From the sequence record SRR31156797_511: DNA of 53,083 nucleotides; one strand, 5' to 3'. Below are positions 1-53,083 of this stretch, in pieces (the first letter of the stretch is position 1; every line of letters begins with the position of its first letter). The notes below the pieces were generated by a model. That model saw nothing but the letters and a program-made list of their open reading frames with translations. It searched no databases and was not told where the DNA came from. Position numbers and translations under genes: made by a program.

Positions 1-118
1 AAAAAGGGTTTAAGAATCCCAAAACTTTTTGATATGCTTCGCAGCGCTGTATGTTAAATCAGCATAAATTTTAGACGAACCCTGCCATTTCAATAATTAA
101 ACATTTATGTTAAGAATG

Positions 119-158
119 CCCGGATGTCTTGGTGAGACATTCGGGGTTTATTTTTTTT
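119..158 (+). terminator. Rho-independent terminator of a gene upstream of the window
   Basis: CCCGGATGTCT-TGGTG-AGACATTCGGG stem followed by a T-rich tract. Confidence 0.65.
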
Positions 159-262
159 ACGACTTAGCAAGTTAGAACATTACTTCCGTTTGATTGCGAG
201 CAGACGGAATGCGGGAAACGTTTACTGTATCGGCAAACACAGCAGTTCCCGGAAGGATTTAC

Positions 263-2326
263 ATGTCCCTATTCAAGGAAGGACGTTACGTAGCGCCCGG
301 AAATATTGTAGAATTCATGCATGGCAACCAGCCTCAGCTAGCATTTGTCATGGAAGAGCAATCCGGCAAGCTCAAGCTCTACACCATTAACAAACGCGAA
401 ACCAAGATGCCCGCAGCGCGGGTACTTCCTTGGATCGGGCCGCAATATTCAGCTTCGGCTTCCCGGCAGGAAATGCTGGACTACATGGTCGCCCATCAGG
501 AAAAACGAGGCGAGCTTCAAGCCGGGCTTGATACCATGGAAATATGGGAGCTAGCTCAGGGAGAAGTTGAAAAGGCACCACTGAACTGGTTCGCAGGACT
601 TCTCTGGGAAAAGCCGGATGCCGATCAGGTCTCGGCCCTCGGCAGGGCCATGATCGCGGCCAAAACCCATTTCAAATTTCAGCCACCCGAATTTGTTATC
701 TACACTCAGGAAAAGGTAGAACTCCGCCTTCAGCAGCAGGCTGAAGAAAAGGCTCATGAAGAAATAATGAGTGTCGGCCAAGATTTATTTAAAAAAATCT
801 GGACTGCTCGCGAATGCGGAGGGAAGATCAGACCGGACCAGATTCCATCCATGTCCGATGAAATTGCCGAAGGTCTCAAATCTTTCCTTATGGACCGCAT
901 CTCAGGGCTAAACGAAGATAAGTCTAACAAGATGTGGTCTGCTTTACGTAAAGGACTGCCCGACCATCCTCACCTGCCGTTACTGCTGGCTCAAGGCTGG
1001 GGGATAGTCCATCCGCATCACAACTACCTGCTGGACGAAGCAGAGTACGTTTTTGACGACAGCTGGTCCGCTGAGCACAGTGAAGAAGTAGACAGCCAAG
1101 TCAAGGCTGTGGAAACTAAAGCAGGCGATCCCTGCCCTCTGCCTATGCGCAGCATTGATTCCGCTACGACCAAAGATATTGATGATGCCTTCAACCTCAA
1201 GAGACGTGAAGACGGTGGATATACCCTGACCATCGCTCTTGCCCGCCCCTGTATGGATTGGAATTTCGGATCCGATCTGGATCAGGCGGTCATGAACCGA
1301 GGAACCAGTGTTTATCTGCCCGAAGGCACCACCCACATGATGCCAGAGGCTCTCGGCATCGGGGCATTCAGCCTTTTTGCCGGGGAAGTTCGTCCGGCCC
1401 TGATCACAACTTTCGAACTTGATGAGCACGGACTCCTGCAATCGGTTACCCCTCATAACGGCTGGGTAAAAATAACCGATAACTCCACCTATCTCGCCGT
1501 TGAGCAGATGTTGGAAGAAGGCAGCGATGATGAAATGGCACTTGCTTTTGAACTTTCTGAAAAACTATTACAGGAACGCATCAAGCACGGGGCAATAGTC
1601 ATCCGCAGACCCGAGCCGGAACTTTCCCTTAAAGGCTGGCCGCAGCAAACCAAAGTTATCATGTCTTCCAAGGAGAAGACCACGCGCGCGGACCAGATTA
1701 TCAGCGAATTCATGATTCTCGCTAACTCCGGGCTGGGCAAGTTCGCTGAAGAAAATGATTTCCCTCTGCTTTACCGCACTCAGGACATAGCATTACCCTC
1801 TGATCTGAGCGGAATTATTACCGAACCTCACGAAATTTACATGCGGGTACGCCAGATGGTGCCCCCGCAAATGGATACCACTCCTAAAAAGCACGCAACG
1901 CTGGCTGTCACCGGATACAGCCCTATTACTTCGCCCCTGCGCCGATACGCAGACTTCATCAATATGGCACAGCTTTGCCACTATCTTGTAGAAGGCCAGC
2001 CGAAATGGGATGCTGACGGGCTGAAATCACTTGCCGAAAACCTGCAGCTCCGTCTGCAATCGGTCATTAAAATTCAACGGTTCAGACCCCGTTACTGGAA
2101 GCTTCTCTATCTGGCCCAGAATAGAAAAGGCTGGCACCATGCGGTTGTGGTGGACGACAACGGTCCCCTTGCCACACTGGCAATGCCTGAAATCCAGATA
2201 AATGTAAGGGTTCCCCGACCCATGCTTGGAGACAAGCTTTATCCCGGACAAGGTTTTCAGATCCGCTTCAACAAAATAGATCCGCTGACAAATGAACTGC
2301 GGGTTGTTGAAGCTATGGAAGAATAG
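263..2326 (+). CDS. RNase II/RNB-family exoribonuclease
   Basis: Catalytic SIDSATTKDIDDAF and ITSPLRRYAD motifs; start moved to ATG 263 behind GGAAGGA RBS. Confidence 0.9.
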   Translation: MSLFKEGRYVAPGNIVEFMHGNQPQLAFVMEEQSGKLKLYTINKRETKMPAARVLPWIGPQYSASASRQEMLDYMVAHQEKRGELQAGLDTMEIWELAQGEVEKAPLNWFAGLLWEKPDADQVSALGRAMIAAKTHFKFQPPEFVIYTQEKVELRLQQQAEEKAHEEIMSVGQDLFKKIWTARECGGKIRPDQIPSMSDEIAEGLKSFLMDRISGLNEDKSNKMWSALRKGLPDHPHLPLLLAQGWGIVHPHHNYLLDEAEYVFDDSWSAEHSEEVDSQVKAVETKAGDPCPLPMRSIDSATTKDIDDAFNLKRREDGGYTLTIALARPCMDWNFGSDLDQAVMNRGTSVYLPEGTTHMMPEALGIGAFSLFAGEVRPALITTFELDEHGLLQSVTPHNGWVKITDNSTYLAVEQMLEEGSDDEMALAFELSEKLLQERIKHGAIVIRRPEPELSLKGWPQQTKVIMSSKEKTTRADQIISEFMILANSGLGKFAEENDFPLLYRTQDIALPSDLSGIITEPHEIYMRVRQMVPPQMDTTPKKHATLAVTGYSPITSPLRRYADFINMAQLCHYLVEGQPKWDADGLKSLAENLQLRLQSVIKIQRFRPRYWKLLYLAQNRKGWHHAVVVDDNGPLATLAMPEIQINVRVPRPMLGDKLYPGQGFQIRFNKIDPLTNELRVVEAMEE

Positions 2327-2534
2327 ATTGCAAGGAGAGGAAACGCTTATTTCCGGCTGTTATTTTAGCTGGAATTAGCATATATGTAGTTTCGGTTTTT
2401 AAGGCTGCAAGAGGCCTTACCAACCGTCATCAAACGGAAACTTACAGGCTGCCCGGCCCATCCCGCAAAGGGGAAAGCAACGGGAGGATACTCCGGCAGA
2501 CCTGAAACGGAAAAATACTTAAAGGAGTTAGCGC

Positions 2535-3122
2535 ATGCTCTGGATCTTCTGGCTGGTTTTCGCCTATTTTCTGGGATCAATTCCCTTCGGACTTTTCATC
2601 GGTAAAATTTGCTGTAACTGCGATATCCGCACCGAAGGCAGCAAAAGCACCGGAGCCACGAATGTAGCCCGCCTCTGCGGATTCAAGTACGGCGTAGCAG
2701 CACTTATTCTTGATGTTGCCAAGGGCTTTGTTCCCGTACTCATGGCCTACCAGTACAGCCATAACTGGATTTTCATCTCTCTCGTGGCTGCAGCGGCCGT
2801 AATCGGACACGTATTCTCCATTTTTATGGACATGAAAGGCGGCAAGGCTGTTGCCACCACTATCGGCGTATTTCTGGCACTGGCTCCGGTAGCGACAATC
2901 TACTCCATCATCTTTCTGCTGGCAGTGATTGCTCTTTCCGGTTTCGTCTCCATGGGGTCGCTCACCTTTGCAGTAGCCCTGCCTTTCTTCTCTCTAGTAA
3001 CAGGCTCCATCGGTATGGTTCCGCTGGCTTGCGGTATGACCGTACTTCTGTTCTGGACCCACCGGGAAAACATCAGGCGTCTTGCTAAAGGCCAAGAAAA
3101 TTCTTGGAAGAAAAAGAAATAG
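2535..3122 (+). CDS. plsY: Glycerol-3-phosphate acyltransferase
   Basis: YFLGSIPFG, GSKSTGATNVAR and KGGKAVAT motifs; AAGGAG RBS. Confidence 0.95.
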   Translation: MLWIFWLVFAYFLGSIPFGLFIGKICCNCDIRTEGSKSTGATNVARLCGFKYGVAALILDVAKGFVPVLMAYQYSHNWIFISLVAAAAVIGHVFSIFMDMKGGKAVATTIGVFLALAPVATIYSIIFLLAVIALSGFVSMGSLTFAVALPFFSLVTGSIGMVPLACGMTVLLFWTHRENIRRLAKGQENSWKKKK

Positions 3123-3130
3123 TACAAATA

Positions 3131-3163
3131 AAAAAGGGGAGCCGCTTAGCTCCCCTTTTTTAT
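3131..3163. terminator. Bidirectional terminator
   Basis: AAAAAGGGGAGC-CGCTTA-GCTCCCCTTTTT between convergent genes. Confidence 0.85.
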
Positions 3164-3166
3164 TAC

Positions 3167-4738
3167 TTAAAAGTTGTCCTTATATTTTTCTCTGATCTCC
3201 ATAATCTTATCAAGATTATCAAAGAAAAGATCCACCAACCCCGGGTCAAACATGGTTTCCCTGTTTGATTTGAGAAATTCCAAGGCCCGATCAACTTCCC
3301 ACGACTGCTTGTAAATACGATCACTGCACAAAGCATCAAAAACATCAGTAATACAAATAATACGTCCAGCTATACTAATTTCATCGCCTTTCAATCCCTG
3401 CGGATAACCTGTGCCATCCCAATATTCATGATGTTCATGAGCAATGGTAGCCGCCGCCTTAAGCAATTTCCTGTTGCTAGCCCGAAGGATATTGTATCCA
3501 ATTTCTGTATGGCTACGCATGATTTCCATTTCTTCAGCACTAAGCTTTCCGGGTTTAAGCAGAATTGAATCAGGTATACCTATCTTGCCGACATCGTGCA
3601 TGGGCGACGCGTAATAAAGTTCATCTACCTGAACCGCATCAAGACCGACCGCCATACCCAGAATCCTGGCTATCTCAGAAACACGGATAACATGAAAGGC
3701 TGTTTCCTTGGAACGGAATTCCACAACTTCGCCGAGCATGCGCACAATTTCCTTCTGAGTATCCAGGATCTCCTGATTCAAATAAATGTTATCAAAAGCC
3801 ACACCTACGTTATCTGAAAAGATCTTGAGTAAATCTTCATCCTGCTCACTAAATTCATTTCCGCAATTTTCCACATAAAGCATGTGGGAGCCTTTCTGAT
3901 GAGTAGGCAGATAGCCAATGTAATCGTTATTCGCAAAACACCCACACCCTTTTTCACGCACCATCTCCAACTGCTCCTTGGTCCGCTCAGAGATAACGCT
4001 GCATTCTTCAATGGATGTGTTGCAAACGGAATACTTACCGGTTGAAGCAATAATCCTCATGTTTTCTTTGTCCGGACTGGAAACTGCAACCCCGTCTCCC
4101 TCCAGATAGACCGAATCCCGCAAACCGATCAACGAGATAACTTGTGTCAGCACGCCCTGCGCAAGGCGTCCCACCGACTGCTGCTGAAAAAGACTGCCGG
4201 AAGCTTCAATAATATGTTTTAAACCCTTACGGTTCTGCTCAATAACCTGAAGATCCCTGTAAGAACGAAGTGAAGAAAAAACTGATGTAAACAAGCGTTG
4301 GGCTGTCAGTTCGGCTTTATGCTTATAGTCGTTGATATCATATTCAACGATAACCTGCCGCTCAGGGGCCTGACCGGGCTGACCGGTACGCAGGATGATG
4401 CGAACCAGAGTATTCTTCATTTCCTCACGGATGGTCTTGACCAATTCCAATCCAGCATGGTTGGTTTCCATAACCACATCAAGAAGGATTACCGCCACAT
4501 CAGGATGTTCCTTCAGTACGGAAACTGCTTCCTCGGCGGAATACGCACTCAAAAAATCGAGTCCGGCACCTTCAAAGGAAAAATCATCGAGAACAAGACG
4601 GGTTGTGCTATGAACATCATCTTCGTCATCAACAATAAGAATCTTCCAACTCTTACCCTTCACTGCTCCGACTTCTTCAGGAGTCTCATCGGCAAAGAAA
4701 AGCTCATCATTATCAACCGGATTAGAACTATCTACCAT
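3167..4738 (-). CDS. Response regulator c-di-GMP phosphodiesterase (REC-DUF3369-HD-GYP)
   Basis: ILIVDD...LLDVVM receiver; MHDVGK and HHEYWDGTGYP motifs. Confidence 0.92.
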   Translation of the reverse strand: MVDSSNPVDNDELFFADETPEEVGAVKGKSWKILIVDDEDDVHSTTRLVLDDFSFEGAGLDFLSAYSAEEAVSVLKEHPDVAVILLDVVMETNHAGLELVKTIREEMKNTLVRIILRTGQPGQAPERQVIVEYDINDYKHKAELTAQRLFTSVFSSLRSYRDLQVIEQNRKGLKHIIEASGSLFQQQSVGRLAQGVLTQVISLIGLRDSVYLEGDGVAVSSPDKENMRIIASTGKYSVCNTSIEECSVISERTKEQLEMVREKGCGCFANNDYIGYLPTHQKGSHMLYVENCGNEFSEQDEDLLKIFSDNVGVAFDNIYLNQEILDTQKEIVRMLGEVVEFRSKETAFHVIRVSEIARILGMAVGLDAVQVDELYYASPMHDVGKIGIPDSILLKPGKLSAEEMEIMRSHTEIGYNILRASNRKLLKAAATIAHEHHEYWDGTGYPQGLKGDEISIAGRIICITDVFDALCSDRIYKQSWEVDRALEFLKSNRETMFDPGLVDLFFDNLDKIMEIREKYKDNF

Positions 4739-4758
4739 AAACTGACCTCACTTGAATC

Positions 4759-5913
4759 TCACAGAGGGATTTCCAACCGAAAAACAGCCCCACCTTGGTC
4801 CGAACAGGAAACATCTACGCCCCAGTTATAACCACTGGCAATTCTATTTACAATACTTAATCCCATTCCGACAGCTTCAGGGCGAGTCGTAAAGAAAGGA
4901 TCGAAAATATAAGGCAAATCATCGTTTGAAATACACTTTCCGTTATCAGAGACAACTAGTTTGCAGACATTGTCCTCAATCCTCGCTTCAATGCTGACAC
5001 GGGGCTGATTCTCATCCGCAAAAACAATAGCATTGGAAATAAGCTCAACCATAACCTTTGACAACAGATCCGGTCGGGAATCAATGTTCTGCGCCACAAA
5101 ATTTATATCAAAATGAACATCCCTACCGAGTTCATTTGCAATTCCCCTACAGACATCCACCGCCTTTTCTCCAACCTCCTTGATATCAGCACTGCAATGG
5201 TCGCAACGATCTATTGCCGCAAATTCAGACACACTATTGACAATATCTTCCAGTCTCGCAGTCTCGTGGGATATGGTTTCAAGATACTCTGCGGCCTCGG
5301 AATCCGGACCCAACTTACGGGAAGCAAGATTGGCAAAACCATTAATCGTCATGGTCCGGTTACGGATTTGGTGAGCCACGGACTTGGCCATCTGGGCCAG
5401 ACTCTCGCGATTAAGCTCAATCTTACGCAAATGGCGATAAGAACGCAGCGCCGTGGTCATGGATGTAGTCAGTCGTCTGGAAGTCAACTCCGCCTTCTGC
5501 CAGTAATCATTAATGTCCAGCTCGGTAATGACCTTGTGCTCCGGAGCGAATCCGGGCTGACCAGTTCGCAGAATAATCCTGATAAACTGATTGTTCAGTT
5601 CACTCCTGATCCTGTGCGCAACATCTAGCCCCGCAGTGTTTGTCTCCATAACAACATCAAGTAGGACCACTGCAAAATTAGGATTAGACTTAAGTATCTC
5701 TAATGATTCTTCCCCAGAATGAGCACTTACAAACTCAAGAGGACGATCTTCGAACACAAAATCACCAAGGACCATTCTGGTCATGGAGTGAACATCCGGC
5801 TCGTCGTCAACAATAAGCACCATCCAAGGTTCAAGCTCATGAACTGTGGACTCTTCAGCTTCCTCACCGGAAAAAAGCAATTCATCATCTACGAACAGAT
5901 CATCACTATTCAT
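4759..5913 (-). CDS. Cytoplasmic hybrid histidine kinase (REC-HisKA-HATPase)
   Basis: N-terminal receiver; AHQIRN H-box; NAI, DNG, FDPFFTT and GMGL boxes; start taken at ATG 5913. Confidence 0.88.
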   Translation of the reverse strand: MNSDDLFVDDELLFSGEEAEESTVHELEPWMVLIVDDEPDVHSMTRMVLGDFVFEDRPLEFVSAHSGEESLEILKSNPNFAVVLLDVVMETNTAGLDVAHRIRSELNNQFIRIILRTGQPGFAPEHKVITELDINDYWQKAELTSRRLTTSMTTALRSYRHLRKIELNRESLAQMAKSVAHQIRNRTMTINGFANLASRKLGPDSEAAEYLETISHETARLEDIVNSVSEFAAIDRCDHCSADIKEVGEKAVDVCRGIANELGRDVHFDINFVAQNIDSRPDLLSKVMVELISNAIVFADENQPRVSIEARIEDNVCKLVVSDNGKCISNDDLPYIFDPFFTTRPEAVGMGLSIVNRIASGYNWGVDVSCSDQGGAVFRLEIPL

Positions 5914-6130
5914 GCAAATCCTCACGGAATAACCAAAAGTAATTAACCATCTTACCAGTAGATTATCTCAGATAAAGAAAAAATTAAACTGTATTATGAA
6001 CTTAATCGGCCATTTCTTTAATCTGTAACACACATTATACATTATTTTAAACAGATAGCTATTTTCACTTGAACATGAAGTCCATATAAACTAAGGTTTC
6101 GATAATATATACACACAGGGATGAATTGGA

Positions 6131-6388
6131 ATGACGGAATTACTTGTCGCATCAATTGCACTCATCATTTTTGCCTTCATTATTTACTCATCATACTCTG
6201 CACAAAATGCAAAATATGCCCAGAGGAAGAAGGCTTTCGAGTTGAAAGAACAACACATGGAAAAATCCATGGATAAAATTCGTTCTGAAATCAACTTGAT
6301 TGAAAAAGAAGTCGCTGAGACTCAGGAAAAAATTGATGATCTGGATATCGACTCAGTCGAAGCAGATGTTAATTCAAAGGAATCTTAA
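6131..6388 (+). CDS. Small membrane-anchored coiled-coil protein
   Basis: N-terminal hydrophobic helix then K/E-rich heptads; ATG start. Confidence 0.7.
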   Translation: MTELLVASIALIIFAFIIYSSYSAQNAKYAQRKKAFELKEQHMEKSMDKIRSEINLIEKEVAETQEKIDDLDIDSVEADVNSKES

Positions 6389-6420
6389 CTGCTTACACAG
6401 CACTGTAAGATATCAATACA

Positions 6421-6837
6421 ATGACATTTTCTATTATATTTGTCTTATTCGGAACAATAGCTACAACAGTTGCCTGCAAAACTATTAGCGGCAATTTTGA
6501 GCTTAAGAATGATGCATTGGCAAGAAAAGAGAAAAATCTGATCGAAGCACAAAAAGAACTGCAAAGCAAACGTAAAGAACTTTCCCGTAGACTGGAAGAC
6601 TTAAAATCGCTCCTAAAAGCCGGAATAAAAACTGAGGCAGCAGCTCAAAAAAAGAATGAAGAACCATCAGACCTCAAAAGCTGGCTAGTACAGAGTGGGA
6701 TACTGACAGAAGTCCAATTCCTTTCCGCTGAAATTTATGCCACGGAAAAAAATATAGCTGTAGTCGCTGCTCTTTTGACCCTGAACATGATTTCAATCGA
6801 AATGTACGAAGAAGCGAAGAAAATGAAACTTCTTTAG
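6421..6837 (+). CDS. Membrane-anchored coiled-coil protein
   Basis: Hydrophobic N-terminus, coiled coil, small C-terminal helical domain; ends at terminator. Confidence 0.7.
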   Translation: MTFSIIFVLFGTIATTVACKTISGNFELKNDALARKEKNLIEAQKELQSKRKELSRRLEDLKSLLKAGIKTEAAAQKKNEEPSDLKSWLVQSGILTEVQFLSAEIYATEKNIAVVAALLTLNMISIEMYEEAKKMKLL

Positions 6838-6842
6838 AAAAT

Positions 6843-6880
6843 AAAAAACCGCATTGGAAATCCAGTGCGGTTTTTCTTTT
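6843..6880. terminator. Bidirectional terminator
   Basis: AAAAAACCGCATTGG-AAAT-CCAGTGCGGTTTTT. Confidence 0.8.
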
Positions 6881-6896
6881 CCACTATTGAAAACGC

Positions 6897-7577
6897 TTAA
6901 AATTCATTCTTGTAAGTCTCGCCCCGGTGGACATGATACTTCAAGTCATATGTCTTTTTCAGATGCATAACCAAAGACTCAACAATATCATCATCAAGTT
7001 TCTGGACCCAGACAAATACTCGGCGAGACCCCTGTTCAACTCCTTCATAAGAAGTAAAAACAGTAGAAAGTCTTACGCCCCGTGCCCACATGTCACTTAA
7101 CAAATCTTCAAGGGCGCTCGCAGTATCCTCAAGCACAAAAGCAAATTGGGAACTGCCCTTACTTACTCCGGTTACAGTGGTCAGGAAGCGGTAGATATCT
7201 ACCTCGGTAACAATACCGACCAAACCAAATTCGTCTACAACAGGCAAGCCTCCGATTTTCTTCTCCAAAAGCATCTCGGCTGCAACTTCCATGCAGGTAT
7301 CCGGAGAAACGATGTACGGATCATGAGTCATAATGTCTTTGATCTTGAGCCCCATCAACCCGTCACTGTTTCCCGAGGCATTGTCTCCGGGCAAAAATTT
7401 GGAAGGCATTGCGTCACGCACATCTCTGTCGGAAACAATACCTACAACAAGGCCGGATGCCTCAGTTACCGGAATCTGCCTGATTCCGGCATCACGCATC
7501 ATTTCCATGGCGTCGATTATGGGTGCACCCGACATAAGGGTAAGCACCTCTTCTGTCATCCAATCCCCTACTAACAT
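6897..7577 (-). CDS. CBS-pair plus ACT-like protein (AcuB-like)
   Basis: MLVGDWMT start; two CBS repeats (IRQIPV...GIVSDRD; IGGLPVVD...GIVTEVD). Confidence 0.85.
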   Translation of the reverse strand: MLVGDWMTEEVLTLMSGAPIIDAMEMMRDAGIRQIPVTEASGLVVGIVSDRDVRDAMPSKFLPGDNASGNSDGLMGLKIKDIMTHDPYIVSPDTCMEVAAEMLLEKKIGGLPVVDEFGLVGIVTEVDIYRFLTTVTGVSKGSSQFAFVLEDTASALEDLLSDMWARGVRLSTVFTSYEGVEQGSRRVFVWVQKLDDDIVESLVMHLKKTYDLKYHVHRGETYKNEF

Positions 7578-7672
7578 TTCTTAACTCCTGAATCTCATCA
7601 TTAATCTTACGAAGAAGTTCGTATTGATCAGCAAAAAAGTCAAAGGTTAACTGCCATTCTCCAAAACGGAAG

Positions 7673-8422
7673 TTATAATTTCTGCCCATGAGCAAGAAAA
7701 ACCCTGTAGCTGGCTTTTATGCCTGATTCTCCCCTGTATAAATTTTCGTACTCTTCAACAAACCGGCTGTATTTTTCTCGCCCCCATGAGATGCTCTCAC
7801 TGGAAGCAACAGCTCCGGTCATCTTATGCTGCTTCAGGAAGTGTTTTACGGAAGGGAAGAACACCTCATGCTCCTCACTTGCGTAATCCACCTTTAGCCC
7901 TGACATACTGTCAAAAAGTTCCTTATAATAAGAGTATGGTTTAAGCTCCTTAACTGACCCAAACCCTGTCCTTGCGCTAACATCGGCCAGCTCCGCAAGA
8001 GTTCCGTGTGTAAAAATAGCTATGGCAAAGCGTCCACCGGACTTCAAAACTTCAAAACTGTGCGGTATGGATTTTTCCGGGGCGGCATACCATTGCATGG
8101 CAGATGAACTTACCAGCAAATCAAAACTTTTAGCCGCAAAAGGCAGTTCTTCACCGTCCGCAGCCACAAGAGACGCTCCGGAGTTCATCTGCTCCATAAG
8201 CATAGGCCGGACCAGATCAAGTGAAATATAACTACGATAAGAAATGCGTTGTCTTAGCTCATCGTGAAGAAAACCAACTCCCGAACCTATATCCAAAACA
8301 GTGCGAAATTCATTTTCCGGACAAAGAGCAGCACAATTTCGCGCAACTATACGCTGCACGGAAGCGGCCTTGCTATAGCTGGAAGCAGCTTTGCCGAAAC
8401 ATTGGCGAATCCTTTGTTTCAC
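7673..8422 (-). CDS. bioC: Malonyl-ACP O-methyltransferase
   Basis: F.KAA.SY...A.VQ N-terminus, VLDIGSGVG SAM motif, SSAMQW; downstream of bioF. Confidence 0.85.
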   Translation of the reverse strand: MKQRIRQCFGKAASSYSKAASVQRIVARNCAALCPENEFRTVLDIGSGVGFLHDELRQRISYRSYISLDLVRPMLMEQMNSGASLVAADGEELPFAAKSFDLLVSSSAMQWYAAPEKSIPHSFEVLKSGGRFAIAIFTHGTLAELADVSARTGFGSVKELKPYSYYKELFDSMSGLKVDYASEEHEVFFPSVKHFLKQHKMTGAVASSESISWGREKYSRFVEEYENLYRGESGIKASYRVFLAHGQKL

Positions 8423-8429
8423 GTAAATT

Positions 8430-9029
8430 CTATCCCTTGATGATACTCATTAATTGTGTTTCGGAAATTTTATGGCCACCGTCTATATTAAGGATTTCCG
8501 CCCCCTCAATTACTGCCATAATTTTTTCAAAAGCCTTACGCCGAACAATACGGTCCTTTGAGCCGTGAACCACGGTGCAGTTAGGTAAATTTAAAATTCC
8601 CTCCGGCTCAATCTTAGAAGCAATAAGATATTTAAGCCCGGCAATAAGGAATTCATGATCCGCCGGATCATATGCAGGAGGAGTTGTCTCACCACAGTTT
8701 TCATGAAAAGAACTGACCACCGCCGCAGGATCGCTCTCCATGCCGGCTATCATCCCCCGGACCAACCGCACAGGAAAAGAGTCGGTAAACGATAAAAAGG
8801 GAGCAATCAAGAGGACCTTTCCATATAATTCGAATAAATGGCGGCAATCCTTTAAAAGCATATGCGCCCCGGTGGACCAGCCCACCAGCACATCACCACC
8901 CTCACCGAGTAATTCCGGCAGTTCTTTCGGCTCAAAACCCGTAAACGGCACCAACAACCGCGCTGACTCAGACAATAAAGGATATTGCTGTGCAGAAGTT
9001 GCCCAGCCACCGACAAAAACAACATTCAT
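8430..9029 (-). CDS. Pimeloyl-ACP methyl ester esterase (BioH-like alpha/beta hydrolase)
   Basis: GWSTG nucleophile elbow, HGSKD and GGH; lies between bioF and bioC. Confidence 0.75.
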   Translation of the reverse strand: MNVVFVGGWATSAQQYPLLSESARLLVPFTGFEPKELPELLGEGGDVLVGWSTGAHMLLKDCRHLFELYGKVLLIAPFLSFTDSFPVRLVRGMIAGMESDPAAVVSSFHENCGETTPPAYDPADHEFLIAGLKYLIASKIEPEGILNLPNCTVVHGSKDRIVRRKAFEKIMAVIEGAEILNIDGGHKISETQLMSIIKG

Positions 9030-9031
9030 TA

Positions 9032-10204
9032 TTACAACTCCGCCTTCAATCCAGCAAAAGCATCCTTTATCTTCTGCAAATCAGCTTCAGTTAAATCAGC
9101 CCGCAGAGAAAGGCGTAGCCTTGCCGTCCCTTCCGGAACGGTTGGCGGACGAATGGCAGCAGCATAGACTCCCTTTTCAATGAGCCTGTCACGAGCCGCA
9201 AGAGCAGTTTCATTATCGCCGACAATCACCGGAATAATCTGGCTTTCGGACTGACCGCAATCAAATCCGCAAGACTCAATATACGTTTTCAGTTCCCGGC
9301 TCATACGCAGAAGTTTATCGCCGCGCGACGGGTCCTCGGCAACCAAACGTAAGGCGGCGAGATTCGCGCCGATAACAGCAGGCGGCAAGGCAGTGGAAAA
9401 AACAAAAGAGCGCCCTTTATTGCGGAGGTAGGAAATCAGTTCCTTACGCCCGGAGACAGCCCCGCCAAGCGAACCGAAACCTTTAGAAAAAGCCCCCATG
9501 TGTAAATCCACACGTCGGGCAAGCATTCGTTCGTGGGCAATCCCTTTTCCTGAACCGAAAACCCCTTCAGCATGAGCTTCGTCAATCACCAACATGGTAT
9601 TGTAAAAATCGCAAAGATCGGCAACCTCTTCCAGATAAGCAAGATCACCGTCCATGCTGAAAATCGTATCCGTGATCAGAAGTCTATCTTCCGCATCTTT
9701 TGCGGCTTCCATCCGTTTCTTCAAGTGGGCAACATCATTATGGCGATAACGGACCTGACGAGCACCGGACATCCGAATTCCATCCAATATGCTGGCATGG
9801 TTGAGTTTATCTGAAAAAACAACCGTCCGCCGTCCGGCAAAACTATCCATGATAGCAAGATTAGCAGCATAACCAGATGTGAAAAGCATGGAATCTTCCT
9901 GCTCCTTGAAAACAGCAAGTTCCCGCTCCAACTCATCATAAAGACGAAAATTACCAGTCACCAGCCGGGATGCAGCAGAACCGCAGCCATATTGATCCAC
10001 GGCTTTAATTGCTGCACGTGCAAGTCTTTGGTCATTAGCAAGTCCGAGATAATCATTGGAAGCAAGATTAAGCAGTCTTCTACCTTTGAAAACAAGTTCC
10101 TTATCCGCACCGCAATCCACTTCAGGGACCGTCCTGAGCAAAGAACTATTCTCAAGTTCAGCCAATTCGCCCTCAATACGGCGATAAAAACTCTTTGGAG
10201 TCAT
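9032..10204 (-). CDS. bioF: 8-amino-7-oxononanoate synthase
   Basis: NLASNDYLGL, LNHASILDG, DEAHA, FSKGFG and AIRPPTVP motifs; start taken at ATG 10204. Confidence 0.93.
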   Translation of the reverse strand: MTPKSFYRRIEGELAELENSSLLRTVPEVDCGADKELVFKGRRLLNLASNDYLGLANDQRLARAAIKAVDQYGCGSAASRLVTGNFRLYDELERELAVFKEQEDSMLFTSGYAANLAIMDSFAGRRTVVFSDKLNHASILDGIRMSGARQVRYRHNDVAHLKKRMEAAKDAEDRLLITDTIFSMDGDLAYLEEVADLCDFYNTMLVIDEAHAEGVFGSGKGIAHERMLARRVDLHMGAFSKGFGSLGGAVSGRKELISYLRNKGRSFVFSTALPPAVIGANLAALRLVAEDPSRGDKLLRMSRELKTYIESCGFDCGQSESQIIPVIVGDNETALAARDRLIEKGVYAAAIRPPTVPEGTARLRLSLRADLTEADLQKIKDAFAGLKAEL

Positions 10205-10440
10205 AAAAACAAAATCCGGCAGTAAAAAATAAAAGGAAGTTTCAAATTCTGAACAGGAAAAATAAGACTCATGGCCCAGAATAGCAACCATGTTTTTCAA
10301 GTGAATAAAATTTAAGCTTCGCCATGCCCATCTCTGTATTCCCATTTAACAAATCAGCATATTTCCCAAGCTCGTTGACAGCACACAGATTAGGCCTATA
10401 ACAATCATACACATCAGCAAAAACATAACGGAGAAAGGAT

Positions 10441-11427
10441 ATGGCACTAAAAAAACTAGCTACGTATTTCACTTTGATACTTATGACCGTTGCGCTATAT
10501 GCATGCAACATAAAAAACACCACCCCATTACCAAGTGCTCCCGACTACTCTGAAAATAAATTCTGGTCTATAAAAGAAAAAAACATCAGGCATAAAGTTG
10601 ATGTTTTCTTTGTACACCCCACAACATACGGCCCACCAGCCAACGGGCATTTAATCGCTGATTTAAATAACCAGAAGCTTAATCACATAACCGACCGCGA
10701 CACGGTGCAATGGATAACGGCTGCCTTTGCTGACTCCTGCAATGTTTTTGCACCTCGATACCGTCAGATGAATATTGAAGTGTTGCAAATGGACGACCAG
10801 CATCTACAAAAATACTTAAAGACCCCGGTTGCAGACATTGAAGCCGCTTTCAAATACTACCTCAACAATTTAAACAACGGACGCCCATTCATTCTGGCCA
10901 GTCATAGTCAGGGCTCCTTTGTCCTGCAAACATTGCTGCGCAGGAATCCTGAACTGCTGGACAAAAACAAACTGGTGGCAGCATACATGCCGGGATGGAC
11001 TTTCACAGATCAAGACATCCAGGATCTTGACCTCAAGCTGAGTGAAAAACCGGATCAGACCGGATGCCTGATAACTTGGAATACAATCGGTCCCGGTGGA
11101 ATATCCCCCACAATAAAAAAAGGAGCACGTTGTGTGAATCCACTCTCATGGAATACTGCCACAAAAGAATTCCCGGCATCCATGAATATAAATGCTAAAA
11201 TTTTTCTTAGCCCCGGTAAGAAGCTACTTATCAAAAATTTCACTGCTGCCCGCATAAATGAAGATGGAGCACTGGAAATCCCCACTCCGAGACCGGAAAC
11301 GGCAAATCAACTGAACATGTCACTGGGAAAAGAGGTCTACCATCGTTACGATTACGATTTCTTTTTCTACAATGTGCAGGAAAACGTGAAGCAACGCTGC
11401 AATGCCTATTTTAAAGAACACATATAA
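10441..11427 (+). CDS. DUF3089-like lipoprotein alpha/beta hydrolase
   Basis: Lipobox LYAC; DVFFVHPT, FAPRYRQ, NNGRPFILASHSQG and H.YDY motifs. Confidence 0.85.
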   Translation: MALKKLATYFTLILMTVALYACNIKNTTPLPSAPDYSENKFWSIKEKNIRHKVDVFFVHPTTYGPPANGHLIADLNNQKLNHITDRDTVQWITAAFADSCNVFAPRYRQMNIEVLQMDDQHLQKYLKTPVADIEAAFKYYLNNLNNGRPFILASHSQGSFVLQTLLRRNPELLDKNKLVAAYMPGWTFTDQDIQDLDLKLSEKPDQTGCLITWNTIGPGGISPTIKKGARCVNPLSWNTATKEFPASMNINAKIFLSPGKKLLIKNFTAARINEDGALEIPTPRPETANQLNMSLGKEVYHRYDYDFFFYNVQENVKQRCNAYFKEHI

Positions 11428-11429
11428 TC

Positions 11430-11467
11430 AAAAAGGGGTTGGTGAGAATGCTCACCAACCCCTTTCT
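11430..11467. terminator. Bidirectional terminator closing the phage-derived cluster
   Basis: AAAGGGGTTGGTGAG-AATG-CTCACCAACCCCTTT perfect 15-bp stem. Confidence 0.85.
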
Positions 11468-11473
11468 TATTTT

Positions 11474-11698
11474 TTATTGCAAAATTTCACTAACCACGCT
11501 CCGGCCCAACACGGACTCAAAAACATGCCTGTAATCATCAGGTGAAGCCGAACCATCCTTGCAAACCCGGCTAAAAGCAACCCGAGTCTTCGGGCTCATC
11601 TGGCCGATATCAAAATCTTCATGACTACGCTTTGCCGGAATTTCGCGATGGATGGAAACACCGGGCTGTTCTTCAACTTTATGTATCATTTCAGACAT
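11474..11698 (-). CDS. Small protein coupled to the tail fibre (possible chaperone)
   Basis: ATG overlaps the fibre stop (TAATG); ends just before the terminator. Confidence 0.6.
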   Translation of the reverse strand: MSEMIHKVEEQPGVSIHREIPAKRSHEDFDIGQMSPKTRVAFSRVCKDGSASPDDYRHVFESVLGRSVVSEILQ

Positions 11699-13920
11699 TA
11701 GGGTTTCTCCTTAATATAGATCTTACCACTTTTAAAAGTAACCACATCCCCACTCACAGCCATAGCAAGCCGTTTAAGAGCCGGGTTATCCTCCAGCGCA
11801 ATTTCCTTCCCGGTAATTTTGAGGTCATCGCCATCAATCGAACAGGTGTAACTTGCCGGGGGCAGTGTGCAGCGATTAGGGATAGCAACCACTGTCTCCG
11901 CAGTAGGAGCACTCGCAAGGACGGTTTTCAGAATTATGGTAGCAGTATAAGTACCGTCCCCGTTATCCACCTCACTAACTGACTCAATTTCAACTAACTG
12001 ACCATCCACCAGCAGATGCTTGTGCAAGCCGCCAGCCATAAGAATCTGGTCTTTGATGGAGTCATTGCTTACTATTTCTATAGAGGTTGTAGTAGACGTA
12101 ACAGAACCAGCATCAAGGACTTCAATTGTGCCAAACATCCTATCTGTAACACTTCTAAAAGAGCGGATAAAATTAAATTTAAGTTCATCAAAAGTCTGCA
12201 TTTCGGAAAAGTCAAAAGAGCGCTTTTCACCATAGGTCCATGAACTGGTTAGTAATCTTGAATCGACTTTAACCCAATCATTTCCGGACCTTCTAACGAA
12301 GACCTCCCACTCCTTGGGATTCAAATCAGCCCCGGTTGAAGTGGAATCCCATGCTTGAAAACTGTAGCCCGCTGCCGTCTGGGTGGAGCCATATGCAATT
12401 GTCAGTTCGCACAAACCTGACTCAGTCCAGCGCACTGCAGAATCAACACTTCTCCTCCCAACGTACCAAACTGGTCCTGCTGGAGCAGATTCGACTGGAG
12501 TAAGGTTTGACGTGATTGTACAACCATTAGTAGTTTCTCCGGTCATTTCAGGGATAAGGTTCGCCCCGCCTCCAGTCCTTTTCTGTTGCAATTTTTTTTC
12601 CTGCCCAAGATACTCACCCTCAACTCCAGCACCGACCTTAATCGCAACATCTGATTTTTTAATCGCCTTTGTAGGAACTCCGGGCAGAGCCTGAACGAGA
12701 GTTGCGGAATACTCCCCACTACCGGCATCAACAATGCTGCTAATCTTCGCCTCACCCTGATCCGTAACAACCGAACCTGTATAGTTTTCATTGACTTTCA
12801 AAACGCTTGCGCTTGTACCGTCCAGAAGAGCCAATTTTCCGCTAATCTGTACAATTTCCGCCGTAGCGGAAACAATCTGATTTATATTATCTGCAGCAAC
12901 GGAATATGCAGGAATATGAACTCCGTCCGCATCTACGGTTGCACCGGGATAACCAACAATGGAATCGGCAAAGACCATGGTCGATCCGTCCTGGACAGAA
13001 ATATGTTTTACCAGCAACTGATGCTTAGCTGTCTCAGAATAGAACTCTCCCCGTCGTCTTCTAATCACATCAAGACTTTTAGTCACATCGATAAATGTAG
13101 GCTCAAGAACCCAGCTAATAGTATTTCCGGAAATTGAAGCAGAACCGAATCCGAAGGTATTAATTTCATACGAAGTGACCCCATCTTCGGAATGATCAGT
13201 GATTACAATTGAAACGGTTGTACCTTCCGGGGCCTCAGCTGGTGCGGAAAGAATTGGGGTAGAACTGCGTAACGGGCTTAAATCACCCACAGCAATTTTT
13301 ATGGCTGAATCCCTTGCTTCCTCAGCTGCTGACTGGGCCAGCAAAGCCTTATCGCAGGCAGCCTCTGAACTGGTTTGTGCCGCTTGCGCATCAACTAGCA
13401 TCCCCCGGGCATTCCCTTCGGCATCAATAGCACCACTGCGAGCGGAAACGGCTTCGTCCCTTGCATTGGAAATAGTCTGTACCATTTCGTGTGGTGTAAG
13501 GCGCTCTTCGACTGGTGTTGAAATGTCATATTTCAAAGCCCGATCAACCTGTTCCTGCAGCTGCTGGTCACGCATTACCCCGCGATCAAAAGCTTCATTC
13601 AAAAGCTGCGCAGAAAAAGGATCATTATCCACCAATTCAAGTTCCTGCGTATAGACTATTTCCCGGTAAAGGGTAATCCTTTGTCCCGTGGAAAGAGGTT
13701 CTCCGCTAATTGGATGCTGAACCCGTCCCCCTGAGTCACTCCCAACACCGGAAATGATCTTGAAATCACTGCCCAAGACTAAACGCTCTTCCTTGCCCTC
13801 GCTATTGCGCAAAACTGCGCAAAGATCCTCAGCCTTGAAAATACGGAAATTAAAATCAAAAAAAGTCTGAACACCGTCCCCAGCAAAAGTGATAGTGTTC
13901 CCACTTGAAACCACAGTCAT
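11698..13920 (-). CDS. Phage tail fibre / receptor-binding protein
   Basis: T7 gp17-like N-terminus (GDGVQTFFDFNF...ITLYR...LNEAFDR..M..QQL), Ala-rich coiled coil, discoidin-like module; AGGAG RBS. Confidence 0.85.
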   Translation of the reverse strand: MTVVSSGNTITFAGDGVQTFFDFNFRIFKAEDLCAVLRNSEGKEERLVLGSDFKIISGVGSDSGGRVQHPISGEPLSTGQRITLYREIVYTQELELVDNDPFSAQLLNEAFDRGVMRDQQLQEQVDRALKYDISTPVEERLTPHEMVQTISNARDEAVSARSGAIDAEGNARGMLVDAQAAQTSSEAACDKALLAQSAAEEARDSAIKIAVGDLSPLRSSTPILSAPAEAPEGTTVSIVITDHSEDGVTSYEINTFGFGSASISGNTISWVLEPTFIDVTKSLDVIRRRRGEFYSETAKHQLLVKHISVQDGSTMVFADSIVGYPGATVDADGVHIPAYSVAADNINQIVSATAEIVQISGKLALLDGTSASVLKVNENYTGSVVTDQGEAKISSIVDAGSGEYSATLVQALPGVPTKAIKKSDVAIKVGAGVEGEYLGQEKKLQQKRTGGGANLIPEMTGETTNGCTITSNLTPVESAPAGPVWYVGRRSVDSAVRWTESGLCELTIAYGSTQTAAGYSFQAWDSTSTGADLNPKEWEVFVRRSGNDWVKVDSRLLTSSWTYGEKRSFDFSEMQTFDELKFNFIRSFRSVTDRMFGTIEVLDAGSVTSTTTSIEIVSNDSIKDQILMAGGLHKHLLVDGQLVEIESVSEVDNGDGTYTATIILKTVLASAPTAETVVAIPNRCTLPPASYTCSIDGDDLKITGKEIALEDNPALKRLAMAVSGDVVTFKSGKIYIKEKP

Positions 13921-13987
13921 AATCTACTCCTATTAACGTTACTAACTCATTTAAATACCAACCTTATATTTGTATTTTAAAAAGAAA

Positions 13988-14019
13988 GACGGACCTGAGT
14001 AACCCAACTCAGGTCCGTC
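13988..14019 (-). repeat. GGACCTGAGT hairpin copy 1 (terminator-like on minus strand)
   Basis: GACGGACCTGAGT-AACCCA-ACTCAGGTCCGTC perfect 13-bp stem; T tract follows on the minus strand. Confidence 0.85.
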
Positions 14020-14045
14020 CTCTAAAACAATTATGCGGAAAAAAA

Positions 14046-14882
14046 TCATCCGCCTATCTTTGAACTCAACAGACTCCCGGCCATACTCATTCCCTGATTC
14101 AAGAATCCACTGTTCGCTGCTGAATCGCTTTTGTTTGTCTCCTCCTGTGTAACATTATAATTCAACACCGACTTGCTGTGTGCAGACCAAACCGACAAAT
14201 CACCCTTCTCAATCATCCTGTTGGAATTAACCTCCGCCTGATACTTTACAATCTCTGCATCGTATGCGGCCTGCCGGATGGTATCTTCACGTACATCAAC
14301 AACTGAACCGGAATTAAGACGCACCCCCTTATACCCGGAAATAGAATGGTTACGGCGATACAGTTCACGGCGCAGAGTCGCCAGCTTGATTTCAGCATCC
14401 TGCTTGATAAGCTGAGCTTCTTTGTAACTAACGCTACGGTTATACACCCCCTGCTGCATAAGATGATAATTGTTCACCTCGGTCATCTGAGAATTGTACT
14501 GAACCTCACTACGCGCCTGACTTCCACTTATTATAGACTGTCCAAACTGAGTCATCATACCCAAATAGCTGTTTCCGCCGCCTCCGCCAAGCAAGCTGCC
14601 GCCTGCCCCGGTAGATGCTCCTGAGGTTGCACCTCCTGAACCGGAGACACTCCCCGTGCTGATCATGCTGGAAAGCCCCTGTCCCGTTAAACCGCTTAGG
14701 CTCCCACCGGACACACCGGACAGACCACCGCCACCAAAAACACCGCTCAAAGCATCTGAGCCAACATTGCTCCATGAAGAACCCTGCCCTGAAATCCCCC
14801 GAGTAACGGCTCCCGATGCCATACTGCTTGCAGCCCCTACAAGCATTTGTGAGCCATAATTATAAATAACTCCCATTGCCAT
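14046..14882 (-). CDS. Putative small internal virion/ejection protein (T7 gp14-like) with Gly/Ser-rich N-terminus
   Basis: Position after gp13-like gene; coiled coil followed by GVRLNSGS..DV..DT motif; GGAGGT RBS. Confidence 0.6.
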   Translation of the reverse strand: MAMGVIYNYGSQMLVGAASSMASGAVTRGISGQGSSWSNVGSDALSGVFGGGGLSGVSGGSLSGLTGQGLSSMISTGSVSGSGGATSGASTGAGGSLLGGGGGNSYLGMMTQFGQSIISGSQARSEVQYNSQMTEVNNYHLMQQGVYNRSVSYKEAQLIKQDAEIKLATLRRELYRRNHSISGYKGVRLNSGSVVDVREDTIRQAAYDAEIVKYQAEVNSNRMIEKGDLSVWSAHSKSVLNYNVTQEETNKSDSAANSGFLNQGMSMAGSLLSSKIGG

Positions 14883-14883
14883 A

Positions 14884-15381
14884 TTAACTCACCTCCATCT
14901 TACTTCTTCCTAATCTGCGCTGAGCATGGAAATATTCATCTCTGCCCAAACGAATTTTTTCCTTTTCAAATTCAAAACCACACCACTTGTGCCAGAACAC
15001 ACTTTTGCTATTCTGCACGCATACCCATGTATCGAGCAGCGGAAAGCTACGTTGCAGCATATCCAAGAACCTCCGGGACGCCCTTGCAAATGGCAGGGGA
15101 GTCTCGTCCACTGCAACACTGCCCACAACCCAAGGGGTTCCTACTCCTGGAGCGAGAGGTACAACCCCGAAAATTCCATGGATAAAACCATCACGATATA
15201 ACCCGTAAACCAGCTTTGAACACGCCACATCGCCCATGATAATCTCGCACATGGATTTTCCGGGATACAACCCTTCCATATCCCTATAGTCACTTTCACG
15301 GATGTTAACGGCAATATTATTCACCTCTTCCAACGTAGGAATGCCCAGTTTTAAGGATGTCCCGCTTCTCACCCTGCTCAC
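14884..15381 (-). CDS. Phage GNAT-like protein (T7 gp13-like)
   Basis: IRESDYRDM, GIFGV...GVGTPW, V...N..S..W.KWCGF pattern; overlaps the nozzle stop. Confidence 0.75.
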   Translation of the reverse strand: MSRVRSGTSLKLGIPTLEEVNNIAVNIRESDYRDMEGLYPGKSMCEIIMGDVACSKLVYGLYRDGFIHGIFGVVPLAPGVGTPWVVGSVAVDETPLPFARASRRFLDMLQRSFPLLDTWVCVQNSKSVFWHKWCGFEFEKEKIRLGRDEYFHAQRRLGRSKMEVS

Positions 15382-17474
15382 GAATACACCGAAACTTCCG
15401 GTATCAAGGCCAATACAGAAAGCGGCAAAGGCTGGTCCTGCCGGATATAAATCTGCCCATCACGATCATAACCGCGATTGAACTTGACCTCGTAATCTCC
15501 AGTGAACAGAGCAGGAGCACCGCCGACCTTATCCGCCGAAGTACGAAACGGAGCACGCTCTAAGTGTTCCCCGTCATACCCAACCTGCAATCCAAGCGAC
15601 TGAAATAAACGCACAATAACATGAGAGATACGTTTCTTGCGACCCTGAGCAGTGCCGCCGGACATGGCTCCGCCCTCAATACGCAGGGTCTTCATATTGG
15701 AAACATAGGGAAGTCCGGCATGAACGACCTTGGCAGGGGCAGCCAAGGTGATACCCCCATCTTTGACCACAACATCAGGACGAACAGCCCCATCAGCTAA
15801 CACGGAAACATTTTTCCCCTCCAGATGTTCAAGTCCGCTGAAAACGGTATCCGCTACCCCTTGATCGTAAGTCAGCCCCGAATCCACAAAGAAGGCATCA
15901 ACCGAACCTTCACCGACAAACTGATTCTCCATGCGCTCAACATATTTACGGACAATGCCACCGACTTCCCGTTCAACAACCACCCAGACTTCATCTTGCG
16001 TGGGGCCGGGGATGGTGCATACGGAACGAAATTTACCGTCAGTGGAATGGCGATGAAATCCGACCACCTCATGTTCGCGCTGGTAAGTCAGGCCGATCAT
16101 AGTCCCGTCATCACGGATCATCCAGATTACGGAATCCGGCGACTGCTGGTATGCCCACTCAGTGATAGAATTGGAACGGGTCAGGTGTTCAGCAAGGATG
16201 GTCAGATCAGGAGCTACGTAGCCATCAGCCTCAAAGGAATAGGAAAGTTCCCGGATGGTTCGCCTTTCACGCTGCAAAAAAATCATCACTCCGCCCACAA
16301 TCACCGGAGGTATTGCCGCAGAACCGTGGGTGGTTTCACGGCGGACCATAACCGAGTTGGGTGTTACAGCATCTGCACGACTGCCCCCGGAAAGCCACCA
16401 TTCCCCGCCGGAAGTCCCCATGATCAATTTCTTGGAACTGACCATCCAGCGAATGGCATTCACCTGATCAGCAGAGAGGGTATAGGTACAGGAGTCGTCA
16501 TCCACCACAGGAGTAGAAACACCGAAATCCTCGTACGAACCGGCTTTACTCATCCAGATAGTCTGAGGATTGAAGGGACTGGCAGCAAAGCAAAGACGCT
16601 CCTCAAAGAAAGTTACACAGGAAGGAAATCCCTTGTCGCTGCTCCACTCCTCCGGCGGGGAACTGAATTCGACAAGTTCCATCTTCCAATCAACATGGGA
16701 TGTACGTGAAAGCTTGTAAGGTTGCACCTCCGGATGGACCAGATACATCACGTCCGCAGACTGGGTAAAACGGATTCCCGGCAGATCCTTTTCAGTATAG
16801 GGAGTCACTATTTCTACGGGAGCACCCTGATCATCCACCACGATTCCACCATTTTTGTAGATTCGAATATTGCGGTCAGTGAATTCCAAGACATAGGCCT
16901 GTTCGGTGGAAAATTCAAAAGGGATCAGCCGGGTCGCGGGATTAATTTTCCGAACCCGAACTTCCTCAACAGCTCCTGCGAAATCTGCATCAGCAATAAT
17001 GGAAAACAATCCGTCAGCATCCGCCTTGGACCGGAAAGCATAACTTCCGTCAGCGGCAACAAATTCACTCATGCTGTCGCTTCCGGCACTGACACAAACA
17101 GCACCAGCCTGATATTCACTGACCTTAAAGCTGATCTCATAGACAAGGTCCGCAATTAATTTCAAATCCCTGCTGAGTATTGATTTAGCTGTCTGGGTTC
17201 CATCACAAGCAGCTTTGGCAGAAGCCACGGCCCAACCGCTACCTACGGTCCAGCCTGTTGCTGAATCAAGGCTTGTGGGGAGAAGCTGATTACGGCCCGT
17301 AACTTCACGGATGAAGCGGAATCCGGTTCGCCGGGAAGCCCCGCCATGGGGATGGGTAAACATATTTTCAAGCTCGGCAAGCCCGTTGGCATACTTGGCA
17401 AGATCCACCCTGCCGCCCAGCCGGGGTGAAAGTTCCCCGGCACTAAAATTAGTCATAATAAGGGAAACAGACAT
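15378..17474 (-). CDS. Tail nozzle / tail tubular protein B (T7 gp12-like)
   Basis: TNFSAGELSPRL.GRVDL..Y, GG..RR.G, P..V.F.EERL.FA and GLEHLEG..V...ADG motifs; start at ATG 17474. Confidence 0.88.
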   Translation of the reverse strand: MSVSLIMTNFSAGELSPRLGGRVDLAKYANGLAELENMFTHPHGGASRRTGFRFIREVTGRNQLLPTSLDSATGWTVGSGWAVASAKAACDGTQTAKSILSRDLKLIADLVYEISFKVSEYQAGAVCVSAGSDSMSEFVAADGSYAFRSKADADGLFSIIADADFAGAVEEVRVRKINPATRLIPFEFSTEQAYVLEFTDRNIRIYKNGGIVVDDQGAPVEIVTPYTEKDLPGIRFTQSADVMYLVHPEVQPYKLSRTSHVDWKMELVEFSSPPEEWSSDKGFPSCVTFFEERLCFAASPFNPQTIWMSKAGSYEDFGVSTPVVDDDSCTYTLSADQVNAIRWMVSSKKLIMGTSGGEWWLSGGSRADAVTPNSVMVRRETTHGSAAIPPVIVGGVMIFLQRERRTIRELSYSFEADGYVAPDLTILAEHLTRSNSITEWAYQQSPDSVIWMIRDDGTMIGLTYQREHEVVGFHRHSTDGKFRSVCTIPGPTQDEVWVVVEREVGGIVRKYVERMENQFVGEGSVDAFFVDSGLTYDQGVADTVFSGLEHLEGKNVSVLADGAVRPDVVVKDGGITLAAPAKVVHAGLPYVSNMKTLRIEGGAMSGGTAQGRKKRISHVIVRLFQSLGLQVGYDGEHLERAPFRTSADKVGGAPALFTGDYEVKFNRGYDRDGQIYIRQDQPLPLSVLALIPEVSVYS

Positions 17475-17476
17475 GC

Positions 17477-18070
17477 TTACGCCCTCCAGACCGGGGAATC
17501 TATACCGTGAATTCCCCTTGCTTCCAGCCACGGATCTTTGGGAATGTTATCCTCCCTTCCTTCAGCTGAATCCGCTAATCGTGCAGATTGCATGGCATTG
17601 AGATATAATGTCCACATTTCACGGGCTTTGGTGGTGGAACCAGTGATGTCGTCAGCCATTTCCGCAGCCAACCTAGCTGCAAAAGCCATCACGAACGATG
17701 GATCGAAAAGGACCGGATTGGTCATCTTGATGGTATAAACAGCGAAAGCTCCGTCACGATCAGTGAGGATTTTATCACCTTCGACAACAAACTCATCATC
17801 CGAAGAATTGAGCTGCCTAAGATGCAGACAGTCTGAGGGGAGCTGATACTGGTGTGCAAAACCGAAAGCAGGATTATCAGCAAGTTTAGCCAATCTCGTG
17901 CGTGAAGCCGCAAAATTCCATGGATGCTCACGAAGGACCGCATCACGGACCTGATCATAAAAAAGATTACAGGTAACAGCCTCTTGCGACCTGTCACTTA
18001 AGGATTCAATGAGTCTCGCTCCAAGTTTTCGTAAGGCGAGGTTACAGATTTTGACCTCTGAAACAGCCAT
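17477..18070 (-). CDS. Tail adaptor / tail tubular protein A (T7 gp11-like)
   Basis: ICNLAL..LG, RDAVLREHPWNFA, YQLP.D.L and F..A.AARLA motifs; AGGAGA RBS before ATG 18070. Confidence 0.88.
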   Translation of the reverse strand: MAVSEVKICNLALRKLGARLIESLSDRSQEAVTCNLFYDQVRDAVLREHPWNFAASRTRLAKLADNPAFGFAHQYQLPSDCLHLRQLNSSDDEFVVEGDKILTDRDGAFAVYTIKMTNPVLFDPSFVMAFAARLAAEMADDITGSTTKAREMWTLYLNAMQSARLADSAEGREDNIPKDPWLEARGIHGIDSPVWRA

Positions 18071-18140
18071 ATTTTCTCCTGATATGTTTAGGAGATACAA
18101 TTCATTTCGTTCTCCTTTTCATAGTCAGGATAAAAATAAA

Positions 18141-18172
18141 GGCGGACCTGAGTAACCCAACTCAAGTCCGCC
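18141..18172 (-). repeat. GGACCTGAGT hairpin copy 2 (terminator-like on minus strand)
   Basis: GGCGGACCTGAGT-AACCCA-ACTCAAGTCCGCC; the single mismatch is a G-U pair on the minus strand; T tract follows. Confidence 0.85.
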
Positions 18173-18211
18173 TCAAACAACTGTTTTTGATTCTGATACT
18201 TTTACGGCAGC

Positions 18212-20530
18212 CTATTTTTCATAAACAGGAAGCCGGATCACAAAAAGGGTACCCTTATCAAGGTCGGAAGAAACCTCCATAGCCCCTTTGTGACGATTGG
18301 TAATAATGAAATATGAAATAGAAAGCCCTAGCCCGGTCCCCTTACCTACTGATTTCGTAGTATAAAAAGGTTCCATAATCCGATTACGGACTTCTTCATC
18401 CATGCCGGAACCATTATCTTCTATCTCCAGCACAGCCATGGATCCGCTTTGATAAACCCGGAGCACAAAGCATGGTCCATTCTCAGAATAAATTTTATCA
18501 CCCATGGCTTCCGCACCATTTTTCAATAAATTCAACACAACCTGCTGAATCTCGGTCCTGTCACACTCAACCTGGACATCTTCATCTATAAATTTTTTAA
18601 CTATTTTAATTCTCTTGAAATCATAATTCCGCTTGTAATCATAATCTTTCATAATCAAACTTAACGCACTATCCACTATCGAACACAAATAGTGCGGGGC
18701 AAAATCACTACCACTTTTGCGGCTAAAGCTAAGCATACCACGTACTATTGTCGAAGCTCTTATTCCCGCTTCATAAATGCCATCCAAAAATTTCAGACAC
18801 TCCCTTCGCTCGAGATATTCAGTAATTGCAGAAAATGGCACCCCACACTCTTGCGCAACCTTAATATTCTTCTTCGTTTCAAGGGCCAGACGTCTTTGCA
18901 AATTCTGCACAGACCCTACTATGGCAGCCAAAGGATTATTAATTTCATGCGCCATTCCGGCAGCAAGACCACCGACGGACATCATCTTCTCAGACTGAAT
19001 CATACGTTGCTCATTAATCTTTCTTTCAGTCATATCTACCACAGACCCTTCAAAAATAGCTTTCCCATTTTGATCAGTCACCTTCCGGGCATTCATTGTA
19101 ATCCAGACTATATCACCATCCTTGCGTTTCATTTTCACTTCAAAACCTGAAAGAGTTCCTTTTTCCCGCATTGCTATAAGTAAAATATTACGATCTTCTC
19201 CATTCAGGTAAAGCTTCTTCCCCACGCGATCCAGTACTTGAATAACTTCTTCAGGAGAATCATATCCAAATATTGCGGCAAAAGCAGCGTTAGCCGCCAA
19301 CACTCTGCCTTCTACACTGGTCTGAAAAATACCCTCTTGAGCATTATCGAATATGGAACGGTACTTAAGCTCCGAATGCCCAAGGTCTTTACGGGCTTTA
19401 CGCAGAGCCATAACATTTTTAACCAGAACAATTACCAGAAGAATCATCACAAAAAAAACGAAAACAGTGCTCCAGACAAGATAAAAATATTCTTCATAGA
19501 ATGAGAAAGGTTCATTAATGACAACGCTATCTTCGGGGAGTGACTCGATACGAATTCCGTATTTATCAAGCGCCTGCCAATCAAAAATAAAAGCATTGGC
19601 TCCAATCTTAACAACCGGAATATCATCGGCTCTTTCCCCCGCAAGCACCTTACGGGCGACTTCACTCATCATCACGCCCTGATGATAACCGCTGATCACC
19701 TTACCGCCGACAACACCGTCACGAAGATTGAAACGCAGCAGACAATAAACCGGAACAGGACTGTTTTTCGTGAGCATACTGCCCAACTTCTCATATGTTA
19801 CATATTTACCATCCCGATCCGAATAATAAACACCGAGCAGTACAACGCTTCCCGGCTTCATGGAGTTAATCTTGTCCCGTAATCCGGCAATGGTAAGATT
19901 ATCATTATATTCAATCCGGACTTGATCTTTAAAGGGCGCAAGATTCCGTTTAATCGTAGCTTCCCAAGCCCGACCAGTTTTAAGATAGTCATTAACCACA
20001 TATATGGATTTTGTTTCCGGTAATTGATTAAGGATGTTCTCCACGGTCTCACGCGAAGACATTACTTCCGCCACCCCGGTAATTTTTTTTACCCCTGTGA
20101 GTTGATCATCTGAAAAGTTATTCACCCCGCAAAAAACGACCGGAACACCGGGAAAAAGCTCATCACGATTTTTCAGCAGAAACTCAAAAGCATTATTATC
20201 GGAAGACAAGACTAAAGACAGATTGATATTTCTGAATTTTGCCTCAAGCAGTTTTTTAATTCTCGCATAATGCTCGGGAGAATGATGCCGCTTAGTGTCC
20301 ATATATTCGATATGAAGAACAAGATCTTTATAAGGCGGGACCAGCAAAGTCTCACGAATTCCCTTCTCAATATTCGTAACCCACGACATGCCGGAATGAT
20401 AAGAATGCAGCACCAGCACATGCCGCACTTCCTCAGCACGAACTGGTAAAGACAAAAAAAGAAAAACAACTACAAGCCCGCATAGCCGCAGAAATTTTCC
20501 TAATTGTTTTTTACATGCTCCTTTCACCAT
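18212..20530 (-). CDS. Membrane sensor histidine kinase (periplasmic SBP-like sensor, PAS, HisKA, HATPase)
   Basis: VLVLHSYH sensor start, TM helix, YRSIFDNA PAS, AGMAHEINNPL, PFYTTK..GKGTGLGL. Confidence 0.92.
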   Translation of the reverse strand: MVKGACKKQLGKFLRLCGLVVVFLFLSLPVRAEEVRHVLVLHSYHSGMSWVTNIEKGIRETLLVPPYKDLVLHIEYMDTKRHHSPEHYARIKKLLEAKFRNINLSLVLSSDNNAFEFLLKNRDELFPGVPVVFCGVNNFSDDQLTGVKKITGVAEVMSSRETVENILNQLPETKSIYVVNDYLKTGRAWEATIKRNLAPFKDQVRIEYNDNLTIAGLRDKINSMKPGSVVLLGVYYSDRDGKYVTYEKLGSMLTKNSPVPVYCLLRFNLRDGVVGGKVISGYHQGVMMSEVARKVLAGERADDIPVVKIGANAFIFDWQALDKYGIRIESLPEDSVVINEPFSFYEEYFYLVWSTVFVFFVMILLVIVLVKNVMALRKARKDLGHSELKYRSIFDNAQEGIFQTSVEGRVLAANAAFAAIFGYDSPEEVIQVLDRVGKKLYLNGEDRNILLIAMREKGTLSGFEVKMKRKDGDIVWITMNARKVTDQNGKAIFEGSVVDMTERKINEQRMIQSEKMMSVGGLAAGMAHEINNPLAAIVGSVQNLQRRLALETKKNIKVAQECGVPFSAITEYLERRECLKFLDGIYEAGIRASTIVRGMLSFSRKSGSDFAPHYLCSIVDSALSLIMKDYDYKRNYDFKRIKIVKKFIDEDVQVECDRTEIQQVVLNLLKNGAEAMGDKIYSENGPCFVLRVYQSGSMAVLEIEDNGSGMDEEVRNRIMEPFYTTKSVGKGTGLGLSISYFIITNRHKGAMEVSSDLDKGTLFVIRLPVYEK

Positions 20531-20592
20531 AAACTATAACTAGCATAACTTGCAGACCAAATCTATGTCAGTATTTGATAATAAAACAAATT

Positions 20593-20618
20593 ACCCCCGG
20601 TCCAAATGGACCGGGGGT
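20593..20618. terminator. Terminator closing the head-gene block
   Basis: ACCCCCGGTCCA-AA-TGGACCGGGGGT with A-rich left and T-rich right flanks. Confidence 0.75.
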
Positions 20619-20674
20619 TTTCACCGTAGAGTAATGAAAGATTCCTCAAATTAAGAAAGAATAGAACTTAATAT

Positions 20675-20872
20675 CTACTTATCCGCCATCTCCTTCTTCT
20701 TGCCACGAACAGCCTTTTTCCCGACAGGCTTGGGTTTGATGCCATCAACAGCTTCAAAATGCTCCGCAACTTCAGCTCCATCAGCATACTCAACGCTCAT
20801 TCCAGCCTTGAAATGCTGCAATTTACCCTGCGGATTCCTCACGTAACAATCCTTCTTGCAAACGAATTTCAC
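20675..20872 (-). CDS. Small phage head-region protein
   Basis: GTG start 13 nt after the cement gene; Lys-rich tail; typical post-capsid position. Confidence 0.65.
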   Translation of the reverse strand: MKFVCKKDCYVRNPQGKLQHFKAGMSVEYADGAEVAEHFEAVDGIKPKPVGKKAVRGKKKEMADK

Positions 20873-20885
20873 TTACCCACCAACC

Positions 20886-21278
20886 TTAAATATTGGTCTG
20901 ATCATCCATGATCAGATAGCCGCTGATTTTACCAGAAGTGGCGTTGCTTCCGGTCACAGTAAAGGAAAGCCTCAGAAAGCCCTTGTGAACCACGGGTAGG
21001 GAGGGCAGCGGAAAGCTGTAGCCCTGCTTAAGTTCTGCCACTGGGATGGAGCCGGATTCGAAAAGGGTATCAAAGAGAGAAAAAACCTCAGCCCCGGAAG
21101 CCTGAACACCGACACGCAGACTGGTCAGGGTTGCAAAATCTTCGCCGTCGACCATAACCTTGAGCCTGACATTGCCGCCGGAACCGCAATCCTCACCAAC
21201 GTTAATCACATTCTGGGAAACCGCACTTGCAGTAACAGCCTGTTCCTCACAAAAACAAAGTTCTTTATCAAGATACAT
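20886..21278 (-). CDS. Capsid cement/decoration protein (BPP-1 Bbp16-like)
   Basis: MYLDKEL.F...QAVTASA.S.NVI...; IPVAELK.GY; FLRL.FTV.G..AT.GKI pattern; directly after capsid. Confidence 0.82.
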   Translation of the reverse strand: MYLDKELCFCEEQAVTASAVSQNVINVGEDCGSGGNVRLKVMVDGEDFATLTSLRVGVQASGAEVFSLFDTLFESGSIPVAELKQGYSFPLPSLPVVHKGFLRLSFTVTGSNATSGKISGYLIMDDQTNI

Positions 21279-21296
21279 ATTCTTTTCTCCTTTTAA

Positions 21297-22265
21297 TTAC
21301 GCAGTAATCGCAGCTTCGGTATTAAGAATGGAATCCACGCGACGGACCGGGCTGCCCCAAAAGGTAGTTACGGGCTTGCCTTCCCAGTTCTCGGTCTTGA
21401 GCATAACGTTATTTTTGTCAGACGCTTCAATGTCGAGCAGGGTTTTCACCGTCTGGTTGCAGTAGATAGCAGTTCTGCCCATGTTGGTGTTGGGGATCAT
21501 GTTCAGACCTTCAATCAATGCATGACGCAAAGAATTGGAACCGATGTTCTCAGGATCAATGGATGCAATACGCACCACGTAACGCCAGTCACGTACAACA
21601 AGACCGGGAGTCCATTTGTAATGAGTACGCAGCCCCTGAAACTTGCCGCCGTTGGTATCTTCGAGCGTAACTTCACCGAGGTCCTTATGGCTCAAACCGT
21701 TGGAACTGCCTTTAGGAAAAGTAAAATGCACGGTCTGATCCGACCAGCACACAATCCATATAGATGTGCAATTGTTGCCGGTGCCACCGAAGTTAATGAG
21801 GTTCTTGTCATCAAGAGAATTGAAGCGTGGTGCGAGACCGAGAAATTTCTCAGGTTCCAGCGCGGTATCACCGTAAACAAAAGTATCGGCAAATTCCTTG
21901 TTCATCGCTTCAAGGAATGCACGCTCCTCGGAAGTACGAAAATTGGAGGAATGGCCGTTGAGATCAGAAAGAGCCTTGTCCATTTCCGCATAGGATTCGA
22001 GCATGCCGCAAGTATCATCGATCTGCTTGGTGCGGGACTTACTGGGCTTGATACCGTAGTTGAGCTTACGCCAGCTCACGGTAGGCAGGTCAGTACGCAC
22101 GGTGGTACGGTGTCCGGTGGGCAGGTTACCCTCAACCCATGCGGCGTCATCAAGGATTTCGTTAGTATGGGCCAGAACTTCGGTGATCTCGGCGACTTTG
22201 CCGTTAGGATCAAGGCGTCCGCCCCAATCGGAAAGGGTAAGTGCGTTCATACCAAGAGTTGCCAT
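21297..22265 (-). CDS. Major capsid protein (BPP-1 Bbp17-like)
   Basis: NEILDD..W.EGN..TGH...VRT.LP, F.YGD...PE.F.GLAPRF, GLVVRDWRYVVRIA.ID, G.PVRRVD.ILNTEA; AAGGAG RBS. Confidence 0.92.
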   Translation of the reverse strand: MATLGMNALTLSDWGGRLDPNGKVAEITEVLAHTNEILDDAAWVEGNLPTGHRTTVRTDLPTVSWRKLNYGIKPSKSRTKQIDDTCGMLESYAEMDKALSDLNGHSSNFRTSEERAFLEAMNKEFADTFVYGDTALEPEKFLGLAPRFNSLDDKNLINFGGTGNNCTSIWIVCWSDQTVHFTFPKGSSNGLSHKDLGEVTLEDTNGGKFQGLRTHYKWTPGLVVRDWRYVVRIASIDPENIGSNSLRHALIEGLNMIPNTNMGRTAIYCNQTVKTLLDIEASDKNNVMLKTENWEGKPVTTFWGSPVRRVDSILNTEAAITA

Positions 22266-22359
22266 AATTAATTCTCCTTGTAGAGATTCGGCCCTCTTGG
22301 GAGCTCTTAATTATATGACGCTTCAAGCGTTCTAAAAATTGATGCGCTACGCGCTATGA

Positions 22360-22998
22360 TTAAATCGGCTGGTTTGGATAGAGAATTTCCCCGATTGTCT
22401 TCTTACGGGGAGTATTCCTATTGCTATCCACATATGAATCTTCAGTAAGACGCCTGCCGACATTGTAAAAGGCTCTAACCACTTCAGGATGACAGGAATA
22501 TCCAGACTCCCTGATCATTTTTGCAAGGACCGGGGAAGCGAAAGCCTGCAATGCCTTGTTGGCTACCCCCATATTCTTGCGGTAATTGTTGCCGTGCCAA
22601 CCGGGAAGTGCACGAGTCTGGCGCTCCCATTCCCCGGTCTGGGTCTGGTAATCCTGATGACGGGCCGCTTCAAGGGAGTTGTGGAAATCCACAAGCTTCT
22701 GGGCCATTTCCCCACTGACCCCGTTCTCGTGGGCAAACTGCCGGAACTGGCGGTCCACATGTGGATCAATCCCGTCCGGCATGCCATAATCCAATTCATA
22801 CGCATCCGGCGCATTGGGAACCGGAATATCGGTCAACAGTTCGGCTTCCTCGATTGCAGGACTGCCCTGCTCTTCGGAAACGTCATCTTCCAGCAAGGCG
22901 TCGCCACCGAGCACGGGTTCTGCCACCTCATCCTTCATCTTAGCCTGCGGAGAGTAATGATCCGGCTGAGGATCATCACTAACCGGGAAATCCATCAT
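22360..22998 (-). CDS. Capsid assembly scaffolding protein
   Basis: Acidic N-terminus, PDAYEL, AQKLVD, G...HPEVVR.F..VG...ED, terminal LYP; immediately upstream of capsid. Confidence 0.8.
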   Translation of the reverse strand: MMDFPVSDDPQPDHYSPQAKMKDEVAEPVLGGDALLEDDVSEEQGSPAIEEAELLTDIPVPNAPDAYELDYGMPDGIDPHVDRQFRQFAHENGVSGEMAQKLVDFHNSLEAARHQDYQTQTGEWERQTRALPGWHGNNYRKNMGVANKALQAFASPVLAKMIRESGYSCHPEVVRAFYNVGRRLTEDSYVDSNRNTPRKKTIGEILYPNQPI

Positions 22999-23330
22999 TT
23001 TCGTTCCTCCTCTTCTTTTCTTATTTGTTCAGCCCGCTCACGGATGATAGAAAGATAAATTTCCTCATCAGCGGTGATAACCGGGCCAAGTACATTTTCA
23101 ACCACAAAATCATGGACGCCCACGTTGCGGTAGATATCAGTATCTTTGGCGAATAAAACCGCATTCACTCCGCCCTGCTCCAGCAGAAAAGTAAATACCC
23201 TCTTACCGTGCGGAGTCTTGAATGTAGCCCTCACGTCGGACAAAAACTGTTCGTTGATCCTGCGCTGCTCCTCACGAACATTTTCAGCTTCGCGCAGTTC
23301 ATCCTCCAGAAAACCGGAGTCCGTTGTCAT
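22995..23330 (-). CDS. Phage head-region protein (Bbp19-like, normally between portal and scaffold)
   Basis: D....F.TP.GKRV...LL...G motif; AGGAGG RBS before ATG 23330; ATGA overlap with scaffold. Confidence 0.72.
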   Translation of the reverse strand: MTTDSGFLEDELREAENVREEQRRINEQFLSDVRATFKTPHGKRVFTFLLEQGGVNAVLFAKDTDIYRNVGVHDFVVENVLGPVITADEEIYLSIIRERAEQIRKEEEERK

Positions 23331-23472
23331 TAAATCCTGCCTCCTTGCTAAAAGTCTAAAACATTTTTCCGAAGGAGATGCGGCGTGTGAAGCATACCTA
23401 TATTTACGAATCAACGAATTATGCGAACGTTCAGTAACCTCATCCGCCCCCTTCGAAATACATAATATGCAG

Positions 23473-23519
23473 CAGGGCGGACCTGAGTCAGATGACTCGG
23501 GTCCGCCCTGTGCTTTTTT
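23473..23519 (+). repeat. GGACCTGAGT hairpin copy 3 (T tract on plus strand)
   Basis: CAGGGCGGACCTGAGTCA-GA-TGACTCGGGTCCGCCCTG then TGCTTTTTT. Confidence 0.8.
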
Positions 23520-23641
23520 ACATTTTCCAAAATCAACACAATCGACGTCAGTCATTGGGAATTGCCAGTTTACATTATTTATAATTTAATTTTCTAGAAA
23601 ATCATAAACAATGAGCCTCCAAAATATCCTCTGGAGAAACT

Positions 23642-25147
23642 GTGAGTTCAATCAAACATATCCATAAATCTTCAAAAATAGGACTTATAATAGGCGGAGT
23701 TTTGCTGATTGCAATCATCTGCATTTCGTCCTTTTTCATGATCAAGCAATACCATGCTGAATTTGAAAGAGTGCGCCAGCAGAATATGCTTATTGCCAAA
23801 CTTGTCGCCTACCACACAGTTGATACTCTGGAAGGCTTCAATCAGGTGTTGCACACTCTCCATAACGCGATAGGCATTACCCTTGAAAACCAGAATGGAG
23901 ACATCAATGCCCACCAATCCCATGATCATATCGTTGAGGACCTGCTCCAAAAAAGCCGCAAATTCAATCCCTTTTTGTTAAACCTCGTTATTTCGGACAG
24001 TCATGGCAACATTCTGCACTGGGTAGGTCAACCAAATCCATTTGATGATTTTAATGATCGAGGCATAAACCCCCAAATCCGGGAACTGCATGAAAACAAC
24101 TTCTATGTCTGTGGAATTCTCCACAAAAATAAGAATAAAGAAACTCCCTATTTTGAAATAAGTGTTGGATTTAAAAATGAGCATGGAAAACTTGCGCGGA
24201 TCTACACCGCACTCATTAATTACAATCATTTCAAGAAGGATTTCGCCCAGCTCGAAATCCCAGAAGGAACAACCATCGCACTAGGAACCTATGATGGAAA
24301 TATTATGATGAGGCTGCCGGAGATAGGCATTACCCTGAAAGATTACGAGCCTCTAAAGAGACTCTGGTCAAGTGGCATAAACAATGGAACCGCATCAATT
24401 AAATCTCCCTACGATAATAAACAACGGGAGATAGTTTTCACACGTGTTGGTGAATACCCGTTTATTGCTTTTGCCTCTACCAGTGAAGAAATCATTCTCG
24501 CAGAATGGTGGCGCTATTTCTGGACCCTGCTGACCGGCCTAGTTGCTTTGGTGTTTTTCTCAGGAGTGGCATATATACATTTCTTCAACCATCAAAAACA
24601 ATCAATACTCTATCAGGACCTATTGATGGAGCAAGCGATGATGGACCCACTCACCAAACTCCCTAACCGGCGCAAATTCACTCCCATCATGGAACGTGAA
24701 TTCAACCTTGCCCGCCGACACTCCCGTTCACTTGCTCTGCTGATAATTGACATCGACCATTTTAAACTTATCAACGACAGACACGGACATGACCGGGGAG
24801 ATATCGTACTGATAAACGTAGCCGAAACCATACAAAATCTCTGCCGCCAAACTGATATATGCTGCCGTCTGGGCGGTGAAGAATTTGCAATTCTGCTGAG
24901 CGATACCGAGTACGAAGGAGCAGCCAGTACTGCTGAAAAAATCAGAAACTCTATTGAAAATTTACTCATTAACGCAGAAGGTTTACGGCTCAATGTCACA
25001 GTAAGCATCGGTATCAGTTGCTATGAGGAAGGGGACACCCAGCCTAAAGAAATCATGCTCCGTTCTGACGCGGCTCTGTATAAAGCCAAACACATTGGAC
25101 GGAATTGCAGCTTTACCCAGCCCCGCCACGATACTATGAAAATTTAA
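23642..25147 (+). CDS. Membrane diguanylate cyclase with Cache-like periplasmic sensor
   Basis: Two TM helices, DPLTKLPNRR, DIDHFK.IND..GH, RxxD I-site (RQTD), RLGGEEF. Confidence 0.92.
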   Translation: MSSIKHIHKSSKIGLIIGGVLLIAIICISSFFMIKQYHAEFERVRQQNMLIAKLVAYHTVDTLEGFNQVLHTLHNAIGITLENQNGDINAHQSHDHIVEDLLQKSRKFNPFLLNLVISDSHGNILHWVGQPNPFDDFNDRGINPQIRELHENNFYVCGILHKNKNKETPYFEISVGFKNEHGKLARIYTALINYNHFKKDFAQLEIPEGTTIALGTYDGNIMMRLPEIGITLKDYEPLKRLWSSGINNGTASIKSPYDNKQREIVFTRVGEYPFIAFASTSEEIILAEWWRYFWTLLTGLVALVFFSGVAYIHFFNHQKQSILYQDLLMEQAMMDPLTKLPNRRKFTPIMEREFNLARRHSRSLALLIIDIDHFKLINDRHGHDRGDIVLINVAETIQNLCRQTDICCRLGGEEFAILLSDTEYEGAASTAEKIRNSIENLLINAEGLRLNVTVSIGISCYEEGDTQPKEIMLRSDAALYKAKHIGRNCSFTQPRHDTMKI

Positions 25148-25263
25148 TCTGGCTCCTCTTATTCGCAAATTCCGGATGTCTCGGCAGAACTCCGGCTTGT
25201 ACCTTCCAATAAAGATGTGGCATATGTCTATTACGACATTAATTACATGCAAAGTGAGCACAC

Positions 25264-27672
25264 ATGTTTATTGAAAATGAAATCAGCTTTGAAGCAATCA
25301 GCGACCTGTTCGGCAATGCCGACAATGAAGGCCGCGATTATCTTTTTGAATATGAAGTGTACAACCTGCTGGCCAATTCCGGTGCGGAAACACCTCCAGC
25401 CGCAAACCTGCTGCCGCGCGGAGCACGTTTTTCAGATGAAGAGCTGACCTCCATTCCGGGTGAAAAAGCAGTGCTGAAAATAGTATCCCCGACTATCGTC
25501 CATAAAACAGAAGTAGGCGGAGTACGTATTGTAAAGAAAGAGCCGTCCAAGATCCGCTCAGCTGTACGGGGTATGATGTATGAAGTACCTGAGAACTTCG
25601 CCGCATATATCGAAAGAGATCCTGACCATGCCCCTGAGGAGTATAAAGGGCTGCACGGCGAAGCTCTGATCAAGGCCATCAGCCGTGATCTCAGAGGAGT
25701 GCTGCAGGTCCAGTTCATGCCCCCGGATTCTAATTCTTTCGGCAACGAGCTTATCGTTGGCCTGCGCCGCACCCGTGAATTCGGTACGATTATCAGTGCG
25801 GGCCTCGGCGGAACAGACACTGAGCTTTACGCTGAACGGTTCCGCAAAGGACAAGCCATTGTTGCTGCATCCGTACAAATGGTTGACGGGCAATCCTTTT
25901 TCCAGCTCTTCAAAAACACCATCTCATATAAAAAACTGGCCGGACTCACTCGCGGGCAGCGCCGGATCGTAACTGATGAACAGCTCATCGAATGCTTTGA
26001 TTCGTTCATTGAGATGGGTAAATATTTTTCCCCTTCCAATCCCGAGGCGAAATTCGTCATTGATGAACTGGAGATCAACCCCTTTGCCTTCACCGAATAC
26101 CTGATGGTACCGCTGGACGGCTTATGCCGCTTTTCAAGACCGGACCAAATGCCGCTGGCTCGTCCGGTTAAGAAAATCCACAACCTGCTCCATCCACAGA
26201 AAATCGGGATCATCGGTGTTTCCTCCACCCGCCGGAACTTCGGACGGATCATCCTCGATAATGTTCTGGCTGAAGGCTACGCTAAAGAAGACGTGATCGT
26301 AATCCGTGACGGATGTGAGGATGTTGACGGTGTGCGCTGTGTACCAAGCCTTGACGCACTGGACCATCAACTTGATCTTTTCGTGGTTGCCATTGCCGCC
26401 CAGCATGTTCCGGACCTTGTAGACAGAGTGATTGAACTGGACTGTGCCAAAAGCGTCATGCTTATCCCCGGCGGCATGGGTGAAACTGAAGACAGTAAAG
26501 AGCGTGCGGAACAGGTCATTGCCAGTATTAATGAAAAACATGCAGAGGATGACGGCGGCCCGGTCTTTATCGGAGCGAACTGCATGGGAGTGGTTTCCCG
26601 TCCCGGTGGTTATGACACATGGTTCATTCCTGACGAGAAACTGCCCAAGGACCGCAAAGCCCCCTACCAACGTGCTGCCCTGATCAGCCAGAGCGGGGCA
26701 TTCATGGTATTCCGTTCCAGCCAATGCCCGGAACTGAACCCGGCCTACATGGTTTCCATGGGTAACCAGACTGACCTTACCCTTGGCGACATGGTCCATT
26801 ATTTTAAAGATTCAGACGAAGTGGACGTCATTGCCGTCTACGCCGAAGGATTCAATGATCTTGACGGACTGGAGTTCTGCACAGCCGTGCGCCAGGCAGT
26901 GATGAACGGCAAAGAGGTAGTATTCTACAAGGCCGGAAGGACTCCGGAAGGCAAGACCGCAACCAGTGGACACACCGCCTCTCTGGCCGGCGACTACATG
27001 GTCTGCGAAAGCTGCGTGCGGCAGGCCGGGGCAATCGTGGCCCGTACCTTTCAGGAATTTCAGGACCTGTTCATGCTGGCGGAAAAACTGAGCGGGAAAA
27101 CTATTTGCGGTGACAGGCTTGCAGCAGTCAGCGGAGCCGGATTTGAAGCAGTAGGCATGGCTGATTCAATTCAGTCGGATGACTATGACATTGAATTAGC
27201 GCGGTTTAGTGAAGAATCGATCGAAACCATAAACGAAATTCTCGAAGCAAATCGTTTGAAGGCTCTGGTAACCATCCAGAATCCGCTGGACCTCACACCG
27301 GGATCAAACGACATGATCCACGCACGCATGGCTGAAACACTTGCCAAAGATCCGGCTGTTGATTCCATTGTAATCGGGCTGGACCCGCTCTCCCCGTCCA
27401 TGCACACTCTGGCTGAACCGACAATCCCTGCATTTTCAATGGAAGATGAAAATTCACTCGGCAACCTGCTCATTCAAATCGTCAAGAAAAGCGATAAACC
27501 GATACTGGCAGTTGTGGATGGGGGAAGACTCTACGATCCATTAAGGGATAAGCTGCTTGAGAACGGGGTTCCGGTCTTTCCGGTCTGCGACCGTGCTGTA
27601 GCGGCAGTAGCCTTATACTCCAAAGCCCGGATGCGCGCAGAAGTAATCCGACTAGCCCACGGCTGCGATTAA
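25264..27672 (+). CDS. Acetate/acyl-CoA ligase (ADP-forming) family protein
   Basis: ATP-grasp KIVSP.I.HKTEVGGV and ELEINP; GANCMG, SQSG, SMGNQ and SGHTASLAG (catalytic His). Confidence 0.88.
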   Translation: MFIENEISFEAISDLFGNADNEGRDYLFEYEVYNLLANSGAETPPAANLLPRGARFSDEELTSIPGEKAVLKIVSPTIVHKTEVGGVRIVKKEPSKIRSAVRGMMYEVPENFAAYIERDPDHAPEEYKGLHGEALIKAISRDLRGVLQVQFMPPDSNSFGNELIVGLRRTREFGTIISAGLGGTDTELYAERFRKGQAIVAASVQMVDGQSFFQLFKNTISYKKLAGLTRGQRRIVTDEQLIECFDSFIEMGKYFSPSNPEAKFVIDELEINPFAFTEYLMVPLDGLCRFSRPDQMPLARPVKKIHNLLHPQKIGIIGVSSTRRNFGRIILDNVLAEGYAKEDVIVIRDGCEDVDGVRCVPSLDALDHQLDLFVVAIAAQHVPDLVDRVIELDCAKSVMLIPGGMGETEDSKERAEQVIASINEKHAEDDGGPVFIGANCMGVVSRPGGYDTWFIPDEKLPKDRKAPYQRAALISQSGAFMVFRSSQCPELNPAYMVSMGNQTDLTLGDMVHYFKDSDEVDVIAVYAEGFNDLDGLEFCTAVRQAVMNGKEVVFYKAGRTPEGKTATSGHTASLAGDYMVCESCVRQAGAIVARTFQEFQDLFMLAEKLSGKTICGDRLAAVSGAGFEAVGMADSIQSDDYDIELARFSEESIETINEILEANRLKALVTIQNPLDLTPGSNDMIHARMAETLAKDPAVDSIVIGLDPLSPSMHTLAEPTIPAFSMEDENSLGNLLIQIVKKSDKPILAVVDGGRLYDPLRDKLLENGVPVFPVCDRAVAAVALYSKARMRAEVIRLAHGCD

Positions 27673-27679
27673 ATAGTAC

Positions 27680-27720
27680 AAAAAACGACAGGCCGTGGCT
27701 CAACAACGAACCACGGCCTG
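27680..27720 (-). terminator. Terminator hairpin with T tract on minus strand
   Basis: CAGGCCGTGG...CCACGGCCTG 10-bp stem, A run on its left. Confidence 0.7.
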
Positions 27721-27752
27721 CATCTTTCAGGAGGAATGACTATCGAAAATTA

Positions 27753-27890
27753 TTAATACTTATCGTTGTAACGATTGGATAGTTTATTTTCACGGCTGGT
27801 TTTTTCAACAACAACGCAAGCCTTTTCAGCATTAGCAAAAAAGACATCTTCAACAAATCTTGCAATTCCGCATAACCAGCACATAAACAT
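27753..27890 (-). CDS. 45-aa small protein not in the ORF track (MFMCWLCGIARFVEDVFFANAEKACVVVEKTSRENKLSNRYNDKY)
   Basis: AGGAG RBS 7 nt upstream, sigma70-like promoter upstream, terminator downstream. Confidence 0.5.
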   Translation of the reverse strand: MFMCWLCGIARFVEDVFFANAEKACVVVEKTSRENKLSNRYNDKY

Positions 27891-27966
27891 AAAAATGCTC
27901 CTACAACTAAAAAGTACAGTCAAAAATCATTTTTTAAGATTTCTTTTTAAGAACTTACTTTCAGTG

Positions 27967-28021
27967 TACGCAGAAAAAACACCTCGTCAATGAGATTCAC
28001 TTAATTCTTTTTTTCACATTT
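27967..28021 (-). promoter_or_regulatory. Duplicated promoter, copy A
   Basis: Minus strand TTGACG-N16-TACACT with upstream AAATGTGAAAAAAAGAATTAA identical to copy B. Confidence 0.65.
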
Positions 28022-28176
28022 TATATTCACATTCATTAGCAATTAATAAGGCGTTAATTTTAAAAGAAAAATAAAACTGAACAACAATTCAATACCCCTA
28101 AAAAAAGGTACTGCAGCAGAAGATTAGATTCTTCACTAATCCTCAAAAAAGACTATTAGATTCGATCTAAATCACA

Positions 28177-29352
28177 TTATCCTGCCCTATTTTCTCTTCT
28201 CCGCTCAAGCAATCCTGCACTTAATGGAATGACTAGAAAACTTGCCAGAAATATGATTACCCCTTCCCAGCCTGCATACTCATACGCAAAGCCCGCTCCG
28301 GTAATGCCTAACCAGCCTCCGCTATAGTAAAAAAGGACATACAACGCATTGGCTTTGCCATGACTACAAGTCAATTTACGATTTAAAAGAACAACTGCCA
28401 CTGTATGAATAGTAAAAAAACCTGCACAAACCCCCAATAATCCAATAACAACGGCTGTAATTGAGGGCAGCAGAAGCAGCAGAAGCGAAGTACCTAGAAG
28501 GACAGAACTGGAGAGCAGCATCACCCCACCCCCAAAACGACTGCTGAGCCTTCCAGCAAGGGGGCCCAAGAAAATACCTAGAACATAAACAAGGTAAACA
28601 AGGGTAATTGTTTCAGTAGAAAGGTCGAACGGAGGATGTGAAAGCCTGTACGGCAGATAATTGAAGACAGGTGAAAAAATGAGCAGACTTCCGGCCCCAC
28701 AAGCATAAATAAGAAGAAGTTCCTTACGCTTAAGCAGTGAAAAGTATGTTTCCCTACCGTTGCTGCTACGTGCGGCTGCAACCTCTTCCTTGCCACTGGC
28801 AGGCAGGATAAGCACAGCCATAACAGTTGTGAGTAGAATTAGTACTGAAGCTGTGCTAAATGCATATCGCCAATGCAGAGGCGGATGAATCCACCCTCCG
28901 AGCAACCGGCCGCCAAGCCCTCCCAGAATAGTAGCCGATACATATGAGCCCATAACCACGCTCAATCGTTTAGCCGGAAGAGTACGGGCCAGCCACGCAG
29001 CGATACTGGTAGTCAGGGCAGGGATAAAAAGCCCTTGTACCAACCTTGCACCCACCAACACGGTATAGTTGTGGGTCAATGAACAAATAAAGCCGCCCAC
29101 AGCAACAAAAATACCGCCAACAACAATTATTGGTTTGACCGGATATCTATCCGATAGATAACCAAAGAAAAGGTTGGAGAGCACAATCCCCAGAATTACA
29201 AAAGAAACGGCAAAAGAAGCCTGTACAGGACTGATCTGAAATTCAGATTGCAGAATAGGCAGGACAGGTTGCGGAAGATAGATATTGGTAAACGAAGCTG
29301 AAACCAGCGCAAAAACTGCAAGCTGTATCTTAAGAAGGCTATTCATCTGCAT
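28177..29352 (-). CDS. MFS transporter (YnfM-like)
   Basis: IY.PQP.LP, G.LSDRY..K, G.YVS...LGG..GR, ANALY...YY.G; about 12 hydrophobic helices. Confidence 0.88.
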   Translation of the reverse strand: MQMNSLLKIQLAVFALVSASFTNIYLPQPVLPILQSEFQISPVQASFAVSFVILGIVLSNLFFGYLSDRYPVKPIIVVGGIFVAVGGFICSLTHNYTVLVGARLVQGLFIPALTTSIAAWLARTLPAKRLSVVMGSYVSATILGGLGGRLLGGWIHPPLHWRYAFSTASVLILLTTVMAVLILPASGKEEVAAARSSNGRETYFSLLKRKELLLIYACGAGSLLIFSPVFNYLPYRLSHPPFDLSTETITLVYLVYVLGIFLGPLAGRLSSRFGGGVMLLSSSVLLGTSLLLLLLPSITAVVIGLLGVCAGFFTIHTVAVVLLNRKLTCSHGKANALYVLFYYSGGWLGITGAGFAYEYAGWEGVIIFLASFLVIPLSAGLLERRRENRAG

Positions 29353-29439
29353 TCCCTTCCCTTACGGAGGAGCTTTTACTAAATAAGCACATTAGTTACA
29401 CCTCTTATCATTGCTTCGCAAACGAATTTTCAGCAAGCA

Positions 29440-29479
29440 TACAAAAACCCCGCTCTGTTGCCAGAACGGGGTTTTTGTA
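29440..29479. terminator. Terminator after the 71-aa ORF
   Basis: TACAAAAACCCCG-CTCTG...CAGAA-CGGGGTTTTTGTA inverted repeat. Confidence 0.75.
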
Positions 29480-29507
29480 TTTGATATGAACCAATTTTTA
29501 ATTAAAA

Positions 29508-29723
29508 CTAATCCAAATCAAATGCATCTTTTTTGAAAAAACAGTAAAATTCATCGTCACTACGATAAAACTTTGCAATTTTATCCTTTAATAACTTAAA
29601 CACACCATTAATTCTTTTAGACTTAACTAAAACATTATCCTCAACATACTGTTCTGCTTCGGCTACTGCGCTCACAGAGACAAAAAACAATAAAGTTAGT
29701 GCGAAATACAATTCTAATGCCAT
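29508..29723 (-). CDS. Small protein with hydrophobic signal-like N-terminus
   Basis: AAGGAG RBS, promoter copy B upstream, terminator downstream. Confidence 0.6.
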   Translation of the reverse strand: MALELYFALTLLFFVSVSAVAEAEQYVEDNVLVKSKRINGVFKLLKDKIAKFYRSDDEFYCFFKKDAFDLD

Positions 29724-29759
29724 TTCTTAGCTCCTTTTCAAAAGACGTTGAGAGAACCA

Positions 29760-29814
29760 TACGCCGAAAAGTACCCTCGTCAACTGTTTTTTATTAATTC
29801 TTTTTTTCACATTT
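29760..29814 (-). promoter_or_regulatory. Duplicated promoter, copy B
   Basis: Minus strand TTGACG-N16-TATGGT with the same upstream 21-mer at identical spacing to copy A. Confidence 0.65.
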
Positions 29815-30173
29815 AAATAAACTTTACGCCTATTTTCACAATCTACAATTTTCCAATATTAAAAAATCATATTTGCGTAACTTTTAAACCAAAAAAGCCG
29901 GCACAAAAATGGTGACAGCTTAATATTTCAACAAAAGGAATTCTCCTTTGTTCCATTTTTAACAAAAAAAAACACCCAACCCCGACCTAAGTTCAAAACT
30001 ATTTCATAAAGTGTAAACGCTCGATTATTCATAATATCCAGACGAGAAGCACAGAAAAATGTCACCTTCTGACCATAAACAGACCACCAATTTGCCAAAA
30101 CAATTTTACATTGACTTTAGCAGACCAGTCAGTAGAGGTAGGCGGACTTCAATAATTAAAGAGGACTGCTGCC

Positions 30174-31724
30174 ATGAAACAGGTAAAAGTACAGATCAAA
30201 ATCAACCCCGGACAAATCAATCTTCCAGATGCCATCCGCAAGGAAGCGTTAAAAGCTGCCGGACTGCCGGACGACAAAAGCATTTCTACCCGCGTGCTGC
30301 GGCGTTCAATTGATGCGCGCTCCCGCAAACCGCACTTTGTCCTGCACGTTGCCATCGGCGACCCTGAAACCGTGGAACCGCAAGAATCTGTATTTACCCC
30401 CCTACCCTTAAACGGCAAACAGGTAATCATTGCCGGGGCTGGTCCTGCCGGATATTTTGCAGCCCTGACCCTGCTGGAACACGGCATTAAACCGATCATT
30501 ATTGAACGCGGACGCACCGTGAATGATCGCCGCAAGGACCTGAAAAAGATCTACACCGAAGGGCAGATCAACCCGGACTCCAACTACTGCTTCGGTGAGG
30601 GCGGAGCCGGGACCTACTCTGACGGCAAACTCTATACCCGGGCAACCAAACGCGGCAACGTAGGCCGTATCCTCGATCTGCTCATTGCAAACGGTGCTCC
30701 CGGAGATATCCGCATTGATGCCCACCCGCACCTCGGCTCCAACGTACTGCCGCGCATTGTCAGTAAAATGCGTGATGACATCATCTCCTGTGGCGGAGAA
30801 ATTCATTTCAACACCCGCGTGGATTCTTTTATTCTTGATGGTGAGCACATGGCCGGAGTCATTGCCGGGGGTAATGAAATCAAAGCTGACGCCGTAATCC
30901 TCGCTACTGGACATTCAGCGCGGGACATATTCCACGCCCTTGCGGATCAGGACATCAGAATCGAAGCTAAACCTTTTGCTCTGGGCGTACGCATTGAGCA
31001 CCCGCAGCCATTGATCGACAAAATTTTCTACCATCAGTATCCTCGCCACGAAAACCTGCCGGCGGCCAGTTACCGCATTTCAACTCAGGCCATGGGACGG
31101 GGAGTTTTCTCATTCTGCATGTGCCCGGGGGGCTACATTGTCCCGGCCTCAACAGCTCCGGGAGAACTGGTCCTAAACGGCATGAGTCTTGCCGCACGAA
31201 ACGCACCTTTTGCCAACGCCGGACTGGTAGCTGAAGTAAAACTCGAAGACCTGGAAAATCCCGGAAATCCATTCTGTGCGCTGCAATATCAGGCTGCTGT
31301 CGAAAAAAGAATGTTCGCTGCCGGAGACGGCATAACCCAGCAAGCCCCGGCTCAACGGGTCAACGACTTCATTGCCGGACGCATATCAAAATCAATCCCG
31401 AAAACATCATACATCCCCGGCGCATACTCAGCCCCGGTGCATGAGCTATTACCCTTCATCCAATCTGAAGCATTGCGCAATGGACTCAAGGCACTAGGTA
31501 AGAAGTTCAAAGGATTCGACTCAGATGAAGCCAAGGTACTGGCTGTAGAATCACGCACCAGTTCTCCAGTACGCATCCCGCGCGACCGTGAGACCCTAGA
31601 ACATGTGCAAATTAAGGGGCTTTTTCCATGTGGAGAAGGTGCGGGATATGCAGGCGGCATTATTTCCGCCGCCATGGATGGCGAAAAGTGCGCACAGGCA
31701 GCAGCACGGATGATAGGCAAATAA
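30174..31724 (+). CDS. FAD-dependent oxidoreductase (uncharacterised NAD(P)/FAD dehydrogenase family)
   Basis: GAGPAG, FGEGGAGTYSDGKL, FCMCPGG, ESRTSSPVRI and GEGAGYAGGI motifs. Confidence 0.9.
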   Translation: MKQVKVQIKINPGQINLPDAIRKEALKAAGLPDDKSISTRVLRRSIDARSRKPHFVLHVAIGDPETVEPQESVFTPLPLNGKQVIIAGAGPAGYFAALTLLEHGIKPIIIERGRTVNDRRKDLKKIYTEGQINPDSNYCFGEGGAGTYSDGKLYTRATKRGNVGRILDLLIANGAPGDIRIDAHPHLGSNVLPRIVSKMRDDIISCGGEIHFNTRVDSFILDGEHMAGVIAGGNEIKADAVILATGHSARDIFHALADQDIRIEAKPFALGVRIEHPQPLIDKIFYHQYPRHENLPAASYRISTQAMGRGVFSFCMCPGGYIVPASTAPGELVLNGMSLAARNAPFANAGLVAEVKLEDLENPGNPFCALQYQAAVEKRMFAAGDGITQQAPAQRVNDFIAGRISKSIPKTSYIPGAYSAPVHELLPFIQSEALRNGLKALGKKFKGFDSDEAKVLAVESRTSSPVRIPRDRETLEHVQIKGLFPCGEGAGYAGGIISAAMDGEKCAQAAARMIGK

Positions 31725-31732
31725 AACATAAA

Positions 31733-32770
31733 TCAGCGAATTACCCTGATCAGATATCCCTTAGAAGTAATTGTATCAGGTAATTTTATTTTCCAGCGTT
31801 TCATTTCCGGAGCACTGAAAAGTAATCGGCCATTTCTTCCGATTACAGGAGATATATTCTCAGCATTATCCCCGGCAAGAATGCTTTTGACCATTTTCAA
31901 AGCTTCACGCCCCTGATCAATACCGGAAAGTACATAACCGCCAACGGCCTTGCCCTTTCCCACAGAAAAGGACCAGAGACCGAAGACTGGAACAGCTGAA
32001 AATTTTGATGTCCAAGCGAGGACTTCATTGCTGGGAATATGACGTCCATGTTCATCCCTAAAAATATGATAGAGACCGATAACAATACAAGGATATCCTT
32101 CTGCCGGGGCTGCTCTTACAGCATCTTTCCAGTTATCAATAGATTTGATTAATTTAATATTTGTACGCACGCCAGAAACATCAAAGGATAATCTCCCTCG
32201 CATATTCTCCCTCACAAAAACCCGTGAACTAAGACTGTCATCCATGAGAACCAGACATTTATCCATGTCCGGGCCGATAATTTCCTTAAGGTAAAGAATA
32301 GACCGCTTCACCAAAGGCCGTTCCAGCACACCAGTAATTTTTCGGACATTGTCCACATATCCCCGAGCATTGCCGTTTATACCTAAATAAACAACTGAGA
32401 TATCTCTATTTGCGAGAAACTGCCCCAAAGACTTCAAAGCGAAATCATCAGTTAGAACCACAACATCCGGCCTTTGCTCATCCAGAATAACCTTCACAGC
32501 CTCAACATTTCGGGCAGACTGCTCTTTGCTAAGTCTTTTAGAATCAAGATAATGATAAAAAACATCTGCCTTCCCTGCGAGCCCCCTCTTCAAAATACCG
32601 TTATGTTCTTCCACCCATTTAAAATCACGATTATAACTGTTAACCACTACGACAGTCTTATTCCCAGCAATTGCCGAGTCACAAAGAAAAATAAGAAACA
32701 AGAAAAAGGCCAAAAGCTTAAGCCCTGACTTAGACATAAAAATCATACTATATCTATTTCGTTCAGACAT
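31733..32770 (-). CDS. Orphan ABC-type substrate-binding protein
   Basis: Signal peptide, VVNSY...KW, LDSKR, AVGGYVLSG..QG. Confidence 0.78.
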   Translation of the reverse strand: MSERNRYSMIFMSKSGLKLLAFFLFLIFLCDSAIAGNKTVVVVNSYNRDFKWVEEHNGILKRGLAGKADVFYHYLDSKRLSKEQSARNVEAVKVILDEQRPDVVVLTDDFALKSLGQFLANRDISVVYLGINGNARGYVDNVRKITGVLERPLVKRSILYLKEIIGPDMDKCLVLMDDSLSSRVFVRENMRGRLSFDVSGVRTNIKLIKSIDNWKDAVRAAPAEGYPCIVIGLYHIFRDEHGRHIPSNEVLAWTSKFSAVPVFGLWSFSVGKGKAVGGYVLSGIDQGREALKMVKSILAGDNAENISPVIGRNGRLLFSAPEMKRWKIKLPDTITSKGYLIRVIR

Positions 32771-32849
32771 TATGAGAAATGTAACATAGCATTAACCATC
32801 AATACAACCCACCACGATAGCATGCACTACAGCTCAAATTGCAACATAA

Positions 32850-32890
32850 TAAAAACAGGCGGTCCGCTTCAAAAGAAACGGACCGCCTTT
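32850..32890 (-). terminator. Terminator of dgcN-dgcA-dat
   Basis: AGGCGGTCCG...CGGACCGCCT stem with A run on its left. Confidence 0.7.
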
Positions 32891-32954
32891 AAATCAATAA
32901 ACACAGACTGCTGTCTGTTCAGGAGCGTAAACTTCCCCAAGTCACGCAAATATA

Positions 32955-33800
32955 TTAGATAGAAGCTTTACGGCTTTCCTCAATATAAACTTCACTAAGA
33001 CGCTTGCTTACCGGACCGGGTGTGCCTCCGTTAAGCTCAACTCCGTCAACTTCAATGACCGGAGTAACAAAAGAAGTTGCAGCGGTCATGAAAGCTTCAG
33101 CAGCATTCTGGGCTTCTTCAATAGTGAAGGGACGCTCTTCAATTTCCATATCCAGCTCTTCAACAAGACGGAGTACGGACTTACGGGTAATACCGGGCAG
33201 GATGGAATTGGTAAGATTACGAGTAATGATCTTTCCTTCTTTGGTCACAATATAAGTATTGTTGGAAGAGCCTTCGGTAACAAAGCCATCCTCAACCATC
33301 CATGCGTCATCCTTACCTTTCTTCTTGGCTTCAGTCTTAACCAGAGAAGCAGCCAGAAGCTGTACGGTCTTGATGTCACGACGACCCCAACGAATATCGG
33401 GAACAGAAATTACACGCAGACCGGATTTTTCAGCGGTAAGCTTTTTGGCCTGAGTAAAGAGAACCACAGTCTGCTCAAGACCTTCAGGCATAACGAAATC
33501 ACGATCAGTAGCCCCGCGGGTAACCTGCAGGTAAATTGCGCCCTCTTCAAGATTGTTGCGCTTAACCATTTCGCGGTGAACTTCAAGAAGTGCTTCAGCG
33601 CTCATGGGCATAGCCATGCCGATTTCGCCGAGAGAACGCTCAAGACGGCCAACATGACCTTCCCATTCACAGATCTTGCCATCCACAACAGCGGTAACTT
33701 CGTAAATACCGTCAGCAAACAGAAAACCACGATCAAAAACAGAAACCTTTGCCTCTTCCTCAGGCACGTATGCGCCATTTACATATACAATACGACTCAT
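32955..33800 (-). CDS. dat: D-amino-acid transaminase (class IV PLP)
   Basis: DRGFLFADGIYEV, YLQVTRG, RDIKTVQLL, TEGSSNN and ILPGITR motifs. Confidence 0.9.
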   Translation of the reverse strand: MSRIVYVNGAYVPEEEAKVSVFDRGFLFADGIYEVTAVVDGKICEWEGHVGRLERSLGEIGMAMPMSAEALLEVHREMVKRNNLEEGAIYLQVTRGATDRDFVMPEGLEQTVVLFTQAKKLTAEKSGLRVISVPDIRWGRRDIKTVQLLAASLVKTEAKKKGKDDAWMVEDGFVTEGSSNNTYIVTKEGKIITRNLTNSILPGITRKSVLRLVEELDMEIEERPFTIEEAQNAAEAFMTAATSFVTPVIEVDGVELNGGTPGPVSKRLSEVYIEESRKASI

Positions 33801-33833
33801 TTTATTCACTTATTCCAATATGAAGATTAACTA

Positions 33834-34802
33834 CTAGCCCCACAAAGAGCTCTGCGGGGGAAAGACAAATTTGTCATCGTATTCCAATGGTGACTCCCTG
33901 TCTTCTGCCAAAAGTAAAGGTCCGTCAAGGTCTACCACAGCAGCACCGCTTGCCACCAGCACAGCAGGAGCCATAGCCAGCGAAGAGCCGACCATACAAC
34001 CGACCATTACCTCATATCCCTCAGCCAAAGCAGCCTCACGCAATTTAATGGCTTCGGTTAATCCTCCGGTCTTATCCAGCTTGATATTAATCATATCATA
34101 CTTACCCTTAAGAGCAGACAGGGAATCACGATCATGGCAGGACTCATCAGCACAGACTGGCAGAACCCTTTCAATATCCAGCAAAGCATCGTCATCTGAA
34201 GACGGAAGCGGCTGTTCCACCATTTCCACACCAAGACGAACCAGCACTGGAGCCATTTCGCGATATATATCAGCGGTCCAGCCTTCGTTGGCATCCACTA
34301 TTATGCGGGCTTCAGGAGCCCCCCTGCGCACAGCCTCAATACGGGCAATATCTTCAATCCCGCCGCCAAGCTTGGTTTTAAGCAACGGACGGCCTGCATT
34401 TTCCGCAGCCTGCGCTTCCATCTTCTCGGGAGTACCAAGAGAAAGTGTGTAAGCTGTAACTTCCGGGGTAGGTTCACTGATTCCGGCCAGCTTCCAAGCC
34501 GGAACCCCGACCTTCTTGGCTTCCAAATCCCAAAGAGCACAATCCACAGCATTACGAGCCGCCCCGGCAGGCAATGCGGATTGTAATTCCTTACGATTCA
34601 AGGGAGTTTTCACCCCTTCAATCTGTGCGGTGACAGAATCGACGGTTTCATTATAGCGAGCATAGGGAACACATTCCCCACGCCCGGTAAAACCGTCTTC
34701 TTCAATCTCGACCGTCAGCACAACAGCTTCGGTCCGCGAACCGCGGGCAATGGTGAAGACCTGCGCCAACGGAAAAACATCTTTTGTTACCGAGATTTTC
34801 AT
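33834..34802 (-). CDS. dgcA: N-acetyl-D-glutamate racemase / dipeptide epimerase (enolase superfamily)
   Basis: GECVPYARY, KTKLG, VDANEGW, EQP, ADES, NIKLDKTGGLT and DLDG motifs; coupled to dgcN. Confidence 0.85.
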   Translation of the reverse strand: MKISVTKDVFPLAQVFTIARGSRTEAVVLTVEIEEDGFTGRGECVPYARYNETVDSVTAQIEGVKTPLNRKELQSALPAGAARNAVDCALWDLEAKKVGVPAWKLAGISEPTPEVTAYTLSLGTPEKMEAQAAENAGRPLLKTKLGGGIEDIARIEAVRRGAPEARIIVDANEGWTADIYREMAPVLVRLGVEMVEQPLPSSDDDALLDIERVLPVCADESCHDRDSLSALKGKYDMINIKLDKTGGLTEAIKLREAALAEGYEVMVGCMVGSSLAMAPAVLVASGAAVVDLDGPLLLAEDRESPLEYDDKFVFPPQSSLWG

Positions 34803-35797
34803 TAGCCCAGTGCCTCAACAAGACGCTCTGCACCCTGACGAAAAGGATCAACAGCGGGTATACCCATCTGTTTTTCAACTTCAGCAAGATAAGTAAGAGC
34901 TTCATCCTCAGACATATGCTGGGTATTGATAGAACAGGCAACGGCCTTACACTCTGGGTTAACAACCTTGGCAATGGGCAAAACCATTTCACGAAGCTCT
35001 TCAAGGGAAGGTAGGGTGTAATCAGGCAGGCCGCGCATGGTTTCACGGGTGGGTTCATGACAAAGAATCAAGGCATCGGGCTGACCGCCATGAATAAGAG
35101 CCATAGTAACCCCGGAATAAGAGGCATGAAAAAGGCTGCCCTGTCCTTCAATGAAATCCCAATGATCAGCATCATTCTCAGGAGTGATGTATTCCACAGA
35201 ACCGGCCATGAAGTCCGCAATTACCGCATCAAGAGGAACACCGTTACCTTCGATAAGAATACCGGTCTGCCCGGTGGGGCGGAAAGTGGACTTGAGGCCC
35301 TGCTTTTTCATTTCTCGGTCCATAGCGAGTGTAGTGTACATTTTACCCACAGAGCAGTCAGTACCTACAGCAAGGCAACGCTTACCACTACGCTTTTTAC
35401 CATTGGCAATGGGATACTTTACAGTAGGAATACGAACATCGTGCAAAGAACATCCGTTCTTCTCAGCTGCTTCTACAAGCTCAGGCTGATCGCGCAGCAG
35501 GGTATGCAAACCGGAGGCAATATCCATTCCGGCTTCGAGGGCTTCCACAAGAATGGATTTCCAGCCATCGGAAATAATACCGCCACGGTTAACAACGCCG
35601 ATAACAAGAGTTTTTACTCCGGCTTCAGCTGCTTCTTTAATAGAAAGATCCTTGATTCCAAGATCTGCTCCACACTCTTCCATACGAAACTGTCCGGCAA
35701 CAGCTTCAGGTCTCCAATCATAAATACCCTGAGCCATTTTTGCAGCCAGCGCATCGGGAGCATCTCCGAGAAAAAGTAAATATGGTGCTTCAAACAT
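34802..35797 (-). CDS. dgcN: D-glutamate N-acetyltransferase (DUF1611 family)
   Basis: PYLLFLGD, VGTDCSVGKMYT, TGQTG, DAVIADF and EGQGSLFH motifs. Confidence 0.87.
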   Translation of the reverse strand: MFEAPYLLFLGDAPDALAAKMAQGIYDWRPEAVAGQFRMEECGADLGIKDLSIKEAAEAGVKTLVIGVVNRGGIISDGWKSILVEALEAGMDIASGLHTLLRDQPELVEAAEKNGCSLHDVRIPTVKYPIANGKKRSGKRCLAVGTDCSVGKMYTTLAMDREMKKQGLKSTFRPTGQTGILIEGNGVPLDAVIADFMAGSVEYITPENDADHWDFIEGQGSLFHASYSGVTMALIHGGQPDALILCHEPTRETMRGLPDYTLPSLEELREMVLPIAKVVNPECKAVACSINTQHMSEDEALTYLAEVEKQMGIPAVDPFRQGAERLVEALG

Positions 35798-35845
35798 TGG
35801 TACTACCCCTTTATCTTATGTTTTTCATTTGATTCCATGGCTAAA

Positions 35846-35860
35846 ACAATTTACATGCCA
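35846..35860 (-). promoter_or_regulatory. Possible sigma-54 promoter of the dgc operon
   Basis: TGGCATGTAAATTGT: GG-N10 spacing correct, -12 element is GT rather than GC. Confidence 0.4.
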
Positions 35861-36262
35861 TACCCTGCATAAATCCGATAACACCTCAGAATAATGGCAA
35901 GTTATAAATCACAAAACCAAATCCCTCAAAAAACGCAGGTTCCAGACACCCGCAAAATGCATAAAATTGTCCAGAAAGGAGTTCTACCAGAGCTTACGTT
36001 CAACAAAAACGTTATTTATTAAATTTAATTCTAAAATTTTGTCGTTTTTTTAAATTTTATACGTTTTAACCCTTAAAAACACAAAATGATTTTGGATGCT
36101 TTTTACATAAATGTACAATCGTTCCGCAACAGCAATGCAAATTAAACAAAGCAGATTCTACGAACAGTCCTTGCACGAACAGGACAAGTAGAGTATTCTG
36201 AAAATCACAACACCCCAACAAACCTACCCCATTACAATAATCACTCAGATGGAAACAAAATT

Positions 36263-37232
36263 ATGTCCGCTAAAAAATACCACGCGACCATATGCGCCAT
36301 TGTGAAAGACGAAGAACTCAATATTCCACACTGGGTAGACTACCACTTTGCAATCGGATTCGATAAAATCTACATCTTTGACAACAACAGCAAAGTCAGC
36401 GTCAAAAAACAACTTGTGAATTACATGCGCCACGGAATCATTGAAGTAAAAGACATGCCCCTGAAAGATTTTCCGCAACTGAGTGCTTACGCATCTTTCC
36501 TGAAACACTTCGGCAAAGAATCACATTGGGTGGCGTTTATTGATGCTGACGAATACATCAACATAAAAAACTGCACAGATATTTCTGAATTCCTTGAAGA
36601 CTACAAAGAACACCCGGCACTAGGCATCAGTTGGAAAATGTTCGGTTCAAACGGCCACCTGAAAAGACCTGCGGAAAGTCCGGACAAGGCCTACACATCA
36701 TGCATCAACGAACTACAAATCCCAGCAGGACTTTGAAGACAAAATGAGGCGTGGATTGGCAACTCCCTTAAAAAGCAGAACAGGCTACACGCTTGAACAG
36801 TTCTACTCACAAGCCCGCATAGCAGGCGAGACGGAAACCAGCATCCAAAAATTCTCTCGAAAAGCAAATTTATACGGCAAACTCGGCCCCGAATTTATAG
36901 CTGCTGAAATTTCGAACAGAATAAATGTGGACGTAAAAAAACTGCTGGAAGAAACGGCCGCAACAGTAATAAAAAAAGGGGAAGCTGAAGCAATCAAAAC
37001 ACTCAAACAAGCATTGCGATACATTTCCGCCCCTCTCCTTTATATATCGCTATCCAAAATATACGCTATGCGAGACAATTACGAATCAGCATTCAAATCT
37101 ATTTCAAAGGCACTGACACACTCTCAAGACAACCTGAGCCAACGGGAATACGCATATAGAGAACTGGCTTCACTTTATGAAAAACAAGAATTCGACAGCC
37201 AGAAAAAGCACATACTTCGTGAATTGAATTAA
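36263..37232 (+). pseudogene. GT2/GT92-like glycosyltransferase split by internal deletion and frameshift
   Basis: First ORF has AIVKDE, W..YH..IGFD..YIFDNNS and FIDADE; the C-terminal YKSQQDFEDK.RRG motif resumes at 36711 in the frame of the second ORF. Confidence 0.75.
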
Positions 37233-37280
37233 CTTTATTCATGCAGCATAAGGCTCAGCTCCTCAGCTCCTTACCCCCAA

Positions 37281-38033
37281 TTAATTCACCTTTCCCGAAT
37301 ATGCTTTGATGAGTTTTTCCCGAACACCTTCAGCAACCAAAGCATCAAATGCAGCCTGAATCCTGCTCACGATATCGTCAGAAGTCTCTTTATTGATCGC
37401 AATATAGTAGCCACCCTGATCAACTAGAACAAAAGCCAACTCCAAATCATTAAAGTCATGCGGCGTAGACTTCATTCTATGCGCCATAGTCACTTCTGAT
37501 CCTGGAATAAGATCAACACGATTTAAAAAAAGTTTAAGTATATTCTGTTTATTAGTTGCAGCCTGATCATAATTAACGCCTTGCTCGAACCCTCTAGACT
37601 TCAACAACTCTTCAACAGATCCGCCACGCAAAACACCTATTTTATATTTCCTTAAATCTTCTGGTGCATTTATTACAATATGTGAACTTTCTTTCAACCG
37701 ATACAAAACAATTCTTCTAGGAAACAGTGGCCCGACCCACTTAAACATATTTTCACGTTTTTCCGTTCGGCTTGTTGTAAACAGAATTGTATTAATATTT
37801 TTCAAAGTTTCTTTATACGCACGCTTCCAGGGCTTAAGACTTAGTTTATAATCAACCCCAGCTCTATCAAGAACCTGAACAACAAGGTCAGCACTTAAAC
37901 CTACAACCTTACCATCTGCTTCATAACTATAGGGAGGCCACTCTTCGGTAAGCACAATCAAATTTTCATCAGCACAAGCTGAAGCGATACTCAAAAAGAA
38001 TATAAACACCCCTAGACACAACACTCTTTTCAT
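37281..38033 (-). CDS. Periplasmic substrate-binding protein (family 3), orphan
   Basis: Signal peptide, TEEWPPYSY, PWKRA and RT.KRE..FKWVGP motifs. Confidence 0.85.
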   Translation of the reverse strand: MKRVLCLGVFIFFLSIASACADENLIVLTEEWPPYSYEADGKVVGLSADLVVQVLDRAGVDYKLSLKPWKRAYKETLKNINTILFTTSRTEKRENMFKWVGPLFPRRIVLYRLKESSHIVINAPEDLRKYKIGVLRGGSVEELLKSRGFEQGVNYDQAATNKQNILKLFLNRVDLIPGSEVTMAHRMKSTPHDFNDLELAFVLVDQGGYYIAINKETSDDIVSRIQAAFDALVAEGVREKLIKAYSGKVN

Positions 38034-38393
38034 ACTGCACTTACCCTTATAACTCAGTCCGTAATAATCCTCTGCATATCTTATTATATAAAGTTCAACA
38101 ATATTATCTGCATCTGTTTTTTGTCTATTTTGGGTAAGTTTTATTACTCTTCCCCGTCTATTCTGCCAGCCTCGAAGTGTTCTTTATGAATTGAAACTTA
38201 CTATTTAATACTCTGATTTATTCGACACAAAGCAAACACCACCCTCTCCAAACACAACATTTTTTACAACAAAGATACTTTTTTCCCTTACTTTTGTTAC
38301 TGTTCCCATTTTTTTTACCACAAAAAAACTCCTTTATACTAGCTAGTTAACCTAACACCCGTCATCCCTCTTGTGAAATACCGCACATTTCTA

Positions 38394-38465
38394 TTGACAC
38401 AGAAACAGTCCAAAGCTAGAAAGTACTCACGTTTTCAAAATGTCGACATTAGACAGTCGCCATTT
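38394..38465 (+). promoter_or_regulatory. Promoter and putative GntR operator of the rid-TRAP operon
   Basis: TTGACA-N17-TAGAAA; palindrome AATGTCGACATT within 7-nt periodic GTCGACA-TTAGACA-GTCGCCA. Confidence 0.55.
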
Positions 38466-38504
38466 AAACAAATAAACCAAATTTCTAAACGGAGAAATTT
38501 ACAG

Positions 38505-38888
38505 ATGACCAAAAAAATCATCGACACTCCCAACGCTCCAGCCGCTATCGGCCCCTACTCTCAGGCTGTAGCAACAGGCGATCTTCTCTTTACTTCCGGC
38601 GCATTGCCCATTGATCCGGCAACCGGAAAAATGGTTGAAGGCAGCATCGAAGACCGCGCTCACCAAGTTTTCAAAAACCTTAGCGCAGTAGCAGAAGAAG
38701 CCGGAACCTCTCTGGATAATGCAATCAAAACGACCGTTTATCTCGCCGATATCACTGACTTTCAGGCAGTGAACGGCGTATATGGTGAATATTTTAACAA
38801 GCCCTTCCCTGCCCGCAGCGCATTTCAGGTCGCAGCACTGCCCCTCGGCTCGGACATCGAAGTAGAAGCAATCATCAACCTTAAATAA
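38505..38888 (+). CDS. ridA: RidA-family enamine/imine deaminase
   Basis: APAAIGPYSQA, N.VY..YF..PFPARS, V..LP.G..IEVEA; GGAG RBS before ATG 38505. Confidence 0.9.
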   Translation: MTKKIIDTPNAPAAIGPYSQAVATGDLLFTSGALPIDPATGKMVEGSIEDRAHQVFKNLSAVAEEAGTSLDNAIKTTVYLADITDFQAVNGVYGEYFNKPFPARSAFQVAALPLGSDIEVEAIINLK

Positions 38889-38908
38889 TTCAAATAGAGG
38901 AAACTACT

Positions 38909-39910
38909 ATGAACCTCGCTAAATTTTCCCGTCGTGGTTATGTTCAGTCCGCAACTCCCATCGAAGCTGTTCCTGCTTTCTCCGAAGCACTCGGTGGCAA
39001 AGTAAACATCTTCATCAAGCGTGATGACCTGCTGCCCGGTTGCTCCGGAGGTAACAAGACCCGTAAGCTCGACTTCTGCATCGCTGATGCTATCGACAAC
39101 GGTGCTGACACCATCATCACCTGCGGTGCTGTTCAGTCAAACCATGCCCGTCTGACCCTTTCATGGGCAGTAAAAGAAGGTATGGATTGCCACCTGATCC
39201 TCGAAGAGCGTGTTAAAGGCAGCTACAAACCTGAAGCTTCCGGTAACAACTTCCTCTTCCAGATCATGGGCGTTAAATCCATCGACGTAGTCCCCGGCGG
39301 CTCCGACATGATGGGCGAAATGAAAAAACTGGCTGCAAAGCTGGAAGCTGAAGGCAAAAAACCTTACATCATTCCCGGCGGCGCATCCAACACCATCGGT
39401 GCTACCGGTTATGTTTCCTGCGCAGAAGAAACCTTGCAGCAGCTTTTCGAAATGGGCCTTACTATCGACCACATGGTTGTACCTTCCGGTTCCGCAGGAA
39501 CCCATGCTGGTATCGTAGTTGGTATGCACGGCTGCAACGCTAATATCCCCGTATCCGGTGTTAACGTAAGTCGTCCTAAAGATGTTCAGGAAGGAATCGT
39601 TCACAAGCTGGCAGTTGAAACTGCTGAGCGCGTTGGCGTAAAAGGCGGCATCCCCGCTGAAGCTGTTGAATGCTTCGATTCTTATGTAGGCCCCGGCTAC
39701 TCTCTGCCCACCGATTCCATGGTTGAAGCTGTTAAACTTCTCGCTTCCACCGAAGGCATCCTGCTTGACCCCGTATACTCCGGTAAAGCAATGGCCGGTC
39801 TCGTAGACCTCGTCCGCAAAGGACACTTCCCCGAAGGTTCCAATGTACTCTTCCTGCATACCGGCGGCTCCCCCGCTCTCTATGCATACCTGGACACCTT
39901 CCGCGACTAA
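38909..39910 (+). CDS. D-cysteine desulfhydrase / cysteate sulfo-lyase family PLP enzyme
   Basis: IKRDDL, GGNKTRKL, GAVQSNH, SGSAGT, LDPVYSGKA and FLHTGG motifs. Confidence 0.9.
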   Translation: MNLAKFSRRGYVQSATPIEAVPAFSEALGGKVNIFIKRDDLLPGCSGGNKTRKLDFCIADAIDNGADTIITCGAVQSNHARLTLSWAVKEGMDCHLILEERVKGSYKPEASGNNFLFQIMGVKSIDVVPGGSDMMGEMKKLAAKLEAEGKKPYIIPGGASNTIGATGYVSCAEETLQQLFEMGLTIDHMVVPSGSAGTHAGIVVGMHGCNANIPVSGVNVSRPKDVQEGIVHKLAVETAERVGVKGGIPAEAVECFDSYVGPGYSLPTDSMVEAVKLLASTEGILLDPVYSGKAMAGLVDLVRKGHFPEGSNVLFLHTGGSPALYAYLDTFRD

Positions 39911-40042
39911 AATAATAATTAATGGCCCGTGCTTTTTCAGTGCGGGCCTTTAAATAATGGCTTAAGGTTATTAAGGTATAGGTTCTGTAATGAGAAGCGG
40001 CACGACTCTTGTTGAATCGCTTCCGCAAATGAGGAGAAATCA

Positions 40043-41038
40043 ATGTCTCGTATTTCCGCAATGCTGATCGCTCTCGTGGCTGTTCTGGTTATGTCCACCG
40101 CCGCGTTTGCAGGTCCCACTGTAATTAAACTGGCCCACCCCAACGTCCCCCAGCACCCCATGGGTCAGGCTTTTGAAAAATTCAAAGAACTCGTTGAAAC
40201 CCGCACTGACGGAAAATTCCGCGTCGACATCTACGACAGCTCCAAATTCGGTAACTTCGACGCAGTTGTTCAGGGCCTACAGTTCAACATGTTGCAGATG
40301 GGTTCCGCTTCCACTCCGAACCTTGCTCCTTTCTCCGATGATTTCCTGATCTTCGACCTGCCTTTCCTGTTCCCCACTTACGAATCTGCTGACCTGATCA
40401 CCGACGGTCCTATCGGCATGACCGCAGCTAAAGCACTGGAAAAAACCGGCATCATCGGCCTCGGCTACATTGAAATCGGTTTCCGTAACCTCTGGAACAA
40501 CCAGCGCACCGTTAAGACTCTTGCAGACGCCAAGGGCCTCAAAATCCGCTCCACTCCTTCTAAAGCACACATCGCAACTCTGAAGGCTCTCGGCATCAAC
40601 CCCACTCCTATTTCCTGGGGTGAAGTATACACCGCTTTGCAGCAGAAAACTGTTGATGGTATCGACATCGACCTGAACCTCGCATGGCACAACAACTTCC
40701 CCGAAGTTAATAACAACCTGACCATCGTTAACTCCCTGTACTCCCCCCACCTCGTAATGATGTCCAAGCGTTTCCTCGATTCTCTGGACGATGCTGATAA
40801 AGTAATCGTACTTGAAGCTTTCGAAGAAGCTAAACTTTACGAACGCAAGCTTATCCGTGACGGCGAAAAAGAAATCATGGCTAAACTGGCCGACAAAGGT
40901 GTGACTGTTTACACTCTCACCCCTGAAGAACGTGCTCGCTGGGCTGAAGCCACCAAAGGTGTATACTCCCAGTTTGAAAAACGTATCGGTAAAGACCTGA
41001 TTGAAAGAGCTAAAGCTACTATTGCAGCTGGTAAATAA
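40043..41038 (+). CDS. dctP: TRAP transporter substrate-binding protein
   Basis: Signal peptide, FDLPFLF, GFRN, KGLKIR and WGEVYTALQQKTVDG motifs. Confidence 0.92.
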   Translation: MSRISAMLIALVAVLVMSTAAFAGPTVIKLAHPNVPQHPMGQAFEKFKELVETRTDGKFRVDIYDSSKFGNFDAVVQGLQFNMLQMGSASTPNLAPFSDDFLIFDLPFLFPTYESADLITDGPIGMTAAKALEKTGIIGLGYIEIGFRNLWNNQRTVKTLADAKGLKIRSTPSKAHIATLKALGINPTPISWGEVYTALQQKTVDGIDIDLNLAWHNNFPEVNNNLTIVNSLYSPHLVMMSKRFLDSLDDADKVIVLEAFEEAKLYERKLIRDGEKEIMAKLADKGVTVYTLTPEERARWAEATKGVYSQFEKRIGKDLIERAKATIAAGK

Positions 41039-41044
41039 AACATA

Positions 41045-41082
41045 CAGCGGCCACCGGACCAACCTTTCCCGGTGGCCGCTGT
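41045..41082 (+). other. Intergenic stem-loop after dctP (mRNA stabiliser or attenuator)
   Basis: ACAGCGGCCACCGG...CCGGTGGCCGCTGT 14-bp stem without a T tract. Confidence 0.6.
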
Positions 41083-41101
41083 TCAAAAAAGCGTGAGCGC
41101 C

Positions 41102-41590
41102 ATGAGTAAAAATTTATTCGATAAAATCGAAGGGGTCGTCTCGTCTACCTGTCTCGCAGGCATGGCCCTGATCATTGCCGTTCAAGTCTTCATGCGCTAC
41201 GTCCTGCAAAGTTCGCTGGACTGGTCTGAAGAACTGGCACGTTACCTCTTCATCTGGTCCGTCTATGTCGGTTGTAGCTACGCAACCCAGAAAGACCGCC
41301 ACCTGGAAGTAACCATCCTCCGCAGCTTCGGCCCTAACTTCGCAAAATACGTGACCCTTATAGCCTATGTCTTCACCATCGGATTCTGTGTCTGCACCGC
41401 AGTCTGGGGATTCCAGATGGTTGATTTCCTCGCTGGCACAGGTCAGAAAACCCCGGCCCTTGAAATCCAGATGTACTGGGTCTTCCTTAGTGTTCCCGTC
41501 GGTATGAGCTTCATGGCCATCCGCACCGCACAGCGCGTGCTCTCCATTCTTCGGGGAGATATCAAATTCGCCTCCCCGGTGGAAAAATAG
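41102..41590 (+). CDS. dctQ: TRAP small permease
   Basis: QVFMRYV, WSEELARYLFIW, H and TPAL motifs; four TM helices. Confidence 0.9.
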   Translation: MSKNLFDKIEGVVSSTCLAGMALIIAVQVFMRYVLQSSLDWSEELARYLFIWSVYVGCSYATQKDRHLEVTILRSFGPNFAKYVTLIAYVFTIGFCVCTAVWGFQMVDFLAGTGQKTPALEIQMYWVFLSVPVGMSFMAIRTAQRVLSILRGDIKFASPVEK

Positions 41591-41603
41591 AAGGTTTATA
41601 TAT

Positions 41604-42884
41604 ATGGATACCGCAATCGTCCTTACATTTCTTTCACTCGCATCATTTCTCTTCCTGAGCGTACCTATCGGCGTCGCTATCGGAATGAGTGTAATCGTGG
41701 GTATCTGGGCAGGCGACATGCTGCCCTACGAATTCCTGATCCAAAAAATGGTCACATCTCTTGATGTATTCCCGCTCATGGCTGTCCCGTTCTTCATTAT
41801 GGCCGGGGAAATCATGCAAAAAGGAAGTATGGCACAACGCCTGCTGACCGTTTCCAAGAGCCTCGTCGGGCACATCACCGGCGGAATGGCCCACATTTCC
41901 ATCCTAACCAGCATGTTCTACGGAGCATTGTCCGGTTCAGCACCTGCAACCGTTGCGGCTGTTGGCGGAATCATGGTCCCCTCCATGAAAAAAGAAGGCT
42001 ACAGCACCTCCTTCTCTACTGCCGTCAACACCGCGGCGGGTTGTCTGGGCGTTATGATTCCACCCAGTGTTCCGCTGATCATTTACGGTACCACTGCAGG
42101 TGTATCTGTCGGTGACCTGTTCATCGCAGGTGTTCTTCCCGGCATCTTTGTTGGTCTCTGCCTCATGGCATGCAGCTACTTTCTTTCCAAGAAGTACGGC
42201 TACACCGGTACCGGTAAAAAGGCCACTTTCAAAGAGATTATGGTTGCCCTCAAGGACTCCATCGTTGCTCTCATGGTTCCGCTCATCGTTCTCGGCGGTA
42301 TTTACGGCGGTTTGACCACCCCCACCGAAGCAGGTGTTATCGCAGTTCTCTACGCCTTTGTTGCTGAAGGCCTCGTTCTGCGTACCCTGAGCTGGAAAAA
42401 AGTAACTGAAATCTTTAAGGGTACAGCCCTGACCACAGCATCCATCTTTCTGGTGGTTGCCACAGCAACTGCGCTGGGTCAGATCCTGCTCTTTTACAAT
42501 GTACCCGACATGCTCGTTAACTTCCTCGTCGAAGTTTCCGATAACAAGTACGTCCTCATTCCGATCATTCTGGTATTCCTGCTGATCATGGGTACTTTCA
42601 TGGACGCACTGGCAAACATCCTGATCCTGACTCCGCTGCTCCTGCCTGTGGTTAAGGTTCTGGGCATGAACCCGATTCACTTCGGTATTGTCATGATCGT
42701 CTGTGCATCCATGGGCTTCCTGACTCCTCCGGTTGGTGTTAACCTCTTCGTAGGTTGCAGTATCGGTAACATCAGCATTGAAAAACTCAGTGCTGCGGTT
42801 ATGCCCTTCCTGTTCACTATGATTCTGGCACTTCTTGTCATTGTTTTCTTCCCGCCCTTGGCACTCTGGCTGCCCGGGCTGTAA
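41604..42884 (+). CDS. dctM: TRAP large permease
   Basis: AVPFFIMAG, SGSAPA, IPPS, TPTEAG, PIHFG and TPPVG.NLFV motifs. Confidence 0.93.
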   Translation: MDTAIVLTFLSLASFLFLSVPIGVAIGMSVIVGIWAGDMLPYEFLIQKMVTSLDVFPLMAVPFFIMAGEIMQKGSMAQRLLTVSKSLVGHITGGMAHISILTSMFYGALSGSAPATVAAVGGIMVPSMKKEGYSTSFSTAVNTAAGCLGVMIPPSVPLIIYGTTAGVSVGDLFIAGVLPGIFVGLCLMACSYFLSKKYGYTGTGKKATFKEIMVALKDSIVALMVPLIVLGGIYGGLTTPTEAGVIAVLYAFVAEGLVLRTLSWKKVTEIFKGTALTTASIFLVVATATALGQILLFYNVPDMLVNFLVEVSDNKYVLIPIILVFLLIMGTFMDALANILILTPLLLPVVKVLGMNPIHFGIVMIVCASMGFLTPPVGVNLFVGCSIGNISIEKLSAAVMPFLFTMILALLVIVFFPPLALWLPGL

Positions 42885-42944
42885 CAATACTTTGCCCGCC
42901 GTCACCCTCCAGACGGCGGGCAACCTATTTTCGGAGCAACACAT

Positions 42945-44174
42945 ATGCAGATTACTCCCCATCCTGAAAAAAAAAGCATCATCGGCATTTCCGGACATGC
43001 AGGAGTCGGACACGTGCACAGCCATTGCGGTTTTGTGCAGGATGATTCTGCCGGATTTGCTACAGCCATTGAAATCATCAAGAGAGCCTACCCCTCTGAC
43101 ACCACCATTGCCGAAGCGAATGTAAACATCCATTCCGGCGAAGTGACCGTTACCACCACTGACGGTGGCATAGGCAAGACTACCGCCCGCCGCAGCTTTA
43201 CCCCTCACGAAGCCGCTCTCGTTACTTCCGCGAAAGGTCTGGATGCAACTTACAGCCAGTCCGTAGCTTTTCAGGTTTTCGGCCGCATTTACGGTCAGGG
43301 AGTGCTGGAAGGTCCGGTGGCATTTCAGGCTGCCTGCTGTCTGGCAGTAATGGACACCTTTGAAAAGAAATTTCCCGGCAGCTTCATTCGCGGCAATGAA
43401 GACATGCCTAGCAAGATCGGCGGCTGCATCGGAACCCATCTGCTCATAGATGAAATCCCGGTTTCCGTAATGGCACTGGTCAATGCCAATGAAGGCGGCC
43501 TTGGCCCTGATGAAGACCTTGAAGGTAATATCGCCCTTGGTGACAAAGGCCGTGCCATGAAAGACCTAGGTCTTGACCGCTTGCCAACCATCATTCTTGA
43601 GAGTAAAGCCTATGTCCCTTCTATATGTGAAGGGGTTGATCATGACCGCATGTGGGTGCGCATCAACGCTGAAGCCGACAATCAATATGTTTATGATGCT
43701 CTGCTTTCCGGCACAGAAGCAGCTGGGCTGCCCTATATCAATTCCGACGCAGCCTATCCCCGCCACACAGGCGAACTCAAAGATGCTGTACAAACTCTTG
43801 GCAAACGTATTGCCGAGATAGGCGAGACTTTCACTAAAGCGGCAACTTCCGCCGAAAAAGTAAAGCTCATCAGCGAACTGGCCTTAATAGTAAGTCAAGA
43901 TGCAGGTGGCGTGACTTTCATGAGCGCGCACATGCATGATCAGGTCGGTGGTGGCGGCATCATGCCCGGAACCAGCGCGGTTCTGTCCATGGCTGTTTCC
44001 GAAGACTATATAAAAGAATGGAAAATTCCGGCTTTCAATGCTGATGACTCTGCCAGCTACATGAATGCTATAAGACATGCCCTGCCCGTGCTTGCCGACA
44101 ATGTAGAAAAAGCACAGGTACAGCTGGAAGAACGTTTCTCATTCAATGAGTCTGAACACGATTTTTTATTTTAA
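42945..44174 (+). CDS. Uncharacterised cytoplasmic protein with His-rich N-terminal motif
   Basis: 409-aa ORF with GGAG RBS, co-oriented in the operon; GHAGVGHVHSH..FVQDDS and GPDEDLEGN motifs. Confidence 0.8.
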   Translation: MQITPHPEKKSIIGISGHAGVGHVHSHCGFVQDDSAGFATAIEIIKRAYPSDTTIAEANVNIHSGEVTVTTTDGGIGKTTARRSFTPHEAALVTSAKGLDATYSQSVAFQVFGRIYGQGVLEGPVAFQAACCLAVMDTFEKKFPGSFIRGNEDMPSKIGGCIGTHLLIDEIPVSVMALVNANEGGLGPDEDLEGNIALGDKGRAMKDLGLDRLPTIILESKAYVPSICEGVDHDRMWVRINAEADNQYVYDALLSGTEAAGLPYINSDAAYPRHTGELKDAVQTLGKRIAEIGETFTKAATSAEKVKLISELALIVSQDAGGVTFMSAHMHDQVGGGGIMPGTSAVLSMAVSEDYIKEWKIPAFNADDSASYMNAIRHALPVLADNVEKAQVQLEERFSFNESEHDFLF

Positions 44175-44416
44175 TTTCTTGTGCAAAATTAACAGGCAGG
44201 CCTTCCCAAAGGGAGGTCTGCTTCTCTGTTTAAACAACTAACATTCGGGATTGTATTAATATTTCTCCACAGAATTAAGCGTGAGCGGAAGCAACATTCC
44301 GCAAGCATTCCTGCTGGTAAGACTCGACAACCCACAAACTTCACGATATCTCAATGACACAAATATTTGATAGAATACTTGCAGACACGCGCGACCCTTT
44401 CAGTACTGGAGATTCC

Positions 44417-45085
44417 ATGGACGGCATCAAAAAGCTAACTTACAGCGAACAAGTTGCTGAATATATTAAGCAATCTATCCTCGAGGGCGAATTATCCCCC
44501 GGCGATCAGGTCAAAGAAGTGCTGCTGGCAGAGAAGCTGGGAATCAGTCGCGCTCCTATCCGTGAAGCCTTGCAGATTCTGGCCCGGGAAGGGCTAATCA
44601 AGTCCGAACCACAAAAAGGTAAGCACGTCTCAGCGCTTACAGCCAAACAGATCATGGACAGCTATTTCACCGGGGGAGTACTCGAAGCCGCTGCAGTAAC
44701 TCAGGCCCTGCCCCTCTACACCAAAGAAGATATTTCCAATCTCGAGCAAATCGTGGAGCAAATGCGCGAGGTAGCAGAATCAGGCGAGGATCATGAATCC
44801 TTGACCAAGCTGGACACAACCTTCCACAACATCCTCTTTTCCCGCATAGACAATGACCTCCTCATAGAGCTCTGCCGCCGTTCCTGTCAGGGTATTTCCA
44901 AATTTCTGCTCTATAAGTACTGGATCAACCTCTACACCCCGAAGCAGGTTCACGAACGCCATCTTGTTATTCTGGAAGCTCTCAAATCAGGTCGTCCTTC
45001 CAGACTGGAAAAGACCATCCGCAAGCACTACACCGATTCCGGCAAGCGCATGTCCAAGTATGGAGTGGATGTTCATAAGGGATAA
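44417..45085 (+). CDS. GntR/FadR-family transcriptional regulator
   Basis: GELSPG, LAEKLGISRAPIREAL..L..EGL HTH; FCD D..FH and H..I motifs; GGAG RBS before ATG 44417. Confidence 0.92.
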   Translation: MDGIKKLTYSEQVAEYIKQSILEGELSPGDQVKEVLLAEKLGISRAPIREALQILAREGLIKSEPQKGKHVSALTAKQIMDSYFTGGVLEAAAVTQALPLYTKEDISNLEQIVEQMREVAESGEDHESLTKLDTTFHNILFSRIDNDLLIELCRRSCQGISKFLLYKYWINLYTPKQVHERHLVILEALKSGRPSRLEKTIRKHYTDSGKRMSKYGVDVHKG

Positions 45086-45118
45086 ATTTATTTAGTTGAT
45101 TGAAGTTTTTGAGAATTG

Positions 45119-45154
45119 AAAAGGGTTAGCTCCGATTGGAGCTAACCCTTTTTT
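45119..45154 (+). terminator. Terminator
   Basis: AAAAGGGTTAGCTCC-GATT-GGAGCTAACCCTTTTTT. Confidence 0.85.
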
Positions 45155-45337
45155 ATTCTTATTCAGCGTGTTTGCGCCAAATTACAGCCCTGTAATTTTC
45201 CAGCAATCTACAAGCAAGCTCTCTCCCCCAATATCAGAACCAACCAGAGGATTCATTCTGGTATGGATTTGCACTTTCTATAATTCAATCGACAACGGCA
45301 TTAACCCCACAAACGCATAAACCATGGCAGTTACATC

Positions 45338-45781
45338 ATGAAGAAAAAAAGTATCATAATCGTTGTTTCGTTAGTAGCATTGTGTCTCGGGATTGGGCAT
45401 GTAATGAGCTCCCCCAAAGATAATCCTTCAAAAGACATCATCACACCCTATAACTCAACCAAGTTTCACGATGGGGTCTCCTTCTCACACCAAGAACATG
45501 CGGAAGAAGGGATCGACTGTTTTACTTGTCATCACACCGATCAGAACAAAGAAGAAATACAAGCTTGTCGCACCTGTCATAACGATACAAGCGAACAAGC
45601 CATCAATGATCCGGAAGGATACTTTCAAGCATGGCACAGCAAAACTTCAAAACAATCCTGCGTCGGTTGCCATCAAACCGTTAAAGACGATGTAGCACCC
45701 AAAACGTGTAAATCCTGCCACCTTGGACATGAACGAGAAAGACGACACTCACGACACGATGATCGGGAAAAAAGGTCCTAA
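45338..45781 (+). CDS. Tetrahaem class III cytochrome c3
   Basis: Signal/anchor, FSH..H, four CxxCH motifs (CFTCHH, CRTCH, CVGCH, CKSCH). Confidence 0.88.
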   Translation: MKKKSIIIVVSLVALCLGIGHVMSSPKDNPSKDIITPYNSTKFHDGVSFSHQEHAEEGIDCFTCHHTDQNKEEIQACRTCHNDTSEQAINDPEGYFQAWHSKTSKQSCVGCHQTVKDDVAPKTCKSCHLGHERERRHSRHDDREKRS

Positions 45782-45843
45782 AGACCCGCCAGCTACTTAA
45801 AATAAACTCGAAAAAAATACTTACCGTCAAATAGGAGAACGCC

Positions 45844-46653
45844 ATGAAAAGCATCATTGAGGCACACTTAAAGCCAAAGCTCCATCCTGTTGCATTGCTC
45901 CGGTCAGACGTACGTCCAGACGAAGCCCTGCAACCAAAAGAAGGAAAATACGTATGTATTATGACCATGTTCGCGCAAGTCACCGCACATGGTAAAACAG
46001 CAGTGTTTGATCGCAATACATACGGTTGCCCCGGAGCTTCGGCAGGGCTGGGTTTCGGTTCTGCATATCCATCAGTAATGGGCGGCCTTGATACATTCGA
46101 AGCCTTTTTCTCAAAAGGCATTTACTCCGCCAAAGACCCAGAAGCATATCAGCAAATGATCGACAACGCTCCCAAGCACATGGTTAACAAACTTACGGTA
46201 GGCGAAAAATTCCACGCTACCCCGGAGAAAGCCCGCCGCTGGATGACCGAAGAACTTCCCTTGTACAATTTCAAAGAAAAGTACCGGATTTTAAAACCTC
46301 TTTCCGAAATTACTGAAGAGGAAACACCTGAATCAGTAATTTTCGTTGTTAACCCGCTCCAACTTTCAGCCCTCATTACTCTTGCCGGGTCAATCCGTGA
46401 TGGCCTTCTGGATATCATGGCCCCGCAGGGAGCTGCCTGCCAGATGATGGGAGCATATGTTTTTCAGCAGGCTGACTTCCCTCAGCCACGTCCAGTCCTC
46501 GGACTTACCGATCTTGCCGCCCGCAAACATGTACGCAAGACAGTCCCGCCGGAATATCTGACTTTGTCAATGCCTTGGAATCTCTTTCTGCAATATGAAA
46601 ATGCAGCAGAAGATGGAATATTCTCATCCCCGCTCTGGGAAGACATGCTGTAA
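45844..46653 (+). CDS. DUF169-like protein
   Basis: L....HPVA, conserved-looking Cys (VCI, GCPGA..GLG, AAC), NP.QLS.L, G.TD..ARK. Confidence 0.7.
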   Translation: MKSIIEAHLKPKLHPVALLRSDVRPDEALQPKEGKYVCIMTMFAQVTAHGKTAVFDRNTYGCPGASAGLGFGSAYPSVMGGLDTFEAFFSKGIYSAKDPEAYQQMIDNAPKHMVNKLTVGEKFHATPEKARRWMTEELPLYNFKEKYRILKPLSEITEEETPESVIFVVNPLQLSALITLAGSIRDGLLDIMAPQGAACQMMGAYVFQQADFPQPRPVLGLTDLAARKHVRKTVPPEYLTLSMPWNLFLQYENAAEDGIFSSPLWEDML

Positions 46654-46760
46654 AAGGGAACAGGAGGTACACATGGTGTAAAAAAGAGGAAAGGTTTTCA
46701 CAAACGGGTTAACCATTTTCTTTTGACTCATTCTGGCTTCCAAAGCCAATTTACTCCACT

Positions 46761-46795
46761 GAAGGGCTAGCGCCTCCACGCTAGCCCTTTATTAT
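46761..46795 (+). terminator. Terminator
   Basis: AAGGGCTAGCG-CCTCCA-CGCTAGCCCTT then TATTATT. Confidence 0.7.
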
Positions 46796-46912
46796 TCCCC
46801 CTGCCCCGCCCCTATATTAATGAAAAGACATATGCTATCGAGCACACGGATTTGAAATCGACCATAAATTCTGAAATGTGAGGTTCCGTTGTTCTCGTTG
46901 CCACCTATTGAA

Positions 46913-48313
46913 ATGATTGGAAATGAAACCGTTCTGCTGGGCAGTGCTTTTGCCGGACTTGTGCTTGGAATGACTGTCTCTGCTATTTTCGGCAAAAGAC
47001 GGCTTACAGAAGAAAAGGAAAATGCGACGGAACTCCAGGATCACCTTCAGGAGCAACTCCAGCTTGGAGCCAGACTAGAAGAACAGGCCGCACAATTGCC
47101 GGAACTTAAAAAGGAACTGGCGCAGCAGCGGGCGCAAAAGCATAAGCTGACCACTGCATACTCAAACCTGCACAGCAAATACAAAGTCGCCGAATCCAAC
47201 CTTGAGAATGAAAAGAAGCAAGGCCGTGAGAAATTGGCTATACTTGAAGAAGCCAAGGAAGAACTTTCCAATAGATTTAAGACTCTTGCCGGGGAAATAC
47301 TTGAAGAAAAATCCAAACGGTTCACCGACCAGAACGCCACAAACATCAAGCAGATTCTTGCTCCGCTGGGAGTGAAAATCCACGAATTTCAGGAACAGGT
47401 CGAAAAGGCATATCTGCAAGAAGGCAAAGACAGGTCAGAACTTGCAGCTCAGGTCAAACACCTGATGAATCTTAACCGCCAGCTTTCCGATGATGCCCTC
47501 AACCTGACCAAAGCCTTGAAAGGGCAATCCAAAACCCGTGGAGACTGGGGAGAACTGATCCTTGAACGGGTTCTTGAAGCATCAGGGTTACGTAAAGAAC
47601 ACGAATACACGGTGCAGGTCAGCCATACCCGTAAGGACGGCACCCGCGTCCAGCCGGACGTGGTCATCCATTTACCTGACGACAAACATCTGGTTGTCGA
47701 TTCCAAAGTTTCGCTAACCGATTACCTGAAATATACTGAGGCCGAAGGCGAAAACCAACGCGAGGTTGCCTTAAAAGGGCACATCAATTCCATCAAAGCT
47801 CACCTCAAGGGTCTGTCGGCAAAAAATTATCAGGATTTGTATGGAATCAAATCGCCTGACTTCGTGATTATGTTCGTTCCCATTGAGCCGGCCTTTGCGC
47901 TGGCAATTTCCAACGACGTTGCACTCTGGCAGGAAGCTTGGAATATGAACGTACTCATTGTCAGCCCCAGCACCCTGCTTTTTGTAATCAGGACAGTTGC
48001 CCACCTCTGGCGGCAGGAACGGCAGAGCCAGAATGCGCAGGAAATCGCCAACCGGGGGGCAATCCTCTACGATAAATTCAAAAATTTCGTAGATGATCTT
48101 GAAAGGGTGGGGGAAAAAATCCGCCAGACTCAGGAATCATACGAGAAAGCCCGCGTCAAACTTTGCAATGGTTCCGGAAACCTCATCCGACAGGCTGAGA
48201 TGCTGAAGGAATTGGGTGTAAAACCCAAACGTTCTATAAAGAAAGAGTTGTCCGAAGAAGCCTTAGGCGGAGAAGAATTTCAAATGCTAGGTGAAGGAGA
48301 AAAGGACGGCTAG
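46913..48313 (+). CDS. rmuC: DNA recombination protein RmuC
   Basis: TM plus coiled coil, K.RG.WGE..LE..LE.SGL, PDV...LP, VDSK, DFV.MFVP.E and VSPSTL; start uncertain. Confidence 0.9.
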   Translation: MIGNETVLLGSAFAGLVLGMTVSAIFGKRRLTEEKENATELQDHLQEQLQLGARLEEQAAQLPELKKELAQQRAQKHKLTTAYSNLHSKYKVAESNLENEKKQGREKLAILEEAKEELSNRFKTLAGEILEEKSKRFTDQNATNIKQILAPLGVKIHEFQEQVEKAYLQEGKDRSELAAQVKHLMNLNRQLSDDALNLTKALKGQSKTRGDWGELILERVLEASGLRKEHEYTVQVSHTRKDGTRVQPDVVIHLPDDKHLVVDSKVSLTDYLKYTEAEGENQREVALKGHINSIKAHLKGLSAKNYQDLYGIKSPDFVIMFVPIEPAFALAISNDVALWQEAWNMNVLIVSPSTLLFVIRTVAHLWRQERQSQNAQEIANRGAILYDKFKNFVDDLERVGEKIRQTQESYEKARVKLCNGSGNLIRQAEMLKELGVKPKRSIKKELSEEALGGEEFQMLGEGEKDG

Positions 48314-48473
48314 GAGGGCAGCCGCCCTTTCCATGGGGCATTTTCATCAAGGGGAGTGATGACGTGATTATTTTCTGCTTCTGGCTATGTTATGCAAATT
48401 TACAGAAAACATAGCGAGGGTAAAAATTATGAATTTCACCCTACCCTTCCCATCAAACAATCCGACCCACTAA

Positions 48474-48510
48474 GAAAGGGCCTGAAGCATAAAACTTCAG
48501 GCCCTTTTTC
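48474..48510. terminator. Bidirectional terminator
   Basis: AAAGGGCCTGAAG-CATAAAA-CTTCAGGCCCTTT. Confidence 0.85.
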
Positions 48511-48556
48511 TGTATAAATTTACAAGTGCTTATGCGTGCAAAAGATTAGGTACCCC

Positions 48557-48880
48557 TCAGTCTTTTTTCAAACAGATGAGCAGCAGGTACAAAAGTCCAA
48601 TTACCGGAATTAATGCTACCAAAACCAGCTTAGGATTACGCCCCAAGGCATTCAACCTGCGCACGAAAAGCGCAATACAAGACAGTAAAGTCCCGACCAC
48701 AAAAAGACCACTCACAGTATTGATCACTTTATGCGCAAAAGCATGCTCAATGGCAAAGCCTAAAAAGAAAAGCGCACCAATAATACCGCAATGAATAAGG
48801 AGAAAATGTACGAACTCCCTACGACTAGCTTTTCCACTAAAATCATTAAATTTTTTGAGTATTTCAATATAATATTTCAT
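48557..48880 (-). CDS. DUF805-family membrane protein
   Basis: MKYY...LKK..DFSGKASRREF, A..VRRL, LIPVIG motifs; start ATG 48880. Confidence 0.8.
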   Translation of the reverse strand: MKYYIEILKKFNDFSGKASRREFVHFLLIHCGIIGALFFLGFAIEHAFAHKVINTVSGLFVVGTLLSCIALFVRRLNALGRNPKLVLVALIPVIGLLYLLLICLKKD

Positions 48881-49088
48881 TTTAATTTCAATCGCTCCCC
48901 GGCATATTGGCCGTTTTTCTCCGCTGCTTTTTCGGGGCAAATTCGTTTTGTGTCAAGGATTTTCAAATTTCAGTCAGCAAAACACCCGGCAAATTTACTC
49001 AATTTATAAGTCACTAAACTTCAATTATTTATACAATTTCAGACCTGAAAGTTAGGAATTAGCTACCTCAACTTTTTGAAAACACCCC

Positions 49089-49162
49089 TTGACGGAAGGT
49101 AGATTAATAACATACCTATCGAGCAGGTATAAAAACCTATCTGTTGAGGAGGTATTAATACC
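49089..49162 (+). promoter_or_regulatory. hmc promoter region with repeated ATACC/GGTAT half-sites
   Basis: TTGACG at 49089; ATACCT-N7-AGGTAT at 49112-49130; GGTATTAATACC at 49151-49162. Confidence 0.5.
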
Positions 49163-49333
49163 AACCCGATGGATGGGAAATGAGGCGCACCGGAACGTTT
49201 AGAAAAATTATTCTGCAAAACGGCTTTCCGCGGAGGAATAAAAGCTGTGAATAATTATAAAAAACCGACCGGAGCAACAAAGGTCTGAAGTAAGAGGCTT
49301 CATGACCAATTGCATTGAGAGGGGATCCATATC

Positions 49334-50971
49334 ATGGCAAACGGAAAGAAACTATTGCGATTGTCCGGTATCCTGATCGTCCTGGCCGGGGTGCTCGGCT
49401 TCCATATGGAAGCATTGAGCATGGTCGGAACCCCGCAGGAAAACGGCAACAAGCGTCCTGATCTTATCATGATCGACACTATTGCCGCTCAGGAAGAACT
49501 GGAACTGCCTGCTGTTGTGTTTCTCCATGAAACACACGCCAAGGCGGTGGCCGAGCAAGGCAAAGACTGTACTGCCTGCCACCAGAAAAACGAGGAAACC
49601 GTATCCTACAAGTTCAAAAGACTTGAGAACGGTAATCCTGAACAGCTCAAAGAAATTTACCACAACGGTTGTATCAGCTGTCATGCTGCCGACGCCAAGG
49701 CCGGAAAGAAAACCGGACCTCAAGTTGGTGAATGTCGCAGCTGTCACGTTGCTGACCCTGAAATCAAGGCTGAGCGCGCTCCCGCTGGCATGGAGAACAT
49801 TCTCCACTACCGCCACTGGGATTCCAAGCTCATCGCTAAAGATAAAGGTCAGGACACCAACTGTGGAGCCTGTCACCACGTATACAACAGTCTTGATAAA
49901 AAGCTTGAATACGTAAAAGGACAGGAAGAAAATTGCGGCGTATGTCATACCGCCAAGCCCACCGGCAATGTAAAGCTCAACACTTCTGAAGCTTTCCACG
50001 GCCAGTGTGTATCCTGTCACCTTGAGATGAAAGCTGCCAAGGCTGAAAAGACCGGTCCTGTCGACTGTGCCGGTTGTCACGGCCTGAATCAGGTTGCGGA
50101 CATCAAGGAAGACAACGCTGCTGTTCTGCAGAAAATGGGCGGCAAACTTCCTCGCCTGCCCAGAAACCAGCCTGACGCTGTTCTGATCACCGCTCCGGTG
50201 CAGGATAACGTTGCAGTGAAAGCCACTATGGCTGCTGTAGCTTTTAACCATGAAGCTCACGAAGGTTACACTGATTCCTGTAGCTCCTGTCACCACGAAA
50301 CCATGAACAAGTCATGCTCCTCATGTCACACCGTTCGTGGTTCCAAGGATGGCGGTTTCGTTACTCTCGACAAGGCCATGCACAAGGCCGACAGCACCAG
50401 ATCCTGTGTGGGCTGTCATGCCGTTAAGCAGAAAGACCCAAAATGTGCAGGTTGTCATGAACTCATGCCCAAGAATGTAATCCAGTCCAAGGAAACTTGT
50501 GCCGTTTGCCATAACGGCCCCGCTTCCACCTCCAGCGAGCCCGTCAAGATGGAAGCCTCCGCCAAGGCTGCCATCGCTTCTTCGCTGATCCTGGAGCGTC
50601 CTACCTCCCCGGTACTGGTTGCAGAAAAGGACATCCCCGAATTCGTGACCATCAACGTCCTCGAAAATGAATACAAGGCCAGCAAGCTGCCCCATCGTAA
50701 GATCATCATGAGCATGGTTGACAAGATGAAGGGTGACAACATGGCCAATGCTTTCCACAGCACCCCCCTTAGTGTGTGCGGAAGCTGCCACCACAACAGT
50801 CCAGCAAGCGCGACTCCGCCGAGCTGCGCAAGCTGTCACGGCGGTAATGTTCAGGACGGACGTCCGGCCCTCAAGGCTGCTTACCATGTTCAGTGTATGA
50901 CCTGTCATGATGCCATGAACATTGAGAAGCCTGCTTCAACTGACTGCACCGCATGTCACGCGAAGAAATAG
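49334..50971 (+). CDS. hmcA: High-molecular-mass 16-haem cytochrome c
   Basis: 16 CxxCH motifs counted; signal peptide; followed by hmcB and hmcC. Confidence 0.93.
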   Translation: MANGKKLLRLSGILIVLAGVLGFHMEALSMVGTPQENGNKRPDLIMIDTIAAQEELELPAVVFLHETHAKAVAEQGKDCTACHQKNEETVSYKFKRLENGNPEQLKEIYHNGCISCHAADAKAGKKTGPQVGECRSCHVADPEIKAERAPAGMENILHYRHWDSKLIAKDKGQDTNCGACHHVYNSLDKKLEYVKGQEENCGVCHTAKPTGNVKLNTSEAFHGQCVSCHLEMKAAKAEKTGPVDCAGCHGLNQVADIKEDNAAVLQKMGGKLPRLPRNQPDAVLITAPVQDNVAVKATMAAVAFNHEAHEGYTDSCSSCHHETMNKSCSSCHTVRGSKDGGFVTLDKAMHKADSTRSCVGCHAVKQKDPKCAGCHELMPKNVIQSKETCAVCHNGPASTSSEPVKMEASAKAAIASSLILERPTSPVLVAEKDIPEFVTINVLENEYKASKLPHRKIIMSMVDKMKGDNMANAFHSTPLSVCGSCHHNSPASATPPSCASCHGGNVQDGRPALKAAYHVQCMTCHDAMNIEKPASTDCTACHAKK

Positions 50972-51000
50972 TAACGGATAGCCTGAAGGAGAACAGATAA

Positions 51001-52062
51001 ATGCAACGCAGAACATTCCTCGGAATGCTTGGCGCAGCCTGCGTGGGAGCAAGCCTCCCCGCAGGAGCCGAGGCCGCAGGCAAAGAGTTCAAGGGTTATC
51101 CCGGAAGTAAGGGTGTACTCTTCGACGCGACCCGCTGTATCGGCTGCCGCAAATGTGAAGCGGCCTGTAACAAGGTCAACAAGCTTCCCGAGCCCGAGAA
51201 AAAATTCGACGACCTGTCCGTGCTGGATAGCAAACGCAGAACCGACGCCAAGACCCTTACCGTGGTCAACAAGTACGGCGGACCCAAGAACCCCGTGTTC
51301 CGCAAGTCCCAGTGCAACCACTGTCTTGAGCCCGCCTGCGCATCCGCATGCTTTGTTAAAGCATTCAAGAAACTGCCCAACGGCGCAGTTGTTTACGATG
51401 AGTCGGTTTGTGTTGGTTGCCGCTACTGCATGGTAGCGTGCCCCTTTGAAATCCCGACTTACGAATATGATGAGCCGCTGACTCCCAGAGTCATGAAGTG
51501 CACCATGTGCGCCCCCCGTCTGGCCGAAGGCAAACTGCCCGGCTGCGTGGAGGACTGCCCCAAGGAAGCACTTATTTTCGGTGAAAGAGACGAACTGATC
51601 AAGATCGCCCGCGAGCGCATCCGCCGCAATTCCGACCGTTACGTCAACCACATCTATGGTGAAGACGAAATGGGTGGAACCAGCTGGCTGTACCTCTCCG
51701 GTGTGCCCTTTAAAGAAATCGGCATGCGTGAAGACCTCGGCACCAAATCTGCACCTGAACTCACCGCCGGTGCGCTGGCAGCAGTTCCCATGGTTGCGGG
51801 TCTCTGGCCTGTGCTTCTCGGCGGCATCTACGCAGTAAGCAAACGCAACAGCAAAGTTGCAGATGAAGAACGCAAAGAAGCTGTTGAAAATGCCATTGCC
51901 AAGGCAAGCGCGGAAGCAGAAAAGACCCTCTCCGAAGCTCTTGAAAAGGCCGATGTTGCCAACAAGCGCCAGATCGAAGTTGAGGTCAAGAAAGCCGTGG
52001 AAGAAGCCCTGAAGCCCGCAGAGGAAGAAGAGGCTGAAAACAGCGAGAAGGAGGAATCATAA
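51001..52062 (+). CDS. hmcB: Hmc complex iron-sulfur subunit
   Basis: Tat signal [40 protein letters not shown]-terminal TM. Confidence 0.93.
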
Positions 52063-53083
52063 ATGTCCACTCCCGCGAACAACGGCCCTAAATCGGCCTT
52101 CAATACCTTCAATCTGGTGGCAGGTGCTATCCTCCTCGTAGGTCTGGTACTCACCGTACTCAGATTCACTCAGGGGATCGGTCCCGTGACCAACCTTGAT
52201 GACAACAACCCGTGGGGAATATGGATCGGATTCGACCTGCTCTGCGGTGTTGCTCTTGCAGCTGGCGGATATACAACTTCCGCAGCCTGCTATATCTTCG
52301 GACTCAAGCGTTTTCACTCCGCTGTACGTCCGGCAATCCTGACCGCCTTCCTCGGCTACGCGCTGGTTGTATTCGCATTGCAGTACGACCTCGGCCGTCC
52401 GTGGAGGCTCCCGTACCCCATCTTCGTTTCTCAGGGAACGACCTCCCTGCTCTTCGAAGTTGGTCTGTGCGTTATGCTCTACCTGACTGTGCTCTTCGTT
52501 GAGTTCACTCCGGCCATGTTCGAATGGCTGGGTTGGAAGAAAATCCGCAAAGTGGTCATGAAACTGACCCTCGTGCTGACCATCTTCGGCGTAGTGCTCT
52601 CCACCTTGCACCAGTCATCACTCGGCGCGCTGTACACCATCGCCCCGTCCAAGCTGCATCCGCTCTGGTATTCACCGTACATGCCGCTCTACTTCTTTGT
52701 TTCAAGTATTGCAGCAGGTATGTCCATGGTCATCTTCGAGGGCTCCATGTCCCACAAGAAGCTGCACCGCATGATGGACGAGGAATACCTCAAGCACCAC
52801 GACGGTGTTGTATTCGGTTTCGGTAAGGCCGCATCACTTGTTCTCTTCGGCTACTTCTTCATCAAAACAATGGGTGTAGCTTACGACAACAACTGGCACT
52901 ACCTCGCATCCGGTTACGGACTTGTGTTCCTGACTGAAATGCTCGGCTTCGTGGCCCTGCCCTGCTTCCTCTACGCTGTAGGTGTACGCGACAGAAACCT
53001 TAGCCTGATCAAAAAAGCATCGATCATTACCGTTCTCGGTATCGTGTTCAACAGGTTCAACGTTTCCATGATCGCGTTTAACT
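52063..53083 (+). CDS. hmcC: Hmc complex membrane subunit (NrfD-like), runs off the window end
   Basis: ATG 52063; translates to TNLDDNNPWG.WIGFD, DLGRPWR and LSTLHQSSLG motifs; no stop in window. Confidence 0.9.
   Translation, partial: MSTPANNGPKSAFNTFNLVAGAILLVGLVLTVLRFTQGIGPVTNLDDNNPWGIWIGFDLLCGVALAAGGYTTSAACYIFGLKRFHSAVRPAILTAFLGYALVVFALQYDLGRPWRLPYPIFVSQGTTSLLFEVGLCVMLYLTVLFVEFTPAMFEWLGWKKIRKVVMKLTLVLTIFGVVLSTLHQSSLGALYTIAPSKLHPLWYSPYMPLYFFVSSIAAGMSMVIFEGSMSHKKLHRMMDEEYLKHHDGVVFGFGKAASLVLFGYFFIKTMGVAYDNNWHYLASGYGLVFLTEMLGFVALPCFLYAVGVRDRNLSLIKKASIITVLGIVFNRFNVSMIAFN

What the first reader, a model, noticed from the sequence alone, without database searches (positions are those of the whole stretch)
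11474..23330. Domesticated podophage virion cluster: candidate gene transfer agent or other host-owned particle
Seen: ten minus-strand ORFs in podophage order (Bbp19-like, scaffold, capsid, cement, small protein, adaptor, nozzle, gp13-like, gp14-like, fibre, plus a coupled small ORF). None shows a frameshift; most have clear RBSs or overlapping stop/start codons. No integrase, att/tRNA, replication, lysis, terminase or portal gene is recognisable, and no pseudogene debris lies between blocks. Established: GTAs are phage-derived structural genes kept by the host, often split over several loci. Dd1 of Desulfovibrio desulfuricans was described as a small short-tailed GTA packaging host DNA; to my knowledge its genes were not identified. 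Inference: clean whole-gene loss with intact survivors suggests selection, making this a candidate podovirus-type GTA locus in sulfate reducers.
Basis: partly seen in the sequence, partly recalled or inferred. Interest (0 to 1): 0.92.

Follow-up and report, generated by a model that had tools for sequence, protein, structure and literature searches.

The report
Host-owned podophage particle genes, genus-wide
The window carries the head and tail genes of an old short-tailed phage that every sampled Maridesulfovibrio species has kept intact and, apparently, jointly controlled together with packaging, lysis, injection and Rhs toxin-like genes placed elsewhere in the genome, so it is a strong candidate for a new host-owned virus-like particle such as a gene transfer agent.

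Summary
The 11 phage ORFs are real, intact and in epsilon15/BPP-1 podophage order (11474-23330, minus strand).

The cluster is neither strain-specific nor decaying:
- The capsid gene is in 26 of 26 Maridesulfovibrio species genomes (25 intact) and the nozzle gene in 26 of 26.
- The tail module sits beside the same host genes in 10 of 10 loci.
- dN/dS is 0.02-0.08 for core parts at dS about 1, as low as for the flanking host genes.
- The element and host trees nearly agree.

Portal and terminase were not lost. They lie in a separate conserved locus together with a GTA-type holin (25 of 26 genomes). That locus is contiguous with the cluster in some species and up to 1.1 Mb away in others.

A 26-bp palindrome followed by TAnnnT at a fixed distance precedes the head, adaptor, fibre and packaging modules. 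It also precedes a single-copy gp15-like ejection protein gene (26 of 26) and Rhs-type polymorphic toxin-like genes (25 of 26). In some species those toxin-like genes sit inside the element.

No integrase lies nearby, and no gp16-like giant protein was found.

Best reading: a domesticated, apparently co-regulated, multi-locus DNA-packaging particle, GTA-like and possibly toxin-injecting. Its function has not been tested.

The parts
11474..11698 (-). small74: 74-aa ORF coupled to the fibre gene by a one-base stop/start overlap. Function unknown.
   Evidence: Open in 11 of 11 loci where it was found, 49-93% identity. 58% identical to the ORF that follows the fibre in the complete G003 prophage. 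dN/dS 0.31. No Pfam or PHROG match.
11698..13920 (-). Tail fibre (740 aa): conserved N-terminal attachment domain and hypervariable C-terminal part.
   Evidence: Residues 1-130 match tail-fibre PHROGs, E 2e-20. In relatives only the first about 190-430 residues align, and the open frames range from 344 to 1393 aa.
13985..14022 (-). Palindromic element (core 13991-14016) about 65 nt upstream of the fibre start.
14046..14882 (-). ivp278: internal virion protein, gp14-like position.
   Evidence: phrog_418, E 4e-5. dN/dS 0.11.
14884..15381 (-). ivp165: internal virion protein, gp13-like position.
   Evidence: phrog_308, E 5e-20. Aligns to phiV10 p16. dN/dS 0.20.
15378..17531 (-). Nozzle (tail tubular protein B type). 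The true start is probably near 17474-17486.
   Evidence: phrog_376, E 9e-213, and Pfam Phage_nozzle. Present in 26 of 26 genus genomes at 68-91% identity. phiV10 residue 1 aligns at 17474. dN/dS 0.06.
17477..18100 (-). Adaptor (gatekeeper, tail tubular protein A type).
   Evidence: phrog_394, E 5e-56. 72-95% identity in 14 relatives. dN/dS 0.02.
18139..18174 (-). Palindromic element (core 18144-18169) about 40 nt upstream of the adaptor start.
18212..20530 (-). Inserted host-type sensor histidine kinase (periplasmic binding domain, PAS, HisKA, HATPase). Not a phage gene.
   Evidence: Pfam matches. Low GC. Present at this site in only 4 of 10 related loci, with a 39-aa remnant in a fifth. Other species carry an Rhs-like gene here instead.
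20593..20618 (-). Terminator-like hairpin after the head module.
   Evidence: Consensus scan only.
20675..20872 (-). small65: small ORF after the cement gene.
   Evidence: 34-74% identity in relatives. dN/dS 0.15. No family match.
20886..21278 (-). Cement / decoration protein (Bbp16 family).
   Evidence: PF21190, E 1e-14. dN/dS 0.06.
21297..22265 (-). Major capsid protein (epsilon15 GP7 family).
   Evidence: PF20911, E 3e-125. 26 of 26 genus genomes, 76-97% identity. dN/dS 0.03. 50-55% identity to phage capsids.
22360..22998 (-). Scaffold/protease-like protein.
   Evidence: phrog_458, E 9e-31. dN/dS 0.08.
22995..23330 (-). Bbp19-like small head protein (111 aa from ATG 23330).
   Evidence: phrog_528, E 3e-9, and weak PF25181. 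RBS plus ATG. 49% identical to the 106-aa prophage homologue.
23472..23511 (-). Palindromic element (core 23479-23504) about 140 nt upstream of the Bbp19-like start. This is the proposed head-module promoter/operator.

Best explanation
The window holds two of at least six chromosomal loci of a domesticated epsilon15/BPP-1-type podophage that the genus Maridesulfovibrio inherited vertically and keeps under selection.

Shown:
- The window carries a head module (Bbp19-like, scaffold, capsid, cement, small65) and a tail module (adaptor, nozzle, two internal proteins, fibre, small74).
- In relatives a packaging-lysis module lies elsewhere: a 68-aa ORF, a GTA-type 3TM holin, a 91-aa ORF, a zinc-finger-like ORF, a 98-aa ORF, TerL, two small ORFs, the portal and a tandem-OB protein.
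- A gp15-like core/ejection protein gene and Rhs-type toxin-like genes also lie elsewhere.
- The same palindrome with a -10-like TAnnnT at a fixed distance stands upstream of all of these.

Inferred:
- The motif is a common promoter/operator, so one host signal switches on all loci in a subpopulation.
- Procapsids assemble on the portal. TerL fills them with DNA. No replication or integration genes were found beside the loci examined, and in several species the loci are up to 1.1 Mb apart. Both points make host DNA the likely cargo.
- Adaptor, nozzle and fibres complete a short tail. The holin releases the particles by lysis.
- On a target cell the internal proteins and the gp15-like protein form the envelope-spanning conduit.
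- The Rhs-like proteins may ride along as ejected cargo in the place of the missing gp16-like protein.

I rank gene transfer (GTA-like) as the most likely pay-off and toxin delivery as the main alternative or an added role.
For: Conservation and inheritance:
- Capsid in 26 of 26 genus genomes, one split by an insertion. Nozzle in 26 of 26.
- Portal and TerL each in 25 of 26. The one miss, G218, has its locus running off a contig end.
- The tail module is next to the same aminotransferase, hydrolase, methyltransferase and CBS genes in 10 of 10 loci.
- All modules lie in phage order within about 20-35 kb in G197, G013, G126, G205, G220 and others, but are scattered up to 1.1 Mb apart in G001 and G005.
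- Host and element trees agree on 9 taxa except for one taxon.

Selection, at median dS about 1:
- Median dN/dS: capsid 0.03, adaptor 0.02, TerL 0.03, portal 0.04, nozzle 0.06, cement 0.06, scaffold 0.08.
- Host flanking genes: 0.03-0.23.

Accessory functions:
- Holin PF11351, E 2.4e-28, conserved in 7 of 7 packaging loci.
- The gp15-like protein is single-copy in 26 of 26 genomes. Its model (pLDDT 83) matches T7 core and ejectosome chains and 37 podovirus proteins.
- No integrase lies near the element in G001, G013, G220 or G003.

Shared motif:
- 3 copies in the window against 0 expected.
- 36 aligned instances without indels; T, A invariant and a third T near-invariant at a fixed offset.
- Covariation above 500 of 500 shuffles.
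- 2-12 copies in 26 of 26 genomes, with 0 for the reversed control.
Against: - No particle, packaged DNA or expression has been observed for this organism.
- No small terminase was recognised. The 98-aa and 91-aa ORFs upstream of TerL have no family match.
- No endolysin was recognised.
- No gp16-like protein was found with the prophage's 2153-aa and 535-aa proteins as queries.
- The motif could be a terminator or repeat element rather than an operator. Two of the three window copies are followed by T runs.
- The strict TA..T test is met at only 10 of 19 extra sites.
- The packaging, gp15-like and Rhs-like loci were seen in relatives only. No genome is held for the window's own strain.
- One species carries a capsid gene split by a 25-kb insertion.
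- dN/dS rests on few pairs for portal (2) and TerL (3), and dS is near saturation.
Confidence: 0.62

Rival explanations
1. Killer particle. The system's main function is interbacterial competition. DNA-filled heads serve only to pressurise ejection, and the Rhs-type proteins, with variable C-terminal toxin-like ends and a small downstream ORF that looks like an immunity gene, are loaded as core proteins and injected into non-kin cells. This would be a capsid-bearing analogue of tailocins.
For: - Rhs-like genes carry the same upstream palindrome.
- In G003, G158, G206, G217 and L005 an Rhs-like gene lies inside the element between the head and tail modules, on the same strand, with orphan C-terminal fragments beside it in L005 and L006 (= G003).
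- The Rhs N-terminal domain is confined to Maridesulfovibrio-group records (16 clusters) and is present in 25 of 26 genus genomes.
- The family ends in the Rhs core motif followed by unrelated tails. PDB matches are Rhs and teneurin shells.
- A gp16-like protein is missing.
- The fibre C-termini are hypervariable.
Against: - There is no similarity between the Rhs-like proteins and any virion protein.
- The syntenic copies in G001, G004 and G005 stop right after the core motif, with no toxin tail.
- G197 has the element but no Rhs N-domain hit.
- Rhs proteins could simply be released by the co-induced lysis.
- Strong conservation of TerL fits DNA as cargo.
Confidence: 0.25
2. Inert remnant. The cluster is a decaying cryptic prophage fragment with no current function.
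For: - No integrase, replication or lysis genes are in the window.
- A host gene was inserted in the middle of the cluster.
- One species has a split capsid gene.
Against: - Open frames in all loci examined, apart from the split capsid gene in one species, despite dS about 1.
- dN/dS 0.02-0.08 for the core parts.
- Present in 26 of 26 species.
- Partner modules are retained at other loci with a shared motif.
Confidence: 0.03
3. Parts store for another mobile element. The host-fixed structural genes are kept because a satellite, or a resident or infecting phage, uses them. Alternatively they act as a defence decoy rather than making the host's own particle.
For: - Related complete prophages circulate in the genus (G003).
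- TerL is 73% identical to the prophage TerL while the portal is only 44% identical, which hints at exchange.
Against: - A complete and apparently co-regulated set is kept in every species, whether or not a related prophage is present. Second copies of portal or capsid appear in only a few genomes.
- The motif is absent from the prophage.
Confidence: 0.05
4. The palindrome is only a family of intrinsic terminators or a repeat element, and its link to the gp15-like and Rhs-like genes is a coincidence of intergenic repeats. There would then be no common regulon.
For: - GC-rich stem with compensatory changes.
- T runs after two of the three window copies.
- 5 of 19 extra sites lack even a TA at the fixed offset.
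Against: - The spacing to TAnnnT is fixed with no indel in 36 instances, and the GGAC/GTCC core is invariant.
- There are only 2-12 copies per 4-Mb genome.
- Position is always upstream of, and oriented towards, the same gene families. It lies 70-140 nt before the gp15-like gene in 13 of 13 genomes where both coordinates were listed.
- The background chance of TAnnnT at a given position is 0.012.
Confidence: 0.1

Closest known systems
RcGTA of Rhodobacter capsulatus and related alphaproteobacterial GTAs
   Same: - Phage-derived structural genes fixed in the host and vertically inherited.
- Several loci.
- No integrase or replication genes beside the element loci.
- A holin of the same Pfam family (PF11351).
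- Purifying selection.
   Different: - RcGTA is siphovirus-like (recalled). This element is epsilon15/BPP-1-type podovirus-like, with the GP7 capsid and the T7-type portal PF12236.
- The control motif differs.
- Rhs-like genes share the motif here.
- Packaging of random host DNA is not shown.
FpGTA of Faecalibacterium prausnitzii (PMC12946183, passages read)
   Same: A GTA-like element described as probably podovirus-like and split into two operons.
   Different: - Different phylum. I made no sequence comparison.
- FpGTA has packaged-DNA evidence and this element has none.
- That paper calls FpGTA the first podovirus-like GTA-like element, so a podovirus-type GTA is no longer unprecedented.
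Dd1 of Desulfovibrio desulfuricans (Rapp and Wall 1987; paper not held, properties recalled)
   Same: - Same bacterial family.
- A small tailed particle that transfers host DNA.
- A related but distinct compact TerL-to-internal-protein cluster exists in other Desulfovibrionaceae. Its capsid relatives are labelled D. piger and, for one metagenome-assembled genome, D. desulfuricans.
   Different: - No Dd1 gene or strain sequence was compared.
- A 2024 review (PMC11841831, passages read) mentions a putative Dd1 small terminase, so candidate genes may already exist in papers I could not read (Lang et al. 2012 is not held).
- Membership is untested.
Temperate podophages epsilon15, phiV10, BPP-1 (Uetakevirus and relatives)
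   Same: - Gene order and families of the head and tail modules.
- 50-55% capsid identity.
   Different: - No small terminase of a known family.
- No p18-p20 type giant ejection proteins, endolysin, integrase, repressor or replication genes beside the element.
- Modules are interrupted by host genes and dispersed.
Tailocins and extracellular contractile injection systems
   Same: - Host-owned phage-derived killing devices released by lysis.
- Some contractile injection systems load Rhs or other toxins (recalled).
   Different: - Those lack capsids, portals and terminases and derive from long-tailed phages.
- This system keeps the head, portal and TerL under strong selection.

Membership tests
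Gene transfer agent (viriform) | Virion genes of phage origin fixed in the host chromosome, inherited vertically across species | tested here: met
   - 26 of 26 genus genomes.
- Syntenic flanks in 10 of 10 loci.
- Host and element trees congruent except for one taxon.
Gene transfer agent (viriform) | Purifying selection on the structural genes | tested here: met
   NG86 dN/dS 0.02-0.08 for core genes and up to 0.31 for small74, at dS about 1.
Gene transfer agent (viriform) | No genes for own replication, integration or excision; unable to transfer itself | tested here: inconclusive
   - No integrase lies within about 100 kb of the element in G001, G013, G220 or G003. In G197 a Xer-like one lies 10 kb away.
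- In several species the loci are up to 1.1 Mb apart.
- Replication genes were not searched with profiles.
Gene transfer agent (viriform) | Particles contain random host DNA, less than needed to encode the particle | not testable with these tools
   Needs purified particles and sequencing.
Gene transfer agent (viriform) | Production under host control and release by lysis | tested here: inconclusive
   - A shared palindrome plus TAnnnT stands before all modules.
- The holin is present.
- The regulator, an endolysin and expression were not found.
Epsilon15/BPP-1-type podophage virion module | GP7-family capsid, Bbp16 cement, Bbp19, adaptor, nozzle and T7-type portal in this order | tested here: met
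Functional (inducible) prophage | One contiguous genome with integrase, regulation, replication, lysis and the full ejection protein set | tested here: not met
   A true prophage of the lineage in G003 shows what is missing.
Rhs/YD polymorphic toxin family (the co-marked genes, seen in relatives only) | YD-repeat shell, conserved core-end motif, variable C-terminal domain, small downstream ORF | tested here: met
   - Pfam TEN_YD-shell and RHS_repeat.
- Core-end motif and variable tails in alignment A3.
- PDB Rhs and teneurin matches, E down to 1e-58.
- Downstream small ORFs seen.
- Toxicity and immunity not tested.
T7 gp15-like core/ejection protein (the co-marked single-copy gene, seen in relatives only) | All-helical fold like the gp15 periplasmic tunnel protein; virion-internal location | tested here: inconclusive
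   - The fold model matches T7 core proteins (probability 0.99, but E 0.012-0.02 and TM 0.28-0.30) and 37 podovirus proteins at E up to 1e-3.
- Weak profile links to phiV10 p18.
- Location in particles is untested.

The most novel reading that the evidence does not exclude
Maridesulfovibrio runs a phage-derived regulon in which a DNA-filled short-tailed particle has swapped its gp16-type ejection protein for exchangeable Rhs toxins. Each particle would then inject both host DNA and a kin-discriminating toxin. Related reduced TerL-to-internal-protein clusters, widespread in Desulfovibrionaceae (T7-type portal in 132 of 201 genomes), would be the same kind of device and would include the long-unidentified genes of Dd1.
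Probability: 0.2. Interest if true: 0.95.

Novelty: new variant of a known kind. Interest (0 to 1): 0.88.

Why it matters
Only a handful of genetically distinct GTA types are known, and none has been defined genetically in sulfate reducers.

This finding gives a concrete gene set for a podovirus-type host-owned particle in an environmentally important genus:
- head, tail, packaging, holin and gp15-like genes;
- a candidate control motif that finds further members of the system.

It turns an old open question, which genes make Desulfovibrio-type transfer particles, into knock-out and proteomics experiments.

The shared motif on Rhs toxin-like genes, some of them embedded in the element, suggests a previously undescribed coupling of a capsid-bearing particle with polymorphic toxins.

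The series of genomes, from one contiguous locus to modules 1.1 Mb apart, documents how a prophage is taken apart while its parts stay apparently co-regulated.

Tried and rejected
- Own genome: none is held for the window. All statements on other loci therefore come from relatives.
- Expression: no RNA holder was listed for window 14000-23600. The only holder may be the source sample.
- Complex prediction of the gp15-like protein with the Rhs N-terminal 185 residues gave no answer.
- Protein atlas search with the Rhs N-terminus: best score 0.83, uninformative.
- Rfam: no family at the palindromes.
- The sigma-70 and terminator scans were no more frequent than in shuffles: 19 vs 18.3 and 18 vs 13.5.
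- hhalign found nothing for the Rhs family against the fibre, ivp278 or the prophage's 2153-aa protein, nor for the gp15-like family against the prophage's 535-aa protein.
- PDB sequence search with the gp15-like profile: nothing significant.
- Small terminase: the 98-aa, 91-aa, 74-aa and 68-aa ORFs have no family match.
- Papers by Rapp and Wall 1987 and Lang et al. 2012 are not held.
- Literature searches for Dd1 genes, Maridesulfovibrio prophages, and Rhs with ejection proteins gave no direct precedent (listings and passages only). Supplements are closed and may list Desulfovibrio prophage regions (PMC6006170).
- Rejected idea: that the 186-aa frame is the real Bbp19-like gene.
- Rejected idea: that the stops reported inside nozzle matches are breaks. 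They lie in N-terminal over-extensions or at the adaptor stop.

Full report
WHAT IS IN THE WINDOW

The stretch 11474-23330 carries eleven intact minus-strand ORFs. Their family matches are those of an epsilon15/BPP-1-type podophage virion:
- GP7 capsid (PF20911, E 3e-125);
- Bbp16 cement;
- a Bbp19-like protein;
- a phrog_458 scaffold/protease-like protein;
- adaptor (phrog_394);
- nozzle (phrog_376, E 9e-213);
- two internal virion proteins (phrog_308 and phrog_418);
- a fibre with a T7-type N-terminal attachment domain;
- two small ORFs without a family.

The order equals that of phage phiV10 from its p08 to p17, followed by the fibre.

The Bbp19-like gene starts at the ATG at 23330, behind an AAGGAGG site. 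The longer frame up to 23555 is not conserved.

It is on the same strand, has lower GC, and separates the head genes from the tail genes.

The flanks are ordinary host genes: DUF3089, an aminotransferase, a GGDEF protein and an acyl-CoA synthetase-like protein.

The window has no tRNA. It has no homologue of the packaging, holin, gp15-like or Rhs-like proteins described below.

IS IT KEPT?

No genome is held for the window, so I worked through relatives.

The nozzle protein found 10 loci in Maridesulfovibrio/Desulfovibrio-labelled genomes (77-91% identity) and one distant Planctomycetota locus. Synteny across those 10 loci:
- In 10 of 10 the tail module abuts the same aminotransferase, hydrolase, methyltransferase and CBS genes.
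- The head module lies within the 10-kb flank in 7 of 10.
- The kinase sits between the modules in 4 of 10, with a 39-aa remnant in a fifth.

Results across the 26 species genomes of the genus:

| Gene | Genomes with it | Note |
|---|---|---|
| Capsid | 26 of 26 | 76-97% identity; 25 intact; G209 split by a 25-kb insertion |
| Nozzle | 26 of 26 | |
| Portal | 25 of 26 | miss is G218 |
| TerL | 25 of 26 | miss is G218 |

In G218 the locus runs off the end of its contig, so the miss is probably an assembly gap.

All element genes are open in every locus examined. Apparent stops are N-terminal over-extensions of my queries. Two species have an in-frame deletion in the nozzle.

Pairwise Nei-Gojobori dN/dS, using pairs with dS below 1.5 and a median dS near 1:

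| Gene | dN/dS |
|---|---|
| Adaptor | 0.02 |
| Capsid | 0.03 |
| TerL | 0.03 |
| Portal | 0.04 |
| Nozzle | 0.06 |
| Cement | 0.06 |
| Scaffold | 0.08 |
| Internal proteins | 0.11-0.20 |
| small74 | 0.31 |
| Flanking host genes | 0.03-0.23 |

Some values rest on few pairs (portal 2, TerL 3).

I built a tree of four concatenated host flank proteins and a tree of five concatenated element proteins. On the nine taxa that had all genes in the fetched loci, the two trees agree except for the place of G220 (support 72 against 97). G002-G005, G218 and G209 were left out because they lacked a full set. The element's branches are shorter than the host's.

THE "LOST" GENES ARE ELSEWHERE

A profile search found one intact T7-type portal (PF12236) in each of five complete relatives. 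It is far from the capsid gene in three of them: 1.1 Mb in G001 and G005, and 276 kb in G004. It is 9-20 kb away in G003 and G002.

The portal lies in a conserved module with this order:
- palindrome;
- 68-aa ORF;
- holin (PF11351 "Holin of 3TMs, for gene-transfer release", E 2.4e-28);
- 91-aa ORF;
- 74-aa CxxC...CxxC ORF;
- 98-aa ORF overlapping TerL;
- TerL (phrog_38);
- two small ORFs;
- portal;
- a 228-aa protein whose model (pLDDT 85) resembles tandem OB-fold DNA binders such as RPA70, HIN and LEF-3 (E from 3e-4, TM 0.2-0.4).

In G197, G013, G126, G205, G206, G081, G220, G158, G217 and G003 all modules lie in phage order on one strand within about 20-35 kb. There is a host insert between the portal and the head genes (Na/H antiporter, TetR, HlyD, ABC-2). 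In G197 and G220 the head and tail modules are contiguous. This looks like the ancestral layout. The clade of the window has scattered it.

A true, contiguous prophage of the same lineage in G003 shows what a complete genome carries. It has 535-aa and 2153-aa proteins between the internal proteins and the fibre, with integrases nearby. Those two proteins have no homologue elsewhere in five genomes. No integrase lies near the element.

A SHARED CONTROL MOTIF

A terminator scan turned up three look-alike hairpins.

The core GGACCTGAGT-N6-ACTCAGGTCC occurs three times in the 53-kb window, against 0 expected. The copies lie about 140, 40 and 65 nt upstream of the head, adaptor and fibre starts.

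The same element stands at the same places in relatives, and about 1 kb upstream of TerL, just before the 68-aa ORF.

Thirty-six instances align without a single gap:
- GGAC and GTCC are invariant;
- the outer stem covaries (G-C 20, C-G 10 at one pair; covariation above 500 of 500 shuffles and above all slid controls);
- eleven bases after GGTCC come an invariant T and A and a near-invariant T (TAnnnT).

I read this as a -10 hexamer. The palindrome would then overlap the -35 region as an operator or activator site. That is inference, and a terminator role is not excluded.

The motif is absent from the G003 prophage, from phiV10 and from the other-family clusters.

It occurs 2-12 times per genome in 26 of 26 genus genomes, with 0 hits for the reversed pattern.

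WHAT ELSE THE MOTIF MARKS

The extra copies in five genomes (19 sites) lead mostly to two gene families. Ten of the 19 sites have TA..T at the fixed offset, against a background chance of 0.012 per position. Four more have the TA only.

Family U is a 470-530-aa protein.
- It is present exactly once in 26 of 26 genomes.
- It is known only from Maridesulfovibrio-group records (30 clusters).
- The palindrome lies 70-140 nt upstream in all 13 genomes where both coordinates were listed.
- Its all-helical model (pLDDT 83) matches 37 podovirus proteins at E up to 1e-3, among them an "internal virion protein C" and lysin-bearing ejection proteins.
- In the PDB it best matches T7 core proteins, the T7 ejectosome periplasmic tunnel and a cyanophage pre-ejectosome. 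Probability is up to 0.99, but E is 0.01-0.4 and TM is below 0.3.
- Weak profile links to phiV10 p18 agree with this.

I take U to be the gp15-type ejection protein, moved away from the tail module.

Family R is an Rhs/YD-shell protein (Pfam; PDB).
- It has a genus-restricted N-terminal domain.
- It has the Rhs core-end motif and then unrelated C-terminal tails.
- A small ORF often follows it.
- It is present in 25 of 26 genomes, in 1-10 copies.
- In G003, G158, G206, G217 and L005 one copy lies inside the element between the head and tail modules, exactly where the window has the kinase. In L005 and L006 (= G003), orphan C-terminal fragments lie next to it.

I found no sequence link between R and any virion protein.

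HOW IT MOST LIKELY WORKS

Shown: an almost complete podophage particle gene set is fixed, intact, under selection and marked by one motif. The set comprises TerL, portal, scaffold, capsid, cement, adaptor, nozzle, three internal or ejection proteins, fibre and holin.

Inferred:
- One signal fires all loci.
- Heads are filled by TerL.
- No replication or integration genes were found beside the loci examined, and in several species the loci are dispersed. Both make host DNA the likely cargo.
- The holin releases short-tailed particles.
- The internal proteins and U build the conduit in a target cell.

This fits a gene transfer agent, which I rank first. The strong conservation of TerL and portal argues that DNA packaging matters.

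The Rhs-like genes suggest a second or alternative role. They could be toxins injected as core proteins in place of the missing gp16-type protein, or merely toxins released by the co-induced lysis.

Still missing are a recognisable small terminase, an endolysin, the regulator, and any direct evidence of particles.

COMPARISON WITH KNOWN SYSTEMS AND NOVELTY

The system meets the genomic criteria of GTAs: fixed, vertical, selected, multi-locus, no integrase beside it, and a GTA-family holin. The defining packaging behaviour is untestable here.

It is unrelated in lineage to RcGTA.

A podovirus-like GTA-like element in two operons was reported for Faecalibacterium in 2026 (PMC12946183, passages read). 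The morphology class is therefore not new.

Reviews say that Dd1 received only cursory characterisation, although one mentions a putative Dd1 small terminase (PMC11841831, passages read). I could not read Rapp and Wall 1987 or Lang et al. 2012.

My searches found nothing on this element or on Rhs proteins tied to a podophage-derived particle.

I rate it a new variant of a known kind. The toxin coupling would make it more than that if it were confirmed.

WIDER LEAD, NOT FOLLOWED TO THE END

In a sample of 201 Desulfovibrionaceae genomes:
- the T7-type portal occurs in 132, against 0 of 14 control genomes;
- the GP7 capsid occurs in 60.

Outside Maridesulfovibrio the two genes are adjacent where both are present.

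In G073 and G121 a compact TerL-portal-scaffold-capsid-adaptor-fibre-nozzle-internal protein cluster lies at a syntenic site. No large ejection proteins were detected there.

Relatives of its capsid are labelled D. piger (88% identity) and, for one metagenome-assembled genome, D. desulfuricans (69% identity).

Whether these clusters are prophages or further host-owned particles, and whether one of them is Dd1, is open.

Noticed in passing
window 18212-20530: An intact sensor histidine kinase (periplasmic substrate-binding-like domain, PAS, HisKA, HATPase) is inserted between the head and tail modules. It has lower GC than its surroundings, is 71-83% identical in four relatives, and has dN/dS 0.085. 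Other species carry an Rhs-like gene at this position. Whether the kinase feeds into control of the particle genes is unknown.
   Followed up: partly
L045/L046 (G209:C1:1540000-1579999): In one species the capsid gene is split by a roughly 25-kb insertion, with about 15 codons present on both sides. This looks like a mobile element that integrated into the capsid gene.
   Followed up: no
L030-L032 (G003:C1:3645000-3704999): A complete contiguous prophage of the same lineage: TerL, portal, Bbp19, scaffold, capsid, cement, nozzle, an internal protein, a 535-aa and a 2153-aa protein, fibre and a small74 homologue. Integrase hits lie nearby. Its TerL is 73% identical to the domesticated TerL, but its portal is only 44% identical.
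   Followed up: partly
L047-L057 (G073, G121, G107, G187): Other Desulfovibrionaceae carry a compact TerL-to-internal-protein podophage cluster, syntenic between G073 and G121, with a late-activator-like gene (phrog_836) nearby. The T7-type portal occurs in 132 of 201 family genomes. Capsid relatives are labelled D. piger and, for one metagenome-assembled genome, D. desulfuricans.
   Followed up: partly
L025:7788-8474 (minus strand) and homologues: The protein always encoded after the portal (228 aa from MLVLTD...) is predicted with pLDDT 85 as a tandem OB fold resembling RPA70, HIN-200, POT1 and LEF-3 DNA binders. Its role in the particle system is unknown.
   Followed up: partly
L008, L009 (G004, G005), nozzle gene: An in-frame deletion of about residues 80-200 of the nozzle protein (599-aa open frame) is shared by two species.
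   Followed up: no
L062 (G001:C1:2395300-2403300): One palindrome copy precedes a 101-aa ORF, a 397-aa protein with a weak GMT-like wHTH match and a DUF5131 protein. An integrase hit lies about 2 kb beyond. This may be another mobile island, or the home of a regulator.
   Followed up: no
window 11698-13920 and relatives: Only the first about 190-430 residues of the fibre are conserved. The C-terminal parts are replaced between species and the open frames vary from 344 to 1393 aa. This is the pattern expected for a receptor-binding protein under diversifying exchange.
   Followed up: partly
window 11430-11467: A 17-bp-stem hairpin with T runs on both strands lies between the convergent small74 and DUF3089 genes. 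It looks like a bidirectional terminator that closes the tail operon.
   Followed up: no
L011 (Planctomycetota chromosome): A distant relative of the cluster (nozzle 36%, capsid 32%, adaptor 35% identity) in a Planctomycetota genome, with scaffold, capsid, adaptor, nozzle and internal protein in the same order.
   Followed up: no
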